In this document: piece after piece, positions 1-64,000 of the stretch | Numbering within the stretch: the first letter of the stretch is position 1 | Layout: each line of letters begins with the position of its first letter | Source of the DNA: an uncultured Gammaproteobacteria bacterium | GTDB lineage: Bacteria > Patescibacteriota > Microgenomatia > CAYFQP01 | NCBI GenBank assembly: GCA_964345375.1 | Contig: CAYFQP010000003.1 | Coordinates: 8,875-72,874, forward strand | Direction of reading: 5' to 3' | DNA length: 64,000 nt | Position numbers and translations under genes: made by a program | The notes under the pieces: model-generated | Databases searched by the model: none | What the model was told of the DNA's origin: nothing | What the model saw: the letters and a program-made list of their open reading frames with translations, nothing else

Positions 1-240
1 AATCATAGTCATGCAGGAAATATCAGGCGGATCCGATTGCGGAATCTGTAACCACCATGTTCTTCCGGTTTCTTTATTAATGGCCAACAATGCTACTGCC
101 GTAATCCATGCCTCACGCTCTTTTTTATACTTATTAGATTTAATAGAAACTTTACCCACTTTGCGGGCAATATCCCAGAAATAATTTATAGCGTATCTGG
201 GAGAAAACCAAACGTTTTTATTCCAACCAACAGTTTCCAT
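1..240 (-). CDS. hypothetical protein (N-terminal part, gene continues beyond window start)
   Basis: Minus-strand ORF starting ATG at 240 (METVGWNKNVWFSPRY...) running off the window; no recognisable domain. Confidence 0.3.
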   Translation of the reverse strand, partial: METVGWNKNVWFSPRYAINYFWDIARKVGKVSIKSNKYKKEREAWITAVALLAINKETGRTWWLQIPQSDPPDISCMTMI

Positions 241-262
241 TTAAATTAACTTTCTCTCAACT

Positions 263-335
263 AAAAAAGCCCCTCTCGGGGCCTTGCTGGATTGAGGGCC
301 TTCGGCCCCTTTTAAAAAGCCCAGTCAGACTGGGC
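263..335. terminator. cluster of three GC hairpins with flanking A/T runs (two minus-strand, one plus-strand intrinsic terminators)
   Basis: GCCCCtctcGGGGC (269-282) preceded by A6; GGGCCttcGGCCC (296-308) followed by CTTTT; GCCCAGtcagaCTGGGC (319-335) preceded by A5. Confidence 0.45.
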
Positions 336-449
336 AGGTTAGGTCAATTTTAGCATTTTTGCCAACTTACAACAAGGGTCAAATTAAGCAACATATAGCC
401 CTATAACACTTGACTTTTAGCATTTTACCAGCTAGAATTCGTTTCTAAA

Positions 450-845
450 ATGGCAGAAGCCTTGAAAAAAGCTCAACTCCTCGAAAAACTCTGGCCGTTT
501 GAACAAGTTGGGGTTGTGTCTAGACAAGACCGCAAACAGTTACCCGAAACCCCTCTAAACGCAAATGATCTTACTCCTGGAAGTAAATACCGGATTAAAG
601 ATGGCTCATCCGGGAGAAAGTTTGGTATCCAATATCACGGCCAAGATCCAGATAATGAGGAACGGGCACAGTTCACTAGGTTAGATGAAGCAGGTAACCC
701 CGTTTTTGATCTTTATCGTTTTGCCGAAGAACCTCGAAATTACGGACCAAAATATTGTAAAGCTGGACTCAAAACATTAGGGCTAACACCACTAGACAAT
801 GGACAATTCAGTTCTGTCTATGTAACTCCCTACCAAGGGGCCTAA
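450..845 (+). CDS. hypothetical protein
   Basis: 131-aa ORF; TTGACT-17-TAGAAT promoter at 409-438 ends only 11 nt before the ATG; terminator follows. Confidence 0.5.
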   Translation: MAEALKKAQLLEKLWPFEQVGVVSRQDRKQLPETPLNANDLTPGSKYRIKDGSSGRKFGIQYHGQDPDNEERAQFTRLDEAGNPVFDLYRFAEEPRNYGPKYCKAGLKTLGLTPLDNGQFSSVYVTPYQGA

Positions 846-908
846 CTACACAACTTCTCTAATTAAAAAAGCCAAGATTTATCACTCTAACAAATTCACT
901 GCTAAAAA

Positions 909-947
909 ACAAGGGGAAATTTGCCCCTTGTTGTTATATTTTTTTTA
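909..947 (+). terminator. rho-independent terminator
   Basis: CAAGGGGaaatttGCCCCTTG stem-loop followed by T-rich run. Confidence 0.6.
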
Positions 948-966
948 TTTGCTATAATCGGGAGCT

Positions 967-1881
967 ATGCCTGAAAAAAGAGAAAGAACTATTGGTCCAG
1001 AGATTTTAGCTCATTACCGCCAATTCAGCTCTTTTACCTATCCTGGCTTCTACCAGAAGGAGTTAATGAGTTTACCAGACAATGTTCAAGAGATTGGCAA
1101 GCTGGTAAGGGTACAGCTTATTCCTTTGGCTGTCTTGAATATGGGAAACGCTCTTTCCAATGAAGACCAGAGGTATGGGGATATGACCAAGGTTCCTCAA
1201 TATCGCCAGCGCGAAGACGACAACCTTCCTACAGCAGCAGCCATGCTAGCAGAGCTTTATAGAAGAGACAAAAAAGGCTTGGTTTTTAACCGAAAAGAAA
1301 AAGATCGCCTGGTGGTAACCTGTAGGAATACATCATTGCTCATGGCTTCTATTCTAAAATCCAAAGGAATTCCTGCTCGGGTGCGCTCAGGTTTTGCTCC
1401 TTATTTTGAGATCTATGGCGACGATATAAGCGTTGATCACTGGCTAAATCAGTATTGGGACGAAAAGAAAGGCAAATGGGTAACAATCGATGTTGATGGG
1501 AGCATCGAGCCTTATTTAGAACTTGATCCCTATGATATGCCAAAAAACGCTTTTGACTTCCCGGCTGATGTTTGGCTGGCAGTCCGGCAAGACGAGGCTG
1601 ATGAGGAAAGATTTCATAATCAGGCTGGGTGGAGTGGTCTAGCAGCCATTTCTGAAGCTCTTTTTTATGACTTCCATTCCCTTATGGGCAATGAGATCGT
1701 TTATCTCCATTATCCCCAATATGCTTATGGACGTTTCGATCAATTAACAGATGCGCAGCTTGGAGAGCTCGACAACCTAGCCAGATTGATGCAGAAACCA
1801 GACCAAAACTTCTCCAGGTTAAAAAATCATTGGGAAACCCAAAAAGAGTTTAGAATTTTGAAAGGTGGAACCATTCAATAG
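967..1881 (+). CDS. transglutaminase-like cysteine protease domain protein
   Basis: CRNTSLLMASILKSKGIPARVRSGF (Cys core), downstream HW...D (VDHWLNQYWDE, TIDVDG) consistent with Cys-His-Asp transglutaminase-like fold; TATAAT 953-958 is 8 nt before ATG. Confidence 0.55.
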   Translation: MPEKRERTIGPEILAHYRQFSSFTYPGFYQKELMSLPDNVQEIGKLVRVQLIPLAVLNMGNALSNEDQRYGDMTKVPQYRQREDDNLPTAAAMLAELYRRDKKGLVFNRKEKDRLVVTCRNTSLLMASILKSKGIPARVRSGFAPYFEIYGDDISVDHWLNQYWDEKKGKWVTIDVDGSIEPYLELDPYDMPKNAFDFPADVWLAVRQDEADEERFHNQAGWSGLAAISEALFYDFHSLMGNEIVYLHYPQYAYGRFDQLTDAQLGELDNLARLMQKPDQNFSRLKNHWETQKEFRILKGGTIQ

Positions 1882-1945
1882 GAGCAGGCTAGTCCAAAGA
1901 CTGTTAAAAAGTAAGGGAAAATAAATCTGGTATACTCAGTTTCAG

Positions 1946-2353
1946 ATGAGCAAACTTTATCAAGACACAAAAAGGTGGGTAGAAGAAAATTGCTTTAACG
2001 CCAAACATCTAGTCCGGAGTGCTTATTGGGTTAAAAAACTTGAGCCTAAAGCTAACAAGGCCGTTCTCATTGCTGCTCTCACCCATGATGTTGACCGAGG
2101 TCTTTCCAGGCTAGAAAATCATGAATTTGGGGGCACTTATGAGCAAGATTTAGTTAGAGACGCTGACAGCATTTCTTTTCTAGAAGTTGCTCCTCCAGCC
2201 TTCATTAAATTTATTCCCCAGAAAAGAACCAAAGACGAAGTCCGAATAAAGTTCAAGTTCATGTACGAAAGAATTACTCTTCCTAAGGCTAAAAAACTAG
2301 CCAAGTCTTTCCTTAAAAAGGCCATGGCTGAGCTTGAGAAAGTTAAGGAATAA
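1946..2353 (+). CDS. hypothetical protein
   Basis: 135-aa ORF, no confident domain (weak HD-like ALTHDVDR). Confidence 0.4.
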   Translation: MSKLYQDTKRWVEENCFNAKHLVRSAYWVKKLEPKANKAVLIAALTHDVDRGLSRLENHEFGGTYEQDLVRDADSISFLEVAPPAFIKFIPQKRTKDEVRIKFKFMYERITLPKAKKLAKSFLKKAMAELEKVKE

Positions 2354-2445
2354 AGAAAGCTCCCGAGGTGATTCTCAAAATAAGAAGATTGTCACCTTAC
2401 GATGTGTTCTGACTTACATCTTTATAGATTGATATAGCAGTCCTT

Positions 2446-3204
2446 TTAACTGGCGAGCCAGCCGCCGTCAACATAAAGAACCGCGCCGGTAATATAGTCT
2501 GCCTCATCAGAAGCCAAGAAAGCAGCCGCCGCCCCAATATCTTCAGGTTTCCCCACTCGACCTTTGGGAATTCTTGCCATTAAGCCTTGCTTTGTTTGCT
2601 CATCACTAAGCATGTCTTTGGTCATGTCAGTATCAATTACTCCAGGAGCAATGGCATTAACATTAATACCTTTCTTACCCAAGTCTAGAGCCAAATTCTC
2701 AGTCAAAGCCACCACACCACCTTTTGAAGCCGTATAATGAGAAACTCTCGAAAAACCTATACCCACTCCACCAGAAGCAATTGAGGCAATATTAATAATT
2801 TTAGCACCCGAACCCATTAGCTTCACTGCCTGCTGAGAACATAAAAACTGGCCTTTAAGATTAACATCTATCACCTGATCCCATTGCTCTTCAGCTAATT
2901 GCTCAAAATCAGCAAACTGGACAATACCAGCATTATTGACGAGAATGTCCAGCTTCCCCCACTGATTTTTAACATATTCGAACATCTTGGCTACTTGTTG
3001 CGAATTAGAAACATCCGCGGCCACGGCCACGGACTGCCTCCCCATTTTCTTGATTTCTTCGACCACTTTATCTGCCTCTGCTTTATTCGAGCGGTAATTA
3101 ATAATCACATCTGCTCCCTGAAGAGCTAAGGCTAAGGCAATCCCCCGGCCAATCCCCCTTGAAGCACCGGTGACCAAGGCTTTTTTACCTTCTAAAGAAA
3201 ACAT
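2446..3204 (-). CDS. SDR family oxidoreductase (FabG-like 3-oxoacyl-ACP reductase / glucose dehydrogenase type)
   Basis: TGASRGIGRGIA Rossmann motif, NNAG, YTASKGG catalytic Tyr-x3-Lys. Confidence 0.85.
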   Translation of the reverse strand: MFSLEGKKALVTGASRGIGRGIALALALQGADVIINYRSNKAEADKVVEEIKKMGRQSVAVAADVSNSQQVAKMFEYVKNQWGKLDILVNNAGIVQFADFEQLAEEQWDQVIDVNLKGQFLCSQQAVKLMGSGAKIINIASIASGGVGIGFSRVSHYTASKGGVVALTENLALDLGKKGINVNAIAPGVIDTDMTKDMLSDEQTKQGLMARIPKGRVGKPEDIGAAAAFLASDEADYITGAVLYVDGGWLAS

Positions 3205-3270
3205 TTCTTCACCCCCTTTCGAAACTGATTCTATACTACCAGATTATTAAATAAGAAGCCAAGAAGTAAA

Positions 3271-5496
3271 TTATAAAGAAGTCCGCTTTAGCCTTAATGA
3301 ATTTAGAACTACCGAAAGCGAAGAAAAGGCCATTGCTCCTGAAGCAAAGATCGGGCTTAAGAGAATTCCGAAAAAAGGATAAAGAATGCCGGCGGCAACA
3401 GGAATCAAGGCAGAATTATAGAAAAAAGCCCAAAACAGATTCTGTCTGATCGTCCGCATCGTCAACTTAGAAAGTTTAATCGCTTCAACTAAATCCATCA
3501 AATCTGACTTCATTAAAGTAATCCCGGCTGACTCCATCGCCACATCAGTGCCTGCCCCCATAGCAATACCCACATTAGAGGCTGCCAAAGCGGGAGCATC
3601 ATTGATGCCATCACCGACCATAGAAACAATTTTCCCTTGTTTTTTGAGCTCTTTAACCTTCCCCTCTTTCGCAGCCGGAACCACCTCAGCCATAATTCTT
3701 TCCTTGCTAATCCTAACCTTCTTACCAATTGCCTCAGCTGTTCGAGGATTGTCTCCTGTTATGAGCCAAACATCAAGTCCCATTTTTTGTAAAACTCTGA
3801 CTGCTTTCTTAGAATTTTTCTTAAGAGTGTCCGCCACTCCAATGAGGCCAATAACTTTTTTATTGAGAGTCATTAAGATGGCTGTTTTACCCTCATCTTC
3901 TAGTCTCCTCATCCCCATTTCTGCCTCCTTAGAAATCTTAATCTTAAACTGACTCATTAAGGCCCGGTTGCCCTTAATAATCACCTCTTTACCTATATTT
4001 GCTCTAATTCCCTTACCAATTATGGCCTGAAAGTTTTTAGGCTCAATTAATTTAAGTTTTAATTTCTTGGCTTGCTCAACCACTGCCTGGCCTAAAGGAT
4101 GTTCGCTTCTTAGTTCAGCACTGGCTGCCAATCTTAGCAGCTCATTCTTGCTTTCATCTCCCAAACTAATAACGTCTGTCACCTCAGGCTCACCCTTGGT
4201 TAAAGTCCCGGTTTTATCTAAAACAATTGCTTCTATTTTATGAGTAGTCTCTAAGGCAGCCGCGTCTTTGACCAAAATACCTCGCTCAGCTCCCTTACCT
4301 GTGCCCACCATGATTGCTGTTGGCGTTGCCAAGCCCAAAGCACAAGGGCAGGCCACAATTAAAACCGCCACAAAAACAACCAGAGCAAAAGTTAAGCTCT
4401 GGCCACCAAGCAACAACCAAAAACCAGCCGATAAAACAGCAATAAAAATCACTGCCGGAACAAAATAGGAAGCCACCAGATCGGCCAAACGTTGGATTGG
4501 CGCTTTTGAACCCTGAGCTTCTTCAACTAACTTAATAATTTGGGCCAAAACCGTCTCTTTGCCTACTTTAGTAGCTTTGAACTTAAATGAGCCAGATTTA
4601 TTAATCGTTGCTCCAATTACCTGATCGCCCTTCCTCTTCTCCACCGGCATACTTTCCCCTGTCACTAATGACTCGTCAACCGCAGACTGACCCTCAATAA
4701 TCACGCCATCTACTGGAATTTTCTCACCTGGTCGAACAATAATAATCTCGCTAACCTTAACCTGGTCTATGGGAATATCCTTTTCCTTACCATTTCGAAC
4801 CACTCGGGCTGTTTTCGGGCTTAAACCCATTAACTTTTTGATCGCCTCAGAGGCTTGCCCCTTTGCCCTTGCCTCTAAAAGCCTGCCTAACAATATTAGG
4901 GCAATAATGATAGCGGCGGTTTCAAAATAAACTTCAGGCTGGATACCAGTCGGAGTTAAAATTGCAGGGAAAAATGTAGCTATGGTTGAATATAAGTAAG
5001 CCGCTGAGGTGCCGACGGCAATCAAAGTATCCATGTTGGCGGAAAGATTTTTTAAACCCCGCCAGGTACCCTGGAAAAACTCTTTTCCTGCCCAAAAAAG
5101 GACTGGGGTTGTTAGGACAAACTGGGCTTCTGGAATCATTAATTTGCTCATCCCTCCAACCAGAACGATCGCGGCTAAAAGACCACTAATAAAGACTTTT
5201 CTCTTTAACTCTTTTATCTCTGCCTCTTTCATCATTACCGCATGATCATGATTTCCTATTTTCTCCATATTTTCTTCAGGTTTTTGGGTAGCAACAAGCT
5301 CGTACCCTACTTTTTTAACAATCTCCGCCAGCTTCTCTACATTTATTTTTTTCTCATTAAACTCAATTGTCACTTTTTCAGCGGCAAAATTAACTAGCGC
5401 TGACTTAACGCCATCTATTTCCCTCAACGCTTTCTCGATTGTGGCCGCACAGGTGACACAATGCATCCCTCTGAGAATAAAATTTTGCTTTTTCAT
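3271..5496 (-). CDS. copA: copper-translocating P1B-type ATPase
   Basis: N-terminal [18 protein letters not shown] transmembrane motif, [15 protein letters not shown]. Confidence 0.9.
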
Positions 5497-5506
5497 TGTT
5501 CTTCGA

Positions 5507-7063
5507 TTACCTTACATAGGGACAATTAGGGCGACCACAGCCTCCGCCACAGCCTCCGCCACAACTACATCCCCTTGCCCCTGAAGGTATCTCTTCACCA
5601 CTAGGAATAATCACTTCTCTCGCAGAACCTGATTCATCAACCACCTCAATTACTCCAGAAATCATCCCCATCCAACAACTGAACTTATATCGGCCAGGCT
5701 TTTGAGGAATAAACTCCTTGACGGCCAACTCTTGGTTTAAATCAATTTGGCCTGAAAATAGACCCTTAGAGACAATTGCGTTGGTGCAACCACTAACTCC
5801 TTTATTAGTTATCTCCCATCTTGCTGGTACGCCTGCCCGAATTTTAAATTCATTGGGTTCATAACCGTAAGCCAGAGCATCCATCTTTAGTACTTGTTTG
5901 CCGTTAATAACAGGGATAAGTCCATCTGTACGGATTTGGGTGCCTAAGAGGCTGGGCCTGAAATCGTTTAGGCTTGGCAGACCCAAAACATTCAACTGGG
6001 AATTAAAAGTATAAAGACCAAAAAATAAAACTAAAATTCCTGCAACTTTAAGGAATTTCTCTGACAAATGGGGTTTTGTTGTCAGTTTCAAACTGGAAAA
6101 ACCAATTGTCACTAACATTGGCAAGGTTCCTAAGGCAAAAAAGAATAAAATCAACATCCCTCTCACACTACTTCCTGAAGCTAAGGCTAATCCTTGGGCA
6201 GTAATCGCAAACCCACAAGGCAAAAAAAAGGTCAAGGCACCAATGGTAAATGGCATATAGCGACCCTTAAGATTTCTCTCATCAGCGACAAAGCGAGAGA
6301 TAGATTTAGGCATGATTATCTGGAATCTTTGGAAGCGCCTGATGCCTAGCATCTGAAGAGCGAGTAAAACCATCATCACCGAAACTCCAATCGCTAAAAG
6401 AGAAGTGCCCATTAAGGAAACTCTAAAAAGTGAGCCAATCGCTCCAAGAAATGCTCCCAAAACAGCAAAAGAGACTAGCCGACCAAGATTAAATAAAAGA
6501 TGAGGCTGGAATCTTATCAGATTAGGAGTACCGTGTTCGAAAATTTCTGCCCATTGTTTAGACATTGATAAAACAATTCCTCCTACTAAAGCTGCACAAC
6601 TAGAAATTCCAGCAATCAAGCCAAATAAAAAGAAGGCAGGAAGTGGAGAAATTGAGCTCACCACCACTCTTGAAGCAATTCCTGTCTGATTAAGGAAAAT
6701 AAAGCCGAAAAGCAATAATAAGGCAATCCCAAAGATCTGAAGATAGCGGAAAAAAAGAACTTTATTAATCATCAGTCCTCCCTCATCAAAAGAAAAAAGC
6801 GGCACTCTTTTCCCTTCCTTAACTTGTTTTTCAAAAAAGGTATAGCCTTCTTTCTGAAATTGCTTATTAAGTTCACTTATAGCTGGTTTTTCTCCTTCAT
6901 AATAAATAGATACCTGCTCTTTGCCCAGAGATGCTTCAACTGCTTCTATGCCCTTCCCCTTAAGAAGTCCTTTTTCAATTATCAGCTCACAGGAAGAGCA
7001 ATGCATTCCTTTTACATAATAAGTGATCTCTTTGAGGGAGGGTTTTTTATTTCTGTCAACCAT
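5507..7063 (-). CDS. heavy-metal-associated (HMA) domain fused to a polytopic permease (TauE/SafE or CcdA-like) with C-terminal cupredoxin-like domain and Cys/Gly-rich tail
   Basis: N-terminal [15 protein letters not shown]; about 8 TM helices; C-terminal beta-rich domain ([17 protein letters not shown]...[12 protein letters not shown]) and tail [16 protein letters not shown]. Confidence 0.45.
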
Positions 7064-7074
7064 TAATCAATAAG

Positions 7075-7620
7075 TTAAAAAAGATCAGCGGTCGCCTCAA
7101 CATCAGCCAGACCTATCACCAATCTTCCATTAGTTACTTCGACGTCTTTATCGATTGGTCGAGGATTACAACCACCTTTTTGGAGAGCAATCTGATCCTT
7201 AGAATACATCACTCGACAGTTTTCGCAACGAATTTGATCGCCAATCTGTTTAAACCCCTTTTGAGATTCGAAACAGACTTCGCAAGCATTAGCCGCCGCC
7301 CTATAAGTTCCATCCGAGGCCTTAACAATAAAAAGATAGATCGTCTTTCCTAGTCTTTCTGAATAATAATTAAAGGGGTGCAAATCGCCATCATTAACTT
7401 TTGATTCCTCTATATAGACTCTTTCCCCTTCTGCCTGAATCGTCTCTCCTTTTTCGCCCAAAAACTTCTCATTTTTTATTGGAGCAGCTGTCTGTCCTTT
7501 TTTACTACCAGTATTCATGTTAATCAGAACTAAACCAAAAACTCCGATGATCACTATTAAAAGGCCAATCGGAATAGCTGCCAACCATTTTTTATCAATT
7601 CGTAATTCATCTTTGCTCAT
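7075..7620 (-). CDS. membrane-anchored CxxC-pair protein (DUF2318-like)
   Basis: N-terminal TM helix; CEVCFES...CENC plus GGC; same operon as copA. Confidence 0.35.
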   Translation of the reverse strand: MSKDELRIDKKWLAAIPIGLLIVIIGVFGLVLINMNTGSKKGQTAAPIKNEKFLGEKGETIQAEGERVYIEESKVNDGDLHPFNYYSERLGKTIYLFIVKASDGTYRAAANACEVCFESQKGFKQIGDQIRCENCRVMYSKDQIALQKGGCNPRPIDKDVEVTNGRLVIGLADVEATADLF

Positions 7621-7973
7621 GGCAATTCTCCTCCATTACAAGCAGCCTTGCCTTGGCATAACCCTCTCTCACACTGTGGGCAAGGCTCTTTCCCTTGAAC
7701 AATCAAGTCGTCACAAGCACAAGTTCCAGCCTGATAATGATTCCATTGATTAGCTTCCATATAGCACATCGTGCAAGGAGGTTCAATACAACATTTATAG
7801 ACTCCCTCTCTCACTACCTCAGCTATTGCTTCGTCCCTTTCTTGGATAATTCTCTGCCATTTTTCGTTTGAGCTTAATTCATTAAAGTTCGGAGTTTTCT
7901 GGTATCGGAAAAATAAAAAACTAGCAAACCCGCCCATAAATAATAGAAGAATGGCAATGATTATTTTTTTCAT
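7617..7973 (-). CDS. cysteine-rich (13 Cys) membrane-anchored small protein, putative metal binding
   Basis: N-terminal TM; CCIEPPCTMCY, GTCACDD, PCPQCERGLCQGKAAC. Confidence 0.4.
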   Translation of the reverse strand: MKKIIIAILLLFMGGFASFLFFRYQKTPNFNELSSNEKWQRIIQERDEAIAEVVREGVYKCCIEPPCTMCYMEANQWNHYQAGTCACDDLIVQGKEPCPQCERGLCQGKAACNGGELP

Positions 7974-8236
7974 TAACTTTTCTCCTTAAAAACTTCGACA
8001 ATTTCCTGATAAACCCTTTTTCTTTCTTTTTTGTTTTTATTTGTTGCAACCCGGGCAACACAAGTATCTAAGTGATTTTTTAAAATCAGTTCATTAACTT
8101 TTTTAAGAGCGGCAATGACCGCCTGATTTTGACGAATAATATCAATGCAGTATTTCCCATCTTCAACCATTTTTAGGTTGGCTTTGAGGTGGCCAAGAAG
8201 ATAATTCATCCGGTTGATAACTTTTCTGTCAGCCAT
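7973..8236 (-). CDS. csoR: CsoR/RcnR-family metal-sensing transcriptional repressor (copper)
   Basis: DUF156-like helical protein with Cys (YCIDI) and His/Cys (HLDTC) ligand positions; start moved to MADRK ATG at 8236 because the upstream part of the track ORF is the promoter/operator. Confidence 0.7.
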   Translation of the reverse strand: MADRKVINRMNYLLGHLKANLKMVEDGKYCIDIIRQNQAVIAALKKVNELILKNHLDTCVARVATNKNKKERKRVYQEIVEVFKEKS

Positions 8237-8243
8237 GAGAAAA

Positions 8244-8272
8244 ATTCTAACCCCCCTAGGGGGGGTTGTCAA
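8244..8272 (-). promoter_or_regulatory. csoR promoter with operator: TTGACA-[ACCCCCCCTAGGGGGGT]-TAGAAT, transcript start ~7 nt before ATG
   Basis: Minus strand reads TTGACA, 17-nt spacer consisting of a C7-TA-G6 palindrome, TAGAAT, 7 nt, ATG. Confidence 0.65.
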
Positions 8273-8281
8273 GAGGTAATT

Positions 8282-8836
8282 TTAGACTAAAAATAAACTA
8301 AAAACAAAGAGGATTATAAACATTAAAAGCAAATAAAGAGCTTGAAAATTATCCGGAAGATGAATATTTACTTGCCAAAGCCAAGAATCCATCCCGCCTG
8401 TTTTGAGAAACTCGTCAAATTGACTAATTAAGGTCTGTAAGAATAAAACCAAGACTAAACCTTTCCCTAGTAAGCCTGCCGAAGAAGTCAAAACAAAGAA
8501 AACCGCGACCAAAAGGACAACCTGGAAGAGAACAGAATGGAAAATTAATCTTTTTCTTTCACCTTGCGTTTCAAAAAGGAGAGCTAAACTATAACGATAT
8601 TGTCCCTGCTGAAGATAGCGCTGTAAACGCTGAGGCGTGAATTCATGAGGATTTTGAAAAAAACAGTAAACCAAATGGTCTAAATCTAAAAGGAAGGCAC
8701 CGATAAAGCCTCCTGCCCAGAAACCTATCAATTGAAGTTTCTCTTGCCAATGAAGCAGGCTGAAAATTCCTAGAAAGATAACAGTGGGTATCAAACGCTT
8801 GAGAATCTCCCTCCTCATGCTTTTATAATAGCACAA
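8282..8836 (-). CDS. hypothetical polytopic membrane protein
   Basis: 184-aa ORF with about 5 TM segments. Confidence 0.45.
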   Translation of the reverse strand: MCYYKSMRREILKRLIPTVIFLGIFSLLHWQEKLQLIGFWAGGFIGAFLLDLDHLVYCFFQNPHEFTPQRLQRYLQQGQYRYSLALLFETQGERKRLIFHSVLFQVVLLVAVFFVLTSSAGLLGKGLVLVLFLQTLISQFDEFLKTGGMDSWLWQVNIHLPDNFQALYLLLMFIILFVFSLFLV

Positions 8837-8851
8837 CCCTTGTTCTATGTT

Positions 8852-9583
8852 CTACGCCCTATGCACTAACTCTTTTAGAGTCTCCGCATTCTCCACTGCG
8901 TGGCCCAAGGCATCATTATTAAAGTAGGCATAAACATCTAAGTCTCTTTTTAGCCATCTATTTATCTTCCTCCCCCATTTTTTTAATTCTTTATCTGAAT
9001 AATTTGAGGTATAAAGACGAGCTCGGCCATGAAATCTTAAATAGACAAAATCAGCCGTCACCTCCTCTGTCATCGGCCAGTCAGGAAAATCCTGAAAAAC
9101 AATGGCGGAATTATATTTTTTAAGAATCTTAAATATCTCTTTGTCTAACCAACTTTCCTGCCTGAATTCAAAAGCGTGCCTGAATGAAGAAGGTAAAATC
9201 TTTAGGAAATCTTCCAAACGCTCAGGATTTACCTGCATCCGAGGTGGCAGCTGCCAAAGAACAACATCTCTGTCATTTCTGATCGCGTCCGCCGCTTCAA
9301 AGAATCTTCCTACTGCTTCTTGACAGTCTTTCAACCTCTTAATATGGGTAATATAGCGACTGCCTTTAATAGAAAAAGTGAAGCTTTTGCCAGCTGTTTT
9401 TCTCCATTTCTCAAAAGTCTCTTTCTTGGGCAAGCGATAAAAAGAAACATTTAATTCAACTGTATCGAACTGTTTAGTATAGTATCTAAACCAGTCTTTT
9501 TGAGACAAGCCTTTAGGATAAAAAACTCCCTTTCCCCAATGAGGATAGGAAAAGCCAGAAGTGCCAATATAAACTCGTTTCAT
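8852..9583 (-). CDS. DUF72 family protein (YecE-like)
   Basis: IGTSGFSYPHW...FYP N-terminal signature. Confidence 0.8.
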   Translation of the reverse strand: MKRVYIGTSGFSYPHWGKGVFYPKGLSQKDWFRYYTKQFDTVELNVSFYRLPKKETFEKWRKTAGKSFTFSIKGSRYITHIKRLKDCQEAVGRFFEAADAIRNDRDVVLWQLPPRMQVNPERLEDFLKILPSSFRHAFEFRQESWLDKEIFKILKKYNSAIVFQDFPDWPMTEEVTADFVYLRFHGRARLYTSNYSDKELKKWGRKINRWLKRDLDVYAYFNNDALGHAVENAETLKELVHRA

Positions 9584-9861
9584 TTCCTTATCTCAAACCC
9601 AGAAAATTCCTTGCTTGCTTTTTTCCATTCAGCTCTGATCTCATTATTTCCTGTCCAGGCAGGGCCTTGCTTAGATTTCTCGATCATCTCTTCTACTTTT
9701 TTCTTTTGTCCTTCAAAAACTGCTTCTACCCGACCATCAGGTAAATTCTTTACCCAGCCAGTTAAACCAAGTTTAGAAGCCATCCTTCTTGTCCAATAAC
9801 GAAAACCTACTCCCTGAACCCAACCAGAAATAAAGACGTGAGCTTGAACTAAACCTGGCAT
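9580..9861 (-). CDS. acyP: acylphosphatase
   Basis: VxGxVQGVGFRYWT signature; overlaps neighbours (operon). Confidence 0.85.
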   Translation of the reverse strand: MPGLVQAHVFISGWVQGVGFRYWTRRMASKLGLTGWVKNLPDGRVEAVFEGQKKKVEEMIEKSKQGPAWTGNNEIRAEWKKASKEFSGFEIRK

Positions 9862-10154
9862 TTTTTTAAATCAACCTGTTTTTTATCTTTAAACCTCACT
9901 CCTTCTTTTAAAAGTCTTCTTTTATGCTCTCTCCAACTTTTCCCAGCAAAATTTAGGGCTAACCTTCCTTCTTGATTGACTACCCGATGACAAGGAATTA
10001 TTTTTAGATCAGGATTGTGATGAGGGGCATTGCCAACTGCTCTGGCTGCCTTAGGCTCGCCTAGCTTCTTGGCAATCTGTCCGTAAGTAGCGACTTTACC
10101 AGGAGGGATTTGTCTTATGGTCTGATAAACCTCTTCGGAGAAAGTTTTACCCAT
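9849..10154 (-). CDS. ogt: methylated-DNA-protein-cysteine methyltransferase DNA-binding domain protein (MGMT family)
   Basis: PCHRVV active-site motif, YGQIAKKLG. Confidence 0.85.
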   Translation of the reverse strand: MGKTFSEEVYQTIRQIPPGKVATYGQIAKKLGEPKAARAVGNAPHHNPDLKIIPCHRVVNQEGRLALNFAGKSWREHKRRLLKEGVRFKDKKQVDLKKCQV

Positions 10155-10274
10155 CCTAAAGCTATCTTACCACAAAAAGAGACCAACTTTATAATCAGTC
10201 GGTCTTCAATAATTGCCCTTGCTCGGGATAAACTTATTCTTAATCCCGATTTCCTCTGGACTCTTGTCTTAAGA

Positions 10275-11234
10275 CTATCTTAGTTGATAAAATTCTCCTG
10301 GACTTCCAACTCTTTTAAGAATTTCTTGCTCAAAATCACGCATTATTTCAACCAGTGGTTTATCTTCACTAACATGTGGGCCCAATAAGTGAGAGCCTAT
10401 TACACAAGCAAGTGATGAATCACGATTCGATCTGTAGTGTCTTGACAAAATAGCAAAGATGTCAGCAGCTTTATATGATGGATACTCGGTTTCATCTGCT
10501 TCTAATTGTCTTTTGCTATTGAATATTCCCCATGCCTCCTTACTCGCAAAATACATTTCGGATACCAATGGTGGCTGACTTGGCAACCTGCTGCAGAAAT
10601 TCCTCACTGCCCTACCGAAATTACTTAATTGTTGCGAATATAAATCTCCATTTTGATATGCTAATGGTGAGGACAGATCTACTTGTAACGAAACTCTTAA
10701 TTCAGTTTGTGACGTCTGGTCGAAAAAAGCATCAGCTTGCTCGCGATCAATTGGTTCTGGAGGAAAACTGGGGAGAGTAATTCTTAAAATCCTATAGTTC
10801 TCAGCTCCTATTGGCCTTTCCCAACGATTGGAGAGAAGTTGTATTTGTAGCTCTCTTAGAGCTTCACTTTCTATGAGACCAGACTCTAGCGCGTCAGGAG
10901 GGGTAGGCATCTCCTCTATAGCTAATCGGACTGGGATTAATTTTCTGCTGACACACTCTTGTCGAAGAGAGTTAAATACATAACGAGATAGTGTAGTACA
11001 ACCATGTCCAGGTTTAAAGAATATAACATTTGAAGGTCCTGAAACCCTATCAAAGATTTCTTCCACCACCTCCTCATGCATAGGCCCTATATAAAGCTTG
11101 GATTCAGGATCAAGTTCATGACCGGTTAAGGGGTTAAGGTGAGGAAAACCTTCTGGTAAGCCAACTGTGTGTTTCCAGCACGCAAGGGCATGTTCGGGTG
11201 TACCTTTATGAACTTCAACCCTCCTGTCAACCAT
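10275..11234 (-). CDS. hypothetical protein with degenerate P-loop-like motif
   Basis: 319 aa; FFKPGHGCTTL resembles GPPGTGKTT with Lys replaced by Cys; RLAIEEM Walker-B-like; own TTGACA-17-TATACT promoter 9 nt before ATG. Confidence 0.4.
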   Translation of the reverse strand: MVDRRVEVHKGTPEHALACWKHTVGLPEGFPHLNPLTGHELDPESKLYIGPMHEEVVEEIFDRVSGPSNVIFFKPGHGCTTLSRYVFNSLRQECVSRKLIPVRLAIEEMPTPPDALESGLIESEALRELQIQLLSNRWERPIGAENYRILRITLPSFPPEPIDREQADAFFDQTSQTELRVSLQVDLSSPLAYQNGDLYSQQLSNFGRAVRNFCSRLPSQPPLVSEMYFASKEAWGIFNSKRQLEADETEYPSYKAADIFAILSRHYRSNRDSSLACVIGSHLLGPHVSEDKPLVEIMRDFEQEILKRVGSPGEFYQLR

Positions 11235-11322
11235 GGCTTTGCAAGTATATTAAACTATAGGACTCTTGTCAAGCAGAGGGCATGTTTTCTTCTCTTTGGT
11301 CTCAACCTACTCAGAAGGTGAA

Positions 11323-11637
11323 TTAGGCTGGCACTTTCGGTCTCTTTTTTTTCTTCCACTCTTTTTTCAACTCCCCTAGCTTCCACATAAATAGCCTTGC
11401 CTTACTCCTGACTTTACCAGCATCTTTAACAAAATTCCTTGCCTCTTCTAAAAGGGCTCTCGGAGTTTCTTTGGCTAGTTTAATATAAAGAGCCTTGTGT
11501 TTTAAATCATTAAGTTCTTTGGCCAAATCATAGCCATATTTCTGAAATTCCCGGGAAATATACTTATCTTCATCAGGTTTAAAATCTTTTAAGATATCAC
11601 CAATTGATTGCATTCCTTTTTTATTCTTAACTTTCAT
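11323..11637 (-). CDS. hypothetical small basic protein
   Basis: 104 aa, Lys-rich C-terminus (KKEWKKKKRPK). Confidence 0.35.
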   Translation of the reverse strand: MKVKNKKGMQSIGDILKDFKPDEDKYISREFQKYGYDLAKELNDLKHKALYIKLAKETPRALLEEARNFVKDAGKVRSKARLFMWKLGELKKEWKKKKRPKVPA

Positions 11638-12814
11638 TTTTTTTGGGTCTAATTATTAGAATCGGTAAAAGGCTGGACAAAGCGCCAATCGAAAAAACCC
11701 ATTGTAGTTCAAGACCTAACCAAACCCAAATTAAAAGTAAGGCACAGGTTAATATACCACCAATCGTAATTGCCTGCTCTCGGAAAAGGATTGCCCTGCC
11801 AGTTGAGTGATCTTCAATTGCTTTCTCATAGGACATCACGCTCAAAGGAATGGCTACCATTCCTCCAGTCACCCGGTCAGCAACGTCAAGAACAAACAAA
11901 ACACTAATTGCCCGGGTAAGTAGCCTACCCGACCAGACTAAAGCTTGAAGAATTGAACCATAGACAATTAAGCCTTTTTTGCCTTTAACGTCTGTCCAAC
12001 GGCCAACAAAAAGATTAATTGCCGCCACGATTGCCATTGACAAAGAAAGAAATTCTCCTAAGGAAAGTTCTTTTTTCAAAATTAGGTATAAATAAAGAGG
12101 AATGACAATTGCGTAAATGACTGCTCCTATTGTATCACCTACATAGGCTAAAAAAGCTCTTTTATGGACTTTGAAAAGCTGGAAAACCTCGGCCATGCAA
12201 GTATCATGGCGGGTCTTTTCTTCTTTCAAACCTCTGATACTCAAAGCCGAAAGGCCTAAAAAGAACAAAGAAGCAAGAAAAAGGGCCTGATAGCCTGCCA
12301 GACCAATCAGCAAGCCACCAAAAAAGGGCACGCCTAATAAGAAAAACGTGCTTATCACTTCAACCAGGCCGATTTCTTTACCAAAAGCGCCTTCTTGGCC
12401 AACCTTTACCCTCATCCCATGGCAACCAAACCAATAAAATCCAGTTGATAGACCCCAAAAAGGAGAAGCCAAAAAGAGCAAAAGTGGCCATTTTTGAGAG
12501 GTAAACAAAATTATTAAGCAAATCGCTGCAAAGAGCTGCCCCAAGTACATTTGTCTCTTAAGGCCGATTTTCAAGGAAAGCTCTTCAGCAAAAAGATTGG
12601 AAATAAATTTAAAACCGTAAATTGAAAGAAAATAAATAAAAACCGCTAGGAGGGCAACCCTTTCTTGATCTGTCAATTCGAATAAGGTTTTGTAAATATA
12701 AATTGAAGAAAATAAAGAAAGAAGAGTAACTGATACAGCCCGAAAGGATTGGCTAAGAAAAAAAGGTAGTAATTTAACTTCTCCTCTAATCCGAAAATCT
12801 AAGAATCTTTCCAT
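11627..12814 (-). CDS. MFS-like polytopic transporter
   Basis: 395 aa, about 10-12 TM helices. Confidence 0.5.
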   Translation of the reverse strand: MERFLDFRIRGEVKLLPFFLSQSFRAVSVTLLSLFSSIYIYKTLFELTDQERVALLAVFIYFLSIYGFKFISNLFAEELSLKIGLKRQMYLGQLFAAICLIILFTSQKWPLLLFLASPFWGLSTGFYWFGCHGMRVKVGQEGAFGKEIGLVEVISTFFLLGVPFFGGLLIGLAGYQALFLASLFFLGLSALSIRGLKEEKTRHDTCMAEVFQLFKVHKRAFLAYVGDTIGAVIYAIVIPLYLYLILKKELSLGEFLSLSMAIVAAINLFVGRWTDVKGKKGLIVYGSILQALVWSGRLLTRAISVLFVLDVADRVTGGMVAIPLSVMSYEKAIEDHSTGRAILFREQAITIGGILTCALLLIWVWLGLELQWVFSIGALSSLLPILIIRPKKNES

Positions 12815-12815
12815 T

Positions 12816-13403
12816 TTACTGATTAAAGCGGTTCATTACCTTTTCTAAACCTTTTTCTAGGGCAATTTCAATCGCCTGAATGGTTTTTTTGATCATCTGT
12901 TTGGCCTCACTCGCCTCGTTCACATCAAATTCCTTTAAGACATAATCATCCACCTCTCTCTCACTTTTAATCTCTACTTTTCCTTTTTTCCGGGGATGAC
13001 CAATACCCAATCGAAATCTAACAAACTGATCTGTCCCTAGCTTGTCAATCACTGACTCAACTCCATGATGACCAGCCGCCGCTCCCCCTAATCTAATTTT
13101 AATTTTTCCTAAAGGTAAATCAAGATCATCATGAACTATCCAAATATCTTCAGGCTTGATTTTATAAAAACTAACTAGCTTAGAAACACTGTAGCCTGAG
13201 GCATTCATCATTGTTTGAGGCTTAGCCAAGATCAAATCACTGATCTTGGCAATTAAGCTATTAGCTCTTTTATCTTCCTTCCAGGTGGTTCTTTCAACCT
13301 CAGTTAGTTCCTGAAGCAAGCCATCAAGAACAACAAAACCTAAATTATGCCTTGTTCTCTCGTATTTTTCGCCTGGATTACCTAAACCAACAATGAGTTT
13401 CAT
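12816..13403 (-). CDS. pth: peptidyl-tRNA hydrolase
   Basis: LIVGLGNPGEKYERTRHNLGF N-terminal signature. Confidence 0.9.
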   Translation of the reverse strand: MKLIVGLGNPGEKYERTRHNLGFVVLDGLLQELTEVERTTWKEDKRANSLIAKISDLILAKPQTMMNASGYSVSKLVSFYKIKPEDIWIVHDDLDLPLGKIKIRLGGAAAGHHGVESVIDKLGTDQFVRFRLGIGHPRKKGKVEIKSEREVDDYVLKEFDVNEASEAKQMIKKTIQAIEIALEKGLEKVMNRFNQ

Positions 13404-14038
13404 TTTAAAAGCTCCTTAACCTCTTCATCCGTAGTTTGGGGAAAATCTTCGTAAAATTGGCCAACAGCAAAGAACATCAACGGCGCTTCAAGATAGATAA
13501 CCGCATCCGCTTGTCTCTCGATTTTTTTGAGAGTATCCCGGGCAATTACCGGCACGGCCACAATAATCTTTTTGGGATTATCTTGCCGCAGGACTTCAAT
13601 AGCCGCCAACATAGTCGCCCCAGTGGCTACACCATCATCAGTTAAAATAATTATTTTGTCTTTAAATTTAGGCTGAGCCCTGTCTCCCCGAAGCCCTTTT
13701 TCTCTTCTCTTAATCTCGGCTTCAATCTCTTTTTTTTGCTCTTGAATATATTTTTCATCTGCTCCCACTCTTCCGGCTAACTGTTCGTCAATTACCTCTT
13801 CTCCGCCTGGTCCGACCGCACCAATGGCTAATTCTGGATTACCAGGAGCCCCGATTTTTTTGGTAATAATAATATCTAGCGCTGCTTTTAATTTCTTGGC
13901 GATCTCCTTGCCCGTAACCACCCCACCTCTAGGAATAGCTAAAACTATTTTTTTTCCTTTTACCTGATCAGCTTCAAGCTCTCTTAAAATCTTTTCCGCT
14001 AGTTTTTCTCCGGCTTCTTCCCTGTTCTCAAACATCAA
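13400..14038 (-). CDS. phosphoribosyltransferase family protein
   Basis: PRPP-binding motif IIILTDDGVATGATM. Confidence 0.7.
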   Translation of the reverse strand: MMFENREEAGEKLAEKILRELEADQVKGKKIVLAIPRGGVVTGKEIAKKLKAALDIIITKKIGAPGNPELAIGAVGPGGEEVIDEQLAGRVGADEKYIQEQKKEIEAEIKRREKGLRGDRAQPKFKDKIIILTDDGVATGATMLAAIEVLRQDNPKKIIVAVPVIARDTLKKIERQADAVIYLEAPLMFFAVGQFYEDFPQTTDEEVKELLK

Positions 14039-14134
14039 TTCTCATTTTACCTTTTTAATAATAAATTGCCAACAAAAACCCACCCCTAACTTGAATCTTA
14101 TTAAAGTTAAGATCTTAACCAATCGGGATGGGTT

Positions 14135-14461
14135 TTAAAGTCTTGCCGCTTGCTTCTCGGCAAAATCACCAATTACTGGTAGTTTGAATTTCTCTCCTTG
14201 ATAAGCCTTAAAGATTAACACCAGCCAGAGAACAAAACCAATAATCATTAAAATCGGCGAGAGCATCCAACCAATAACCGGGACAAAAGAAAGAAGAGTG
14301 ATTATCCCAAAGGTGATAATTGATTGCATCGCATGGAAGCGAACAAAGCTATTATCTTTCTCAATGAGGAGGAAAACGATGCCTGTCAACCAACCTAGAA
14401 CATAAGTTAAAGCGGCGGTAGTATTGTTAGGAAGACCAAGTCCACTCTTGCCTTCAGACAT
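14135..14461 (-). CDS. DUF4870 family small membrane protein
   Basis: YVLGWLTGIVFLLIEKDNSFVRFHAMQS signature. Confidence 0.6.
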   Translation of the reverse strand: MSEGKSGLGLPNNTTAALTYVLGWLTGIVFLLIEKDNSFVRFHAMQSIITFGIITLLSFVPVIGWMLSPILMIIGFVLWLVLIFKAYQGEKFKLPVIGDFAEKQAARL

Positions 14462-14523
14462 AGATTTTTGTCACCTCCCTCCTATTTTCATCGTAACACC
14501 AAAAAAGAATTGATGTCAATAGT

Positions 14524-15825
14524 CTAAAATAGAGCCAGTTGCTCTTTGTTTTCCTCTGTCTTGACCACATCTTCTCCTTCAGGCCAGATTTTAACTGTTC
14601 CAAAAACTCCATCATAGCCCGGCTCAATTACCAAATCTCCACTTCTTACTTTTTTAATTCCTTCAGCAATTTTTGGTCCAGAGATTTTCCTGATTTCATC
14701 GGTCTTAGTCACTAATAAAACTCCGAATTCTCCCCCAAAATTACTTGTTAATTTTTTATACTCATTTAAAGATTTTTGGCTGGAAACACTTGAGCTTAAT
14801 TCTTCAGCTATTATCTCGATTAAGGGCACTAACATTAAATAAGGCGGTCTTTTTTGCCAGCTGATTTTTTTAACCCCGAAATCGTCAATTTCTTCTTTTA
14901 ATTCTTCTATTTTCCGACTACTTAATTTGTCTACCCGGTGCATGACGCCAACAGTTAGGGGACGACCACAAACTGGACAAGTCGCTCCCAATTTTTTCGT
15001 TTCCTCAGGAGATTGTTTCACGCCGCAATTTCGATGACCTGTCCAATGATATTTCCCCTCTTCTGGATAGAACTCAATTGTTTTAGCTACCTGGTTTTCA
15101 ATAATTGCCTTTCTGATATCTTGATAGTCAAATTTTTTGGAGTTTCTAATCTCAAAAACAGTTGCCTCTCGGCCCATTTTGATAGCCGAGTGAGCATCAG
15201 AAAAAGAAAGGATTGTTCGAGGATCAAGCTCTTTAACTTGCCAATTCATTCTAGGATCGCTCGACAAACCAGTTTCAATTGCTTTAATCTCCTTGCTTAA
15301 ATCACCAAAACATTCTTCGATTGAATCAAAGCCAGAAAGAGAACCATAGAGAGAAAAATGAGGTGTCCAAACATGGGCAGGGACAATCAAAGCCTGAGGT
15401 GAAATGTTTAAAACCAGCTCAGCCATTTCTCGAGCACTTAGACCAAAAATCGGCCGGCCATCACTAATTAAATTTCCTTTTCGGCCTAAAACTTCATTAA
15501 TTTTGTCCACCACCCCAAAGTCAGGAGCAAAAATAATCAGATGAATCCGGCGAAGACGGCCTGCCTGACGATAAATACTTGATAATTCAGTTGTTAAAAG
15601 AAATTTGGTTTTGTTTTTTGAATCTTTTAGTTGGTAAACCCCTTTCCCAGCCTCCTCTAGATTCGCTTTTAACTCCCGAATCCATAAAGGATGAGTAAAA
15701 TCAGCAGTGCTTACCAAACCAAGCCCCTTAATCTCTGCCCATTGGGCGATTTCTGGTAAGACCATCTTCGGCGAAACCGCCCGAGAGTACTTACTATGAA
15801 AGTGCAAATCAGCAATTATTTCCAT
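14524..15825 (-). CDS. PHP-domain nuclease, endonuclease Q (EndoQ)-like
   Basis: Starts MEIIADLHFHSKYSRAVS (PHP His motif at extreme N-terminus as in EndoQ), C-terminal CPVCGRP zinc ribbon; start moved to internal Met. Confidence 0.5.
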   Translation of the reverse strand: MEIIADLHFHSKYSRAVSPKMVLPEIAQWAEIKGLGLVSTADFTHPLWIRELKANLEEAGKGVYQLKDSKNKTKFLLTTELSSIYRQAGRLRRIHLIIFAPDFGVVDKINEVLGRKGNLISDGRPIFGLSAREMAELVLNISPQALIVPAHVWTPHFSLYGSLSGFDSIEECFGDLSKEIKAIETGLSSDPRMNWQVKELDPRTILSFSDAHSAIKMGREATVFEIRNSKKFDYQDIRKAIIENQVAKTIEFYPEEGKYHWTGHRNCGVKQSPEETKKLGATCPVCGRPLTVGVMHRVDKLSSRKIEELKEEIDDFGVKKISWQKRPPYLMLVPLIEIIAEELSSSVSSQKSLNEYKKLTSNFGGEFGVLLVTKTDEIRKISGPKIAEGIKKVRSGDLVIEPGYDGVFGTVKIWPEGEDVVKTEENKEQLALF

Positions 15826-15835
15826 ATCTCCTATC

Positions 15836-16579
15836 CTATAAAAAACGCTTAGAAAAGCAAAAGCCAACCCCATCCAGATAAGTCTTAGTGTTAATCCATA
15901 ATGCTTGCCAGAATTTTCTTTTTTTTATCAATTCCCCTATTGACTCGTAATGAGAGTGTCTCACCATTGACCTGGGGGCATAGACAGTTTTATAGCCCCT
16001 TTTAGCCACCGCTAATGCCCAAACTGGGTCTTCGGTTTGCTTTATTTTCTCATCAAAAGGTATCGTTTGCCAGACTTTTTTTCTTATACCACAACTAGAA
16101 GCCCAAAACAGAGTATAACAGGCAAATTTTTCGAAAAACCAATGGAAGCGGGAAAAACCAATAAACCAAAGAAGTTTATGATATAAACCCGACTTTGGGC
16201 TATGGATCTGGCGGGAATAAGTACCAGCAACTAACGGGTCAAAAAATGGCCCTAAAAGTTCACCTAACCAATTTCGATTATAAGGGAGGGTGTGGGCACT
16301 TAAGCGAACGAGAAATTCTCCTTTAGCTTCTTGGGCTCCAAGATTCAAAGCCCGAGCATAATTAAATCTGTTCCCAACTGGCCCTTTATAATGAATAACC
16401 CTGGCTGGATATTTCTTCAGTAATTCAAGCGTGCCGTCAGTTGACCCAGAATCAACCACAATCACTTCGAAATCTTGATATTTCTGGTTGAAGATTAAGG
16501 CTAAGTTTTTCTCTAAAGCTTTTCTCTCGTTCCAAGACAAAATTATTATTGAAACTTCAGGCTTTCTTTTAATCTTCAT
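15836..16579 (-). CDS. family 2 glycosyltransferase
   Basis: IIILSWNE...VIVVDSGSTDGT; start set to MKIKRK to avoid overlap with upstream gene. Confidence 0.75.
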   Translation of the reverse strand: MKIKRKPEVSIIILSWNERKALEKNLALIFNQKYQDFEVIVVDSGSTDGTLELLKKYPARVIHYKGPVGNRFNYARALNLGAQEAKGEFLVRLSAHTLPYNRNWLGELLGPFFDPLVAGTYSRQIHSPKSGLYHKLLWFIGFSRFHWFFEKFACYTLFWASSCGIRKKVWQTIPFDEKIKQTEDPVWALAVAKRGYKTVYAPRSMVRHSHYESIGELIKKRKFWQALWINTKTYLDGVGFCFSKRFL

Positions 16580-16584
16580 AAAAG

Positions 16585-17559
16585 CTAAGGATGAATAAAG
16601 GCAGTTAATAAAAAGGCAAGATAGAAGCCAATCAAAAAAGCTCCTTCCCAACGTTCTAGTTTTTGTTTAGTCCGAATGAAAAAGTAGAAAATCAGGAAGA
16701 TAACTACATAGGTAATTGTTGCCAAAAGATACTCTTCAAAAGCCCTGATAACAATTGGTCTAATAAAGGCAGTTAAACCAATGATTAGGGTTCCATTGGC
16801 CACAATTGAACCTAATAAATCACCGAAAAACATTTTAGGTTCTTTTTCTCTTAAGCTCTTTATTTCAAAAGCAAGTTCAGGTAAACTCGTACCAATCGCC
16901 ACTAGGAATAAGCCAATCAAGAGGAGAGGAATATTTAGACCAAAAGCAACTTTTCTGGCCATCCGAACCAACATGTCAGCCGAAAAAAGCAACAAAGCTA
17001 CTCCAAGGAAAATCCAGCCTATTTCCCTGCCTGCTTCCTTATGGTTTAAGCGTCGGATGAGTTGATGAATAACACCCTCTTTTGCCTCTCTGCCTTTAGC
17101 CAAATGGCGCCTGCGCTCAGCCAAGATTAAAAAATTATAGAAACCATAAAGAAATAAAAGAATCAGCCCATCTAGACGAGAGAGAGAGTGATCCAAAAGT
17201 AAGATAATCGGTGCTAAGCCTGCCAAAAAGGCATAAGCTAAATCGGTCTTAAGGAAACTCCCCCTGACCCTTAAAGTGCCGCCAATTAAGGCAGCTCCAC
17301 CGACTACTAAAGAGAGATCAGCAATATTAGAGCCGATTACATTCCCCAAGGCCAGGTTGGGTAAACCTTCATAGGCTGAGGTAATACCGACAAAAAGTTC
17401 AGGTAAGGAAGTGGCTAAGGCTAAAACAATCGTCGTTACCGCAAACCTTCCCATTCTCGTCCGCTTGGCTAATGACCGAAGATTAATTACCAAGATTTCA
17501 GTCGCCTTAATGAGTAAAATCGAAAAAGCAACGGCTAAAACTAGATAATAAGCAATCAT
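16585..17559 (-). CDS. Ca2+/Na+ antiporter (CaCA family, YrbG-like)
   Basis: Two alpha repeats: ATSLPELFVGI and GTSLPELAFEI, GNVIGSNIADL. Confidence 0.85.
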   Translation of the reverse strand: MIAYYLVLAVAFSILLIKATEILVINLRSLAKRTRMGRFAVTTIVLALATSLPELFVGITSAYEGLPNLALGNVIGSNIADLSLVVGGAALIGGTLRVRGSFLKTDLAYAFLAGLAPIILLLDHSLSRLDGLILLFLYGFYNFLILAERRRHLAKGREAKEGVIHQLIRRLNHKEAGREIGWIFLGVALLLFSADMLVRMARKVAFGLNIPLLLIGLFLVAIGTSLPELAFEIKSLREKEPKMFFGDLLGSIVANGTLIIGLTAFIRPIVIRAFEEYLLATITYVVIFLIFYFFIRTKQKLERWEGAFLIGFYLAFLLTAFIHP

Positions 17560-17568
17560 CTTTCTAAT

Positions 17569-20040
17569 CTACTTTCTTTTAATAATAAAAATCCATTTTG
17601 CTCCTTCAATCGCTAAAAGCTCAATTCCGCCTAGAACAAGCAAAACTAACCATTCTCTCCAGCCTAGAGAGTGGGTATTTAATAATACCTGAAAAGGTGG
17701 AAGATAGATGGCCACTAATAACATCAAGATACCTATTCCAACGGAGATAAGCAACAGTTTATTGGCCCAGAAGTCAATCTGAAAAATTGTTTTCCGAATA
17801 CTTCGGCAAGCAAAAACATAGGCTAAGGAATCAACTCCTAAAGCAACAAAAATTACTGTCTGAATGTAATGGAGATGAAGAAAACCCTGATTAAGCCAAA
17901 CAAAAAGAGTCAGAAGAAACAAATCAGTCAGAATACCAATAATAAAAATCAAAACCTTAAGTTCGAAATCAAGAATTGGTGCCTCTCTTGGCCTAGGCGG
18001 GTCATTCATAACCTCTTTTTCTTCAGGCTCAAAGGCGAGAGCAATACCCGGAAAAGTATCCTCAACTAAATTCACCCAAAGGATCTGGGCAGCAGTCACT
18101 GGTAGAGGCAAACCTAAGAGAATTGAGCCGGCAATCAAGATCACTTCAGTAAAAGAATCAGAAAGAAGATACAAAGTCACCTTTTTAATGTTCTCAAAAA
18201 TCGCTCTTCCCTCCTCAATAGCATGGATAATTGTTCCAAATCTTGAATTAAGTAAAACCATGTCAGCTGTCTCTTTAGCCACATCTGAAGCTTCACCAAC
18301 AACAATGCCAATATCTGCCTGTTTTAAAGCCGGCGCATCATTAACACCGTCTCCCATCATGGCGACTACTTCACCATTCTCTTTTAAAGCATTAACGATC
18401 TTTAGTTTTTGCTCTGGATCAGTTCGAGCAAAGAGAAGAATCTCACCTACCTTTTTCTTTAATTCTCCTTGAGAAATTTTTTCCAGTTCATTTCCCTCCA
18501 TAACTTGAGTTTTTTGATCGAGTTTAAGATCAAGCTGCTCTAAAACCGCCAGGGCGGTAGAGACATAATCACCAGTGACCACTTTGACTTTTATCCCAGC
18601 TTGTTGACACTCTTTTAAGGCTGTCTTTACTCCTTTTCTAACCGGATCTTCATAGACCAAAATTCCTAGCCAAGTTAATCCTTTTAAGTCTGAATCCTTT
18701 ATCTCTTTCTGTTTACCAGTCATCTTTTTAAAGGCAAAGCCTACGATTCTATATCCTTTTTCTCCGGATTGATTAAATTTCTTTGCCCATGTTTTCCTAC
18801 TTGTTTGAGGTAAATCACATTTACTAAGGACTACTTCTGGAGCACCAGAAACAATTAGAAGTCCGGGGTGTAGAGTGGCAATGATCTTTTTTTGAGGCGA
18901 AAAAGGGACCTCATCCAATCTCGGATTTTTTTCCTGAATAGTTTTTGACTTAGTCTTAGATTTCTTTTCTGCCCAATCCATCATCGCTACTTCTAAAGGG
19001 TCACGCATGTCATTACAAAGAATGGCTGACTTAATCCCTAGGTCTTTATTAGTAAAATCGTCTTTAACTACTTGAAGTTCACCTAAAGTCAGGGTCCCGG
19101 TTTTATCAGCACAAATGACAGAAACCGAACCTAAGGTCTCGGCCGCTAAGAGCTTACGGACTAAGGCCTTTCTTTTTAAAATCCGCTGCATTCCTAAAGC
19201 TAAAATCACTGTTAGAGTCACAATTAAGCCCTCGGGAATAGCAGCCACGGCTACAGCTACACTAGTAGTAAAAATTTCAATGATTTCATAGCCAAGAAGG
19301 CTACCAAGAACAAAAATCAAAAGAGCAACACCGCCAACTAATAAAGCCAGGATTCTGGCTAGCTTAATAATCTGTTCTTGAAGAGGTGTCTTTTCTTCTT
19401 CAACTTCGCCTAATTGCCTACCAATCTTACCCATCTCAGTTTCCATGCCTGTCTGGGTTACCAACATCTTAGCAATGCCAGTGACCACGGTCGTGCCCAT
19501 AAAAGCCTGATTTTCTTTTATTGTCTGCTTTTCATTTTTAGCTTTCTGTTTCTTCACCGGCATGCTTTCACCAGTTAAAATCGCCTCGTTAACCGAGAAA
19601 TCAGTTGCTTCCAACAAAATTCCGTCAGCCGGAATCCTTGTCCCAATGGTTAGAACCACTAAATCGCCGGGGACAACCTTTGAAGCCTCAATCTCCTGTT
19701 GTTGGCCATCACGAATGACCTTAGCTTTAGGCGTAAGCAAAGAACGGAGAGCAATCAAGGCTGTTTGGGCTTTTCTCTCTTGCCAAAAACCTAAGAGAGT
19801 ATTAATTAAAACCGCGGCAAAAATGACAATTGTATCTGTCAATTCATGAAGGATAAGAGTAACTATTCCCGCAAAAAGAAGAACGTAGACTAGAGGAGAT
19901 TTAAGTTGAGCAAGAATCAGCTTAAGATTAGAAAGCCCAGGGGGTTTGGCCAGTTCATTAGGTCCAAATTTCTCTAGACGCTCATGAGCTTCTTTAGAGG
20001 ACAAGCCTTTCTTCAAGAAATCTTCTTTCTTCTCCCCCAT
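17569..20040 (-). CDS. cation-transporting P-type ATPase (type II, Ca2+/Mg2+-like)
   Basis: CADKTGTLT, TGDYVSTA, MGDGVNDAPALKQADIG; 10 TM. Confidence 0.85.
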   Translation of the reverse strand: MGEKKEDFLKKGLSSKEAHERLEKFGPNELAKPPGLSNLKLILAQLKSPLVYVLLFAGIVTLILHELTDTIVIFAAVLINTLLGFWQERKAQTALIALRSLLTPKAKVIRDGQQQEIEASKVVPGDLVVLTIGTRIPADGILLEATDFSVNEAILTGESMPVKKQKAKNEKQTIKENQAFMGTTVVTGIAKMLVTQTGMETEMGKIGRQLGEVEEEKTPLQEQIIKLARILALLVGGVALLIFVLGSLLGYEIIEIFTTSVAVAVAAIPEGLIVTLTVILALGMQRILKRKALVRKLLAAETLGSVSVICADKTGTLTLGELQVVKDDFTNKDLGIKSAILCNDMRDPLEVAMMDWAEKKSKTKSKTIQEKNPRLDEVPFSPQKKIIATLHPGLLIVSGAPEVVLSKCDLPQTSRKTWAKKFNQSGEKGYRIVGFAFKKMTGKQKEIKDSDLKGLTWLGILVYEDPVRKGVKTALKECQQAGIKVKVVTGDYVSTALAVLEQLDLKLDQKTQVMEGNELEKISQGELKKKVGEILLFARTDPEQKLKIVNALKENGEVVAMMGDGVNDAPALKQADIGIVVGEASDVAKETADMVLLNSRFGTIIHAIEEGRAIFENIKKVTLYLLSDSFTEVILIAGSILLGLPLPVTAAQILWVNLVEDTFPGIALAFEPEEKEVMNDPPRPREAPILDFELKVLIFIIGILTDLFLLTLFVWLNQGFLHLHYIQTVIFVALGVDSLAYVFACRSIRKTIFQIDFWANKLLLISVGIGILMLLVAIYLPPFQVLLNTHSLGWREWLVLLVLGGIELLAIEGAKWIFIIKRK

Positions 20041-20080
20041 ACCTCCATGCTATCATAACTGGCTTATTTTATAAAAGAGG

Positions 20081-21841
20081 TTACTTCTGAAGTTTATACA
20101 ACTTTTCTGCTTCCTTGAGGGTCGTCGCCTGAGAAGGCGACTTATCGTCCCGGAAACGGACTAGGCGAGGAAATCTTAAAGCATATTCAGCCGTATGGGT
20201 CGGAGATTTGGTAATATTATCTGCCTCGATTTCAACGACAATCTTGGGTGAACACCAAGTATCTGGAATCAAGTTTTTATCAACCTGATATTCTTTTGGT
20301 TTTTCTTTGGTCTTAACCTTCCCACATCTCTGATACATCTCTTTCCACTGCTCATCCGAAAGACCAGTCCCTATCTTAGAGATGGTTAAGAATTTATTTT
20401 TTTCTCTTACCCCAACTAAAAACGCTCCTAGCCCGAAAGCAGCTCTCTTACCTCTTCCTTTATAGTAACCCATAACGACACAATCTAAAGTGTCAGCCAA
20501 GCCTGCTCCTTTTTTACCCTTCTCTGTTTTAAATTTCACCCAGGTATAACCTCTTTTCCCTGGATCATAAGGAGCTTTCCATTTCTTGATCACCACTCCC
20601 TCAAGGCCTTTTTTCAATTGTTCGTCATGATATTTACGTAATTCGACTGGGCTCTCGGTGACAATCTGGGGTGAAAGAATGATCACCTTATTCTTTGAAG
20701 AAAGAATCTTGCCTAAAATCTCCCGTCTTTTATTAAAAGGCTCTTTAATCAAATCTTTACCATCCTTATACAAAATATCAAAGCAGAAGAATTTGAGAGG
20801 AATCTCTTTAGCCTTTTTGCCAATTTCGTACTTTCTTTTTCTTTTAATCGTCTCCTGAAAAGGTAAGAACTTGCCTGTTTTCGGGTCATAGCCAATTGCC
20901 TCACAGTCTAAAATTGCTTCTTGGGCCTTAACCTCCTTAAAAACTGCTTGGGCTAAATCCGGAAACATGTGGGTCGTATTTTCTAGATTACGGGTAAAGG
21001 TCCGGACAAAACCTTTAGGCCGAAAACCAAGCTCAAGCTGGTCCTCTCTTTCTTCCCATTTTCTTTTTTTACTAAAATGAACCTGGAGTCGGGTACCATC
21101 AAATTTAGGTTCAGCTCCTACTTTACCCATCTTTTTAATCATTTCCTCAGCTGTTGGTAGCCGTTGACAAAGAGCCGGCATAATCGGCACACCTAAACCA
21201 ACCTTGATTCCTTTGAGTCCTCTGATTCCTTTCTTTTTAATAATCTGGGCAATCTGACCAACATCAGCCCGAGCGTTGAAAGCCTCTTCAATTTCTCCTC
21301 TTTTACTCTTATCACCAGCAATCATCCAAGAAAGAGCGTCGAGAATGGTTAGGTCCGAGAAACCTAGTCTTAATTTGCCCAATGGAACTCGGGTGACGTA
21401 TCTTGCCGAGAGAGAATCCAAATCATCCAGAAGGGCCTTCATTTTCTCAATCTTTCTTTCTACTGAACCCTCACCTGATTCAGCCGCGATTTCATAAAGC
21501 CGCTTGTAAGTTTGGCTCACACTCATCGGTTTAGCCTTTGCTTTTTTGTCAAAAAAGGCAGCGGCGTCACCTAAGTCACCCAGGCTTTTATACTTTTTTC
21601 TAATTTCTTTTTCCTCTTTTCCATAAGCCTGGGCAAGAACCTTAATCATCATTTTTTCGGCCAAGTTAAACTCAATCCCCGCATAAAGAGGCGCCAATTG
21701 ACCCAGAGAAAGATAGCAAATTTTATCTATTTCATCAGCACCAGACTCTTTTAACAACTGGGCTAAAATCTCGGTCATTTTATTCCGAGAGGCAGTTTCT
21801 TCGAGTTTCTGGAAGTAATTAGCTAGTTTTTGAAAGGTCAT
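20081..21841 (-). CDS. lig: ATP-dependent DNA ligase
   Basis: KFDGTRLQVH (KxDG adenylation motif), EGVVIK. Confidence 0.85.
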   Translation of the reverse strand: MTFQKLANYFQKLEETASRNKMTEILAQLLKESGADEIDKICYLSLGQLAPLYAGIEFNLAEKMMIKVLAQAYGKEEKEIRKKYKSLGDLGDAAAFFDKKAKAKPMSVSQTYKRLYEIAAESGEGSVERKIEKMKALLDDLDSLSARYVTRVPLGKLRLGFSDLTILDALSWMIAGDKSKRGEIEEAFNARADVGQIAQIIKKKGIRGLKGIKVGLGVPIMPALCQRLPTAEEMIKKMGKVGAEPKFDGTRLQVHFSKKRKWEEREDQLELGFRPKGFVRTFTRNLENTTHMFPDLAQAVFKEVKAQEAILDCEAIGYDPKTGKFLPFQETIKRKRKYEIGKKAKEIPLKFFCFDILYKDGKDLIKEPFNKRREILGKILSSKNKVIILSPQIVTESPVELRKYHDEQLKKGLEGVVIKKWKAPYDPGKRGYTWVKFKTEKGKKGAGLADTLDCVVMGYYKGRGKRAAFGLGAFLVGVREKNKFLTISKIGTGLSDEQWKEMYQRCGKVKTKEKPKEYQVDKNLIPDTWCSPKIVVEIEADNITKSPTHTAEYALRFPRLVRFRDDKSPSQATTLKEAEKLYKLQK

Positions 21842-21844
21842 TGT

Positions 21845-22042
21845 TCAACCTCCAAGGACCTGAGAAAAGAAAAAAAAGGCAAAAATAACTACACCAATAA
21901 AAAGAACCCCAAAAAGAATTGAAAGCCAGCCAGCCGTTTCATTCTTAAGAACTTTATTTAACCCCTCACCGACTAAGGTCAGACCAAAAAGAGTTGGTAA
22001 AACTAAAATCATATATAAAAATTGAGGGTCTGTTGGTCTCAC
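21845..22042 (-). CDS. hypothetical small membrane protein
   Basis: 65 aa, two TM helices, couples ligase and Fic ORFs by 4-nt overlaps. Confidence 0.35.
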   Translation of the reverse strand: MRPTDPQFLYMILVLPTLFGLTLVGEGLNKVLKNETAGWLSILFGVLFIGVVIFAFFFFSQVLGG

Positions 22043-23091
22043 TTCATTAAATACTTCGCTGCCTTGGTTTTGCCTTCTTTCTTCACTATACCCTTTTTAA
22101 TTAGGTCTTTCAAATCCCTTAAAATCGTGTCATCAGAGACCATGGATAGGACTTTTCTTGCCTCTGAAGTGGTGATCTCTTGATTCTCTTCAAGATATTC
22201 AACCAGTCTCATTTGCCTTTCTGATAAAGCTACTTGTTTACCAATCCTTCTTCTTAATTTAGAGTCAACCGACAATTTCCTCACTCTTTCCTTAATCCGA
22301 TTAAGCTCAATGGCAAGGATATCAGTAAAATATTCTAACCAGCCAGTAAGATCTCTTTTATCCAAGTCCGAACCCTGACTCGAAGTGGCGATCAAAGCCC
22401 CAAAATAAGAAGCTGAGTCTTTGTCAAAGTTTTCCTCTAAAGAAAAAAACCTCTTAATATCAAATCCTTCTAGAAAGAGAATTAAAGTGGCAAAGGCTCG
22501 AGCTGTCCGGCCATTGCCTTCAACAAAAGGATGAATAGCTACCAAAATATAATGAGCAATTCCTGCTCGTAAAACCGGATGAAGTTCTTTTGCCTTTGAA
22601 TCATTAAGCCAGGTTAGAAAATCTTTAATTAGGTAAGGCACCTCAACCGCTGGTGGCGGCCGAAAGGCGATCTCCCCAGTCTGACTGTTTCTTAAAACAA
22701 CTTGGCTCTGGCGGTATTTCCCTTGATTTTTCTTCTCAACGATCCGGGCACAAGTCAGATGGTGAATCTTTTTTAGTTGTTCTTCTGTATATTTCTTCCC
22801 TTTCAAACTACCAATGTATTTCATCACCTGGCGATAATTAATTATCTCTTGAATGTCTCGATCCTTAGCCAGGATTTTCTCTCCTTCGAGAACTTTAACT
22901 GCTTCCTGAAAAGAAAGTTCATTGCCCTCTAAATGAGTTCCATAATGGACTGTTCTTTGAATCGCCTCCTCCCGAAACTTCTTTTCCCAATAAGGCACCA
23001 AAGGAGCGTTATCGATCACTTCTCGACAGGCTTCAACAATGCCAATATTCCTGAGGATTTTATTGGTAATTCTGAATTTAGGTTGATACAC
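22039..23091 (-). CDS. Fic family protein (class II, N-terminal inhibitory helix, C-terminal wHTH)
   Basis: HPFVEGNGRTARAF Fic motif; THLEGNE matches [ST]xxxE[GN] inhibitory motif. Confidence 0.85.
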   Translation of the reverse strand: MYQPKFRITNKILRNIGIVEACREVIDNAPLVPYWEKKFREEAIQRTVHYGTHLEGNELSFQEAVKVLEGEKILAKDRDIQEIINYRQVMKYIGSLKGKKYTEEQLKKIHHLTCARIVEKKNQGKYRQSQVVLRNSQTGEIAFRPPPAVEVPYLIKDFLTWLNDSKAKELHPVLRAGIAHYILVAIHPFVEGNGRTARAFATLILFLEGFDIKRFFSLEENFDKDSASYFGALIATSSQGSDLDKRDLTGWLEYFTDILAIELNRIKERVRKLSVDSKLRRRIGKQVALSERQMRLVEYLEENQEITTSEARKVLSMVSDDTILRDLKDLIKKGIVKKEGKTKAAKYLMK

Positions 23092-23178
23092 AACCTAATT
23101 CTCGCATTTTTTGCGGGAAAAAACAAGGAGAATTTATCGCCAGCATTTTAAAAAAATTAGAAGATTTAGCAACCGGTG

Positions 23179-23616
23179 TTACGACCTATTCGTCTCCAAT
23201 TCTAAAACCTTTTCTTTTTCCTTAAAAATCACTTCTTTGAATTTATCAAAAAATCCATTTCTTCCAAGAAGTGGCACTTCATGATCATAGGAGAAATCAA
23301 CCTGAGACTTAAAACTTAAAGTATCTATATGGAGTGTCACGTTGTGGGTAAAACCTTTTATTTTGATTCCACCTATACCTAATATTACTTTGGGGTTCCC
23401 TTTTTTGATTTTAATCCTTAACTGCTCTCCGTAAAAGGCGGGAAACAAATTTCTTTCCGCCCCTGAGTCAACCAAACAAAATATTGGATTTCGGGAAAGC
23501 TGATGCCTATAAACCAACCTCACAGGAATGAAGGGGTAATGGACTTGGCCAATAATCTCTCCGGTTTTTGGATCTTTCTTGGGAATAGGCAAGTAAGGAA
23601 AAACTAGTGAGGCCAT
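23179..23616 (-). CDS. retropepsin-like (clan AA) aspartic protease
   Basis: CLVDSGAERN catalytic D[ST]GA motif, ILGIGG flap-like motif. Confidence 0.6.
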   Translation of the reverse strand: MASLVFPYLPIPKKDPKTGEIIGQVHYPFIPVRLVYRHQLSRNPIFCLVDSGAERNLFPAFYGEQLRIKIKKGNPKVILGIGGIKIKGFTHNVTLHIDTLSFKSQVDFSYDHEVPLLGRNGFFDKFKEVIFKEKEKVLELETNRS

Positions 23617-23849
23617 TAAGGTGAAAATACCTGATCAAAGGGTAAAACTTTTGTAAGAATAGCTTCCCTGTCTTTAAGTTTAGATAATTTCTTATCCAAT
23701 TTCTCGATTGTTGTCCCAGAAGCAATCACTGTTCTTCTATCAGGAGTCAACGCCACCCATTTATTTTCAAACGGAATTAGTGGATTAACGATTTTTTTTC
23801 TTTTTGCCATTGGTTTTTCAATTATAGCACTAAAGAGGGGGTGTTTCAA
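23616..23849 (-). CDS. hypothetical small protein, translationally coupled to retropepsin-like protease
   Basis: 77 aa (alt start MAKRKK); ENKWVALTPDRRTVIASGTTIE. Confidence 0.35.
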   Translation of the reverse strand: MKHPLFSAIIEKPMAKRKKIVNPLIPFENKWVALTPDRRTVIASGTTIEKLDKKLSKLKDREAILTKVLPFDQVFSP

Positions 23850-23876
23850 AGATTTTTTAAAATTAAAGCCCTTTGT

Positions 23877-24719
23877 TTATTTCCAAAAACTGCCTAAAAT
23901 GCGAGGAATTTCTTCGGCTAAGTCATCAGCATTATAGCTAAAACCAACCTTTTGATGAAGTCTTTCAGCTGCTTTCTTGGTTAAATAGGCACCAGCACAG
24001 GCAGCCAGAAAAGGTGGGTTTTTAGCAACAAAGGCAGTGATTAAACCAGCTAAAACATCGCCTGTGCCGCCTTTAGTCATCCCAGGATTACCACCTTTAA
24101 TAACCATTGATTCTCTGGCCGAACAAACCAAAGTCTCGATATTTTTGGCAACAATAATGCACTTAAACTTTTTTGCCATTTGGGGAATAGTTTTTGAACT
24201 TGCGTTAATCCCAAAAAGCATTTCAAATTCTCTTTCATTAGGAGTTAAAATTGCTCTCTCTGAAATAAATTTTGCCTCCATCACCTGTAAACTACCCGCG
24301 TCAATCACCCATTGTTTTTTAGGAAACCTTTTAAGGAATGACTCAGTAATTTTCTTGCTCTCTTGACCCACACTATGGTCTTGTTCCTTTCCCTCTTTTC
24401 GATATCTCATCAACCCTGGACCGATGAGGATGGCATCAGATTTCCTAATATATTCCTCTACTTCCTCAAAGGGCACCCAGATAAAAGAGTTAAGTTTACT
24501 TTTGATCTTTTCAGCCACTTTTCCAACTGAAGAGTCAGGTGAAGTGAAAAAAACCATGTCGACTATTCTTGAAGCCACTTTTAAACTAAGAATTGGCGCT
24601 CCGTGGAATAATTTTGAACCACCAATAATTACTATCTGACCATTATCTGCTTTCTTTGAATCTTCTTGGGGTTTAGCAAGTCTTTTTAAGTCCTCCTCTT
24701 TAAACTCTCTCATCCTCAT
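23877..24719 (-). CDS. nnr: ADP-dependent NAD(P)H-hydrate dehydratase (YjeF C-terminal / Nnr2)
   Basis: IVIIGGSKLFHGAPILS, GGNPGMTKGGTGDVLAG. Confidence 0.8.
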   Translation of the reverse strand: MRMREFKEEDLKRLAKPQEDSKKADNGQIVIIGGSKLFHGAPILSLKVASRIVDMVFFTSPDSSVGKVAEKIKSKLNSFIWVPFEEVEEYIRKSDAILIGPGLMRYRKEGKEQDHSVGQESKKITESFLKRFPKKQWVIDAGSLQVMEAKFISERAILTPNEREFEMLFGINASSKTIPQMAKKFKCIIVAKNIETLVCSARESMVIKGGNPGMTKGGTGDVLAGLITAFVAKNPPFLAACAGAYLTKKAAERLHQKVGFSYNADDLAEEIPRILGSFWK

Positions 24720-24756
24720 GCTATCATTATATCGAGTTAAGCTTAATAATACAAAG

Positions 24757-25032
24757 ATGAAGCCAGTCGAAAAAACTAAAAAAGAAATCAGGAAATACCG
24801 CTTGGCAATTGTTAAACAAATGCTTCAATTGGCGACGGCTGGTTTTGGCTTAGTCGCCGCCCTTGCCTGGAATGAACTCATCCAGGCTTTTATTGAAGAA
24901 TATATCAAACCTCGCGTAGGAGTTGGCTCAGGAATTATCTCTCTCGCTCTCTACGCCTTGCTTGTCACCGCTCTAGCTGTTTTTGTCACTCTTCAACTCA
25001 GTAAGTTAGCCGAGAAATTAGAAAAGGATTAA
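24757..25032 (+). CDS. hypothetical small membrane protein
   Basis: Two TM helices; start set at MKPVEK. Confidence 0.4.
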   Translation: MKPVEKTKKEIRKYRLAIVKQMLQLATAGFGLVAALAWNELIQAFIEEYIKPRVGVGSGIISLALYALLVTALAVFVTLQLSKLAEKLEKD

Positions 25033-25034
25033 AA

Positions 25035-26081
25035 CTATTTCAACTCAATTTTCTTCACTTTCTTTCTATAAGCTGGTTCAACCAAGTGAATATCAGTAGT
25101 AGTAATAATCGTCTGTTGTTTGGGAATAACTTCTAAAAGTCTTTTTCTTCGTTCGTGATCAAGTTCTGAGAAAATATCATCAAGAAGTAAAACTGGTCTT
25201 TCTCCTGTTTTTTCAGCGACGTACTCAAGCTCGGCTAATTTTAAACTAAAGACCGCGGTTCTCTGCTCGCCTCTTGAGCCAAAGGTGTGAAGGTTTCTTT
25301 TCTTCGTCATCACTTTGAAGTCGTCTCGATGAGGCCCAACTAAAGTCATTCCCGCCGCTATCTCTTCCTCAGTATATTTTTCTAATCTTGCTGGAGAAAT
25401 AATGCTCTTATCATAAACTAGGTTCAAATCACCAAAATAATCTGGTTGCTGATTGATAAACTCAATAAATTCCTCTCTCTTCCGGCTAATAATTTCCCCA
25501 TTTTCAAGTAAGAGCTTGTTCCAGAAAAAAAGGACTGATCTTGGCTTACCTTGGTCTCTAATCTGCTCTAATAATTTATTTCTCTGCCTTAAACCTTTTT
25601 GGTAAGAAAGATTAGCCCGGCGATATTCCCGATCAATCTGCTCTAAAACACTATCTAAATAATCTCTCCGGGTTGAAGGGCTGTCAACAACAATCCCTAA
25701 ATCTTCGGGGCCAAACAAGACACAAGCCAGCTTGCCAACAAAATCCATCATCCGTTTACTCACCTTATTGACAAAGTATTTCTTTTTGGCTACTTTCTTC
25801 CCTCTCACCTGGCCAGGAGTCAAAACAATTTCTAAATTTTCTAGACCTTCTTGGCTCTTAATCTTCCCTCCAGCCCTGGCAATCTCCTTACCATAAGTAA
25901 TCATTTCTTTTTCCACGCCTGCCCGGAAACTTTTACCAGTAGCGAGAAGATAGATTGCTTCTAATAAATTGGTTTTCCCTGAAGTATTCGGACCAATCAA
26001 TAAAGTGGTTCCTAAAGCAAACTTAAACTCTTGCTTGGAATAATTTCGGAAATTCTGAAGTTGAAGAGAGTTTATGGTCAC
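25035..26081 (-). CDS. recF: DNA replication and repair protein RecF
   Basis: LQLQNFRNY, GPNTSGKTNLLEAI Walker A, LLLDDIFSELD. Confidence 0.9.
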   Translation of the reverse strand: MTINSLQLQNFRNYSKQEFKFALGTTLLIGPNTSGKTNLLEAIYLLATGKSFRAGVEKEMITYGKEIARAGGKIKSQEGLENLEIVLTPGQVRGKKVAKKKYFVNKVSKRMMDFVGKLACVLFGPEDLGIVVDSPSTRRDYLDSVLEQIDREYRRANLSYQKGLRQRNKLLEQIRDQGKPRSVLFFWNKLLLENGEIISRKREEFIEFINQQPDYFGDLNLVYDKSIISPARLEKYTEEEIAAGMTLVGPHRDDFKVMTKKRNLHTFGSRGEQRTAVFSLKLAELEYVAEKTGERPVLLLDDIFSELDHERRKRLLEVIPKQQTIITTTDIHLVEPAYRKKVKKIELK

Positions 26082-26104
26082 TGCCTAATTATATCAGGCT
26101 AAGG

Positions 26105-26920
26105 CTATTTTTGACAGCTCGGACAATAGAAGGTGCCCCGACCACCAAGTTTAATTTTCCTAATTTTTCCTTGACAATCGAGACAGGCCTTGCCTTCTCT
26201 CTGATAAACTAAAAAATGGTCTTGATAGGAGCCTTTTCTGCCCAAGGCATCAAGATAGTACTGATCAGAAGCGCCCCGATATTTAATGCCTGCTTTAAGA
26301 ACTTTTTCGATCTTTTCAAGAAGCTTCTTTGCCTCTTTTTTTGTTACCTTCTTAGCCGGTCGGCGAGGGTCAATTTTGGCTAAAAATAAGGCGTCATTAG
26401 CATAAATATTGCCCAGACCAGCAATCTTCTTCTGATCCATTAAAACAATCTTGATTGGTCGACTGGTTGAACCCAGAATCTTTTTAAAGGTCTTTAAATC
26501 AAGACCCTCTAAAGGCTCAGGACCAAATTCAGAAACAAGCTTTTTCAGTTCTTTACTATCTTTAATCAATCTTACCCAGCCAAATTTCCTTAGATCAGCA
26601 AAGCGGAGTTCTTTATTATCACTTAAGGTAATGGTTACATGCTGCCAATCATCTTTAGGAGCACCTTTTTTTCTGACCAAAAGGCGACCAGTAAGTTTAA
26701 GATGAATAACTAAAATCTGATTATTGGAAAGAAAAAGTTGAAGCAATTTCGCTCTTCTCTCTATTTTCTTAATCATTATTCCGACGATTGCCTTTTTAAC
26801 TTTAGCTAGTGAAGGTTTCACTTGTTTGGGAGAATCAGTCGTAATATCTAGAATCTTCTTGCTAACAATTAGTCTTGAAAGGTCTTTCTTGATTGTCTCT
26901 ACTTCTGGTAGCTCAGGCAT
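26105..26920 (-). CDS. mutM: formamidopyrimidine-DNA glycosylase
   Basis: MPELPEVE N-terminus, C-terminal zinc finger CxxC-x16-CPSC. Confidence 0.9.
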   Translation of the reverse strand: MPELPEVETIKKDLSRLIVSKKILDITTDSPKQVKPSLAKVKKAIVGIMIKKIERRAKLLQLFLSNNQILVIHLKLTGRLLVRKKGAPKDDWQHVTITLSDNKELRFADLRKFGWVRLIKDSKELKKLVSEFGPEPLEGLDLKTFKKILGSTSRPIKIVLMDQKKIAGLGNIYANDALFLAKIDPRRPAKKVTKKEAKKLLEKIEKVLKAGIKYRGASDQYYLDALGRKGSYQDHFLVYQREGKACLDCQGKIRKIKLGGRGTFYCPSCQK

Positions 26921-28034
26921 TTTTCTTCACAAACTCTTTTATTTCCCTTTTAAATCTCTCTTTAGAAAACTTCTTTGCCTGTTTAAAACAATCTTCTTTT
27001 TTATATTTCTCAGGATTAAATTTTTTCAAGACCTTAACTAATGAATCAACTATTGGCTTATCAAAAAACTCACCTGTTTTCCCCTCAATAACTGACTCGA
27101 TTAATCCTCCTTGGCGCAGGGAAATTACTGGCCGGCCACAAGCCTGAACTTCAACTGGCATAATTCCAAAATCTTCTTCTAAATTACAAAAGATAAAAGC
27201 CTGACAGCCCCCCATTAATTCTGCTTTTTTCTCCTCGGTTACCTCTCCCAGAAAGTCGACTGTTGGCCCGGCCATCTTTTTTAATTCTTCTCCATAGCCA
27301 GCAAAAGCCCGGCCGAAAACTTTTAAAGGTAATTTTAGCTCATTACAGGCTTTGATGGCTAAATCAACCCTCCTTGCCCTGGCTAATCTTCCTCCCGCTA
27401 GATAATATTGAGATTGCCTAGTTGGATAATCTCCGAAGTTGGATCCTGTCTGAATCTCGGGAGTGTCAACAGGCGGATAAATAACAGTTGCTTCCTTACG
27501 ATAGAATTTCTTGATTCTTTGAGCCGTATTTCTTGAATTGGCAATAAAATAGTCAACTCTTTGAGCGGCTGAATAATCAACTGGCCGAAGAAAATGATTG
27601 ATTGTTTCTCCTAACACCCTTCCCCACCAGTGCTTACGCCATTCTCGAGCCGTTGGGTAGCCATAAAGATAACGAGGGGGTGTGTGACAATAACAAATAT
27701 GAGTTGTTTTAGGATTAGTTTTAATTAAATTAGGACAATAAGCACCGGTGGCGGAAACAATAACGACATCAAAATCCGAAAAATCAAAATTGTTAAAGAC
27801 GACTGGTGCTAGAAGTCGAAAAGGACTGATCAACTTAGCCTTAAAAGGAATCTTTTGTAACCAAGAGGGTTTTACTTTCCATTTTTTAAGTCTTTCTTTA
27901 TGGGGGCCAAAAAAACCAGGCAGATAGACTGAAGTATAGACTGGCGCCTCGGGCCAGATTTCATGGAGAGCTTCCAGAACTCTTTCCGCCCCTCCATACT
28001 CTTTTAAATAATCATGTACCAAAGCAATCTTCAT
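26913..28034 (-). CDS. GT4-family glycosyltransferase
   Basis: MKIALVHDYL start, GT-B fold with E-x7-E-like C-terminal half. Confidence 0.7.
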   Translation of the reverse strand: MKIALVHDYLKEYGGAERVLEALHEIWPEAPVYTSVYLPGFFGPHKERLKKWKVKPSWLQKIPFKAKLISPFRLLAPVVFNNFDFSDFDVVIVSATGAYCPNLIKTNPKTTHICYCHTPPRYLYGYPTAREWRKHWWGRVLGETINHFLRPVDYSAAQRVDYFIANSRNTAQRIKKFYRKEATVIYPPVDTPEIQTGSNFGDYPTRQSQYYLAGGRLARARRVDLAIKACNELKLPLKVFGRAFAGYGEELKKMAGPTVDFLGEVTEEKKAELMGGCQAFIFCNLEEDFGIMPVEVQACGRPVISLRQGGLIESVIEGKTGEFFDKPIVDSLVKVLKKFNPEKYKKEDCFKQAKKFSKERFKREIKEFVKKNA

Positions 28035-28077
28035 TTTCCTTAGTATAACAAAAGCCTGCAAAAACTTGACAAAAAAC

Positions 28078-28106
28078 TTGACTTCCTAGCCTCCTTGTGC
28101 TATAAT
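28078..28106 (+). promoter_or_regulatory. sigma70-type promoter TTGACT-17-TATAAT driving the hairpin-array ncRNA
   Basis: TTGACT 28078-28083, TATAAT 28101-28106, first hairpin begins at 28113. Confidence 0.7.
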
Positions 28107-28112
28107 CCCTTT

Positions 28113-28299
28113 TGCTGGTGGAGCAATCCATCAGCATTCTGGTCTTATCGCAAGATAAGACCACCAAGGCCTGCCCTCGGGCAGGCCACTAAGGAGAAAT
28201 CGCAAGATTTCTCCACCAAGCTCCGAGCTTGCTCGGAGCACCAAGTCCCGATAGCAATATCGGGACATCAAGGGCCTCCGCAAGGAGGCCCATTTTTTT
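28113..28299 (+). ncRNA. novel structured sRNA: seven consecutive stem-loops (four GCAA tetraloops) with ACCAA(G) linkers
   Basis: Hairpins at 28113-136, 141-162, 169-186, 193-214, 220-239, 245-266, 272-291 (stems 7-9 bp, all different sequences); T7 run after last hairpin. Confidence 0.6.
28272..28299 (+). terminator. rho-independent terminator of the ncRNA
   Basis: GGGCCTCCgcaaGGAGGCCC followed by TTTTTTT. Confidence 0.7.
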
Positions 28300-28311
28300 G
28301 TTTATTTTTAT

Positions 28312-29232
28312 CTAAAAAAGTTTTGTTTGAGAACCTGTTTTCTTCTTCTTGGGTTTAGACTTTTGATCCCCTTTTATTCTCTCAATTAAGCTTCTAAAAC
28401 CCAAAATTTTAAATTCTTTAATCGCGTTTTCTTTTTCTTCATCAGTCAAGATGAACTGGGCTTTTTTTAAGTCTAATTCAACTGGCACATCAGTAACAAT
28501 CCTCGCTAATTTCCGCGAAAGCTCGGCCATCTCGGCTCCTTCAACCAACTTCCTGGCTTGAGATTCAGGTAACTTATCTAGGTGTTTGTAGATCTTATCA
28601 ACTGTGCCATATTGCTCCAGAAGTTGGGCAGCTGTTTTTGGTCCTATTCCTGGTACACCCGGATAATTATCAGAAGGGTCGCCGACTAATCCTTTGTAGT
28701 CAATTATTTGTCTGGGTTTGATCCCCATCTTTTTCTTGACTTTTTTCTGATCAAATATCTGAGCCTCACTCATCCCTCTCACTGGTGCATAAATCTTAAC
28801 TCTTGGTCCAACCAATTGAAACATGTCTCGATCTCCAGTAACAATCATTGCCTCTAGTTTTCGCTTTGCCGCTTGTTTTGCCAAAGTACCAATAATGTCA
28901 TCAGCCTCATAACCTTCAATCGCAAAAAAAGGAATCCCTAGGGCTCTTAAAATCCGACGGACATTCTCTAACTGACTAGCTAGTTCTGTTTCCATCTTCG
29001 GTCTTTGGGCTTGATAACCCACAAATTCAGTGTGGCGAAAGGTTGGTTTAGGGGTATCAAAGGCAACAATCAAGTATTTTGGTTTTAAATCATCAATCAC
29101 CTTAAGGAGCATCGTCGTAAAGCCATAAACCGCATTGGTCAACTCACCTTTTTTATTTCTCATTGTCTGAGGTAAGGCATGATAAGCCCGATGAAGAATG
29201 GCGTGGCCATCAATAAGAACAAGACGTTTCAT
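28312..29232 (-). CDS. 5'-3' exonuclease (FEN / Pol I N-terminal domain family)
   Basis: LVLIDGHAILHRAYHALP, PIN-like and H3TH motifs (GIPGIGPKTA). Confidence 0.85.
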   Translation of the reverse strand: MKRLVLIDGHAILHRAYHALPQTMRNKKGELTNAVYGFTTMLLKVIDDLKPKYLIVAFDTPKPTFRHTEFVGYQAQRPKMETELASQLENVRRILRALGIPFFAIEGYEADDIIGTLAKQAAKRKLEAMIVTGDRDMFQLVGPRVKIYAPVRGMSEAQIFDQKKVKKKMGIKPRQIIDYKGLVGDPSDNYPGVPGIGPKTAAQLLEQYGTVDKIYKHLDKLPESQARKLVEGAEMAELSRKLARIVTDVPVELDLKKAQFILTDEEKENAIKEFKILGFRSLIERIKGDQKSKPKKKKTGSQTKLF

Positions 29233-29241
29233 GGAGTTATT

Positions 29242-29628
29242 TTACCAAGTTACTCTCATTGGTTTTCTCCTTCTATCAAATACATTAAATAATTGCTCTT
29301 TAACAAACTCTATTCCTTCAAGTTCTGTCTTAAGGCACAAGTTAGGTCCTTCTGTACAAGAAGGGAGTAACTCTTTCTCCTCTGTGGTATAAGACCCTGT
29401 AAACCCAAGCTTCCTTCTCAACCTCTTGAAGGCCTTTATTCCCTCGTTAGTTGGAACACTAGTATCGGGAAGAAAGATAATTTTCATTTTACCAGAATAT
29501 GGATCTTGACCAACAACTAGAATATCGAGTCTTGCCCTGTCTCCTTCTAGAACAGGCTTAATGACTTCTCGAAGATGGGCGAAAATTTTTTCAATACTTT
29601 CCTGATTCTTCGGTTCTTGCTCAATCAT
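29242..29628 (-). CDS. hypothetical small protein with UDG-like GQDPY motif
   Basis: LDILVVGQDPYSG resembles uracil-DNA glycosylase motif A, but protein is only 128 aa. Confidence 0.3.
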   Translation of the reverse strand: MIEQEPKNQESIEKIFAHLREVIKPVLEGDRARLDILVVGQDPYSGKMKIIFLPDTSVPTNEGIKAFKRLRRKLGFTGSYTTEEKELLPSCTEGPNLCLKTELEGIEFVKEQLFNVFDRRRKPMRVTW

Positions 29629-29640
29629 TCTTTAATTTTC

Positions 29641-30198
29641 CTAAGCAGCCCCTGATTGATTACGGCTTGTTTCGTCAACTTTTCTCCTTATTAGAACCTG
29701 CCATTCTCTTTTATCTTGAACGACTTCTTTTCCAATTAAGACTAACTCGAATTTAATTCCGTTTGCTGATTCAGCTAATTTATGAAGTTCTCCACTTAGG
29801 TTATCTTTCTCAATTGACAGGGGTATCTCCCGAGCTCCTCTTTCTCCCGCACTTTCTAGGTCTTCCTTGTATTGTTCATATAAAAATTCAAAATTATGAC
29901 CCATCCTAGATAGTATCACTCCTGCAGCTACGGTCCATTGTGCTTCGGAGACCGTAATAGTCTCTTTGCTAGTCCGGCCTCTCTCCTCGGTTACAACCTC
30001 AATCTCCTGGGGCATTAAACAACACCAATTACCATCTTCTAAATTAACCCTATACGAAACAATCATTGCTTCACTCTCTTCACCGCGTAGAACTTTTTTA
30101 AATTCCTCGAGAAGATAAGCCTGGACTTGTTCAGGCCTTGCTATGAGGCTTAACGAACAGTTTTCTTTAACTATCGGCCCTTTCTCGGCTACTACCAT
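29641..30198 (-). CDS. hypothetical protein
   Basis: 185-aa ORF, no recognised domain. Confidence 0.35.
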   Translation of the reverse strand: MVVAEKGPIVKENCSLSLIARPEQVQAYLLEEFKKVLRGEESEAMIVSYRVNLEDGNWCCLMPQEIEVVTEERGRTSKETITVSEAQWTVAAGVILSRMGHNFEFLYEQYKEDLESAGERGAREIPLSIEKDNLSGELHKLAESANGIKFELVLIGKEVVQDKREWQVLIRRKVDETSRNQSGAA

Positions 30199-30210
30199 TT
30201 CTTCTCCTTA

Positions 30211-30235
30211 AATCAAAAACTGCCTCTGAGGGCAG
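30211..30235 (-). terminator. rho-independent terminator downstream of ftsH
   Basis: CTGCCctcagaGGCAG hairpin followed by T5 on minus strand. Confidence 0.5.
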
Positions 30236-30265
30236 CTTTAAAATCTATTTCTTATTTTACCAGAA

Positions 30266-32158
30266 TTAGTCTTTTTTTTCCTCTTTTTCAACCCTCTTTC
30301 CGACTAGGTTTTCAAACTCTTCCTGTTCTAAGGTCTCTTTCTCCATTAAAGCCTCAGCTACTTTATCAAGTTTTTTTCTTGATTTTTTTAAGATCTCAGT
30401 TGCTTTTCGATAGGTCTTCTCAATAATCTGGTTAACTTCTTTATCTACTTTAGCCGCCATTTCCGGAGAAAGTTTGCTTGGCTCCATCCACATCGCTCGA
30501 CCCATGTCTGAGTATTCAACCTGAGGCCCTAGGTTAATTGGTCCTAAAGCACTCATCCCAAAATCAATCACCATTTTTCGGGCCACTTTAGTTGCCTGAG
30601 AAATATCGTTGGCTGCACCGGTAGTCATTTCCTTAAAAATCAAGTCTTCGGCTGCCCGACCACCTAGTATCGCTGTTATCTGCTCTAGGAGTTCGGATTT
30701 GGTCTTATGAACCCTCTCTCTTAAGGGCGGAATTAAGGTGTGGCCTAAAGAGACTCCCCGGGCAACAATCGAAATTCGAGAAACTGGATCCATGTGGGGT
30801 AAAAAGTGAGTCACTAAAGCATGGCCTGACTCATGATAGGCAGTCATCTTTCGATCCTCTTCGGTCTGGAGTTTTCTCTTGGCTGGCCCAAGCTTAACCT
30901 TAAGGGCCGCTTCATTAATATCAGTCATTTCAATTGATTTTTTATTATTTCTTGCTGCGCCAATGGCAGCTTCATTAAGCATATTTTCTAAATCAGCTCC
31001 AGAAAAACCAACTGTCCTTTTGGCTACTTTTGACCAAGAAACGTCTGGACCAAACGGCTTTCCTCGAGCATGAATTTTTAGAATTGCTTCTCTTTCTTGA
31101 ATATCTGGCATGTCTAAAACTATTCTTCGATCAAATCTTCCTGGTCTTAAGAGGGCCGGGTCAAGGAGATCACCGCGATTTGTAGCTGAAATCACTATCA
31201 CGTTATCATTCGGAGTAAATCCATCCATCTCTACCAAAATCTGATTTAAGGTCTGTTCTCTTTCATCATGACCGCCCATTGCCCCCATCCCTCTCATCCG
31301 ACCAATTGCATCAATTTCATCAATAAAAATAATGGAGGGGGCTGCCTTTTTGGCATTATTGAACAAGTCTCTCACCCGGGCGGCCCCTACTCCAACTAGC
31401 ATCTCCATAAACTCTGAGCCAGCCATTGAGAAAAAAGGAACGGCTGCTTCACCAGCAACTGCTTTAGCCAAGAGGGTCTTACCACAACCAGACGGTCCAA
31501 CTAAGAGAACACCTTTAGGCGTTCGGGCTCCTAGAGCTCGATATTTAGCCGGATGTTTCAAGAAATCAACCACTTCCTCAAGCTCTTTTTTCGCCTCAAC
31601 AATACCGGCAACGTCTTTAAAAGTAATATCCTGCTTGCCTTTAGCAAAAAGTTTGGCCCGAGAACGGCCAAAAGAGAAAATCGAGTCTTGGGCTCCTCTC
31701 GCCTGGCGAATAATGAAGAAAAAGAAAACAGCCATCAAAACCAAAGGTAAAAATGTTCCTAAAATGTCCACCCAGAGGCGGGAAAGTGATTGGTCTTTAA
31801 TGGTCACTTTAACCCTAGTCGGGTCTATCTCCGCGTTCTCAAAAACCTCGGTCATTGATTGACCTGGTTCTTTCCGAGAAACAGCTATTTTATCCTCTTC
31901 TTTATAATTTAAGGTTAAACGGTCGCCCCCAACAACAATTTCATCAACCTTATCTTCTTTAACATCAATTAGAGCCTGAGACAAAGAGATTTCTTCTGTC
32001 TCAGGAGGAAGACCCCCGATTAAAGAGAAGAGAAAAGAAAAACCGATTAAAGAAATAAGAAGCCAGATAATAATATTTTTCGGACTAAAGTTTAGCTTAA
32101 ATTCAAATTTGCGCATTTTACGCTTAGGAGGACTTTTCCTGAGATTAATTCTGGCCAT
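30266..32158 (-). CDS. ftsH: ATP-dependent zinc metalloprotease FtsH
   Basis: GPSGCGKT Walker A, AAA SRH, HESGHAL zinc site; extended -10 TGGTATAAT 12 nt upstream. Confidence 0.92.
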
Positions 32159-32189
32159 TTTTCAACCTAAATTATACCAGAAAGAGGTA

Positions 32190-32270
32190 GATTTTGGAAG
32201 ACAATTAAATCAGCCCCATTGCTTTTTTTGCTTCTCGAAGTGTTTTCTTAGCAATCTTAGAGTAATATTC
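32190..32270 (-). repeat. diverged (~85% identity) duplicate of the trpS 3' end plus 3' flank (gene remnant)
   Basis: Encodes EYYSKIAKKTLREAKKAMGLI* vs trpS C-terminus YCSKIAKETLREAKKAMGLI*; matches 33278-33360. Confidence 0.7.
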
Positions 32271-32721
32271 AGCCCAAAATTTCTAGAGTCGCATCTAAAA
32301 ATTTCTTCGCTCCCTCGACTGCTTGTTTAGCTCCTTTCGCTGAATAGATACTTTCGTAATTAGCCGCTTCTCTTAAGCCCATCGCTTCGTCGAAATAATC
32401 GAGCATCCCAGAATCAAGTAATTTTTCTTTGACAAACAACTCTTTAATCGCTACCCCCAGACAATAATGGCCTCTTTCGCGATAGCCCCGTGAGTAAAGA
32501 AGAGCCCTAGCTGAATGGAAAAGAGAATAATAACCGGCGATGGTTGCATATTTAAAGTTTTTACTTCTCAAGAAATTGTTAGCGTTTTTTAAATCCCCTT
32601 TAGCAGCTTTAAGTTCAACCCTCATTTTATTCCTGGCCTTGGGAAACTTGATAATTTTTCTATTTTTCAAGCAATTTTCAAAATCTTTACTCATGTTGCT
32701 CCTCCCAAAGCACTTTACCAT
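32269..32721 (-). CDS. HEPN domain protein (toxin-like component of HEPN-MNT pair)
   Basis: R-x4-H HEPN motif (RERGHY), helical 150-aa protein overlapping MNT gene. Confidence 0.7.
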   Translation of the reverse strand: MVKCFGRSNMSKDFENCLKNRKIIKFPKARNKMRVELKAAKGDLKNANNFLRSKNFKYATIAGYYSLFHSARALLYSRGYRERGHYCLGVAIKELFVKEKLLDSGMLDYFDEAMGLREAANYESIYSAKGAKQAVEGAKKFLDATLEILG

Positions 32722-33232
32722 TGTTTATCTCTTCGTAAAAGACTGGATCTTTCTTCTTAAGTTCCATTAACTCTAGAAAGTTTTTAATCACTGGTTGAAT
32801 TTTTTGACCTATTTTGCTTTCTTTAATCATCTGCTGGACTTGTCTTTTCTCATTAGTGAGAATAAAGAGATCGAAGTCACTCTCGGCTGAATCTTTTCCC
32901 TGAGCGGCACTACCAAAAAGAATAACCTTCTGACTAACTTTCTGAAGTTTAGTAAGGAGAGGTCTTAACAATTCAATGGTGCGGACAACCTTCATTTGAG
33001 AAACCACGGGATCGTTTTGATCTAAAAAATAAACACTCAGGTTCCCCACCTTCACTTTCTCTATCTCCCTGTCAGCCACCTTTTTTTCTAGTATCTGATG
33101 ACAGGTAGAGATACTCGCACCTGAAGTTTGAGCAATTTGAGAAAGATACATCTTTTCACCCCCCACATTGTCTAAAAGAACATTCATTATCTTTTTTTCT
33201 GACCGCATGTTTCTTTTCATAGTTACATCCAC
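32687..33232 (-). CDS. minimal nucleotidyltransferase (MNT) with N-terminal wHTH (antitoxin-like partner of HEPN)
   Basis: LFGSAAQGKDSAESDFDLFILT (GS-x9-DxD), N-terminal HTH-like extension. Confidence 0.75.
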   Translation of the reverse strand: MDVTMKRNMRSEKKIMNVLLDNVGGEKMYLSQIAQTSGASISTCHQILEKKVADREIEKVKVGNLSVYFLDQNDPVVSQMKVVRTIELLRPLLTKLQKVSQKVILFGSAAQGKDSAESDFDLFILTNEKRQVQQMIKESKIGQKIQPVIKNFLELMELKKKDPVFYEEINNGKVLWEEQHE

Positions 33233-33235
33233 TCT

Positions 33236-33276
33236 AAAAGTATTTTCATTATAACGGAAATACTTTTGTGAGTCAA
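33236..33276 (-). promoter_or_regulatory. HEPN-MNT promoter TTGACT-17-TATAAT overlapped by a 10-bp inverted repeat (putative autoregulatory operator)
   Basis: Minus strand CCCCTTGACTcacAAAAGTATTTccgtTATAATgAAAATACTTTT. Confidence 0.55.
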
Positions 33277-33295
33277 GGGGGTGGTTTTGGAAGGA

Positions 33296-34279
33296 TTAAA
33301 TCAGCCCCATCGCTTTTTTGGCTTCTCGAAGAGTTTCTTTAGCGATCTTTGAACAGTACTTTCTCCCCTCCTCTAAAATTCTATCGACTTCTTGAGGGTG
33401 CTCTTCATAGTATTTTCCTCTCTTCTGAATTGGCTCTAATTCTTTATAAATCGCCTGGGCTAATTTCTCTTTGAGTTCAGAATACTTTATCCCTTTACCT
33501 AGATATTGCTTTTCGTAATCTTCCCGTCTTTCTTTGCTAATAAAAAGATCGACTAAAAGAAGCAAATTAGCCACCCCGCCTTCTTTGGGAATACTCTTTC
33601 CATGGCCAACATCAGTCGGCACCTTAGCTAGTTTTTCTTTGATGGTTTTCAAATCATCAGTTAAAAGAATATAGCTTCCTTTAACTGTTTTACTCATTTT
33701 GCCTTTTCCAGTTAAAGAAGGAATATTCTCTCCTTTAGTAGCAAATCTTTTAGTTTCAGGAAAAACAGGTTTAAACATCCGATTAAATCTTCGAGCGATT
33801 TCTCTAGTTACCTCAAGATGGGGCTCTTGGTCTATACCTACTGGCACTAATTCGGCTTTATAGATAAGAATGTCAGCCGCCATTAAGACTGGATAATATA
33901 AAAGGCCTAAATTAATGTATTTAGGAAATTGAGTTTTTCTATCTTTGTAAGTAGGTAATTGTTCTAACCGAGAAACCGGATAAATGGTACTGAAAAGATA
34001 GGCAAGTTCTAAATGTTCAGGGACTTGAGACTGGATCATTAAATGACATTTTTTGGGGTCTAAACCAGCGGCTAAATAATCCAAGACTACCTCCCGAATA
34101 TCTTGTTGAAGAGTCTTGGGTTCATAAGGAGTGGTAATCCCATGAAGATCGACCACGCCATAAATACAATCTAAATCCTTTCTTTCCTGAAGAGCAATAT
34201 AGCCTTTAACTCCACCTAAATAATTGCCGAGATGAAGTCGGCCTGTTGGTCTTGAACCTGAATAAACTCGTTTTTTCAT
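33296..34279 (-). CDS. trpS: tryptophan--tRNA ligase
   Basis: HLGNY (HIGH) and KMSKT class I motifs; ATG 4 nt after tRNA-Trp 3' end. Confidence 0.92.
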   Translation of the reverse strand: MKKRVYSGSRPTGRLHLGNYLGGVKGYIALQERKDLDCIYGVVDLHGITTPYEPKTLQQDIREVVLDYLAAGLDPKKCHLMIQSQVPEHLELAYLFSTIYPVSRLEQLPTYKDRKTQFPKYINLGLLYYPVLMAADILIYKAELVPVGIDQEPHLEVTREIARRFNRMFKPVFPETKRFATKGENIPSLTGKGKMSKTVKGSYILLTDDLKTIKEKLAKVPTDVGHGKSIPKEGGVANLLLLVDLFISKERREDYEKQYLGKGIKYSELKEKLAQAIYKELEPIQKRGKYYEEHPQEVDRILEEGRKYCSKIAKETLREAKKAMGLI

Positions 34280-34283
34280 TCTG

Positions 34284-34354
34284 CAGGGGCGGAGGGAATC
34301 GAACCCCCGATTAGTGTTTTGGAGACACTCGGTATACCACTTACCTACGCCCCT
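34284..34354 (-). tRNA. tRNA-Trp (anticodon CCA)
   Basis: Cloverleaf: acceptor AGGGGCG/CGCCCCT, anticodon loop CUCCAAA, T-loop TTCGATT; CCA not encoded. Confidence 0.8.
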
Positions 34355-34362
34355 TTGCCACC

Positions 34363-34388
34363 AAAAAACTCGCCCGCTCGGCGAGTTT
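34363..34388 (-). terminator. intrinsic terminator (attenuator terminator) upstream of tRNA-Trp
   Basis: Minus strand CUCGCCgagcgGGCGAG followed by U6 (plus-strand A363-368). Confidence 0.65.
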
Positions 34389-34514
34389 AACCAATCACAA
34401 AAACAAACTCCCGGCGGTTACCTGCCGTTAAGTTTGCGCCACCAAGCCTGAACCGTTGCTTTGATTTTAGCTATCATTAGCCTTATTTTAATACTTTCAA
34501 ATTAAACTTGTCAA
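34389..34514 (-). promoter_or_regulatory. promoter (TTGACA 34514-34509) plus leader with alternative antiterminator/terminator structures controlling tRNA-Trp-trpS
   Basis: TTGACA then A/T-rich -10 (TATTAA/TAAAAT); hairpin 34412-34427; segment 34405-34413 can pair with 34379-34388 (terminator 5' arm). Confidence 0.5.
34418..34477 (-). CDS. putative 19-aa leader peptide with tandem Trp codons (MIAKIKATVQAWWRKLNGR)
   Basis: ATG 34477, UGG UGG at 34444-34439, UAA at 34420-34418 inside hairpin; leaderless start right after -10. Confidence 0.5.
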   Translation of the reverse strand: MIAKIKATVQAWWRKLNGR

Positions 34515-34516
34515 GT

Positions 34517-34587
34517 GGCAGGGGTGGGAGTTGAACCCACGACCACTTGTTTATGAATCAAGCGCTCTACCGCTGAGCTACCCTGCC
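34517..34587 (-). tRNA. tRNA-Met elongator type (anticodon CAT; could alternatively be tRNA-Ile2 with lysidine)
   Basis: Cloverleaf with D-loop AGCGGTA, anticodon loop TTCATAA, fully paired G1-C72. Confidence 0.7.
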
Positions 34588-34660
34588 TGGTTGCGGGGCC
34601 AGGAGTTGAACCTGGTCTGTGAGATTATGAGCCTCACGTGCTACCCTACACTACCCCGCT
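34588..34660 (-). tRNA. initiator tRNA-fMet (anticodon CAT)
   Basis: Anticodon loop CUCAUAA; 3' end CCCCGCAACCA identical to E. coli tRNAfMet; position 1 (A) unpaired with A72. Confidence 0.65.
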
Positions 34661-34716
34661 TGTCTGAAGCTAATTCTAACAAATTTACCTTAAGATAGCA
34701 AACAAAAATAAGGGCC

Positions 34717-35073
34717 TTAATTAAACCCAAATAATCCCAACCACTGTTTCCAATTAGGTGTCTCTTCAGTCTCAACTCCTTTCTGACTTAACTCGATCAT
34801 CTCCTGAAAACCCTCTGGTAAAATTACGACTGTTTCTCCTTCTTTTGTTAGCCCTAGTTTTTCCCGCGCCTCTTTTTCTACAAATTCTTCTGATCGAACA
34901 TAATCTAGTTGCTCTTTTAAGGTTTGGGTTTCAACTTTTAATTTTTCAAGTTTAAGCTGTTCCTGTCCAATAATTTTTTCCTTCTGAATTAAATAAATTA
35001 TTCCTCTTGAGAGAGAAACTATAAGATAGAGACTAATAAAAATAACCAGCCCAGAAATAATTTTTTTTCTCAT
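34717..35073 (-). CDS. septum formation initiator family protein (FtsB/DivIC-like)
   Basis: N-terminal TM followed by coiled coil (LKLEKLKVETQTLKEQL). Confidence 0.55.
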   Translation of the reverse strand: MRKKIISGLVIFISLYLIVSLSRGIIYLIQKEKIIGQEQLKLEKLKVETQTLKEQLDYVRSEEFVEKEAREKLGLTKEGETVVILPEGFQEMIELSQKGVETEETPNWKQWLGLFGFN

Positions 35074-35093
35074 CTTTCAGCCTCAATCATTGG

Positions 35094-36002
35094 TTGACAA
35101 CTATCCCCTTCAATGATATTATAGACCCCATCATGGCAGGCGAATTAACCTCTTTTTCTCTTGCTCGAGACAAATTCATTAACCACCTTAAGAATGAAAA
35201 TCGGTCAATCTCCACCATTTTAGCATACGGCAAAGATGTCGAACAGCTGGCCGAATTTCTTAACCAAAAGAAAATCACCCAAGTCACCTCAGTTCAACCA
35301 GAACACATTGAAACTTTTAAAAAAGAGCTTAATAAGAAAGGCTATACGGCCAAGTCCGTCTCCCGAAAACTTAATTCCATCAAAACCTTCTATCGCTTTC
35401 TTAAAAGTGAAGGAGTGGTTGAAAACGACCCGGCCGCCTCAGTCAGCCATCCTAAGTATGAGGTTAAACCTCCTCGAATTCTTTCTAAAATGGAATACCG
35501 GGCTCTTCGCGACGCCTGCCGAGACGATCTCCGCATCGCCACCATTGTTGAGTTAATGCTTCAGACAGGCATCAGAATCGGCGAGGTTTCTCGCCTAGAG
35601 TTAGAGGATATTAAGAACGATGAGCTAGTAATCAGGGCCTATCAATCTCAACCAAACCGAACTCTTCCCTTAAATAAAGCCGCCAAAAGTTCCCTTGACC
35701 GCTATCTTCAAGAGAGACCAAAAACAAGAACTAAATCAGTCTTTGTGACAAAAACTGGTCGGCCTTTACTTGTCCGTAATATTCGAACAGCAATTGACCG
35801 CTATTTTCGAATTGCCGGGATTGAAGATGCTAAAGTCAATGATCTCCGTAATACCTGGATTGCTCATCATCTCAAAGCCGGGACCTCGGTTGTTATCCTC
35901 TCCAAATTAGCTGGCCACAAACGACTTTCGACGACCGAAAAATACCTTCAATTCGCTAAAGAAAAGCCTGAAGGAAAGAAAATCAAACTCGAAGAACTCT
36001 GA
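35094..36002 (+). CDS. tyrosine-type site-specific recombinase (XerC/XerD-like integrase)
   Basis: N-terminal SAM-like core-binding domain, catalytic region with R...HxxR...Y (AHHLKAGTS...LAGHKRLSTTEKY). Confidence 0.75.
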   Translation: MTTIPFNDIIDPIMAGELTSFSLARDKFINHLKNENRSISTILAYGKDVEQLAEFLNQKKITQVTSVQPEHIETFKKELNKKGYTAKSVSRKLNSIKTFYRFLKSEGVVENDPAASVSHPKYEVKPPRILSKMEYRALRDACRDDLRIATIVELMLQTGIRIGEVSRLELEDIKNDELVIRAYQSQPNRTLPLNKAAKSSLDRYLQERPKTRTKSVFVTKTGRPLLVRNIRTAIDRYFRIAGIEDAKVNDLRNTWIAHHLKAGTSVVILSKLAGHKRLSTTEKYLQFAKEKPEGKKIKLEEL

Positions 36003-36881
36003 TCATTGGACTTCGTTTCCGGAAGATCTTTGAAACTGCCCCAAAACTTCCCCAAAATCATATCCATATCTTTCTTCAGCAATTACCTGAAATTTTTCCA
36101 GATCTTCCTCAGATAGTCTTCCAAAAATGGCTCGGAATGAAGAACTAATTTCCTGTTCTACTCTTTCCCTCAACTCAAATTGTCTAAAGTTCTGATTTGT
36201 GACTAAGAAGCGCATATACTCACCAAAGTATTTAGGAAGAAGATGAATCTTAGGACTCTTTAAATAATAATCCAAGTGGTCCGCATATTCGCCAACATTA
36301 CAGCTCAAATCAGCGCACTTAACGGCAAGCGTCTCTTCTTCTTGGCTGATGGATTGGTAATACTTCTCTGTTCTTCCCGAATAAGTCCCCGAGGGAGTTT
36401 CTCGATTCAACCTAGCCAAAAGAGAAATCATCCGATCCGCGTCAATTCCTTGATAATCATGACTATTTTCTCTAAGATAACTTCTTAATTCTTCTTCTGT
36501 CATATGCTTATCTTCTATAAGATCGTGCCAGAGAGCCAGCAGAATGGGTGTTGGCTCTTCGATACCAAACTCTCTTGCTTTTGAAGCAACACTGGTTAGG
36601 TGATAGCCATAAGGGACTCCCTTTTCAATTGGATAAACCTGATCCTTGTGTTTTTCTATGGCTAAGAAAAATCCTTTTAAAATTACTCCTCTCTGTTGCT
36701 CAGGTAAAGATTGGACACTATCCAGAAACCCCCTATATATTTTTGCTACTTTTTCATTTTTAGTTTGCTCTCTTAATGTGGCCAGCGCTCTTTCTTCTTG
36801 AAGTTCTGGAGGAAGATATTCCTCCCATTTAATCTCTTCTATCTTTGAAGGTAATTCGGCTATCTCTATTCCTTCTTCCAT
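36003..36881 (-). CDS. HD-domain phosphohydrolase (RelA/SpoT-type (p)ppGpp hydrolase-like)
   Basis: GYHLTSVA...ILLALWHDLIEDKHM matches HD motif of alarmone hydrolases. Confidence 0.55.
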   Translation of the reverse strand: MEEGIEIAELPSKIEEIKWEEYLPPELQEERALATLREQTKNEKVAKIYRGFLDSVQSLPEQQRGVILKGFFLAIEKHKDQVYPIEKGVPYGYHLTSVASKAREFGIEEPTPILLALWHDLIEDKHMTEEELRSYLRENSHDYQGIDADRMISLLARLNRETPSGTYSGRTEKYYQSISQEEETLAVKCADLSCNVGEYADHLDYYLKSPKIHLLPKYFGEYMRFLVTNQNFRQFELRERVEQEISSSFRAIFGRLSEEDLEKFQVIAEERYGYDFGEVLGQFQRSSGNEVQ

Positions 36882-36911
36882 CGATCAATTCCAATATAAG
36901 TTATAAGAAAG

Positions 36912-36983
36912 TGGGCCCGGAAGGAGTCGAACCTTCGTCTGGACTTTATAAGAATCCCATTCTCACCGTTGAACTACGGGCCC
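36912..36983 (-). tRNA. tRNA-Ile with anticodon UAU
   Basis: Acceptor GGGCCCG/CGGGCCC, anticodon stem GGATT/AGTCC, loop CTTATAA (34-36 = TAT), T-loop TTCGACT. Confidence 0.65.
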
Positions 36984-37022
36984 AACTGTATTATATCAGA
37001 ATTCAGCCTCAATTGTTAGTCA

Positions 37023-39368
37023 TTAAAGCCTGGCCCGACGGGCGATTTCATTCTCCACTTCTTGTCGAGGAGCACCGTATTTCAACCGCGACATCTCCTT
37101 AATAATCTCGGCTACTCTTTCGCTTGCCTGAGCTTCTTCCTTTTTAAGGTCTTTAGTCGTATCCAAGGAAAAAGGCGTCACTGGCTGGCCTTCAACCACG
37201 GTCTTAACATAAGCATGGAAGCGCTCAATATTCAATAAGTCTGGTTCAGAGAAAGTCGGGCTGAATTCATGTTGGAGAAAAGAGGCATCAGCCACCCCTA
37301 CTTGGAAAGCAACCACGGTGCCGACATTGCCGAAAACCGCATTTTTAACCTCTTCTTCAACCTGACCAATAAATTGATTAGCAACTGTTAAATTAAGATG
37401 GTACTTCCGCGCCTCAGAAAGAATGGTGGCAAAATCAGGGGTAGCAAAATTCTGAAACTCATCAACATAGAGATAAAAGTCCCGGCGTTGTTTCTCGGGA
37501 ACATCGGTTCGGCTCATAGCCGCCATTAGAATCTTGGGAACTAAGACTAGACCTAAAAAGTTTGAATTCTCCTCTCCCAATTTACCTTTGGCGAGATTGA
37601 TAATCAAAATTTTACCTTCATCCATAACTTTTCGGAAATCAAAAGCTGACTCTGACTGGCCAATGATATTCCGCATGGTTTTATTGGTAACAAACCGGCC
37701 GAATTTAGAAACAGTGTAATCTAAAACCTCAGATTTATGGAAATCAGCTGTCTGGGCAATCTGGTCGGTCCAGTAGCGTTTGACCATTTGGTCAGTTACT
37801 TTAGGCAATAAGGCTTTAACAAAAGATGAATCTGTTAACGCCCGGACAACCTCGACAAAAGTATTGCCTGGTTCAGACATTACTGTCAGCATCGCATTCC
37901 GAATGGCGTGCTCAAAACGAGGGCCAATAATTCCGGTTTTATAAGGGTCATAGAGCTTGTACATCAAATTGATAATTGCCGTGGTGACAAAATGTTTCTC
38001 GTCTTCATTCCTTGCTTCTAGCAAATTCAGTCCCATTGGTCTTTCTGTATCTGAGGGATCAAAATAAATCACTTCTTCGGCTCTCTCGGGAGGAATGTAA
38101 GCCAATAGCTCTTCGGCTAAATCATGAGGGTCAATTAAACAAACTCCTTTCCCAGCCTTAAGGTCTTGAAGAATCATCGTCTTCATTAATTCCGTCTTCC
38201 CGGTTCCTGTTTTACCAATAATATAAACATGGCGGAGTCTGTCTTTATCAGTCAGGTGAACACTTCTTTCCACGCCTCGATAAGTACTTCGGCCAGCAAA
38301 TAAGCCAGTGGTCGCAATTTCAGCTGGTGCGGGGGCAGCTTTAGCCGCTAACCAATAAATATGAGGAGTTTCAACAGTTTTATTAGGCAGATGAAAAATG
38401 GTCGCCAATTCTTCAGAATTAAGAATTGTCTGGTTTCCAAAGAGTCTAATCATTGGTTGATAACGATAAATAAAATCATTCATAAAAGCGATCTTAAATC
38501 TGATTTTTTTACTCGAAAAACTATTATGACCTGAAGAAAATTGCTCAAAGGCAGATTTGATATTGCTCAAATGGGCTTTAGCTGATTCTTGAGTATTCGA
38601 GCAAACAACAATTCTGACTGTTGTTTCAAAGCCAGGTTTAGAACATTTGTTTTCAATTGCTTCTAGAGTCTTAGCATCAACCTTATACTTAGCTTTTTCC
38701 GGATCAGCCTCTTCTTTCTTTGTCTTGGTAACAAAACTTTTTCCGGCTGAACGCCACTTTTTTCCAGCCGGACTAATTAAAATCTGAATTGCTGCTCCTT
38801 CTCCCTCCTGCATTTTGGCTAGGGCGGCAGTAATCGAAGAAAGAGGGTCAGTCGGCAATTCCCGGTAGACCTTAATCGGATAAAATGGAGCCTGTTTAAG
38901 ACCCAAACTGGCAAAGGCGACTTTGCCTTCCTTGGAAAAAATATTGTATTCTTTAACTTCTTTAATTTCTGCCTCAGGATAGGCACCGTTGATTTGTTTC
39001 TCGATCAAATCACGGAGTCTGCGGGGACAAGAAACATAGAAACGGATGTCTTCAGGTAAAGCAACAATTTCAAAGGTAAAGTGGTCCTGGGCTTTAAGAA
39101 AGGAAAGCTTGCCACCCTTTTTAATGGCGTACAAGCTGGCAAACATTTGTTCGGCAACATCAATTTTAATTTCATTATCTCGAGGAAGAGCTAGTTGTAA
39201 AAGGACAAAGTCAAGAGATCTCTTTTCTCTGCCGCGATAGTATTTAAAAAAAATAAAAAAGAGATAGCCTAGACCAACTAAAACTAGACCAGTTATTATC
39301 AGAACGACAACCAGGATTATCGTCAACTGAAAAAGATAATTAAAATCAGGTAGTGGGTTCATGACCAA
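37023..39368 (-). CDS. membrane-anchored P-loop ATPase, type IV secretion coupling-protein-like (VirD4/TraG/TraD or HerA/DUF87 family)
   Basis: N-terminal TM helix, Walker A IIGKTGTGKTE, Walker B LYVDEFQNF. Confidence 0.5.
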   Translation of the reverse strand: MVMNPLPDFNYLFQLTIILVVVLIITGLVLVGLGYLFFIFFKYYRGREKRSLDFVLLQLALPRDNEIKIDVAEQMFASLYAIKKGGKLSFLKAQDHFTFEIVALPEDIRFYVSCPRRLRDLIEKQINGAYPEAEIKEVKEYNIFSKEGKVAFASLGLKQAPFYPIKVYRELPTDPLSSITAALAKMQEGEGAAIQILISPAGKKWRSAGKSFVTKTKKEEADPEKAKYKVDAKTLEAIENKCSKPGFETTVRIVVCSNTQESAKAHLSNIKSAFEQFSSGHNSFSSKKIRFKIAFMNDFIYRYQPMIRLFGNQTILNSEELATIFHLPNKTVETPHIYWLAAKAAPAPAEIATTGLFAGRSTYRGVERSVHLTDKDRLRHVYIIGKTGTGKTELMKTMILQDLKAGKGVCLIDPHDLAEELLAYIPPERAEEVIYFDPSDTERPMGLNLLEARNEDEKHFVTTAIINLMYKLYDPYKTGIIGPRFEHAIRNAMLTVMSEPGNTFVEVVRALTDSSFVKALLPKVTDQMVKRYWTDQIAQTADFHKSEVLDYTVSKFGRFVTNKTMRNIIGQSESAFDFRKVMDEGKILIINLAKGKLGEENSNFLGLVLVPKILMAAMSRTDVPEKQRRDFYLYVDEFQNFATPDFATILSEARKYHLNLTVANQFIGQVEEEVKNAVFGNVGTVVAFQVGVADASFLQHEFSPTFSEPDLLNIERFHAYVKTVVEGQPVTPFSLDTTKDLKKEEAQASERVAEIIKEMSRLKYGAPRQEVENEIARRARL

Positions 39369-39738
39369 AAATTACTCTTCCTGGATACATTTTAATAATC
39401 CTCTTAGCCCAAGTTAAGAGCCAGCGCAAAGCAGTTGTCACTGGCAGATGCCAATTTTTAGGATCAAGATAAGTTCGTTTAGCGACAGGCAAAACAATTT
39501 TTGGGGGTTGAGCCGAAGGCGCGGTCACCAAAACCTTACCCTTATGGACCACCGGTTTTCTTAACTCAGCCTCTTTCTCTACCCTTTCAAGATAGCCTTC
39601 CTCTCTGGCTTTTTTTTCTTCAAGAATTTCTGGTACTTTTCCGGCTTCAACAACCGGCACCATTCTCGAGACTTCTTCTCGAGGAAGAGCCTTTTCCTTT
39701 TCTTTATCAATTACTGGGGCCTGGGGCAGGTCAACCAT
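39346..39738 (-). CDS. hypothetical protein, overlaps start of VirD4-like ATPase gene by 23 nt
   Basis: 130-aa ORF, Glu/Lys-rich, no known domain. Confidence 0.35.
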   Translation of the reverse strand: MVDLPQAPVIDKEKEKALPREEVSRMVPVVEAGKVPEILEEKKAREEGYLERVEKEAELRKPVVHKGKVLVTAPSAQPPKIVLPVAKRTYLDPKNWHLPVTTALRWLLTWAKRIIKMYPGRVIFGHEPTT

Positions 39739-39747
39739 ATGGAGTAA

Positions 39748-40248
39748 TTATACCATCGACACTTTCTCTTTCTCAATTTCTCCTGAATGTTCAGGAAGCG
39801 TCTTTTGAGGATAGCCTAAGGGCATGAGGCAAAGAATTCTAACTCCTTCTCCAATTCCAAGAAGTTTTTTAACGTATTCCTCGCTCCCTTCTCTTTCTTT
39901 AGTTCTCATCCTTCTTACTTGGACCCAACAAGTGCCCAAGCCTTGATTAGTGGCTTCCAAATAAACTAAGGTAGCGACCACCGAACAATTTTCCACCCAA
40001 CGTTTGTCCTCATCTGAACCAATAACTAAAACCACTGGCGCCTGAGCCGCAAAAGAAGCCCAACGATGGACTCGAGATAATTTTTCTTTAATCTTAGGGT
40101 CTTTAACTAACCATAGTCGCCAGGGTCGACGATTGTGAGCTGAAGGAGCAGTCATTATTGCCTTCAAAATCTCTTTAAGTTTTTTTTCTTCTATCTTTTT
40201 GTCTAAATATTTCCTTAGGCTCCTTCTTTTCTGAATAGCTTTAAGCAT
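39748..40248 (-). CDS. nitroreductase family protein
   Basis: KRRSLRKY, PSAHNRRPWR signature of NADH/FMN nitroreductase fold. Confidence 0.75.
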   Translation of the reverse strand: MLKAIQKRRSLRKYLDKKIEEKKLKEILKAIMTAPSAHNRRPWRLWLVKDPKIKEKLSRVHRWASFAAQAPVVLVIGSDEDKRWVENCSVVATLVYLEATNQGLGTCWVQVRRMRTKEREGSEEYVKKLLGIGEGVRILCLMPLGYPQKTLPEHSGEIEKEKVSMV

Positions 40249-40774
40249 CTTTCCACGCCTCCTCCTTAATTCCTTTTTCCTGATTAATTTTTCTGGCTAA
40301 AACAAAGAGCCAGTCAGATAAACGGTTAAAATAAACTAATATTTTTTCATTAATCTCTTCTTTTTGATTCAAAGTAACTATCTCTTGTTCAACCTGGCGA
40401 GAGACTGTTCGGGCAAGATGAAATAAGGCAGCTAATTTGTCTCCACTTGGAAAGATAAATTTTTTTAATCTCGGCAGTTCTTTTCGCCAAGAATCAATTT
40501 CTTTTTCTAGCTTCCGGGTTTCCCTCAAAGAAAATTTCTTTTTTTGCTTTGCCTTTGCTAATTCTGTTCCGATCGAAAAAAGCTCTTTTTGTCTTTCCCG
40601 AAGAGCCTTTTCTACTTGTCTATCTTCAGCAGCAAAAGCTCTAATTAAACCAAACCAGGAATTCAACTCATCAATTGCTCCGATGGCTCGAAAACGAAGA
40701 TTATTTTTCGGCAAGCAGGTTTTGTCAGCTAACTGAGAAGTTCCTCTATCGCCTTTTCTGGTATAGACTTTCAT
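40241..40774 (-). CDS. ATP:cob(I)alamin adenosyltransferase, PduO type
   Basis: KVYTRKGDRGTS N-terminal motif. Confidence 0.8.
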   Translation of the reverse strand: MKVYTRKGDRGTSQLADKTCLPKNNLRFRAIGAIDELNSWFGLIRAFAAEDRQVEKALRERQKELFSIGTELAKAKQKKKFSLRETRKLEKEIDSWRKELPRLKKFIFPSGDKLAALFHLARTVSRQVEQEIVTLNQKEEINEKILVYFNRLSDWLFVLARKINQEKGIKEEAWKDA

Positions 40775-40780
40775 CCAATG

Positions 40781-43051
40781 TCAACATTTAGTGAAACCAC
40801 AATTAGCGCACTTCGAACAGCCTTCTTCAAAGATTAAGGTTGCCTGACCACAAGCCGGACAAAGGTCTCGACCGTTCTTGAATTTAAAAGAAGGTTGAGT
40901 CACTGCCTCTTTGATCGAACCTGAGCCATTAATCAAAAAATCTTTAAGAACCTTGGCCACGGCATCAGGCAATGACTTTACTCTATTCTGGCCAAAGCCA
41001 ATGCTATTAGCCCCACCAATTTCAGCTAACTGGTCAACTATTTGAGCAAGCATTTCCTTAGTATTGGCGTTAGCGCTTCTTAAATTAAGTGAGATCAACC
41101 GACCAATTGCCTCAGCATCAGCCGTTAGATCCGAACCTGCTTTACCCACACCAACAAAAACCTCAAATGGCTCACCCTTCTCATTTGTATTAATGGTTAC
41201 ATAAGCATTGCCGAGTGGTGTTCGGACTCGATGGGTCATTCCCTGAAGTTTTTCTGGTCTTGGCTTAACAGTCAATTTCTTTTTTTCTTTATCTTTTAGA
41301 CCCAGATGAAGAACCTGGTCTTCTTTGCAACGATCACGAAAGACAGTAATCCCCAAACAACTTGTTTTATAGGCCATTAAAAAGGCTTTTTCTATCTCTT
41401 CGGTGTTAGTCTCGTGGCGAAAATTAATTGTTTTAGAAACCGCATTATCCGTTCCTTTTTGCCAAGCAGCTTGCATCTTAATATGATAGTCCCAAGGAAT
41501 CTCGTGAGCTGTCTGAAAAATCTTCCGCATTCTGAGGGGAATCTCTTTAATCTCCCCCGCCTGACCTTTTTCTTTAACTTCTTCGACCTTAGCCTTCGCA
41601 ATTTTCGCTTTTTTGGCTGCTTCTAGGAAATAACGATTGGTGAAGTACATTTCCCGTTCATCAGTTTTGTGAAGAAAAGCGAGGGCAAAAACAGGTTCAA
41701 TTCCAGAAGAGCAATCAGCCAGAACTGAAATACTTCCAGTCGGCGCAATTGTGGTTACAGTCGCATTCCGAAGCAGTTTCTTTTTTTTATAAATTGATTT
41801 TTCAAAATTAGGAAAAGGGCCTCTCTCTTCAGCCAACTTCTGGCTCTCATCATGACCAATTTTTTGGATAAATAAAGAAAGCCTTTTACCTAAGTTAATC
41901 GCCCTCTTAGTGGCGTAAGGAACTTCTAATTGAAAAAGCATGTCTGCCCAACCCATTACTCCCAAACCAATTCTTCGATTGAGCTTAGCAGCCTCATCTG
42001 TTTCAGGGATAGGAAAAGGATTAACTTCAATGACATTATCCAAAAATCTAACTGCTAAACGGATAACCTTTTCAAGTTTTTGCCAGTCGACTTCTCTTTT
42101 TCTTTTTCCCTTAATCATCAGAGCCAGATTAATACTGCCTAAGTTACAAACCTCATTAGGGTATAAAGGCTGCTCGCCACAGGGATTGGTTGTCTCGACT
42201 GGACCCATTTCCGGAACAGGATTGGCTGAACCCTCATTAATCCTGTCTAACCAGACCATGCCCGGATCACCAGTTAACCAAGCTGATTCAACAATTTTTC
42301 TAAAAACCTCTTTGGCCGAAAGCTGGCCAGTTATCTTATTGTTATGGGGAGCGATCAGGTCGTATTTCTTACCCTCTTTGAGAGCTTTCATAAATTTCTC
42401 GGTCACGCCAACAGAGATATTAAAGTTTCTAATTCCTCCCTCTCTCTTACAATCAATGAATTCAAGAACATCTGGATGGTCAATCCGGAGAACGCCCATG
42501 TTCGCTCCTCGTCTTTTCCCTCCCTGTTTAATCTCATTAGTCGCCTTGTCAAAAACCCTCATAAAAGAAACTGGCCCAGAAGCCACTCCACCACTTCTCC
42601 TAACAACACTCCCTTTTGGCCTTAATCTTGAAAAGGAAAAACCAGTCCCCCCACCTGATTGATGAACAATGGCCGCGTATTTGACGGCATTAAAAATTTC
42701 AATAATCGAATCACCAACCGGAAGGACATAACAAGCCGAGTACTGAAGCTTAGTTTCCTTACCAGCGTTCATTAAAGTCGGTGAGTTGGGTAAAAAATCT
42801 CTCTTGACTAGTAAATCATAGAATTCTCGGGTTAACTTCTTTACCCTCTTTTTATCTTGGCCAAAGTTAAGTTCAGCAGAGGCGATTTCTTTGGCCACTC
42901 GATAGCACATCCCTTCAGGAGTCTCCATAATCCGACCTTGTTTATTTCTCCAAAGATATCTTTCTTCTAAGACCTTAATCGCCTGAGGGCTCCACTTGCC
43001 TTTAGACCAACCCCTTGGAGCTGATTTTAATCTCTTTTTCTTTTTAGCCAT
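40781..43051 (-). CDS. nrdJ: adenosylcobalamin-dependent ribonucleotide reductase (class II)
   Basis: Ten-stranded barrel motifs (SACYVLPVGDS, GGGTGFSFSRLRPKG, NPCGEQPL), C-terminal CxxC-x14-CxxC zinc ribbon. Confidence 0.85.
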   Translation of the reverse strand: MAKKKKRLKSAPRGWSKGKWSPQAIKVLEERYLWRNKQGRIMETPEGMCYRVAKEIASAELNFGQDKKRVKKLTREFYDLLVKRDFLPNSPTLMNAGKETKLQYSACYVLPVGDSIIEIFNAVKYAAIVHQSGGGTGFSFSRLRPKGSVVRRSGGVASGPVSFMRVFDKATNEIKQGGKRRGANMGVLRIDHPDVLEFIDCKREGGIRNFNISVGVTEKFMKALKEGKKYDLIAPHNNKITGQLSAKEVFRKIVESAWLTGDPGMVWLDRINEGSANPVPEMGPVETTNPCGEQPLYPNEVCNLGSINLALMIKGKRKREVDWQKLEKVIRLAVRFLDNVIEVNPFPIPETDEAAKLNRRIGLGVMGWADMLFQLEVPYATKRAINLGKRLSLFIQKIGHDESQKLAEERGPFPNFEKSIYKKKKLLRNATVTTIAPTGSISVLADCSSGIEPVFALAFLHKTDEREMYFTNRYFLEAAKKAKIAKAKVEEVKEKGQAGEIKEIPLRMRKIFQTAHEIPWDYHIKMQAAWQKGTDNAVSKTINFRHETNTEEIEKAFLMAYKTSCLGITVFRDRCKEDQVLHLGLKDKEKKKLTVKPRPEKLQGMTHRVRTPLGNAYVTINTNEKGEPFEVFVGVGKAGSDLTADAEAIGRLISLNLRSANANTKEMLAQIVDQLAEIGGANSIGFGQNRVKSLPDAVAKVLKDFLINGSGSIKEAVTQPSFKFKNGRDLCPACGQATLIFEEGCSKCANCGFTKC

Positions 43052-43139
43052 TTTTAAAAATAACCTCTTTGGTTACAATCACAGACCTCAAAATAAAAAC
43101 CTGCCTGGACAGAAGCCTCTTAATCTAAAGAAGCATTTT

Positions 43140-43203
43140 TCACTATAGCACAGTTTTCAACGAGGCTGTCAACTAGCAATTAAAATATCAAACTATAGCA
43201 GAT
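43140..43203 (-). promoter_or_regulatory. two tandem extended -10 elements (TGCTATAGT) upstream of nrdJ
   Basis: Minus strand TGCTATAGT at ~43142-43150 (with TTGACA 19 nt upstream) and again ~43190-43198. Confidence 0.35.
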
Positions 43204-43321
43204 TAAAGACCTTTACCTTTGGGGTGAAAATTAATAAAAAGCAGGAGCCGTCACCAAAATCGAACAACCTTTCCACTCAAAAAAGTCAACTTGCTTGTTC
43301 TTTGTCCTTAACTATTGTCTC

Positions 43322-43969
43322 TTAATCTTTACCCAAAACTTCGGTCACCTTCTCATAACCCTGTTGGGAATATTTTAACGCCTCTTTGATAACCGACTGG
43401 GTCTTTTCAGGCACCTTAAAAACAATTTCACTTAAAACCTCCTGATGTTTGAGAGTCGCCTTTGCCAGGGTTTCATAAAGTTCAGTTGTCTCCTTCCCCG
43501 CCTCGCTCGCTTTTTCAGCCTGGATGATTGCTTGCTCTAAATATTTCTCGCCTTTAGTCAGAGTAGAAACCCCTAAATCAGTCTTACCTCCCTCAACTAA
43601 GGCCTTTCCTGCTCCCAGTCTCTTATCAGCAAAGAGAAGAAGCCGTTTTGCCCTAGCCACTGGATCGAAAGTCAAAAATAAGAGAATCCGGTCCCGAATC
43701 ATTTTCAGAGGGTAGAATAAATGATCAGGTAAAATTCCCGGATAAACTAAATAATAATCAACTTTCGGTTCTGGACTAACCGTCGCTTCTGGTGAAGGCT
43801 CTGCATTTGGTTCGGCCGTGGTTTCTGCTGGTAGAACCCGATAAGAAGGAGATGATTGAGCAGTGGTCGTGCCAACAATAGAGGTAATTAAAACAGTAAA
43901 GGCGAAAATCAAAACCGCAGAGACAATAACTAAATTCTTAAAAGTAAGCCTTTTTTTAATCTTTTCCAC
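43322..43969 (-). CDS. hypothetical secreted/anchored protein (DUF5667-like)
   Basis: N-terminal TM/signal, Pro/Glu/Thr-rich linker, helical C-terminal domain. Confidence 0.4.
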   Translation of the reverse strand: MEKIKKRLTFKNLVIVSAVLIFAFTVLITSIVGTTTAQSSPSYRVLPAETTAEPNAEPSPEATVSPEPKVDYYLVYPGILPDHLFYPLKMIRDRILLFLTFDPVARAKRLLLFADKRLGAGKALVEGGKTDLGVSTLTKGEKYLEQAIIQAEKASEAGKETTELYETLAKATLKHQEVLSEIVFKVPEKTQSVIKEALKYSQQGYEKVTEVLGKD

Positions 43970-44026
43970 CCCCCTTCTGACAGTACTAAAATCTTAAACA
44001 ATCTCTAATCAGAATGTCAAGAAAAT

Positions 44027-44218
44027 TCACTGATGGATTTCAATGAATTTTTCAAAACTTCGGTCATAACTCTTTTCAATCTCAGCAGGAAAACAGCAAG
44101 CCGGCAGTTCATTTCTGTTCAGGTGATATTTAAGACAATCACAACACTTCCCTTTCCTATCACAGCCTGGATAGGTACAAGGGCAGTTTTTGAGATTCTC
44201 ATCAATCTGACATTTCAT
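44027..44218 (-). CDS. small cysteine-rich protein (10 Cys)
   Basis: CPCTYPGCDRKGKCCDCLKYH...PACCF. Confidence 0.4.
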   Translation of the reverse strand: MKCQIDENLKNCPCTYPGCDRKGKCCDCLKYHLNRNELPACCFPAEIEKSYDRSFEKFIEIHQ

Positions 44219-44880
44219 CTAAACAAAATTATTGGCCAAGCCCAAAAAACATGAAGTAGAATTGAGGCAGTAATTGTCTTCGTCCGAGCAAAAACTAAGG
44301 CTGAGGCAAGACCAAAAATAAAGATCAAGACTAGAAAGGCAATCATCTGCTCAAAATTATAATGGAAAACAAAATAAGTTATCGGCAGGTGAACCAGGGC
44401 CCAGCCAAAGCTAGTAATTAAATTCGCCGCCCATTCGTTTTTTAAAATTTGCCAAAGACGGTTAAAAATATAACCCCGAAAAGCCGTTTCTTCAGAAATG
44501 GCTGTCACCAAGGAAACGCCCATTGCCACCAACAGAACCGATAGACTCTGGTATTGAAGATTAACGAAAGAAAAACTGTGATATTTTAACCAATGGGTGA
44601 ATAAACCCTCAAAAGCAAATAAAAGGCCTAAGCCAATCCCCAAATAAAGACTTTTAAAAAGATTCTTCGTTGACCAACCGATTGAGTCCAAACTCTTATT
44701 CTCTCGCCAAAGTAAAAACATCACCGGTCCCAACCAAATGATTGGTTTAAGGATTAGTTCTTCAATTTCCTCAGGCAAACGGAAGAGGTAACGATAGAAG
44801 CCCCAAACCAGGAGAATAAAAACATAAAGAAGAGTGACTCGCTTGAGTTCAACTTTACTACTTATCCTTTTTGACTTCAT
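44215..44880 (-). CDS. CPBP family intramembrane metalloprotease (CAAX protease/Abi)
   Basis: EETAFRGY (EExxxR) and WALVH motifs, multiple TM. Confidence 0.75.
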   Translation of the reverse strand: MKSKRISSKVELKRVTLLYVFILLVWGFYRYLFRLPEEIEELILKPIIWLGPVMFLLWRENKSLDSIGWSTKNLFKSLYLGIGLGLLFAFEGLFTHWLKYHSFSFVNLQYQSLSVLLVAMGVSLVTAISEETAFRGYIFNRLWQILKNEWAANLITSFGWALVHLPITYFVFHYNFEQMIAFLVLIFIFGLASALVFARTKTITASILLHVFWAWPIILFR

Positions 44881-44903
44881 GACATAATTAATATATCACA
44901 AAA

Positions 44904-45047
44904 CTAGACTCCTAAAAAGCCCAAGGAGCCAAAAATTATTGACAGGATATAAAGAATTAACAAACCACCAGCGAAACTTACTACTCCAAGGATCACCATC
45001 CAAAGAATTTGATTGACGCCTCTATCTTCCCCTGTCATTAAAGTCAT
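44904..45047 (-). CDS. possible 47-aa small membrane protein
   Basis: Minus-strand ORF MTLMTGEDRGVNQILWMVILGVVSFAGGLLILYILSIIFGSLGFLGV, below ORF-track cutoff. Confidence 0.2.
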   Translation of the reverse strand: MTLMTGEDRGVNQILWMVILGVVSFAGGLLILYILSIIFGSLGFLGV

Positions 45048-45079
45048 TATATCAGTTATCTTTGATATAATACAGGGAT

Positions 45080-47341
45080 ATGAGCCGAAGAGAGACTAAG
45101 CAAAAAAATTTGAAAGGTTTGAAAAAGCGACTTACTCAAATTAGCCGCCATCAAAAAATCCTTCTTCTTTTGTTCTCTGTTTTTTGCCTTTTTTCTTTTA
45201 TTTATCTTTTCTGGGGTTTGCCCCTGCCAACTAAACTAACTAGCTGGCAATATCCTGTTTCGACTAAGATTGTTGATCGAAATGACCAACTCCTCTATGA
45301 AATCTATGCTGAGCAAAACCGAACTCCGATTAAGCTTGAAGATCTACCTGACTATATTAAATGGTCAACTATTTCTTCTGAAGATAAAGACTTCTATCGC
45401 CATCATGGTTTCTCTTGGCGGGGAATCGCGCGGGCAGCCTTTAATATTGTTTTCAAGCGCCAACTTCAAGGTGGCTCAACCATTACTCAGCAATTAGTTA
45501 AAAACGCTCTCTTAACTCCTGAACGGACTCTTCGCCGAAAAATCAGAGAGTTTGTTCTCACCTTAGCGGTTGAAGCCATTTATCCGAAAGACAAAATCTT
45601 AGAAATGTATTTTAATCATGTCCCCTATGGTGGCACGGCTTGGGGAATTGAAACTGCAAGCAAACTCTATTTTAATAAAGGTGCCAGAGATTTAAGTCTA
45701 GCTGAGGCCGCTCTTTTGGCTGGTTTACCCGCCTCGCCCACCCGTTATTCACCCTTTGGTGCTCATCCAGAACTAGCTAAAGAAAGGCAGAAATTCGTTT
45801 TAAGAAGAATGGTCGAAGACGGCTACATTGATCAGGAAGAGGCAGACCAGGCAGAAAAAGAGGAACTCGTCCTCTCTCCCCAAAAAGCAAATATTCAAGC
45901 TCCTCATTTTGTCATGTATGTTAAAGAACAGTTAGTCGAAAAATATGGCGAAAAAATGGTTGAACAAGGCGGTTTGAGAGTAATGACTAGCCTTGACCTT
46001 GAGATTCAGACTTTTGCGGAAACAACTATTGCCAGTGAAGTAGCCAAACTAGAGAACTATCAGGTCTCTAATGGCGCGGCCTTGGTCACCAAGCCCAAAA
46101 CTGGCGAGGTCCTGGCTATGGTTGGTTCTAAAGATTATTTTGACACAGAAGGCCAAGGTAATTTCAACGTTACCACTGCTCTCCGTCAACCCGGTTCAGC
46201 CATTAAACCCCTTAACTACGCCTTGGCAGTCATGACCAATAAAATCACGCCGGCCACTGTCATTAATGATGTCCCTAGTTGTTTTGCTGTTCCTGGTCAA
46301 AAACTTTATTGCCCAGTAAACTATGATGGCCAATTTCATGGACCAGTTCAAGCCCGGTTCGCCTTAGGCAGCTCGTATAATTTACCAGCCGTTAAAGTCT
46401 TAGCTCTTAATGGTTTAGAAGATTTTGTCAACTTTGCCAATAAAATGGGCCTGGTTACTTTAGAAGACCCTTCTCGTTATGGCCTTTCTTTAACCTTGGG
46501 TGGGGGTGAGGTCCGGATGATTGATATGGCAGTTGCTTTTGGAACCCTGGCTAATTTAGGGGTCAAACAGCCCTTAGTTTCGATCACTAAAGTTGAAGAC
46601 TATCAAGGCAAAGTCTATGAAGAATGGCAAGAAACTGAAGGAGGAAGAATCATTCCCATGGAAGTAGCCTATCTTGTCTCTCATATTCTTTTAGACAATA
46701 ACGCCCGGGCAGCCGCTTTTGGAACCTCTTCTTATTTAGTTGTCAGGGGTCATCCTGAGGTTTCAGTCAAAACAGGAACAACTAATGATAAACGGGATAA
46801 TTGGACGATTGGTTATAATCCCGAATTCTTAGTGGCTACTTGGGTGGGCAATAATGATAATTCACCCATGGCGGCAGTCGCTTCTGGAGTAACCGGAGCG
46901 TCACCGATTTGGAATAAGATTATTAATTATATCCTTAGCGATAAAGAACAAGTCTGGCAATTAAAACCTGATGGTATTTATGGCACTCAGGTTTGTGCTC
47001 TTTCTGGGTTTAGCCCTACTCAGGAAGGTGAGGGAGAGGGCTTACCGGCTGAAGCTTCAGCTGAAGCAGGAGGATGCCAAACTCGGTTTGAATATTTTCT
47101 TAAAGGGACTGGCCCGAGTGAAGTGGCGCCAGCAAAGCAATTTGTTGAAATCGATAAAACCACTGGTCAATTAGCAATAGATAAAACTCCACCCGAGAAT
47201 CGGGAAACGCAAGAAAAGCAGATTCTTACTGATCTCTGGGGAACTCAATATTGTCTGGATTGTATTTTCCCAACAGAAAAGGTAGTCATTAACCCGAATA
47301 CCTTAACCACGCTTCAACCTTCCCCGAGTGAACAAGAGTAA
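45080..47341 (+). CDS. class A penicillin-binding protein (transglycosylase + transpeptidase)
   Basis: GT51 motifs EDKDFYRHHG, GGSTITQQLVKN; TP SxxK/KTG-type motifs; TATAAT 8 nt before ATG. Confidence 0.88.
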   Translation: MSRRETKQKNLKGLKKRLTQISRHQKILLLLFSVFCLFSFIYLFWGLPLPTKLTSWQYPVSTKIVDRNDQLLYEIYAEQNRTPIKLEDLPDYIKWSTISSEDKDFYRHHGFSWRGIARAAFNIVFKRQLQGGSTITQQLVKNALLTPERTLRRKIREFVLTLAVEAIYPKDKILEMYFNHVPYGGTAWGIETASKLYFNKGARDLSLAEAALLAGLPASPTRYSPFGAHPELAKERQKFVLRRMVEDGYIDQEEADQAEKEELVLSPQKANIQAPHFVMYVKEQLVEKYGEKMVEQGGLRVMTSLDLEIQTFAETTIASEVAKLENYQVSNGAALVTKPKTGEVLAMVGSKDYFDTEGQGNFNVTTALRQPGSAIKPLNYALAVMTNKITPATVINDVPSCFAVPGQKLYCPVNYDGQFHGPVQARFALGSSYNLPAVKVLALNGLEDFVNFANKMGLVTLEDPSRYGLSLTLGGGEVRMIDMAVAFGTLANLGVKQPLVSITKVEDYQGKVYEEWQETEGGRIIPMEVAYLVSHILLDNNARAAAFGTSSYLVVRGHPEVSVKTGTTNDKRDNWTIGYNPEFLVATWVGNNDNSPMAAVASGVTGASPIWNKIINYILSDKEQVWQLKPDGIYGTQVCALSGFSPTQEGEGEGLPAEASAEAGGCQTRFEYFLKGTGPSEVAPAKQFVEIDKTTGQLAIDKTPPENRETQEKQILTDLWGTQYCLDCIFPTEKVVINPNTLTTLQPSPSEQE

Positions 47342-47382
47342 TTCCCCTTCAAAAAGCCCATAATTTGAGGTATAATATAGGC

Positions 47383-49818
47383 ATGATGGCGGGGAAAACA
47401 GCCAACCCCGCCAAAAGGACTAAACCTGCTCTTTTTCGTTTCATTGAGCCTTTTGGACGGGAGTCGAGTGGTAAAAAGCAAGAAAAAAGCCTGTTCGACT
47501 GGATAGGTAGTCTCTTGGCGCTCATTGGCCGACCTCTTTTCTACCTTTTTCTTTTCCTGAGCTACGGACTCTTATTCTTAGTCTCTTTTATCGGTAAAAT
47601 CACCCTCTTTCTCTTAACTCGACTGCCAGTTTTAGCCATCAGAGGGTTAAAGTTCTTGATTTCAAAATCGTTTTCTCTAATCCTCCAGGTTTTAAAACTA
47701 GTCGTTTCTTTCATTTCTAAGCTCCGTTTCCCTCGAATTGCTTTTCCCAAGATTAGAATTCCCAAACCGAGGATCAGCTGGAAAATAATTATTCCCCTAA
47801 CCATTTCTTTATTTTTAATAATTATCAGCCTATCAACTTACTGGTTCATTCTTAAGGATCTGCCCAATCCTAACCAATTAATCACCCGTGACCAAATCTT
47901 AACCACCAAGATTTATGACCGGAATGGTGAACTCCTGTATAAAATCTACCGGACTCAAAACCGGACTCTCGTTAAACTGGACGAAGTTCCCCTTTTCCTC
48001 CGCCAGGCAACCATCGCCATTGAAGACCGTGAATTTTATTTTCATCAAGGAATCTCACCTCAGGGCATTGCCCGAGCTCTTTACCGAAATCTCTTTCTAG
48101 GCAGATTAAGTGGCGGTTCGACAATTACCCAACAGCTGGTTAAAAATGCTCTCTTAACTCCTGAGCGAACTTGGCAAAGAAAAATCAAAGAAGCCATTCT
48201 TGCTCTCTGGGTTGAAACTCAGTTTACTAAAGACGAAATTCTTCAAATGTATTTAAACGAAGTCGGTTATGGTGGCGCCGCCTATGGGATTGAAGAGGCC
48301 AGTCAGCTTTATTTTGGTAAATCAGTTAAAGAAGTTGACTTGGCTGAAGGAGCCCTTTTAGCGGGCTTACCTTCTTCGCCAACTAAAAATTCGCCTTTTG
48401 GCGCTAATCCAGAACTAGCTAAGTGGCGCCAAGAACAAGTTTTAAGAGAAATGGTTGAAAACCACTATCTCACCCAAGAACAAGCTCAAAAAGCCCTTGA
48501 TCAAGAACTGGTTTTTGCTCCCCAAAAAACTGACATCCAAGCCCCTCATTTTGTCATGTATGTTAAAGATTTGTTGGTCGAAAAATACGGCCAGAAGATG
48601 GTTGAAGAAGGAGGCCTAGAGGTTAAGACTAGCCTTGATTTAAAAACTCAAAATCTGGCTCAAACAATTGTTACTCAAGAGGTAAATGGGCTTAAAAACT
48701 TGAGAATTTCTAATGGCGCGGCCTTGGTCACCAAGCCCAAAACTGGCGAGATCCTAGCCATGGTTGGTTCTAAAGATTATTTTGACACTGAAAATGATGG
48801 CAATTACAACGTCACTACCGCCCAGCGGCAGCCGGGTTCTTCGATCAAACCGGTTAACTATTCCGTCGCTCTTTCGATGGGCTTTACACCAGCAACCATT
48901 ATTCCTGATACACCAATAACTTACCGTCTTCCCGGCCAACCGCCTTATTCTCCGGTTAACTATGACGGCCGTTTCCATGGCAATATTCCCCTCCGGGTCG
49001 CCCTTGCCTCTTCTTATAATGTTCCGGCAGTCAAGGTTCTTTCCGCTATTGGTGTTTCCCGAATGATTAAACAAGGCGAGAAAATGGGAATAACTACCTG
49101 GAATGAACCTTCTCGCTTCGGCCTCTCCCTGACTCTCGGGGGTGGCGATGTCAAGATGGTCGACATGGCGGTGGTTTATGGGAGTTTGGCTAATCTTGGT
49201 ATGCGGGTTGATTTGAATCCGATTTTAGAAGTAAGAGATTATAAGGGAAATCTCCTTGAAAATTTGAGTTGTAAAGACAATCACGAGGTGAAGGCGGTGT
49301 CCGACCTCAGCCCTCCCTGTGATGGCGAAAAAGTAGTCTCGCCACAGATTGCCTACCTTTTAACCGATATTCTCTCAGATAATGACGCCCGAACACCAGC
49401 CTTTGGCTCCAATTCGCTTCTTAATATTCCTGGCCATCCTCACGTCGCCGTCAAAACCGGCACTTCAAATAACCTCAAAGACAACTGGGCGATTGGCTAC
49501 ACCCCTGAATTACTGGTTGCGAGCTGGGTAGGCAACAATGATGCGACGCCGATGTCCTATGTTGCTTCTGGAGTGACTGGCGCCTCACCAATCTGGAATA
49601 AGATTATGGCTGAGCTCCTCAAGGATAAACCGGACCAAGAATTTCCTAAGGCTGAAGATTTGGTCAAGATCGAAATTTGCTCTCTAACTAACACTCTTCC
49701 CTGTGATGGTTGCGGAGGTAAATGGGAATATTTTTTGCCAGGCACAGAACCCAAAACTCATTGTAGTTCAGAGCAAATCAAAGAAACTACCAAAGAAACA
49801 GAAAAAAGCTCCCCTTGA
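47383..49818 (+). CDS. class A penicillin-binding protein, paralogue with extended N-terminal membrane region
   Basis: Same GT51/TP motifs; start moved to ATGATG at 47383 (7 nt after TATAAT 47371-47376); track start 47365 is TTG inside the promoter. Confidence 0.85.
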   Translation: MMAGKTANPAKRTKPALFRFIEPFGRESSGKKQEKSLFDWIGSLLALIGRPLFYLFLFLSYGLLFLVSFIGKITLFLLTRLPVLAIRGLKFLISKSFSLILQVLKLVVSFISKLRFPRIAFPKIRIPKPRISWKIIIPLTISLFLIIISLSTYWFILKDLPNPNQLITRDQILTTKIYDRNGELLYKIYRTQNRTLVKLDEVPLFLRQATIAIEDREFYFHQGISPQGIARALYRNLFLGRLSGGSTITQQLVKNALLTPERTWQRKIKEAILALWVETQFTKDEILQMYLNEVGYGGAAYGIEEASQLYFGKSVKEVDLAEGALLAGLPSSPTKNSPFGANPELAKWRQEQVLREMVENHYLTQEQAQKALDQELVFAPQKTDIQAPHFVMYVKDLLVEKYGQKMVEEGGLEVKTSLDLKTQNLAQTIVTQEVNGLKNLRISNGAALVTKPKTGEILAMVGSKDYFDTENDGNYNVTTAQRQPGSSIKPVNYSVALSMGFTPATIIPDTPITYRLPGQPPYSPVNYDGRFHGNIPLRVALASSYNVPAVKVLSAIGVSRMIKQGEKMGITTWNEPSRFGLSLTLGGGDVKMVDMAVVYGSLANLGMRVDLNPILEVRDYKGNLLENLSCKDNHEVKAVSDLSPPCDGEKVVSPQIAYLLTDILSDNDARTPAFGSNSLLNIPGHPHVAVKTGTSNNLKDNWAIGYTPELLVASWVGNNDATPMSYVASGVTGASPIWNKIMAELLKDKPDQEFPKAEDLVKIEICSLTNTLPCDGCGGKWEYFLPGTEPKTHCSSEQIKETTKETEKSSP

Positions 49819-49854
49819 CTTCTAACAACCTCATTATGCTACCATTAAATCAGG

Positions 49855-50733
49855 ATGTCCATATCCCTCCTTAAGAGGTTAAAAAGAATAAGTCCAAGTG
49901 TTTCAATAATCGCTTTGGTTGCTTTCTTTTTCTCCGCCTTTATCGCCACCTTTATTAAAATAAGACCCGGGGCTGACGATACGATAAAAACCCTCTTTGG
50001 AGCAACAACATTTTTATTTGGTATTTTCCTCGCTTTCTCTATCGCTGACAGCCGATCGAGATTTAATAAAATAACTACCGCCCTTGAAATGAACAGGGCT
50101 GCCTACCTCGGAATTTATCAATTTTCTGGGGTTTTGGGGCCGAAAGTACAAATGAAGATCCAAAAATTAATCGACAATCTTTTAATTGATACCCTGGACT
50201 ATTTTCTGACTGACTATAAATACTCTAGTAAATCCTTTCTTAATCTCTCTGAATACGTCATTAATCTTGAGCCCGAAACAAAAAGCGAGCAGAACGCTTA
50301 CTCCTCAATGACGAAAATATTAATTGGAACACTGAATAATAGAAAACAGGTTGAGGCATTAGTGAGAAGGTCAATGTTAAGATTCGAATGGGCGATCATT
50401 CTTATTCTCTTATTCATTATCTTGTTCTGTCTTTTTTCTTTGAATGACGGTACTCTTGTTTCAATTGTCACCACCACTTTACTTTCGACGGCAACGATAA
50501 CCCTAGTTTTTGTTCTTAGAGATTTTAATAGTTTGCGCTGGAAAGAAGAATACGGGATTTGGGACCCACTGGGAGACTTATTCCGCGAGCTCGATCTTTT
50601 ACCTTATTACCCAAGGGCCGTTCTTAATGAAAAAAGAGTCAAATTAGAAAAAGGGCAAAAGGTGAGAATCGTTGAATATCCAAATCCATATCCTGATATG
50701 ACCGGGAAAGAAGTGAAAGTAGTCGAAGTTTAA
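49855..50733 (+). CDS. hypothetical membrane protein
   Basis: 292 aa with 4 TM segments. Confidence 0.4.
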   Translation: MSISLLKRLKRISPSVSIIALVAFFFSAFIATFIKIRPGADDTIKTLFGATTFLFGIFLAFSIADSRSRFNKITTALEMNRAAYLGIYQFSGVLGPKVQMKIQKLIDNLLIDTLDYFLTDYKYSSKSFLNLSEYVINLEPETKSEQNAYSSMTKILIGTLNNRKQVEALVRRSMLRFEWAIILILLFIILFCLFSLNDGTLVSIVTTTLLSTATITLVFVLRDFNSLRWKEEYGIWDPLGDLFRELDLLPYYPRAVLNEKRVKLEKGQKVRIVEYPNPYPDMTGKEVKVVEV

Positions 50734-50744
50734 ATTCAAAAGGC

Positions 50745-51767
50745 CTATCTGTTCTCAAACTCCCAAACAATTCTAGTGATTTCAGGAAGAGCCTCGAGGG
50801 CTTCTTTTTCTAAAGCGTCTTTGGAAAGAATCACTAAGATAAAAGGCTCTTTGCCAAAAACAATGCCCGCATCAGAAAAAGAATTGGTCTCATTGCCAAT
50901 TTTATGAGCCACTTTAATATCCTCAGGCAACCCTGCGGGAATTCGGTCTTCATAAGCCGTTTTAGTTAAATAATCTATAATTTCATCTCGATGACTTCGG
51001 GTTAATAAGCTCTGAGCATAGAACTTTCTGAAAAAGAGGCCAATGTCTGAGGGAGAGGTTTCATTTTCTCCTAATGAAGTCTTGGTCATTCCCAAATCAT
51101 CGATTATTGCCTGGATTTTTTCATCCCCCAAAAGCTGGCGGACAACATTAAAAGCAGTGTTGTCTGAATAGCGACACATGAGCTTAGCTAATTCCCGATA
51201 AGTATATTTTGTTCCAGCTGGTTTATATTGAATCACCCCGGCTCCACTCTTTTTATCTTTAGCCTCTAAAATGTATTCTTCTTCTAAATCAATCCGGCCG
51301 GCTTCGGCTTCTTGGTAGAGACCGAGAATCACCGGTAATTTAATTAAAGAAGCAGCTGGAAAAACCTCGTCTTGGTTAAGTCCATAACTATGTCGACTAG
51401 TTAGATTGTAAACATAAACGTCATAAGTTCCTTGTAAATCATCAACTTGGTCTTTGACTCTCTCCTCAATTTCCTTTGTCTCAACTTTCTTAGTGGTTAA
51501 ACCTCCTCCAGAAATCTCCCGAATGCTCTCACCAATTGGACTGATAACTCCTGATAGACTTCTCTCTCTTTTCCCCCAAGCCCAGAAACCAAGGCTAATA
51601 ATGGCGGTTACCAAAACCAGACCCAAAACCCATTTCCTTCCCTCAGCCTTTTTCTTTCTAATTTCTCTTAACTCTTTAGCAGATAATTTTTTCTTTTTTC
51701 GAGGCAAAAACTCCTTTGGCTCTTTATCCCTTCCTGCGACTCGATTAATTAAATCTCCGATTCTCAT
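50745..51767 (-). CDS. class A beta-lactamase-like serine hydrolase (membrane-anchored)
   Basis: ASLIKLPV (SxxK), YSDN, HKIGNE (KTG-like) motifs; N-terminal TM. Confidence 0.65.
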   Translation of the reverse strand: MRIGDLINRVAGRDKEPKEFLPRKKKKLSAKELREIRKKKAEGRKWVLGLVLVTAIISLGFWAWGKRERSLSGVISPIGESIREISGGGLTTKKVETKEIEERVKDQVDDLQGTYDVYVYNLTSRHSYGLNQDEVFPAASLIKLPVILGLYQEAEAGRIDLEEEYILEAKDKKSGAGVIQYKPAGTKYTYRELAKLMCRYSDNTAFNVVRQLLGDEKIQAIIDDLGMTKTSLGENETSPSDIGLFFRKFYAQSLLTRSHRDEIIDYLTKTAYEDRIPAGLPEDIKVAHKIGNETNSFSDAGIVFGKEPFILVILSKDALEKEALEALPEITRIVWEFENR

Positions 51768-51780
51768 AAATTATTCCTTC

Positions 51781-52518
51781 TTAGATAGCCCTTCTCCGTT
51801 GCGCTAAAAATTTATTAGCCTGTTTAACAGTCCAATTAACCACATTCTTTGTATTAAAGTCTGCCTCTTTTAGAACCCGTTTAATACCTTTATCTCCTCC
51901 CAGCTCCCAAGCAGCGTGAGCATCGGAACCAACAAATAATCTTACCCCCCTCGCTTTTGCCAGTCTTACCATTAATAATACTTTCGGGTAGTAAAAATCA
52001 ACGTCACGAGGAGGAACGAGGTGAGAATTGTTGATTTCTAAAGGAACTCTGAACTTAACTGCTGCTTTCACTATTCTTCTAATCTCCTGCTCTTTTGTAA
52101 CTAAATAGGGATGAGCTAAAACATCAACTAAAGGGTTCCTCATTGCGTTAATCATTCCATCTGCTGCATCAAAATGGCTCTGTTTTTCTCCCGTTTCAAG
52201 ATCAATCTTCGGATGAAAACTTGCTAAAACAAGGTCTTGCTCCTCTAGGACTTCATCTTGTGGATTTAATCTACCTTTCTTGTTTAAAATATCTACTTCT
52301 ATGCCCCAAATAACCTCCACCCCATTCAAGTTCCTTCTTTTTCTTCTAGACGTGCTTATAAAATGCAAGATTGACGGACTTCCGACTCCACCAGGACTGT
52401 GTTCACAGATTCCAATCATTTCGACACCTTTCCTTTTCGCCTCTTCTGCTAATTCATAAACAGTATTAATAGCATCATTACTTGCTAGTGTGTGGACATG
52501 GAGATCAGCCTTAAGCAT
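51781..52518 (-). CDS. PHP domain phosphoesterase (histidinol-phosphatase family)
   Basis: LKADLHVHT N-terminal His motif, further His/Asp clusters. Confidence 0.75.
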   Translation of the reverse strand: MLKADLHVHTLASNDAINTVYELAEEAKRKGVEMIGICEHSPGGVGSPSILHFISTSRRKRRNLNGVEVIWGIEVDILNKKGRLNPQDEVLEEQDLVLASFHPKIDLETGEKQSHFDAADGMINAMRNPLVDVLAHPYLVTKEQEIRRIVKAAVKFRVPLEINNSHLVPPRDVDFYYPKVLLMVRLAKARGVRLFVGSDAHAAWELGGDKGIKRVLKEADFNTKNVVNWTVKQANKFLAQRRRAI

Positions 52519-53323
52519 GATGATAAACTCCTGAATTCTTTATACCATATTTCTTAGCTAGCTTCTCAAAGTCAACGCCTATTTGACCAAGGTAATCAAG
52601 ATTCTTAAATTGGTCTTTCTTATACAAAGGAAGGAGTTCAGGATAATTTCTAGATAGAACTCTAATAAAATTCGTCCAATTTTCTCCTCGGGTATTTAAA
52701 GTTTCTCCCATTGCTCCATCAAGGTGTTGATGAGTGGCCTTAAAAATCTCTTCTAAATCCGTAAAATAAGGCAAAATCGGGCCAAGATGGATATAGGTTT
52801 TTATTCCTTGATTATGAAGTTTTTTCAAGGCCTTGATTCTTTCTTTTGGCAAAGCAGCTTGAGGTTGGAAAATCCGAGTTGCTTTTTCATCTAGGGTAAT
52901 AAAACTCATCCCTACTTCGATATCCTTAAACTTTTTAAATAAATCAATATCTCGGATAACTAGTTTTGATTGGGTAAGAATACCAACCGAGAAAGGAAGT
53001 TGGGATAAAATCTCTAAGATTCTTCTTGTCAGTTTGTATTTTGTTTCAATCGGCTGATAAGGGTCACAAACAGAGGAGAGGAAGATAACTGGGTTTCCTT
53101 TTAATCTTCTAATCTCTTTAATTAAAACCTCAGGAGCATTAATCTTGGCATCAACAAAAGAGCCCCATTCTTCATCTTCATGACCTGTATATCTTTTCAT
53201 AAATCGGGCATAACACCAAAGACAACCATGAGAACAACCAACATAGGGATTAATCACATAATCACATCCCGGCAGTTTGCTTTTGGAGAGAATTGATCGA
53301 CAAGAAACTTCTCGGACTTTCAT
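52511..53323 (-). CDS. radical SAM protein, SPL/DNA-photolyase-like (COG1533 type)
   Basis: INPYVGCSHGCLWCYA CxxxCxxC cluster motif. Confidence 0.7.
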   Translation of the reverse strand: MKVREVSCRSILSKSKLPGCDYVINPYVGCSHGCLWCYARFMKRYTGHEDEEWGSFVDAKINAPEVLIKEIRRLKGNPVIFLSSVCDPYQPIETKYKLTRRILEILSQLPFSVGILTQSKLVIRDIDLFKKFKDIEVGMSFITLDEKATRIFQPQAALPKERIKALKKLHNQGIKTYIHLGPILPYFTDLEEIFKATHQHLDGAMGETLNTRGENWTNFIRVLSRNYPELLPLYKKDQFKNLDYLGQIGVDFEKLAKKYGIKNSGVYHHA

Positions 53324-53384
53324 TAAGAAAATAATATCCTATTTTCGGGTTTTCTTCAAGAGGTTTTGGGGGTCGATATCATGT

Positions 53385-54329
53385 TTAACTTATTTGTTCA
53401 ATTTTTAAATCTCGTCCCAACCATTCCTCCATTTCTTTTTCGTCTAAAAGCCCGGGCTTGGAACCAACCTTGGTCACCACTGATGCGCCATTGGCCATTC
53501 CCATCTTCAATGATTTTTCTAGGGCAAATTCCTTAACCAAACCACTGACAAACCCGGCTGAAAAAGCATCACCCGCTCCCAATTCATCGATTGTTGGGTG
53601 TTCAAATGTTTGAGAAAATAAATGCTTTCCTTGACTAAAAAGATGGGCACCTTTTTTCCCCTGAGTGACAACTATAATTTTGGGGCCAATTTGAGAAATC
53701 TTTTGAAGAGCTTGATTTTCTTCTTTTTCTCCGGTAAAAAGAATGGCTTCTTCTAAATTAAGAATTAGGGCCTCAACTTTAGGAAAAACTGAGAGGAGTT
53801 TTTCTTTTTCTTGTAATTCTCTGCTCCCTGGATTAAGAGCGATTTTAATTCCCCTCTCAGTTGACTTTTCTATCACTTTAGTAAGAAGATCAACATTTCC
53901 CTCTAAAGAAGCAATATAAAACCACTTCGTCTCATCTAAAGAAGTCCAGGGAAAAATCGTTTCGTCAACTCGAGTCTTCCCTCGATGAACTAGGATTACT
54001 CGCGAACCGTCTTGATAAAGAATAATGGTTGAATAATCAGTTCTGTCTCCTTTTTTGGGCATAAGATATTTTTTATCAAATTTCTCCTTTCCTAGTTCTT
54101 GAGATAGAAAATCACCAAAAAGATCGTCGCCAAAACGAGCAATACAGGCGGTTTTTAAACCCAAACGGCCAAAACCAGTGGCCGTATTTGTTCCTCCACC
54201 ACCAGTGGCTAGAAATAATTCATCAATCTCTATCTTCCCTCCTACTGGTAAAGGCTCACCAGGACGTAAATTAGATGATTTTAAAATCACGTCCATGACC
54301 GCTGAGCCGATTGAAATAATGTCGTACAT
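53385..54329 (-). CDS. PfkB-family carbohydrate/nucleoside kinase
   Basis: GGGGTNTA and DELGAGDAFSAGF PfkB signatures. Confidence 0.8.
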   Translation of the reverse strand: MYDIISIGSAVMDVILKSSNLRPGEPLPVGGKIEIDELFLATGGGGTNTATGFGRLGLKTACIARFGDDLFGDFLSQELGKEKFDKKYLMPKKGDRTDYSTIILYQDGSRVILVHRGKTRVDETIFPWTSLDETKWFYIASLEGNVDLLTKVIEKSTERGIKIALNPGSRELQEKEKLLSVFPKVEALILNLEEAILFTGEKEENQALQKISQIGPKIIVVTQGKKGAHLFSQGKHLFSQTFEHPTIDELGAGDAFSAGFVSGLVKEFALEKSLKMGMANGASVVTKVGSKPGLLDEKEMEEWLGRDLKIEQIS

Positions 54330-54330
54330 C

Positions 54331-55086
54331 TTAGCCGAAAATTATTTTATTAATTTTTTCTGCCATCTTCAATGGTTCCTTGGCTCGCCAAACATTTCTA
54401 CCAACCGCTAAACCCTTGACACCAACTTCTAAAGCCTTCTTAGTCGCCTCTAAGAACTCTCCTTCATCAATCTTACTTCCTCCAGCCAGAACGACTTTTA
54501 CTTCTCCAGCTGACTTGACTACCCAGCTCAGGGTTTCTTGATTGGTGGTAAAGGGAATTTTAATTATTTCTAAACCTAATTCTAGGCCTAATCGAGCTGC
54601 GTAAGCCAAGATTTCTTTTGACTTTTCCTTACCAGCGACTGCTTTGCCCCTAGGATACATCCAACCAATGGCTGGAATTCCTTTCTCCTCTGCTTCTTCT
54701 TCGATTTCAGCCAATTCCTTCATCATCTTAGCTTCATATTGACTGCCAACATAAAGGGTGTAACCAACAGCTGAAGCACCATAATTAAGAGCCTCTTCGA
54801 CTGAGCAAACCTGGGGTGAATAAGGGTCTTCTTCAGCCAAAAGCTTTGTCTTACCATTCAGCTTAACGATTAAGGGCACTTTATTCTTGTCTTGGTCATA
54901 ATACTTCTCAGCAATTCCCTTTTGGCAGATAAAACCAGTAAAATAACCAGAATCAGCGATTTTTAAGATTTTAGCTGGATCAACTGACTCGTCATCAAAA
55001 TCAGTTGGCCCATGTTCCATGCCATGGTCATAGGCTAAAAATAAAGCCCGATTGTTTTTCGTAATTTTATCTAAATTAGCTTTCAT
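54331..55086 (-). CDS. class I fructose-bisphosphate aldolase, archaeal/DhnA type
   Basis: LAYDHGMEHGP, Schiff-base Lys region IVKLNGKT. Confidence 0.7.
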   Translation of the reverse strand: MKANLDKITKNNRALFLAYDHGMEHGPTDFDDESVDPAKILKIADSGYFTGFICQKGIAEKYYDQDKNKVPLIVKLNGKTKLLAEEDPYSPQVCSVEEALNYGASAVGYTLYVGSQYEAKMMKELAEIEEEAEEKGIPAIGWMYPRGKAVAGKEKSKEILAYAARLGLELGLEIIKIPFTTNQETLSWVVKSAGEVKVVLAGGSKIDEGEFLEATKKALEVGVKGLAVGRNVWRAKEPLKMAEKINKIIFG

Positions 55087-55751
55087 TTCTTCGTTCCCTC
55101 GATAATCTCAACTGCTTTTGAGGTGCCAATTCGATCAGCGCCTTTTTCAATAAACTCAACCGCCTTCTCATAGGTGTGGATTCCTCCAGCTACTTTGACC
55201 TTAATTTTATCTCCTACCACTTGTCTAATCAGCTCAACATCTTTTAATTCTGCTCCTCTTGGCCCAAAACCAGAATTAGTCTTGATAAAATCCGCTCTTG
55301 ATTCTAGAACCAGCTCTGAGGCTTTTTTAATCTCTTCATCAGTTAAAAAGCCAGTCTCAATGATGAATTTAACGATGGTCTTATTTCTGGCGTTCTTGGC
55401 TGCTTCGACAATGGCTTTCATTTCCTCGAGAACCTTTTTCTTCTCTCCTCCCTTGAACAAACCGATATTCATACAAACATCTAGCTCATTGGCGCCTTTT
55501 TTGATGGCATCAATTGTCGCCAGAATCTTCGTGTTTTGAGTGTCTTGACCTAAAGGAAAAGAGATCACTGTTCCCACTTTTCCTTTGATTCCTAAAACCT
55601 CTCTAACTAAAGAGAGATAGCAAGGATTAACAAAAGCACTGTTAAACCCGTACTTCTTAACATTCTGACAGAGCTTTTTGATTGCTTCAGGAGTGGCATC
55701 AGGATGATGATTGGCTAAATCAAGATGCTTCGCTAGCTTTTGGGGATTCAT
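55083..55751 (-). CDS. deoC: deoxyribose-phosphate aldolase
   Basis: FIKTNSGFG Schiff-base Lys motif, TIM barrel pattern. Confidence 0.85.
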   Translation of the reverse strand: MNPQKLAKHLDLANHHPDATPEAIKKLCQNVKKYGFNSAFVNPCYLSLVREVLGIKGKVGTVISFPLGQDTQNTKILATIDAIKKGANELDVCMNIGLFKGGEKKKVLEEMKAIVEAAKNARNKTIVKFIIETGFLTDEEIKKASELVLESRADFIKTNSGFGPRGAELKDVELIRQVVGDKIKVKVAGGIHTYEKAVEFIEKGADRIGTSKAVEIIEGTKK

Positions 55752-55773
55752 GGCTTCATGATATCATAGACTG

Positions 55774-56388
55774 ATGAGGATTGAAAAGGTAGTTGTTGGC
55801 CCCCTCCAAACTAATTGTTATCTTCTTTGGGACAAGTCTCAAACAACCATTATTGACCCTGGAGCAGAACCAGAAAAGATTTTTTCCTTGATTGCCTCAC
55901 CAGTCAAATATATTATCTGCACTCATGGCCATCCGGATCACGTTGGCGCAGTCTGGGCCATCAAACACGAATTTCCTCAAGCAAAATTCTTAATTCATCG
56001 AGCCGACTTACCCATCCTTAAAGAAGCGGTTAGTGGCGCCAAGGAGGTCCTTGACTGGGAAATTCCTGAACCACCTTTGCCTGATGAATTTCTTGAAGAA
56101 GGGAAATTGAAAATTAGCAATTGGCAATTTGAAATTCTCCATACTCCTGGCCACTCACCTGGTAGTATCTGCCTCTTGGCTAAAAACCATCTTTTTACTG
56201 GTGACACTCTTTTTGCTCGAGGTTATGGCCGGACTGATTTTCCCTTAGGTAATGAAAAAGAGATGATTCAATCACTTAAAAAATTAGCTAAATTACCACA
56301 AAAGCTAATTATCTATCCTGGCCACGGAGAATCTACTTCCCTTGGTCAAAGTCTCGAATGGCTTCAAGAACCTCTTGGGGTTTGGTAA
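55774..56388 (+). CDS. MBL-fold metallo-hydrolase
   Basis: THGHPDHVGA metal-binding motif. Confidence 0.85.
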   Translation: MRIEKVVVGPLQTNCYLLWDKSQTTIIDPGAEPEKIFSLIASPVKYIICTHGHPDHVGAVWAIKHEFPQAKFLIHRADLPILKEAVSGAKEVLDWEIPEPPLPDEFLEEGKLKISNWQFEILHTPGHSPGSICLLAKNHLFTGDTLFARGYGRTDFPLGNEKEMIQSLKKLAKLPQKLIIYPGHGESTSLGQSLEWLQEPLGVW

Positions 56389-56884
56389 CAATTTTATAAA
56401 CTCGCAAAGCCTCGGGCCGAAGAAGCATATTTTTACCAATCGCCTCGATAATTTCGTGCCAAAAACTGCCATAAAGGATAAAAGGCTTGTGTTGCCCAAA
56501 ATAAATTCTGGCAATCCCCCAAACCATGCCAAATTCAGAGATTGTTCCTGTGCCGCCAGAAAAAATAACGTAGACATCACCTAAATCAATTAGTTTCAAA
56601 GTCCGTTCAACATAATTAGCACATTTAATCTCTTCATCAATCGGATTGGAGGGATCTCGACCTTCAAAATGAGTTGCTCCCGCTGGATAGAAACTCACTC
56701 CAATTGCCTTTCCGCCTCCTTCTTTAGCCCCAAGAGTAGAAGCCTTCATAATTCCTGGACCACCACCATTTAAAACCAAATAGCCTTCCTTAGCTAAAAG
56801 CTTGGCTGTTTCCTTGGCGTCCTCAAAAACTTGGTCTCCAGGCTTGGCTTCAGAAAAGCCAAAAAAAGTTACCTTCTTAATCAT
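56333..56884 (-). CDS. LOG family protein (TIGR00730, cytokinin riboside 5'-monophosphate phosphoribohydrolase-like)
   Basis: GGGPGIM and FSGGTGT motifs. Confidence 0.85.
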   Translation of the reverse strand: MIKKVTFFGFSEAKPGDQVFEDAKETAKLLAKEGYLVLNGGGPGIMKASTLGAKEGGGKAIGVSFYPAGATHFEGRDPSNPIDEEIKCANYVERTLKLIDLGDVYVIFSGGTGTISEFGMVWGIARIYFGQHKPFILYGSFWHEIIEAIGKNMLLRPEALRVYKIVTKPQEVLEAIRDFDQGK

Positions 56885-57921
56885 TTAAACCCTCCAGCCA
56901 TGACCGCTAATTCCAGGAGGCGGCAGCTATAAGCCCACTCATTGTCATACCAAGCGAGTAATTTAACTAAATTGCCGCCAACTACTTTGGTAAGAGAGAG
57001 ATCAATAATCGCTGAAGCCGAAGAGCCAATAATATCACTGGAAACAATCGGGTCCCTGGTCACCTCGATAATGCCTTGATATTCACTTTCACCAGAGACT
57101 TGCTCAAAAAGCCGATTAACTTTTTCTCTTCTTACTGTCTGGTCTAAAAGAAAAGTAAAATCAACTAAACTACCACAACTAACTGGCACCCGAATTGCCA
57201 TCCCTTCAAATTTACCTCTGTAGAAAGGTAAAACTTTAGCTAAGGCTCTGCCCGCTCCAGTGGTGGTTGGAATGGTGTTAATGCCTGCCGCTCTCCCTCT
57301 TCTTAGATCATCATGGGAACCATCAACTAACTCTTGGTCAGCTGTATAAGCATGAATCGTCGTCATACTTGCTTTAACCACTTTGAAATTCTCCATCATC
57401 ACTTTAGCAATTGGAGCAATACAGTTGGTCGTACATGAAGCATTAGAAATCACCTCGCCTTTATATTTGTCAGCATTAACACCGATGATAAAAGTCGGTG
57501 TCTTGGGATCTCTAGCTGGAGCCGAGATAATCACCTTTTTCGCTCCTGCTTTTAGGTGTTTCTCCGCCTCTTTCTTGGTCCGGAAAACTCCAGTACATTC
57601 TAGAACTAAGTCAATCTCATATTTTTTCCAAGGGATCTTAGCCGGATTTCGCTGAGCTAGAACCGGATAACTCTTACCCTCGATTAAAAAAGCACCAATT
57701 TCATCTCTGCTTTTCTTTTTTGTTTTTTTGTCTAAAGTTATTTGTTTGGGAAATCTTCCGTAAACACTGTCATATTTAAGTAAGTTTAGCCAGCCCTCAA
57801 CTGACATTGAGCCTGAAGTATTGATCGCCCCAATCTCAACTTGATTAGAATATTCTTCTAGGGCTGCCCGAAAGGTTACTCGACCAATCCGGCCAAAACC
57901 ATTAATTGCCAATTTAATCAT
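56881..57921 (-). CDS. gap: glyceraldehyde-3-phosphate dehydrogenase
   Basis: INGFGRIGR NAD motif, SCTTNC active site. Confidence 0.92.
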   Translation of the reverse strand: MIKLAINGFGRIGRVTFRAALEEYSNQVEIGAINTSGSMSVEGWLNLLKYDSVYGRFPKQITLDKKTKKKSRDEIGAFLIEGKSYPVLAQRNPAKIPWKKYEIDLVLECTGVFRTKKEAEKHLKAGAKKVIISAPARDPKTPTFIIGVNADKYKGEVISNASCTTNCIAPIAKVMMENFKVVKASMTTIHAYTADQELVDGSHDDLRRGRAAGINTIPTTTGAGRALAKVLPFYRGKFEGMAIRVPVSCGSLVDFTFLLDQTVRREKVNRLFEQVSGESEYQGIIEVTRDPIVSSDIIGSSASAIIDLSLTKVVGGNLVKLLAWYDNEWAYSCRLLELAVMAGGFK

Positions 57922-57922
57922 C

Positions 57923-58963
57923 TTAACTTTTTCTTCTCAGGGCGGCTAAGCCTGGCAAATCGCCTTTAGCCAGAAAGGCGAGCATTGCGCCACCACCTGA
58001 AGAAACATAACCAATTTTGTCAACCACTTTAAACTTAGTCAAGATTGCTTCAGTATCACCACCGCCAACAATTGTAAAAGCCCGGCTTTCAGCCATTGCC
58101 TCAGCAAAAATTTTTGTTCCCTTTTCAAACTTAGGCTCTTCAACCTTACCTAATGGCCCGGACCAAATAATCGTCCCTGCATTTTTTACCTGGTCAACAA
58201 ATTTTTCGGCTGAATCAATCGTAATATCTTCGCCTGATTTAGTCAGAATGGCCATCTCCCGACGGTGGTCTTTTAATTTCTTTACTTCTGGATAGTCTGC
58301 CAGCTTGCCGCCAATCAAAATTAAATCAGCCCATTTCAAAAGATGATTGACTGTTTCCAGCTTGCTCTTTTTTACTCCACCTAATAAAACAATTACTGGT
58401 TTTTTAGGTTTTTCTCTGACCGAGGATAGAACCTTTATTTCTTCTAATAAATCAAGTCCGGCGGCATGAGGTAATAATCGAGGCAAATCAACAATTGAAG
58501 CGTGCTGGCGGTGAGAACTAGCAAAGGCATCATTAATGTAAAAATCGCCTAATTTAGCCAGCTTCCGAGCAAAAGCCTTTCGCGCTGTTTTTTTAGAACT
58601 CTCTTCTCTTGGATCAAAACGTAAGTTCTCCAAAACAACAATTCCTTTGGCTGGTATCTTCTCTAAATCTTTATGTTGAATTAAGGGAACTTTCTTTTTT
58701 ATAAGCTTAGAAAGAAGTTTAACGACTGGTTCTAGAGACAAGTCAGGAGCAAACTCCCCCCCAGGTCGACCTAAGTGGGCCAAAATAATCACCTTAGCTT
58801 CTCTTGTTAAGAGAAGCTTAATCGTTTTTAAAGAATCCTCGATTCTTGTCTCATCAGCCACTTCAATTTTATCCTGGACAGAACAAAGAGGAACATCATA
58901 ATCAGTTCGAAGAAGAACCTTTTTATCTTTTAAATCAAAATCGCGGACATCAGGCAGATTCAT
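57923..58963 (-). CDS. pgk: phosphoglycerate kinase
   Basis: KKVLLRTDYDVP N-terminus, hinge and C-terminal GGGA motifs. Confidence 0.88.
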   Translation of the reverse strand: MNLPDVRDFDLKDKKVLLRTDYDVPLCSVQDKIEVADETRIEDSLKTIKLLLTREAKVIILAHLGRPGGEFAPDLSLEPVVKLLSKLIKKKVPLIQHKDLEKIPAKGIVVLENLRFDPREESSKKTARKAFARKLAKLGDFYINDAFASSHRQHASIVDLPRLLPHAAGLDLLEEIKVLSSVREKPKKPVIVLLGGVKKSKLETVNHLLKWADLILIGGKLADYPEVKKLKDHRREMAILTKSGEDITIDSAEKFVDQVKNAGTIIWSGPLGKVEEPKFEKGTKIFAEAMAESRAFTIVGGGDTEAILTKFKVVDKIGYVSSGGGAMLAFLAKGDLPGLAALRRKS

Positions 58964-59607
58964 GGTTTAAAACCTTTAACTAAGTCTTCTAATTCTTTCT
59001 TGGGATTTCTAGCCAAAACCACGTCAGTGGCAACTAAAACTCCCTTGGCCCTCATTTTCAGACTAATCTCCACATCCTTCTGAGAGTGGATACCAGCCCC
59101 AACAATCAAAGGCATATCAATCATCTTTACTAGATTCCTAATTGCTTCTGGTTTTTCCGAAGCAACGGATTTCTCTCGACTGCCAATTAATTCTGGTGGT
59201 TCGTAAGCCAGAAGGTCAGGTTTAAATCTGGCTAATCTTTCTGCCTGACCAAGAGATTTGCAACAAACCAAAATTTTAAAATCTTTGGCTCTTTTTATCA
59301 CTTGCCGAACTGTTCCTGGAGAGATTCGATGTTCACTGTGATTGAGAATCGTTCCTGAAGCGCCAGCCCCTTTAACTGCCTCCAAATTAATCCAGCCTGT
59401 ATATTTCCCTTGAGGAAAAGGATCAATGTGCTGAACCCAAATCTCCAATTTCGGAAAACGATTTTTAAGCTGATACAAATCAATTATTTGAACCACTGGG
59501 ATAATCTTAATCTTTGAAGTTTTTTGAACTTTCTCACAGATTTCAGTTAATTTGACCGCTCTTTCTCCTGTTCCTTCCCGATAAGTCTTGAAGTTTATGA
59601 AGATCAT
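58960..59607 (-). CDS. tpiA: triose-phosphate isomerase (short archaeal-type)
   Basis: IFINFKTY N-terminus, 215 aa TIM barrel, NHSEHR. Confidence 0.75.
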   Translation of the reverse strand: MIFINFKTYREGTGERAVKLTEICEKVQKTSKIKIIPVVQIIDLYQLKNRFPKLEIWVQHIDPFPQGKYTGWINLEAVKGAGASGTILNHSEHRISPGTVRQVIKRAKDFKILVCCKSLGQAERLARFKPDLLAYEPPELIGSREKSVASEKPEAIRNLVKMIDMPLIVGAGIHSQKDVEISLKMRAKGVLVATDVVLARNPKKELEDLVKGFKP

Positions 59608-59627
59608 TCCTTCATTATATAATAATC

Positions 59628-60581
59628 TTGATGAAAGAAAAATTCACTCTCTTTCTTTCTTCTTCTCTATTCCTAATTATTCTTGTTTTATTATTCTTCT
59701 TGCCTCAGTCACGAAGATTAAGTTTTATTCCCCAATCTCTACCTTCTCAATTCTTTGGCCAATTCCTTGAAAAATTAGAAAAAGAGGAAACAATTACCTT
59801 AATTGCTGTTGGTGATGTTATGTTGGGCAGGAGTGTCAACGCCAAGATGCGAACTTTAAATGATTTCACCCACCCTTTTCTTAAAACCGCTGATTTCCTC
59901 AAACAGGCTGATTTAACTTTTCTTAACTTAGAGGCTCCTTTTTATAATAACTGTCCAACCACTAATACAGGCATGATTTTTTGTGCTGATCCAAGAGCGA
60001 TTGAAGGATTAATCAGGGCAGGAGTCGATATTGCTAATTTAACCAACAATCACATTAAAAATTATGGCCAAGAAGGAATCAATTTAACCCAAGGTTTGTT
60101 AAAAGAAAATAAAATCTCTTTTCTTAACCATCAGGAAAACTTCCTTATCAAAGAATTAAAAGGAACAAAACTTGGATTTTTAAGTTTTGATTTAAGCTCA
60201 GGTTATCAAGAAGAGAAAATTATTAAAGCCATCAAGGAAAAAAAGCCTCAAGTTGATCTCTTAATTGTCTCCTTCCATTGGGGGACTGAATACGCTCAAG
60301 AACCTTCTTCTCGACAAATTGATTTAGCCCATCAGGCGATTGAGGCAGGAGCAGATTTAATCTTAGGTCATCATCCTCACGTGATCCAAAGAGTTGAAGA
60401 CTACCATCAAGCTAAAATCGTCTACTCTTTAGGCAACTTTGTCTTTGACCAGCCTTGGTCTGAGGCAACGGAAAAAGGGCTCGTAGGCATTTTTACTTTC
60501 CAAGGCAAAAAACTAGTCAAATCTGAATTTAAAGAAGTCTACATTAAAGACTACTCCCAACCTGAATTAAAAGCAGAGTAA
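59628..60581 (+). CDS. CapA/PgsA family metallophosphatase-like protein
   Basis: LIAVGDVMLGRSV N-terminal signature. Confidence 0.8.
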   Translation: MMKEKFTLFLSSSLFLIILVLLFFLPQSRRLSFIPQSLPSQFFGQFLEKLEKEETITLIAVGDVMLGRSVNAKMRTLNDFTHPFLKTADFLKQADLTFLNLEAPFYNNCPTTNTGMIFCADPRAIEGLIRAGVDIANLTNNHIKNYGQEGINLTQGLLKENKISFLNHQENFLIKELKGTKLGFLSFDLSSGYQEEKIIKAIKEKKPQVDLLIVSFHWGTEYAQEPSSRQIDLAHQAIEAGADLILGHHPHVIQRVEDYHQAKIVYSLGNFVFDQPWSEATEKGLVGIFTFQGKKLVKSEFKEVYIKDYSQPELKAE

Positions 60582-60617
60582 GGCCTTATCTCGGACTCTT
60601 GTGTCATAAGTGCTTAA

Positions 60618-61253
60618 TTATTTCCTACAATTTAAATCTAAAAATAAGAAAGGGTTAACTGGCTCCGTATTTTTCCTCATCTCAAAGTGAAGATGGGGTC
60701 CTGTCGTTTGACCTGTCATCCCTACCTCACCAATTTTATCTCCTGTAAAAACTCTATTTCCTTCTTGAACCGAAAATTCTTTAAGATGACCATAGACTGT
60801 CTCAAATCCTCCATCATGAAGAATAACGACATACTGCCCTAAGCCTTCTTCTCTTCTCTCAACAATAGCCTCAACCCTATGTCTTATTTTCCCTTCCTCA
60901 TCCTTCCAAGTCATCAAGCTCTTTGTAACAATTGTTGTTATTTCGGGTGACGCAGTGGCGATTAAAACTATTCCATCGGCGGCCGCTAAAACCGGAGTCC
61001 CCTCATCGCTACGAATATCGACTGCTTTATGCTTCTCCCAAAAACCCTGGGTGATCTTAGTTGCGTAACCAATACTAGGCCCTTTTTCAGTCAGTACGCC
61101 TTTTTTAATTGGCCATATGGGCCAACAAAAATCAGGTTCTTTCTCGACCCTTTCTCCAGAGGATCTTAAAAGAAAACCAGCGGCAGTGGCACCCAATGTG
61201 GCACAAGCTAATCGGAGAAATTTCCTCCGCCCTGGATCAAACTCTATCCCCAC
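60618..61253 (-). CDS. M23 family peptidase with Tat-type signal
   Basis: RRKFLRLACATLGATAA twin-arginine signal; GTPVLAAADG...HLHFEMR zinc motifs. Confidence 0.85.
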   Translation of the reverse strand: MGIEFDPGRRKFLRLACATLGATAAGFLLRSSGERVEKEPDFCWPIWPIKKGVLTEKGPSIGYATKITQGFWEKHKAVDIRSDEGTPVLAAADGIVLIATASPEITTIVTKSLMTWKDEEGKIRHRVEAIVERREEGLGQYVVILHDGGFETVYGHLKEFSVQEGNRVFTGDKIGEVGMTGQTTGPHLHFEMRKNTEPVNPFLFLDLNCRK

Positions 61254-61264
61254 TCTCGTCCTTT

Positions 61265-61666
61265 CTATTTCTTCTTTTTCCGCCGGTAATCAGCAATTGC
61301 TTTTCTTAAAGCATCAGCGGCCAGGACTGAACAATGAACCTTAACCGGAGGTAAACCACCAAGTTCATCAGCAATCTCTTCTCGGGAAATCTTCTCTGCT
61401 TGTTTAAGAGTTTTGCCTTTGACCATGGTCGTCAACATACTTGAAGAAGCAATTGCCGCCCCACAGCCCAGAGTCTGAAATTTAATATCCGAGATTTTAT
61501 TACCTTTAACTTTAATAAAAAGCCTCATCACATCTCCACAGATAGGATTACCTTCAGTGCCTACGCCATCAGGATTTTTAATTTCGCCCATATTCCGAGG
61601 ATTCTGGATATGCTCCAACACTTTCTTTGAATAAAAACTAGGATAAAGATCACTTAAATCACTCAT
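61265..61666 (-). CDS. nifU: Fe-S cluster assembly scaffold (NifU/IscU N-terminal domain)
   Basis: PICGDVM, LGCGAAIASSS, HCSVLAADAL three conserved Cys. Confidence 0.85.
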   Translation of the reverse strand: MSDLSDLYPSFYSKKVLEHIQNPRNMGEIKNPDGVGTEGNPICGDVMRLFIKVKGNKISDIKFQTLGCGAAIASSSMLTTMVKGKTLKQAEKISREEIADELGGLPPVKVHCSVLAADALRKAIADYRRKKKK

Positions 61667-62891
61667 TGAAAACTCCTTTCGGTGCCATTTCCCTCAATTT
61701 CTTTACTATACCAGGTAAAACCTTAATCACATAATCAATTTCTTTTTCTGTCGTATCTTTTCCCAAAGAAAACCTTAAAGACCCGTGGGCTTCTTTTGGT
61801 TTATAACCCATCGCAGTCAAAACATGGCTTGGTTCCAGAAGCCCGCTCGTACAAGCTGAGCCCGATGAAGCAGCAACCCCAACCGCATCTAAATGAAGAA
61901 GCATTGCTTCACCTTCAGCACCCTTGACAATGAACGAAGCAATATGAGGAGCGCTTTGGTTCAGACGGCCAGTAAATTGGGCATCGGGAATTTTTAGAAC
62001 TCCCTCAACCAACTTTTTTCTTAATTTTCCTATCCGTTCGGCATTCTCCTTTTTGTTTCTCTCGATTAGCTCAAATGCTTTTCCCAAGCCAACAATGTAA
62101 GGCACATTTTCTGTGCCTGACCGGAGTCCAAATTCTTGGCCACCACCATCCTGCTGTCTAATAATCGATGTTCCTTCACGAACATATAAAACCCCAATTC
62201 CTTTAGGAGCATAAAATTTATGACCAGTTAAAGAAAGTAAATCGACTCCTAGTTTATCAACGTCACAATCTAGATACTGAATCGCTTGAGTAGCATCAGT
62301 ATGGAAAAAGACTTTTTCTTTCCCATTATCCACTCTTAATTTATTTATTTGCGAGATTGCTTCACCAATTCTGTCTATCGGCTCGATTGCCCCAACTTCA
62401 TTATTAACATACATTATGGAAACCAAAATCGTTGTTGGTCTAATTGCTTTTTTAACATCAGTTACCCTAACCATTCCAGATTTATCAACCGGAAGGAAAG
62501 TGACCCTGTAGCCCTGGCTTTCTAAATGTCGAGCTGATTCTATTCCGGCTTTATGCTCAATCGAAGAGGTGGTGAGATGAGGGATTTCTCCCTTCTTCTT
62601 CTTTTCCCCATTTTTGAGAAATGCCTCTAAGACTCCCTTGTGAGCAAGGTTGATTGACTCAGTAGCACAGGAAGTAAAAATAATCTCTTTTGCTTTTGCG
62701 CCTAGAGAGGAAGCCACTTGTTCTCGGGCTTTTTCAATTGCCTTTCTAGTCTCCTGTCCCCAAGAATGTGGTTCTGAAGCGTTGCCAAACTTGCCTTTAA
62801 AATAAGGTTTCATTGCCTCAAAAACCTTTGGGTCCAGGGGTGTTGTCGCCGCATAATCAAGGTATATTCTTTTCATTAAAAAATCCCGCAT
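61659..62891 (-). CDS. nifS: cysteine desulfurase (class V aminotransferase, NifS/IscS)
   Basis: SLTGHKFYAPKGIG PLP-Lys motif, SSGSACTS catalytic Cys loop. Confidence 0.9.
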   Translation of the reverse strand: MRDFLMKRIYLDYAATTPLDPKVFEAMKPYFKGKFGNASEPHSWGQETRKAIEKAREQVASSLGAKAKEIIFTSCATESINLAHKGVLEAFLKNGEKKKKGEIPHLTTSSIEHKAGIESARHLESQGYRVTFLPVDKSGMVRVTDVKKAIRPTTILVSIMYVNNEVGAIEPIDRIGEAISQINKLRVDNGKEKVFFHTDATQAIQYLDCDVDKLGVDLLSLTGHKFYAPKGIGVLYVREGTSIIRQQDGGGQEFGLRSGTENVPYIVGLGKAFELIERNKKENAERIGKLRKKLVEGVLKIPDAQFTGRLNQSAPHIASFIVKGAEGEAMLLHLDAVGVAASSGSACTSGLLEPSHVLTAMGYKPKEAHGSLRFSLGKDTTEKEIDYVIKVLPGIVKKLREMAPKGVFNE

Positions 62892-63136
62892 TCTCCTTTC
62901 TTACACTTTTCCGAAATAAAATAATAAACTTTCCTGCCTTTTTTTCTGGAATTGAGAACTCCAGTATCCTTAAGATATTTAAGGTGATGGGTAATTGTCG
63001 GCTGAGTAACCTCAAAATGCTTGGCAATCTCCATTACTGACATCTCTTTCTTTTCCTGCAAAAGACTAATTATGCCAATCCGGGTCTGGCAAGCCAGACC
63101 GGCAAAACAAGTTGCACAAGCAGAAGTTAGTTTCAT
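62876..63136 (-). CDS. ArsR/SmtB family transcriptional regulator with N-terminal Cys cluster
   Basis: wHTH MEIAKHFEVTQPTITHHLKYL; CATCFAGLAC plus C-terminal CKKGEC; 16-nt overlap with nifS; TTGACA-17-TATCAT promoter upstream. Confidence 0.65.
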   Translation of the reverse strand: MKLTSACATCFAGLACQTRIGIISLLQEKKEMSVMEIAKHFEVTQPTITHHLKYLKDTGVLNSRKKGRKVYYFISEKCKKGECGIF

Positions 63137-63216
63137 AATATATCGATGATAATCTATATATTGAATTTTGTCAAGAAGAGTTTGAATTTGAAACTATTAA
63201 AAAGTAAAATTTATTT

Positions 63217-64000
63217 GTGAGCAAGAAAATCATTATCCTCTTTATCCTTCTTGCCTTTGCTATCCGCCTCTTTCCTGGCCCTGATAGGTTTATTTTTAGT
63301 TATGACCAAGCCCGGGATGCTTTTGTCTCTCGAGGTATTATTGAAAACCGGGATTTAAAAATCCTTGGTCCGCCAGCCGCTGTTGATTTAGAAGTCACTG
63401 GTGCCTTCCATGGCCCTTTTTATTATTATTTAATCAGCCCTTTTTATGTTTTCAGTAGGAGTAATCCCAATTCAGTTCTTCTTCTAACCATCTTGATCAA
63501 TGTTTTAACCTTAATTCCTCTTGCCTTTTTAGCCCAAAAACTCTTTAACAATAAAGCTGTTACTTTTATTTCTCTTCTTCTTTTTACCATTTCTTTTGAA
63601 CAACACTCCTATGCTCGCTGGCTTTCTAATCCCTCGCCAGCGATCTTTTTTCTGGCTCTTTTCCAACTTGGATTCTGGTTAATTATTACTAAGCCTAAAA
63701 ACCTTTGGGGCTGGTTTCTTGCTCCTCTTGGATTAAGCCTTGCCATTCAACACCAGCTTTTTCTTTTATCTTATCTACCTGTCTCAATTCTCACCATCCT
63801 TCTCTTGGGTAAATTCCCCAACAAGATTAAACCATATCTAATTGCCATTATTACCTTAACCATTGGTCTCTCTTCTTTTATCCTGGCTGAATTAAAATTT
63901 GGCTTTCAGATGACTAAAGGCCTTCTTTGGGGTCTTTTAACTGGCTTAACCTCTTCTCCTAAAACGGCTACTGATTTTATGATTAATTTTCTAAATCGAT
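63217..64000 (+). CDS. GT-C/ArnT-like (family 39-type) membrane glycosyltransferase, partial (runs off window end)
   Basis: GTG start 63217; frame-1 translation is a continuous polytopic membrane protein (…FPGPDRFIFSYDQARDAF…) with no stop before 64000. Confidence 0.45.
   Translation, partial: MSKKIIILFILLAFAIRLFPGPDRFIFSYDQARDAFVSRGIIENRDLKILGPPAAVDLEVTGAFHGPFYYYLISPFYVFSRSNPNSVLLLTILINVLTLIPLAFLAQKLFNNKAVTFISLLLFTISFEQHSYARWLSNPSPAIFFLALFQLGFWLIITKPKNLWGWFLAPLGLSLAIQHQLFLLSYLPVSILTILLLGKFPNKIKPYLIAIITLTIGLSSFILAELKFGFQMTKGLLWGLLTGLTSSPKTATDFMINFLNR

Follow-up and report, generated by a model that had tools for sequence, protein, structure and literature searches.

What controls the genes for tRNA-Trp and its synthetase in the Patescibacteria/CPR, a lineage whose genomes are very small and whose regulation is almost uncharacterised? 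In the stretch of DNA analysed here (64,000 nucleotides, referred to as the window), tRNA-Trp and trpS are preceded by a leader of about 115 nt. A sequence-only reading of this leader had proposed a trp-style attenuator, and the features that it listed on the minus strand (promoter, ORF, UGG UGG, UAA, hairpin, terminator, tRNA-Trp and trpS) are all present in the sequence. The analysis supports that proposal: as far as sequence and modelling can tell, its computable predictions, which concern folding, masking and conservation, all held. The element is probably a trp-type, ribosome-mediated (leader-peptide) transcription attenuator that gates the tRNA-Trp-trpS unit, a reading to which a probability of roughly 80% can be given.

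Promoter and leader ORF

The element opens with a promoter that matches the consensus at 11 of 12 positions. Its -35 hexamer, TTGACA (34509-34514; this and all other features described below lie on the minus strand), abuts the 3' end of an upstream tRNA-Met gene and is separated by an 18-nt spacer from the -10 hexamer, TAAAAT (34485-34490). Across loci the promoter follows the pattern TTGACA-17/18-TA[AG]AAT. The -35 sequence is TTGACA in 17 of the 18 leaders for which upstream sequence is available (it is TCGACA in L048), while the -10 sequence of the relatives is always TAAAAT or TAGAAT and lies 7-10 nt before the ATG.

Is there a translated reading frame behind this promoter? The ATG at 34477 begins an ORF of 19 codons and a UAA stop (MIAKIKATVQAWWRKLNGR; 34418-34477, with the UAA at 34420-34418). 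No Shine-Dalgarno sequence precedes it in the window or in the relatives, and the ATG of the window stands only 7 nt past the -10 hexamer, from which a leaderless mRNA is predicted. Codons 12 and 13 are a tandem UGG UGG (34439-34444), the proposed stall site, which is invariant in all 19 distinct leaders; in two relatives, L051 and L103, the ORF contains a third Trp codon. The length of 19 codons is shared by the relatives, except for L081 with 18. The frame is open in 17 of 17 aligned leaders; of the two alternative frames, one contains stops in 17 and the other in 15 of them. The stop of the ORF falls within the loop of the first hairpin (1:2, described below) in each of the 19 distinct sequences.

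Column entropy rises from 0.0 at the two Trp codons through 0.08-0.6 in the stems and 0.9 across codons 2-11 to 1.29 in the spacer. By codon position the entropies are 0.998, 0.678 and 1.011. These values have no strong third-position bias; thus, the evidence for coding is the frame, the start and the stop, and not conservation of the peptide. Within the peptide, conservation is good over the C-terminal half, WWRKLTGK, and poor in the N-terminal part.

Competing helices and terminator

How could so short a leader choose between two outcomes? Region 1 (34421-34437), the 5' arm of hairpin 1:2, begins 1 nt past the second UGG and overlaps codons 14-19. The loop of 1:2 is the UAA, and the nucleotide after it is the first of region 2 (34403-34417). 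Region 2 can pair either with region 1, in a pause or anti-antiterminator hairpin, or with region 3 (34375-34389), which supplies the terminator with its 5' arm and loop. A terminator scan places the intrinsic terminator, AAACUCGCC-gagcg-GGCGAGUUU plus U6, at 34363-34388 (U6 at 34368-34363); its core, CUCGCC-gagcg-GGCGAG with the U6, occupies 34385-34363.

Hairpin 1:2 (GCAAACUU..CGGC.GG/CC.GCCG.GAGUUUGU) has a folding energy of -15.5 kcal/mol and a z-score of -2.9 against shuffled sequences. The corresponding values are -15.0 kcal/mol and -2.45 for the 2:3 antiterminator, in which CGCCGGGAGUUUG pairs with UAAACUC-g-CCG-a-GCG, and -14.3 kcal/mol and -3.6 for the 3:4 terminator. In the folding model the three helices of the window are mutually exclusive, 2:3 with both 3:4 and 1:2, and nearly isoenergetic. 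Folding thus bears out the earlier expectation of exclusive helices, and with their similar stability the terminator does not stand unopposed. The details of two helices needed correction. The hairpin CGGCAG-GUAA-CCGCCG is present but is the inner part of the longer 1:2 helix and not the entire hairpin, and the antiterminator, put at 9 bp with one bulge, has 13 bp and two single-nucleotide bulges and spans the entire 5' arm and loop of the terminator.

What would a ribosome on the ORF change? Unmasked, the leaders fold as 1:2 plus the terminator in 18 of 18 distinct sequences. When 12-15 nt are masked from the first UGG onward and region 4 is left out, 2:3 becomes the minimum-energy fold in 17 of the 18 leaders, and in all 18 when 18 nt are masked; this footprint of 12-18 nt is an assumption taken from E. 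coli ribosomes. The 2:3 helix in the masked folds is 12-14 bp long with an energy of -15 to -22 kcal/mol, and in six masked leaders it stays the global minimum-energy fold with region 4 present. A ribosome with UGG in its A site masks only about 12-15 nt, which may leave the inner CCGG:CCGG part of 1:2 standing, as happens in L004 at this degree of masking. The whole leader fold has a z-score of -2.1 as a single sequence. Evidence beyond chance is modest from the single sequence and strong from conservation.

Conservation in related genomes

The element is found at 23 further loci from related metagenome genomes, whose TrpS proteins are 69-85% identical; this brings the total to 24 loci and 19 distinct sequences including the window. 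The relatives retain the short ORF with its WW codons and the hairpins, as the sequence-only reading had anticipated, and likewise the promoter, the ATG, the frame and the position of the stop. All three helices are kept, while non-structural positions vary, freely so in the remaining codons and the spacer.

Pairing was counted on a model-based alignment (A5); a MAFFT alignment (A3) mis-set a 1-nt gap in the row of the window. For 1:2 and the terminator together, 97.2% of cells remain paired, and in the relatives the paired cells amount to 95.7% for 1:2 and 99.3% for the terminator. The antiterminator is paired in 91.0% of cells (17 relatives). With slid partners the values are 32-51% over both counts and 32-48% for the antiterminator.

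Do the stems also change in a compensatory manner? The clearest case is L081, where region 2 reads UUGUUGG in place of CCGCCGG and both partners are altered to match, region 1 to CCAGCAG and region 3 to CCAACAA. In L004, a C-G pair of 2:3 is replaced by U-A. Such changes had been predicted and some exist, but the stems are so highly conserved that true compensatory changes are rare: double changes affect two pairs in 1:2 and the terminator and a single pair in the antiterminator, where the covariation score was reached in 270 of 500 shuffles and is not significant. In view of this weak covariation, the case for the antiterminator relies on pairing potential and on the changes in L081 and L004, and covariation is not taken as proof. 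As the sequences come from close relatives, some of their conservation may stem from a short time of divergence; the spacer and the N-terminal codons are saturated, which speaks against this explanation.

Two loci, L034 and L035, contain insertions of 55-165 nt. Both fall exactly in the 1:2 loop and so leave the helices intact. With a covariance model of the element (R1), the window yielded no second copy, and 394 kb of related loci yielded none preceding any other gene than tRNA-Trp. The weak matches to this model (E 0.04-0.9) are A+T-rich noise, except for a disrupted copy in L034.

The regulated genes

The first gene downstream is tRNA-Trp (34283-34354; anticodon CCA, CCA end not encoded). 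It directly follows the terminator, as had been proposed, although the gap after the U-run is 8 nt and not 9. The trpS gene for tryptophan--tRNA ligase (33296-34279; TIGR00233, 292.7 bits against a cut-off of 176.75) has its ATG 3 nt past the 3' end of tRNA-Trp.

Which of the two genes always accompanies the element? tRNA-Trp follows the element in 24 of 24 loci, 5-65 nt past the U-run in 23 of them and 5-17 nt past it in most. trpS usually comes next in the relatives. Between tRNA-Trp and trpS, L049/L050 and L079 have a T-box of their own, and L032 and L046 have other ORFs. The one invariable neighbour of the element is thus tRNA-Trp and not trpS. A single trpS is present in the window and at each related locus, a count that covers these loci. 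A 220-aa ORF beside tRNA-Trp in L034 was considered as a homing endonuclease and dropped; in Pfam it has only a sub-threshold match to HTH_23.

Proposed mechanism

Computation establishes the anatomy of the attenuator, its three competing helices and their conservation. From this anatomy, we infer how transcription start, leaderless initiation, translation of the ORF, stalling, termination and the regulatory outcome would be connected. Transcription would start at the ATG at 34477 or 0-3 nt from it, giving a leaderless mRNA, and a ribosome would translate the 19-codon ORF close behind RNA polymerase. When charged tRNA-Trp is plentiful, the ribosome would pass UGG-UGG and arrive at the UAA; as this stop lies in the 1:2 loop, region 2 would be covered, 3:4 would form and the polymerase would stop at U6, 8 nt before tRNA-Trp. 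When charged tRNA-Trp is scarce, the ribosome would stall at UGG-UGG and cover region 1. Region 2 would then be free to pair with region 3 on its emergence, in a 13-bp antiterminator that takes up the whole 5' arm of the terminator and its loop; with the terminator blocked, the polymerase would read into tRNA-Trp and trpS. In a leader that is not translated, for example after read-through from the upstream tRNA-Met genes, 1:2 and 3:4 would form and lead to termination. The net effect would be negative feedback on the supply of charged tRNA-Trp, whereby slow decoding of UGG raises both tRNA and synthetase.

The features by which attenuators are recognised can be named at this locus. A promoter-proximal short ORF contains consecutive codons for the sensed amino acid, an intrinsic terminator stands between this ORF and the regulated gene, and an antiterminator excludes both neighbouring helices. 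On the assumed footprint, region 1 is covered by a stalled ribosome and region 2 by one that has reached the stop codon. Across the 24 loci, ORF and alternative structures are conserved, with few compensatory changes. Since the element is small and makes clear mutational predictions, it is directly testable in vitro.

Comparison with known systems

Does the element belong to a described family? At the gathering threshold, Rfam matched only four tRNAs in the whole window. Below threshold, the enterobacterial Trp_leader model (RF00513) matches the window over its full length with 30.8 bits (gathering score 41), and seven relatives with 22-27.3 bits; the alignment runs end to end, with UGGUGGCGC, the hairpin and the terminator in register. 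The resemblance to E. coli trpL extends to a short ORF in which UGG UGG is followed by CGC, a stop between regions 1 and 2, competing 1:2, 2:3 and 3:4 helices and a Rho-independent terminator. In contrast to the E. coli trp attenuator, the genes regulated are a tRNA gene and an aminoacyl-tRNA synthetase gene, not those of Trp biosynthesis, and the ORF is leaderless where trpL is led by a Shine-Dalgarno sequence. The lineage is unrelated to E. coli, so the resemblance is probably convergent. TRAP-dependent attenuation of the Bacillus trp/trpG type, which requires 9-11 (G/U)AG triplets spaced 2-3 nt apart, was also considered and rejected: the leader contains no more than 4 GAG/UAG triplets, and no chain of correctly spaced ones is longer than 1.

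Attenuation of trpS had been held to be a new arrangement. This claim does not stand, as Streptomyces has classical attenuators before trpS (trpS2/trpRS1; TrpL2) with leaderless Trp leader peptides, and attenuators also at the aminoacyl-tRNA synthetase genes leuS, alaS and thrS (PMC1262725, PMC8079986). The TrpL2 peptide of S. lividans has a single Trp, and its leader lacks a clear U-run (PMC8079986). The Streptomyces trpS attenuators share with the window a ribosome-mediated mechanism, a leaderless leader peptide and a position before a tryptophanyl-tRNA synthetase gene; they differ in phylum, and their units contain no tRNA gene. The attenuated trpS of Streptomyces is an auxiliary, indolmycin-resistant paralogue. 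A gamma-proteobacterial precedent is the E. coli pheST attenuator (cited in PMC1262725), which likewise places a leader-peptide attenuator on an aminoacyl-tRNA synthetase and responds to charging of the cognate tRNA. Unlike the window, pheST senses a different amino acid, its leader is led by a Shine-Dalgarno sequence and its unit has no tRNA gene.

What, then, is new? Leader-peptide attenuation is textbook biology, and for trpS it had already been predicted or observed in Streptomyces. The novelty lies in the lineage, in a tRNA gene that stands first among the regulated genes and in the apparent exchange with T-boxes discussed below. A cognate tRNA gene at the head of the unit makes the loop a direct one, from UGG decoding to synthesis of tRNA-Trp and its synthetase. 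A literature search, which did not reach the old reports on E. coli tRNA-Phe genes, found no attenuator with its cognate tRNA first; E. coli pheV, a tRNA-Phe gene, reportedly has an attenuator-like leader. In the Patescibacteria/CPR, the element implies leaderless initiation and tight coupling of transcription and translation.

Alternative explanations

Could tRNA-Trp itself be the ligand, bound by an untranslated leader? In such a T-box-related sensor, UGG would pair with the anticodon CCA and the tRNA would select terminator or antiterminator. The invariant UGGUGG would suit it, as would the T-box-type leaders of sister lineages, which have a UGG specifier at the same positions and share the terminator stem. 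The window leader itself is only about 115 nt long and gave no match to the T-box model (RF00230) at E<=10 on 160 nt; it lacks Stem I, the UGGN acceptor-binding bulge and the GGUGGNACC motif. An RNA-only sensor also leaves unexplained the fixed distance from the -10 hexamer to the ATG, the frame that stays open through 10 highly variable codons and the invariant in-frame UAA. We regard it as unlikely. Another reading concerns the neighbourhood. In the window, the element sits behind two same-strand tRNA-Met genes with no other terminator between, and it might be their plain terminator, the ORF and the pairings being fortuitous and tRNA-Trp and trpS being expressed by leaky read-through. Sites of this kind are frequent in the A+T-rich DNA of the window, where promoter-like sites number 18 against 7.8 expected and terminator-like sites 11 against 4.4. 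Against this, the tRNA-Met genes lie on the opposite strand in L001, L003, L031, L036 and L081 and are absent in L049, L051, L079 and L103, yet promoter, ORF and hairpins remain intact before tRNA-Trp in these loci. Moreover, a near-consensus promoter stands upstream of the terminator, and the 5-17 nt between the U-run and the tRNA in most loci leave no room for a further one, so that transcription can enter the tRNA gene only by passing the terminator. A plain terminator is accordingly very unlikely.

The good conservation of WWRKLTGK and the fixed position of the stop could instead point to a nascent peptide that senses free tryptophan, as TnaC does, with the WW peptide, once Trp is bound, arresting the ribosome at or near the stop and so setting the RNA fold independently of charging. 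TnaC is marked by the spacing of Trp12, Asp16 and Pro24 and by Rho dependence. These hallmarks are absent here and the element has an intrinsic terminator, while the C-terminal conservation coincides with, and is explained by, RNA region 1. Arrest at the stop would have the same outcome as normal termination, so this highly improbable reading adds nothing. The least probable alternative is a small independent gene, whose terminated transcript of about 115 nt or 19-aa peptide acts in trans while downstream control is incidental. For attenuator sRNAs and leader peptides, action in trans is documented, with rnTrpL/peTrpL of Sinorhizobium as the example (PMC6614838, PMC7298713). A trans role would be compatible with attenuation; however, the peptide is poorly conserved at its N-terminus, and linkage to tRNA-Trp in 24 of 24 loci together with the three-helix design favours a role in cis.

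T-boxes at the same locus

How is the attenuator related to the T-boxes of its neighbours? T-box (RF00230) leaders of trpS, those of sister Patescibacteria included, follow the same logic of antitermination at low charged tRNA-Trp. The means differ: T-boxes bind uncharged tRNA through Stem I and the UGGN bulge, whereas the window element has neither of these and carries instead a mini-ORF predicted to be translated. T-box leaders with a UGG specifier occur at the same positions in sister lineages, some of them directly before tRNA-Trp, which indicates that antitermination on poor charging of tRNA-Trp is the selected logic at this locus. Within one clade, the locus may carry the attenuator, a T-box or both in series. 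This alternation amounts to a natural experiment on the exchange of RNA sensors.

The terminator stem CUCGCC/GGCGAG is common to the element and the T-boxes of its closest relatives and has no other occurrence in 500 kb of clade DNA. A tentative and somewhat doubtful proposal is that the element is foremost an autoregulator of the tRNA-Trp gene, by which decoding of the tRNA's own codon would gate its transcription, and that it may have been derived in place from a T-box, its tRNA-binding domain being replaced by the leaderless WW mini-ORF and the platform (CCGC..GAG / CUCGCC / GGCGAG-U run) being kept. If this were true, the two main bacterial sensors of tRNA charging would be exchangeable on one expression platform, and ultra-small Patescibacteria would set their tRNA supply by coupled transcription and translation.

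A second type of leader precedes tRNA-Trp in L008, L010, L011, L083 and L087. It has no match in Rfam, and its 5' half is common to the T-boxes of the clade.

Architecture of the leader

The minus-strand interval between tRNA-Met (34587-34515) and tRNA-Trp (34354-34283) opens with a promoter that matches the sigma-70 consensus at 11 of 12 positions, consisting of a -35 TTGACA (34514-34509), an 18-nt spacer and a -10 TAAAAT (34490-34485). Seven nucleotides past the -10, without a Shine-Dalgarno sequence, an ATG at 34477 starts a 19-codon ORF, MIAKIKATVQAWWRKLNGR, which contains two adjacent tryptophan codons (UGG UGG, 34444-34439; hereafter WW) and ends in UAA (34420-34418). Beyond the stop codon come a hairpin rich in G+C, then a spacer, and then the terminator AAACUCGCC-gagcg-GGCGAGUUU plus U6 (34388-34363). 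The U-run lies 8 nt from tRNA-Trp, and trpS (34279-33296; TIGR00233 at 292.7 bits) has its ATG 3 nt past the tRNA gene. The sequence-only reading had placed these features correctly, apart from the distance between U-run and tRNA, which was off by one nucleotide. Its interpretation, a trp-style attenuator, has good support from sequence comparison and from folding, and we put its probability at about 0.8.

Relatives and host lineage

How widely is the leader distributed? When one genome per species was scanned with TrpS, 12 close relatives emerged (61-85% identity); below them, matches drop to 34-39%, except for one 58% partial labelled Patescibacteria. Metagenomes contributed another 80 loci, with identities of 56-85%. 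The WW leader is found in 23 of these related loci (L numbers denote loci from other genomes or metagenomes that carry trpS or tRNA-Trp); together with the window's own copy, they comprise 19 distinct sequences. L035 lacks upstream sequence; elsewhere the -35 is TTGACA (in one case TCGACA) and stands 17-18 nt from a -10 of TAAAAT or TAGAAT. The ATG lies 7-10 nt past the -10, again without a Shine-Dalgarno sequence. All ORFs are 19 codons long except that of L081, with 18; WW keeps a fixed position, the UAA falls within the loop of the first hairpin, and the terminator ends in at least six U. The leader peptides of L051 (259-318, MWKRF...) and L103 (1305-1364, MLKRFW...) each have one more Trp codon besides WW. 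Trained on 17 leaders, a covariance model found a single copy in the 64-kb window and, in 394 kb of related DNA, no copy before genes other than tRNA-Trp.

The closest MAGs are mostly labelled 'uncultured Gammaproteobacteria', and further members of this tight cluster are labelled Minisyncoccia or Patescibacteria group. Among the relatives is one complete chromosome, 615 kb in size. The window encodes a stand-alone 5'-3' exonuclease, a class II ribonucleotide reductase and tRNA-Ile(UAU), a gene content that fits an ultra-small bacterium. We infer a Patescibacteria/CPR origin for the window, and the Gammaproteobacteria label of the closest MAGs (L001-L008, L010 and L011; the 61-85% TrpS cluster) is probably wrong.

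Conservation of sequence, frame and structure

Column entropy is lowest in the segments where an attenuator model expects function. It is 0.0 in UGGUGG, 0.08 in region 4, 0.30 in region 2, 0.37 in region 3 and 0.60 in region 1 (the regions being the RNA segments that pair as hairpin 1:2, antiterminator 2:3 and terminator 3:4), and rises to 0.90 in codons 2-11 and 1.29 in the spacer between regions 2 and 3. Because non-functional positions are near saturation, the stems, WW, ATG and UAA have been conserved by selection. The leader frame is open in all 17 aligned leaders; stops interrupt one alternative frame in 17/17 and the other in 15/17. The peptide sequence itself is only weakly constrained (codon-position entropies 0.998/0.678/1.011; 684 non-synonymous versus 200 synonymous pairwise codon differences), as is normal for leader peptides.

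RNAalifold predicts 1:2 plus the terminator, and the same fold is obtained in 18 of 18 distinct leaders. On the model-based alignment, 97.2% of cells are paired in 1:2 and 3:4, against 32-51% with slid partners; two pairs show double changes, and the covariation score was reached in 3 of 500 shuffles. For the antiterminator, 91.0% of cells are paired, against 32-48% with slid partners, one pair shows double changes (C-G to U-A, in two sequences), and the shuffle control was not significant (270/500). Covariation is statistically weak because the stems barely vary. The most informative sequence for structure conservation is L081, in which region 2 reads UUGUUGG in place of CCGCCGG and its two partners have altered too: region 1 to CCAGCAG, and region 3 to CCAACAA, a perfect 7-bp match with region 2. 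A repeat of about 55 nt (GAACCTTGCCTTCGGCAAGAACCTTGTTTCTC...GAAAAAA) is inserted exactly in the 1:2 loop, in three tandem copies in L034 (482-632) and one in L035 (72-125), leaving every helix intact. Each copy could form a hairpin of its own.

Competing helices and the ribosome

The free window leader folds as two hairpins (z = -2.1). Folded separately, helix 1:2 (34437-34403) has -15.5 kcal/mol (z -2.9), 2:3 (34416-34375) -15.0 kcal/mol (z -2.45) and 3:4 (34388-34366) -14.3 kcal/mol (z -3.6). The antiterminator, 13 bp long and interrupted by two single-nucleotide bulges, consumes the terminator's loop and its entire 5' arm. The terminator thus does have the competing helix whose lack would have counted against an attenuator. 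The structures of the sequence-only reading are thus present, but their size and balance had been understated: the predicted helices are larger and better balanced.

To mimic a ribosome stalled with its A site on a Trp codon, 12, 15 or 18 nt were masked starting at the first UGG, and the RNA was cut before region 4 to mimic a polymerase yet to make that region. With the leaders masked and cut in this way, the antiterminator (-15 to -22 kcal/mol) was the minimum-energy fold in 17/18 when 12-15 nt were hidden and in 18/18 when 18 nt were; with region 4 included, 2:3 was still the global optimum in six masked leaders. Region 2 starts immediately after the UAA; a ribosome on that codon would hide region 2 and leave 3:4 free to form. 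If the leader were untranslated, both 1:2 and 3:4 would form.

Which gene is regulated?

A tRNA-Trp gene lies downstream of the U-run in 24 of 24 loci. The gap measures 5-17 nt in 21 of them and is wider in L046 (36 nt) and L032 (65 nt). L034 has a 220-aa ORF (763-1425) inserted between leader and tRNA-Trp; this ORF carries a TTGACA/TAAAAT promoter of its own, and its sole Pfam match is a sub-threshold HTH_23. Related ORFs end just 5' of tRNA-Trp in L044, L053, L061 and L097-L099. trpS follows tRNA-Trp within 13 nt in 19 loci. The two genes are separated by a sigma-70 family gene in L032 and a small ORF in L046. In L049/L050 and L079, tRNA-Trp is followed by a T-box leader, the RNA that senses tRNA directly (RF00230, 64.3 and 56.9 bits against a gathering score of 93, yet E = 1e-11 and 8e-10), and in L049/L050 a BtpA-family gene stands after the T-box, ahead of trpS. 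The constant partner of the WW element is the tRNA gene.

Might the element be a simple terminator for the upstream tRNA-Met genes? These genes are inverted in L001, L003, L031, L036 and L081 and absent in L049, L051, L079 and L103, and in all of these the leader keeps its promoter and tRNA-Trp, which rules this explanation out.

T-boxes and related leaders in sister lineages

T-boxes with a UGG specifier occupy the same places in sister lineages. One (L042 270-545, identical in L043) contains AAAGGUGGCAACGCG and a terminator and ends 12 nt ahead of tRNA-Trp; we found no report in the literature of a T-box gating a tRNA gene. Others follow tRNA-Trp (L053 492-750, L061 1142-1400, L087 522-780) or lie after it and before the next gene or trpS (L049 438-640, L079 1103-1304), so that in L049/L050 and L079 a WW attenuator and a T-box stand in series. 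The T-box before trpS in L092 (1208-1426; 46.3 bits, E = 2.8e-9) has the specifier hairpin GAUCCGG-AGGGUUGGA-ACCGGGG.

A second conserved leader of about 200 nt is located directly before tRNA-Trp in L008 (100-298), L010 (205-399), L011 (2195-2377), L083 (800-1008) and L087 (170-449). Its 5' half is shared with the T-boxes, and a hairpin loop, GGUUGGA, complements the tRNA-Trp anticodon loop. The 3' half differs (CAAGGUGUGUC...GGAGCACUU) and is followed by one or two terminators; the leader has neither the GGUGGNACC motif nor an Rfam match.

The terminator of the closest T-boxes, AAACUCGCC-cuuucaaaaa-GGCGAGUUUUUU, uses the stem of the WW attenuator (CUCGCC/GGCGAG; window 34363-34388, L049 625-655, L042 505-540). 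Within 500 kb of clade DNA, every hairpin of the form CUCGCC-N3-14-GGCGAG belongs either to a WW attenuator (20) or to one of these T-boxes (7). Since sister T-boxes occupy the same places with the same terminator stem, the sequences support antitermination under poor tRNA-Trp charging as the logic selected at this locus. More speculatively, the two regulators may share, or have exchanged, one expression platform.

Relation to known attenuators

The WW leader would follow the same ribosome and helix logic as the E. coli trp attenuator. The Rfam model of the enterobacterial attenuator, Trp_leader, aligns with it over its whole length, with UGGUGGCGC, hairpin and terminator in register, and scores 30.8 bits in the window (gathering score 41) and 22-27 bits in seven relatives. 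The element is predicted to work like this family yet lies outside it by Rfam's criterion. Attenuator-like leaders were reportedly described in the 1980s before the E. coli tRNA-Phe genes pheU and pheV.

The finding is real, but attenuation of trpS is not the new arrangement that had been supposed. Classical attenuators likened to pheST have been predicted upstream of Streptomyces trpS and leuS (PMC1262725), and an RNA-seq study of S. lividans reports that two leader peptides are leaderless: TrpL1, upstream of trpE, and TrpL2, upstream of trpS (PMC8079986). In the literature we found no description of a leader-peptide attenuator before a tRNA gene, and no papers linking Patescibacteria/CPR to attenuators or T-boxes. 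New here are the lineage, the cognate tRNA gene as the first regulated gene, and the alternation or in-series arrangement with T-box leaders within one clade.

Neighbouring genes

tRNA-Trp does not encode CCA, and the trpS ATG comes 1-12 nt past its 3' end (window 34279-34283 and 18 related junctions); 3' processing of the tRNA would leave trpS with a nearly leaderless mRNA, too short at the 5' end to hold a Shine-Dalgarno sequence. Where relatives lack the tRNA, AGGAGG stands ahead of trpS. Two adjacent tRNAs with CAU anticodons lie at 34515-34659, and the tRNA-Ile with anticodon UAU, an uncommon bacterial route for reading AUA, at 36911-36983 (minus strand). Directly downstream of trpS, an overlapping ORF pair (32269-33232, minus strand) looks like a HepT/MntA-type toxin-antitoxin module, judged from a sub-threshold NCBIfam match to an MntA-like nucleotidyltransferase in one ORF and a Pfam HEPN domain in the other.

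Follow-up and report, generated by a model that had tools for sequence, protein, structure and literature searches.

How is the isoleucine codon AUA read in the bacterium whose DNA is analysed here, and does the tRNA gene that raises this question belong to its lineage or come from elsewhere? The stretch examined (64 kb, hereafter the window) contains a tRNA-Ile gene with the anticodon UAU; the reading of AUA canonically falls to tRNA-Ile2(CAU) in conjunction with the lysidine enzyme TilS. Papers published in 2025-26 still treat bacterial tRNA-Ile(UAU) as 'rare cases', with tilS present in about 98% of annotated bacterial genomes. Nine tilS-less species belonging to three clades have been described, and metagenomes contained 371 tDNA-Ile(TAT) sequences that were left without assignment (Taniguchi et al. 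2013, PMC3575796). In Mycoplasma mobile, TilS is replaced by a tRNA-Ile2(UAU) with unmodified U34, an IleRS carrying Arg865 and a discriminating ribosome, and the tilS-less Bifidobacterium and Neorickettsia combine tRNA-Ile(UAU) with a eukaryote-type IleRS; the tRNA-Ile(UAU) of eukaryotes has pseudouridine at positions 34 and 36 (PMC3575796). A literature search linking Patescibacteria, CPR, Parcubacteria or Microgenomates with lysidine, tilS or UAU returned nothing relevant.

The coordinates given in the initial annotation proved exact, and Rfam and ARAGORN supply the strand that it had omitted (Table 1). In the window ARAGORN reports a tRNA-Trp(CCA), two tRNAs with CAU anticodons and a tRNA-Ile(tat), four in total and each on the minus strand; it places the tRNA-Ile at 36911-36983. 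The Rfam model RF00005 covers the gene from end to end with 66.3 bits (E = 3e-12; gathering score 29) and no non-canonical pairs, a score far above chance expectation. The 72-nt gene is GGGCCCGUAGUUCAACGGUGAGAAUGGGAUUCUUAUAAAGUCCAGACGAAGGUUCGACUCCUUCCGGGCCCA, and its RNA divides into GGGCCCG UA GUUC AACGGUGA GAAU G GGAUU CUUAUAA AGUCC AGAC GAAGG UUCGACU CCUUC CGGGCCC A; CCA is not encoded. The canonical cloverleaf is also the minimum-free-energy fold, and the UAU anticodon and loop register CUUAUAA that had been annotated are upheld by ARAGORN, Rfam and the fold alike, as expected of an AUA decoder of the UAU type. Beside its 7-nt anticodon loop the tRNA has A37, A38, discriminator A73 and the pairs G3-C70, C4-G69, C5-G68 and U12-A23, a combination that would suit isoleucine identity. 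C4-G69 and U12-A23 are members of the identity set of E. coli IleRS. C29-G41 is an identity pair for the same enzyme; position 29-41 of the window tRNA is A-U.

Table 1. Features around the tRNA-Ile(UAU) gene, in window coordinates
Feature	Coordinates	Strand	Evidence and remarks
tRNA-Trp(CCA)	34283-34354	-	ARAGORN
Elongator tRNA-Met(CAU)	34516..34587	-	ARAGORN (34515-34587), Rfam; C3-G70, C11-G24/U12-A23
Initiator-like tRNA-fMet(CAU)	34591..34660	-	ARAGORN (34592-34659), Rfam; xGCGGGG/CCCCGCA, A1xA72 mismatch, C3-G70
XerC/D-like tyrosine recombinase	35094..36002	+	Pfam; NCBIfam XerD/XerC, 156 bits; synteny
292-aa protein, weak SpoT/RelA-like HD motif	36003..36881	-	Variable slot between tRNA-Ile(UAU) and xer
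Second CTTATAA (anticodon-loop heptamer)	36901..36907	-	5 nt past tRNA-Ile(UAU) 3' end
tRNA-Ile(UAU)	36912..36983	-	ARAGORN; Rfam; cloverleaf is minimum-free-energy fold
Promoter-like site	36990..37019	-	Consensus scan, 10/12 matches plus TG
VirD4/TraD-like coupling-protein ATPase, DUF8128 type	37023..39368	-	Pfam, NCBIfam; conserved upstream neighbour of tRNA-Ile(UAU)

The 39-nt gap between the stop codon of the VirD4-like gene and the tRNA holds the promoter-like site, with a -35 element CTAACA, an 18-nt spacer and a TG-extended -10 element TATAAT that ends 7 nt before the 5' end of the tRNA; its function as a promoter is a prediction. Under a loose definition and with no shuffled control, a -10-like hexamer (TANWWT) occurs at most 22 nt upstream in 29/45 tRNA-Ile(UAU) genes. 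The heptamer of the anticodon loop, CTTATAA, has just eight copies in the 64 kb on both strands, two of which sit 45 nt apart here, and the second copy may represent the core site, or else the scar, of a recombination event.

Forty-five tRNA-Ile(UAU) genes, 44 of them distinct, were assembled from the window, six genome loci and 38 metagenome loci, most of them directly following the VirD4-like gene. Every one of the 45 encodes the anticodon as TAT, for which reason membership of the canonical, lysidine-dependent tRNA-Ile2 family was rejected for the window gene. Among the 44 distinct sequences, positions 32-37 (C32-U33-U34-A35-U36-A37) and A73 are invariant and the stems vary freely; 99.5% of the 924 stem cells are standard pairs and 20/21 stem pairs show compensatory changes on both sides, values that no slid register and none of 500 shuffles approached. 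The 3-70 pair is G-C or A-U in 43/44, 4-69 is C-G in 30/44 and 12-23 is U-A in 38/44. G-C or A-U at 3-70 marks tRNA-Ile, whereas C3-G70 marks Met and fMet (Silva et al. 2006, PMC1635315). Two loci (L084:3739-3777, L086:4030-4102) possess a variant tRNA-Ile(UAU) with the T-loop AUCGUCA instead of UUCGAAU, in which A54 and U58 are swapped.

This pattern of conservation and change indicates a genuine UAU tRNA maintained by selection. A pseudo-tRNA, or a tRNA of other identity, such as one serving an AUA codon reassigned to Met or acting outside translation, seems to us scarcely credible: tRNA-like pseudogenes and fragments do occur at the same locus in relatives and otherwise nothing specific speaks for it, but the cloverleaf is perfect with strong covariation, and the acceptor and discriminator features are those of Ile. 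Codon usage bears on the same point. The 48 ORFs of the window contain 165 AUA codons, 9.6 per 1000 codons and 13% of Ile codons; across the window and 33 related loci with tRNA-Ile(UAU) the median is 14.6 per 1000 (range 1.9-37). In orthologues from six relatives, AUA codons of the window face Ile in 45% of cases, Val in 21%, Leu in 18% and Met in 2%, a profile that resembles that of AUU/AUC and differs from that of AUG. AUA is an isoleucine sense codon in this genome, as its alignment behaviour indicates, and its reassignment to Met was rejected. The usage statistics proposed with the initial annotation show AUA in use, and the alignments show it in use as isoleucine.

If AUA is read by tRNA-Ile(UAU), the question becomes whether the canonical system exists beside it. 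The two CAU tRNAs noted in the initial annotation are real, one an elongator tRNA-Met and the other initiator-like, and both are marked as Met or fMet rather than Ile2 by their C3-G70 pair (the rule of PMC1635315). Across the window and 110 related loci (1.35 Mb), 41 CAU tRNAs fall into two classes, one initiator-like with the acceptor stem xGCGGGG/CCCCGCA-A and one of elongators, in which position 3 is C or U; a tRNA of the Ile2 type (G3/A3) is not among the 41. The acceptor stem of the window tRNA-fMet matches that of the E. coli initiator. Certain peculiarities of these genes may be recorded. In the window initiator-like tRNA, position 1, which in relatives is C, U or A (U1-A72 would pair), is mismatched, U11-A24 stands in place of the initiator-specific A11-U24, and three consecutive G-C pairs are absent from the anticodon stem; the initiator tRNA of two more distant loci (L090, L097) is closer to the canonical form. 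A variant elongator tRNA-Met with an aberrant 5' region (GGCAGGGAGUAGGCUGGUGCCUUGG...), having A for U8 and an unusual D arm, occurs at L002:4-76, L004:4127-4199 and L008:9877-9949.

TilS was absent from the same DNA. Searches by tblastn with E. coli TilS found none in the window and the 110 loci (the loci amounting to 1.29 Mb, 1.35 Mb with the window), nor did a profile of the E. coli, Geobacillus and Aquifex proteins find any among 6098 six-frame ORFs, even at E = 10. Pfam detected neither tilS nor ileS among about 50 window ORFs, and ileS was likewise missing from the related loci in a tblastn search with E. coli IleRS, and from the window. A database search with the TilS profile, not directed at CPR, returned only Aquifex, enterobacterial and Bacillus relatives of the seed sequences. 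The classical site of tilS upstream of ftsH is without TilS and holds trpS and a small variable ORF; the ORF between trpS and ftsH, in the classical tilS/hpt place, is a GNAT protein, AbiEii or a nucleotidyltransferase and HEPN pair. Loss of tilS from the genome to which the window belongs is likely.

Published counts for complete genomes extend this comparison. A 2026 study of tRNA introns in Patescibacteria (PMC13011429) gives in its Table S2 the tRNA counts per amino acid of 95 complete genomes, and these counts separate CAU from non-CAU tRNAs because ARAGORN labels every CAU tRNA as Met. Pattern B is the signature expected if tRNA-Ile(UAU) had replaced tRNA-Ile2(CAU), and its frequency by class is given in Table 2. 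We infer that the second Ile tRNA of pattern-B genomes is UAU; the table is without anticodons, and the identification is backed by the 45 loci. UAU, TilS and lysidine find no mention in PMC13011429. The description of UAU as rare in the initial annotation stands for classical bacteria; within Patescibacteria the arrangement appears to be common, the matching count pattern being present in 40/95 complete genomes.

Table 2. Ile and CAU tRNA count patterns in complete Patescibacteria genomes, from PMC13011429 Table S2. Pattern B, at least two non-CAU Ile tRNAs and at most two CAU tRNAs; pattern A, one Ile and at least three CAU tRNAs
Class	Pattern B	Pattern A	Neither
Microgenomatia	12/12	0/12	
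Dojkabacteria	7/7	0/7	
Paceibacteria	14/20	5/20	
ABY1	2/4	0/4	
Gracilibacteria	2/5	3/5	
Doudnabacteria, UBA1384, WWE3	1/1 each	0	
Saccharimonadia	0/36	34/36	
JAEDAM01	0/7	7/7	
Kazan-3B-28	0/1	1/1	
All 95 genomes	40	50	5

These data also weigh on the possibility that tilS and tRNA-Ile2(CAU) lie elsewhere in the genome and that tRNA-Ile(UAU) merely supplements the reading of AUA. Some bacteria do hold both tRNA-Ile(UAU) and tilS (Taniguchi 2013, PMC3575796), a coexistence proposed as a transitional state in Lactobacillus casei, Cyanothece and Ferrimonas (PMC3575796), and two Ile with three CAU tRNAs are found in 2/4 ABY1 and 2/36 Saccharimonadia complete genomes (PMC13011429 Table S2); the examined part of the present genome, moreover, amounts to 64 kb. 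Yet all 12 complete Microgenomatia genomes have at most two CAU tRNAs, the 1.35 Mb of window and loci yielded neither an Ile2-type tRNA among the 41 with CAU nor TilS, and a UAU gene so deep and near-universal, with an invariant loop, does not resemble a dispensable duplicate. We consider such redundancy unlikely, and the CAU classes, the TilS search and the tRNA counts together point to what the initial annotation had proposed, that AUA is decoded through UAU without tRNA-Ile2(CAU).

The DNA of the window is chromosomal and comes from a Microgenomates-group member of the Patescibacteria/CPR that is close to Ca. Shapirobacteria. Its ORFs are those of a cellular bacterial chromosome, including FtsH, TrpRS, DivIC, an XerC/D-like recombinase, a class II RNR, two PBP1, ATP-dependent DNA ligase, RecF, Fpg, GAPDH/PGK/TIM, IscS/NifU and DUF5667. 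Relatives of its TrpRS come from Patescibacteria MAGs only, the named homologues with 74-75% identity belonging to Ca. Shapirobacteria and to the Microgenomates group. Exact-match look-ups of p292 and of the window TrpRS gave no record; an identical nitroreductase is shared with a single 7-kb Logan contig, which stops short of the tRNA. GC skew is negative in all 2-kb bins of positions 1-64000 and nearly all genes lie on the minus strand, in agreement with the strand disparity and one-sided GC skew described for Microgenomates genomes (PMC7143001). Many public MAGs of the clade (L002-L009, L011, L012) bear the title 'uncultured Gammaproteobacteria bacterium', a mislabelling, since both their gene content and their homologues are those of Patescibacteria/Microgenomates.

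Around the tRNA, gene order is strongly conserved. Six GTDB species representatives (L003-L008), whose TrpRS is 69-83% identical, have tRNA-Ile(UAU) directly after the VirD4-like orthologue, in the order RNR - p130 - VirD4-like - tRNA-Ile(UAU) - [variable slot] - Xer - DivIC - tRNA-fMet - tRNA-Met - tRNA-Trp - TrpRS - [small variable ORF] - FtsH - 5'-3' exonuclease - GT - Fpg - RecF. When metagenomes were scanned with a VirD4-like protein alignment as query, 80 loci emerged (41-86% identity). In 38 of them tRNA-Ile(UAU) lies downstream of the VirD4-like gene at a distance of some hundreds to a few thousand bases, an association that reaches down to about 47-51% identity. Where VirD4-like identity is at least 58% and at least 2.5 kb of downstream sequence is available, 24/29 loci have the tRNA. 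It is missing downstream in five loci with ample sequence and two shorter ones (L074, L100), in agreement with Rfam; L034, L074 and L100 are among the relatives without tRNA-Ile(UAU) at the VirD4-like position. In Ca. Shapirobacteria CG07_land_8_20_14_0_80_39_12, a locus additional to the 45 genes, tRNA-Ile(UAU) occupies the same position.

Two slots in this arrangement vary in content. Between tRNA-Ile(UAU) and xer the window has the SpoT-like HD protein (36003-36881), and elsewhere there is MgsA/RarA, GNAT with peptide deformylase, HTH or nothing (other content at L006:7189-8382, L008:1890-8094 and L113:6079-8168). Between trpS and ftsH the window has the nucleotidyltransferase and HEPN pair (32269-33232, minus strand), close relatives a GNAT protein and others an AbiEii-like toxin (variable slot loci L003:6001-6573, L012:4046-4690, L029:788-1435), and TrpRS adjoins FtsH directly in L006, L008 and L113. 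Several of the core proteins are themselves enlarged in relatives: the RNR at L113:1-2759 carries an intein with a LAGLIDADG domain, as does probably the 1126-aa form at L007:28-3408, FtsH is expanded by an insertion to 1089 aa at L009:1430-4699, and some TrpRS homologues of the clade (P0189, P0228; 480-497 aa) carry a fused tRNA-editing domain of the YbaK/ProX type (PF04073).

Since tRNA-Ile(UAU) holds the same place within a conserved housekeeping synteny and no viral contig matched when such contigs were scanned for tRNAs of its type, its position indicates that the gene is native to the chromosome and conserved there, rather than recently imported. The suggestion that it had arrived with foreign DNA drew on an HD hydrolase/integrase block on one side and a VirD4-like ATPase on the other. 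The ATPase was corroborated by Pfam, NCBIfam and synteny; the 'integrase' is indeed an XerC/D-like recombinase but, found at the same position in all relatives, is no sign of foreign DNA; the 'HD hydrolase' comes down to a weak SpoT-like HD match (E = 7e-5); and the arrival itself is contradicted by chromosomal synteny across many relatives. Three related candidates were rejected: the window as a phage or island, in view of the core synteny and cellular chromosome genes; assignment of the tRNA to the phage- or island-borne accessory class, in view of the conserved core synteny and the lack of matching viral contigs; and the 30-nt direct repeat 35065-35094/36991-37020 as an att pair, being a chance likeness of a ribosome-binding site to the promoter region.

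The locus has nevertheless been subject to turnover in relatives. Halves of tRNA-Ile were sought in the related loci by profile search followed by sequence inspection, and in several relatives fragments split in the anticodon loop adjoin an intact tRNA-Ile(UAU) gene, with 5' halves upstream (L003:2752-2907, L004:2159-2276, L070:4578-4691) or 3' halves downstream of it (L037, 4333-4586; L062:4940-5045). Two loci (L043:12424-12610, L084:3602-3777) contain a complete tRNA-Ile(UAU) inside the anticodon loop of another, flanked by a complementary leader and trailer. The insertion point in L084 is exactly between A35 and U36. The nested tRNAs in general sit at about position 35/36 of a host gene with the same anticodon, the outer halves of which are still perfectly complementary; when the two outer halves of a host tRNA-Ile(UAU) are joined in silico, they give a perfect cloverleaf. 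In the predicted fold of each whole unit one cloverleaf encloses another (z = -3.2 and -2.6 for L043 and L084). The same architecture recurs at L037:6116-6296 with tRNA-Met(CAU) in tRNA-Met(CAU). A literature search turned up no earlier account of one tRNA nested within another. In Patescibacteria, tRNA-Asn and tRNA-Asp are known to carry group I introns at position 35/36; the nested inserts differ in being just about 100-130 nt and mainly a tRNA. Candidates for the mechanism of insertion are a recombinase-mediated cassette, a small inverted-repeat element and an intron. The second CTTATAA is the only possible trace of nesting or insertion in the window.

In L004 a 34-nt 5' remnant, identical at 34/34 positions to the 5' half of the window tRNA-Ile(UAU), precedes a different intact tRNA-Ile(UAU), so a gene of the window type has been displaced in that lineage. 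Displacement of resident tRNA-Ile(UAU) genes by other copies likewise explains why tRNA similarity is at odds with TrpRS identity: the window and L008 share nearly the same tRNA-Ile(UAU) at 69% TrpRS identity, whereas those of the window and L003/L004 are very different at 82-83%. The phylogeny of this tRNA, a check suggested in the initial annotation, is discordant with TrpRS identity.

An accessory tRNA carried by a mobile element (phage, ICE or island) beside an integrase and a conjugation-type ATPase has several circumstances in its favour, among them these two neighbours, the variable cargo slot between tRNA-Ile(UAU) and xer, the duplicated CTTATAA, the half-tRNA remnants and nested copies that reveal replacement by incoming tRNA-Ile(UAU) copies, and the discordant tRNA tree. 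We nonetheless judge it very improbable. Recombinase, ATPase and tRNA keep a constant order amid RNR, DivIC, TrpRS, FtsH and RecF in dozens of relatives, viral matches are nil, and the evidence amounts at most to turnover within the clade; because the disrupted sites in relatives are tRNA-Ile(UAU) genes themselves, the UAU function is native to the lineage.

We conclude with fair assurance that the window contains a functional, vertically inherited Microgenomatia tRNA-Ile(UAU) gene, most likely the sole decoder of AUA, which has replaced tRNA-Ile2(CAU) and TilS. With a genuine UAU tRNA at the same spot in dozens of relatives, this Microgenomatia group probably reads AUA without the lysidine enzyme. 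The gene would be transcribed from its own extended -10 promoter or by read-through from the VirD4-like gene, and the transcript would be trimmed and receive CCA post-transcriptionally. Charging with isoleucine, to which the Ile-type features A73, A37/A38, G3-C70, C4-G69 and U12-A23 would contribute, presumably involves an IleRS that accepts U34. In translation, U34 would pair with the third-position A of AUA, with AUU/AUC left to tRNA-Ile(GAU) and AUG to the pair of CAU tRNAs close by. If no other tRNA decodes AUA, tRNA-Ile(UAU) would represent a solution of the Mycoplasma mobile type.

The resemblance to M. mobile extends to a genomic UAU tRNA-Ile, a small genome and AUA read as Ile (PMC3575796; PMC1635315), with no Ile2-type CAU tRNA seen among the 41 of the window and loci and tilS missing from its classical place by ftsH. 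M. mobile is, however, a single species, whereas the UAU feature here is common to a large and deep uncultivated clade, the Microgenomatia, and by tRNA counts to several other classes of Patescibacteria. The probable use of tRNA-Ile(UAU) without lysidine at the level of a lineage recalls Bifidobacterium and Neorickettsia. A suppressor of a tilS deletion in Bacillus subtilis, tRNA-Ile1 G34U (Kohrer et al. 2014, PMC3919564), demonstrates that a UAU tRNA-Ile can replace the lysidine system in a bacterium; Fabret reportedly described it in 2011. It is a laboratory mutant derived from tRNA-Ile(GAU), whereas the window gene is natural and of an ancient family. With the canonical tRNA-Ile2(CAU)/TilS system the window tRNA shares its AUA task and G3-C70, C4-G69 and C5-G68, which are typical of tRNA-Ile(CAU) genes (PMC1635315); no modification of C34 is needed or possible because UAU is already in the DNA. 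Archaea without TiaS and eukaryotes also read AUA with a U34 tRNA-Ile (PMC3575796), but the context of the window is bacterial (FtsH, DivIC, PBP1 and a bacterial initiator acceptor stem).

The finding is thus apparently a very large new group that uses an already known UAU strategy. A broader proposition, which we hold to be evenly poised, is that whole classes of Patescibacteria abandoned lysidine for a UAU tRNA and that, in this clade, tRNA-Ile(UAU) and tRNA-Met(CAU) genes serve at once as recipients and as payload of a process that inserts a complete replacement tRNA gene into the anticodon loop of the resident one, at about position 35/36, so that one tRNA comes to be nested in another. 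By tRNA counts, the classes concerned may be Microgenomatia, Dojkabacteria, most Paceibacteria and others, which make up about 40% of the complete genomes. If this is true, TilS-independent decoding of AUA would be a major, ancient bacterial strategy instead of a few curiosities, and could explain part of the unassigned metagenomic tDNA-Ile(TAT) reported in 2013. Such genomes would be misjudged wherever annotation or the assessment of genome completeness takes tilS and three CAU tRNAs for granted. Furthermore, if the radiation routinely uses UAU, TilS would be no universal bacterial essential and no universal antibacterial target, and the clade would offer dozens of natural variants in which to ask what keeps a U34 tRNA from reading AUG and by what means IleRS recognises such a tRNA.
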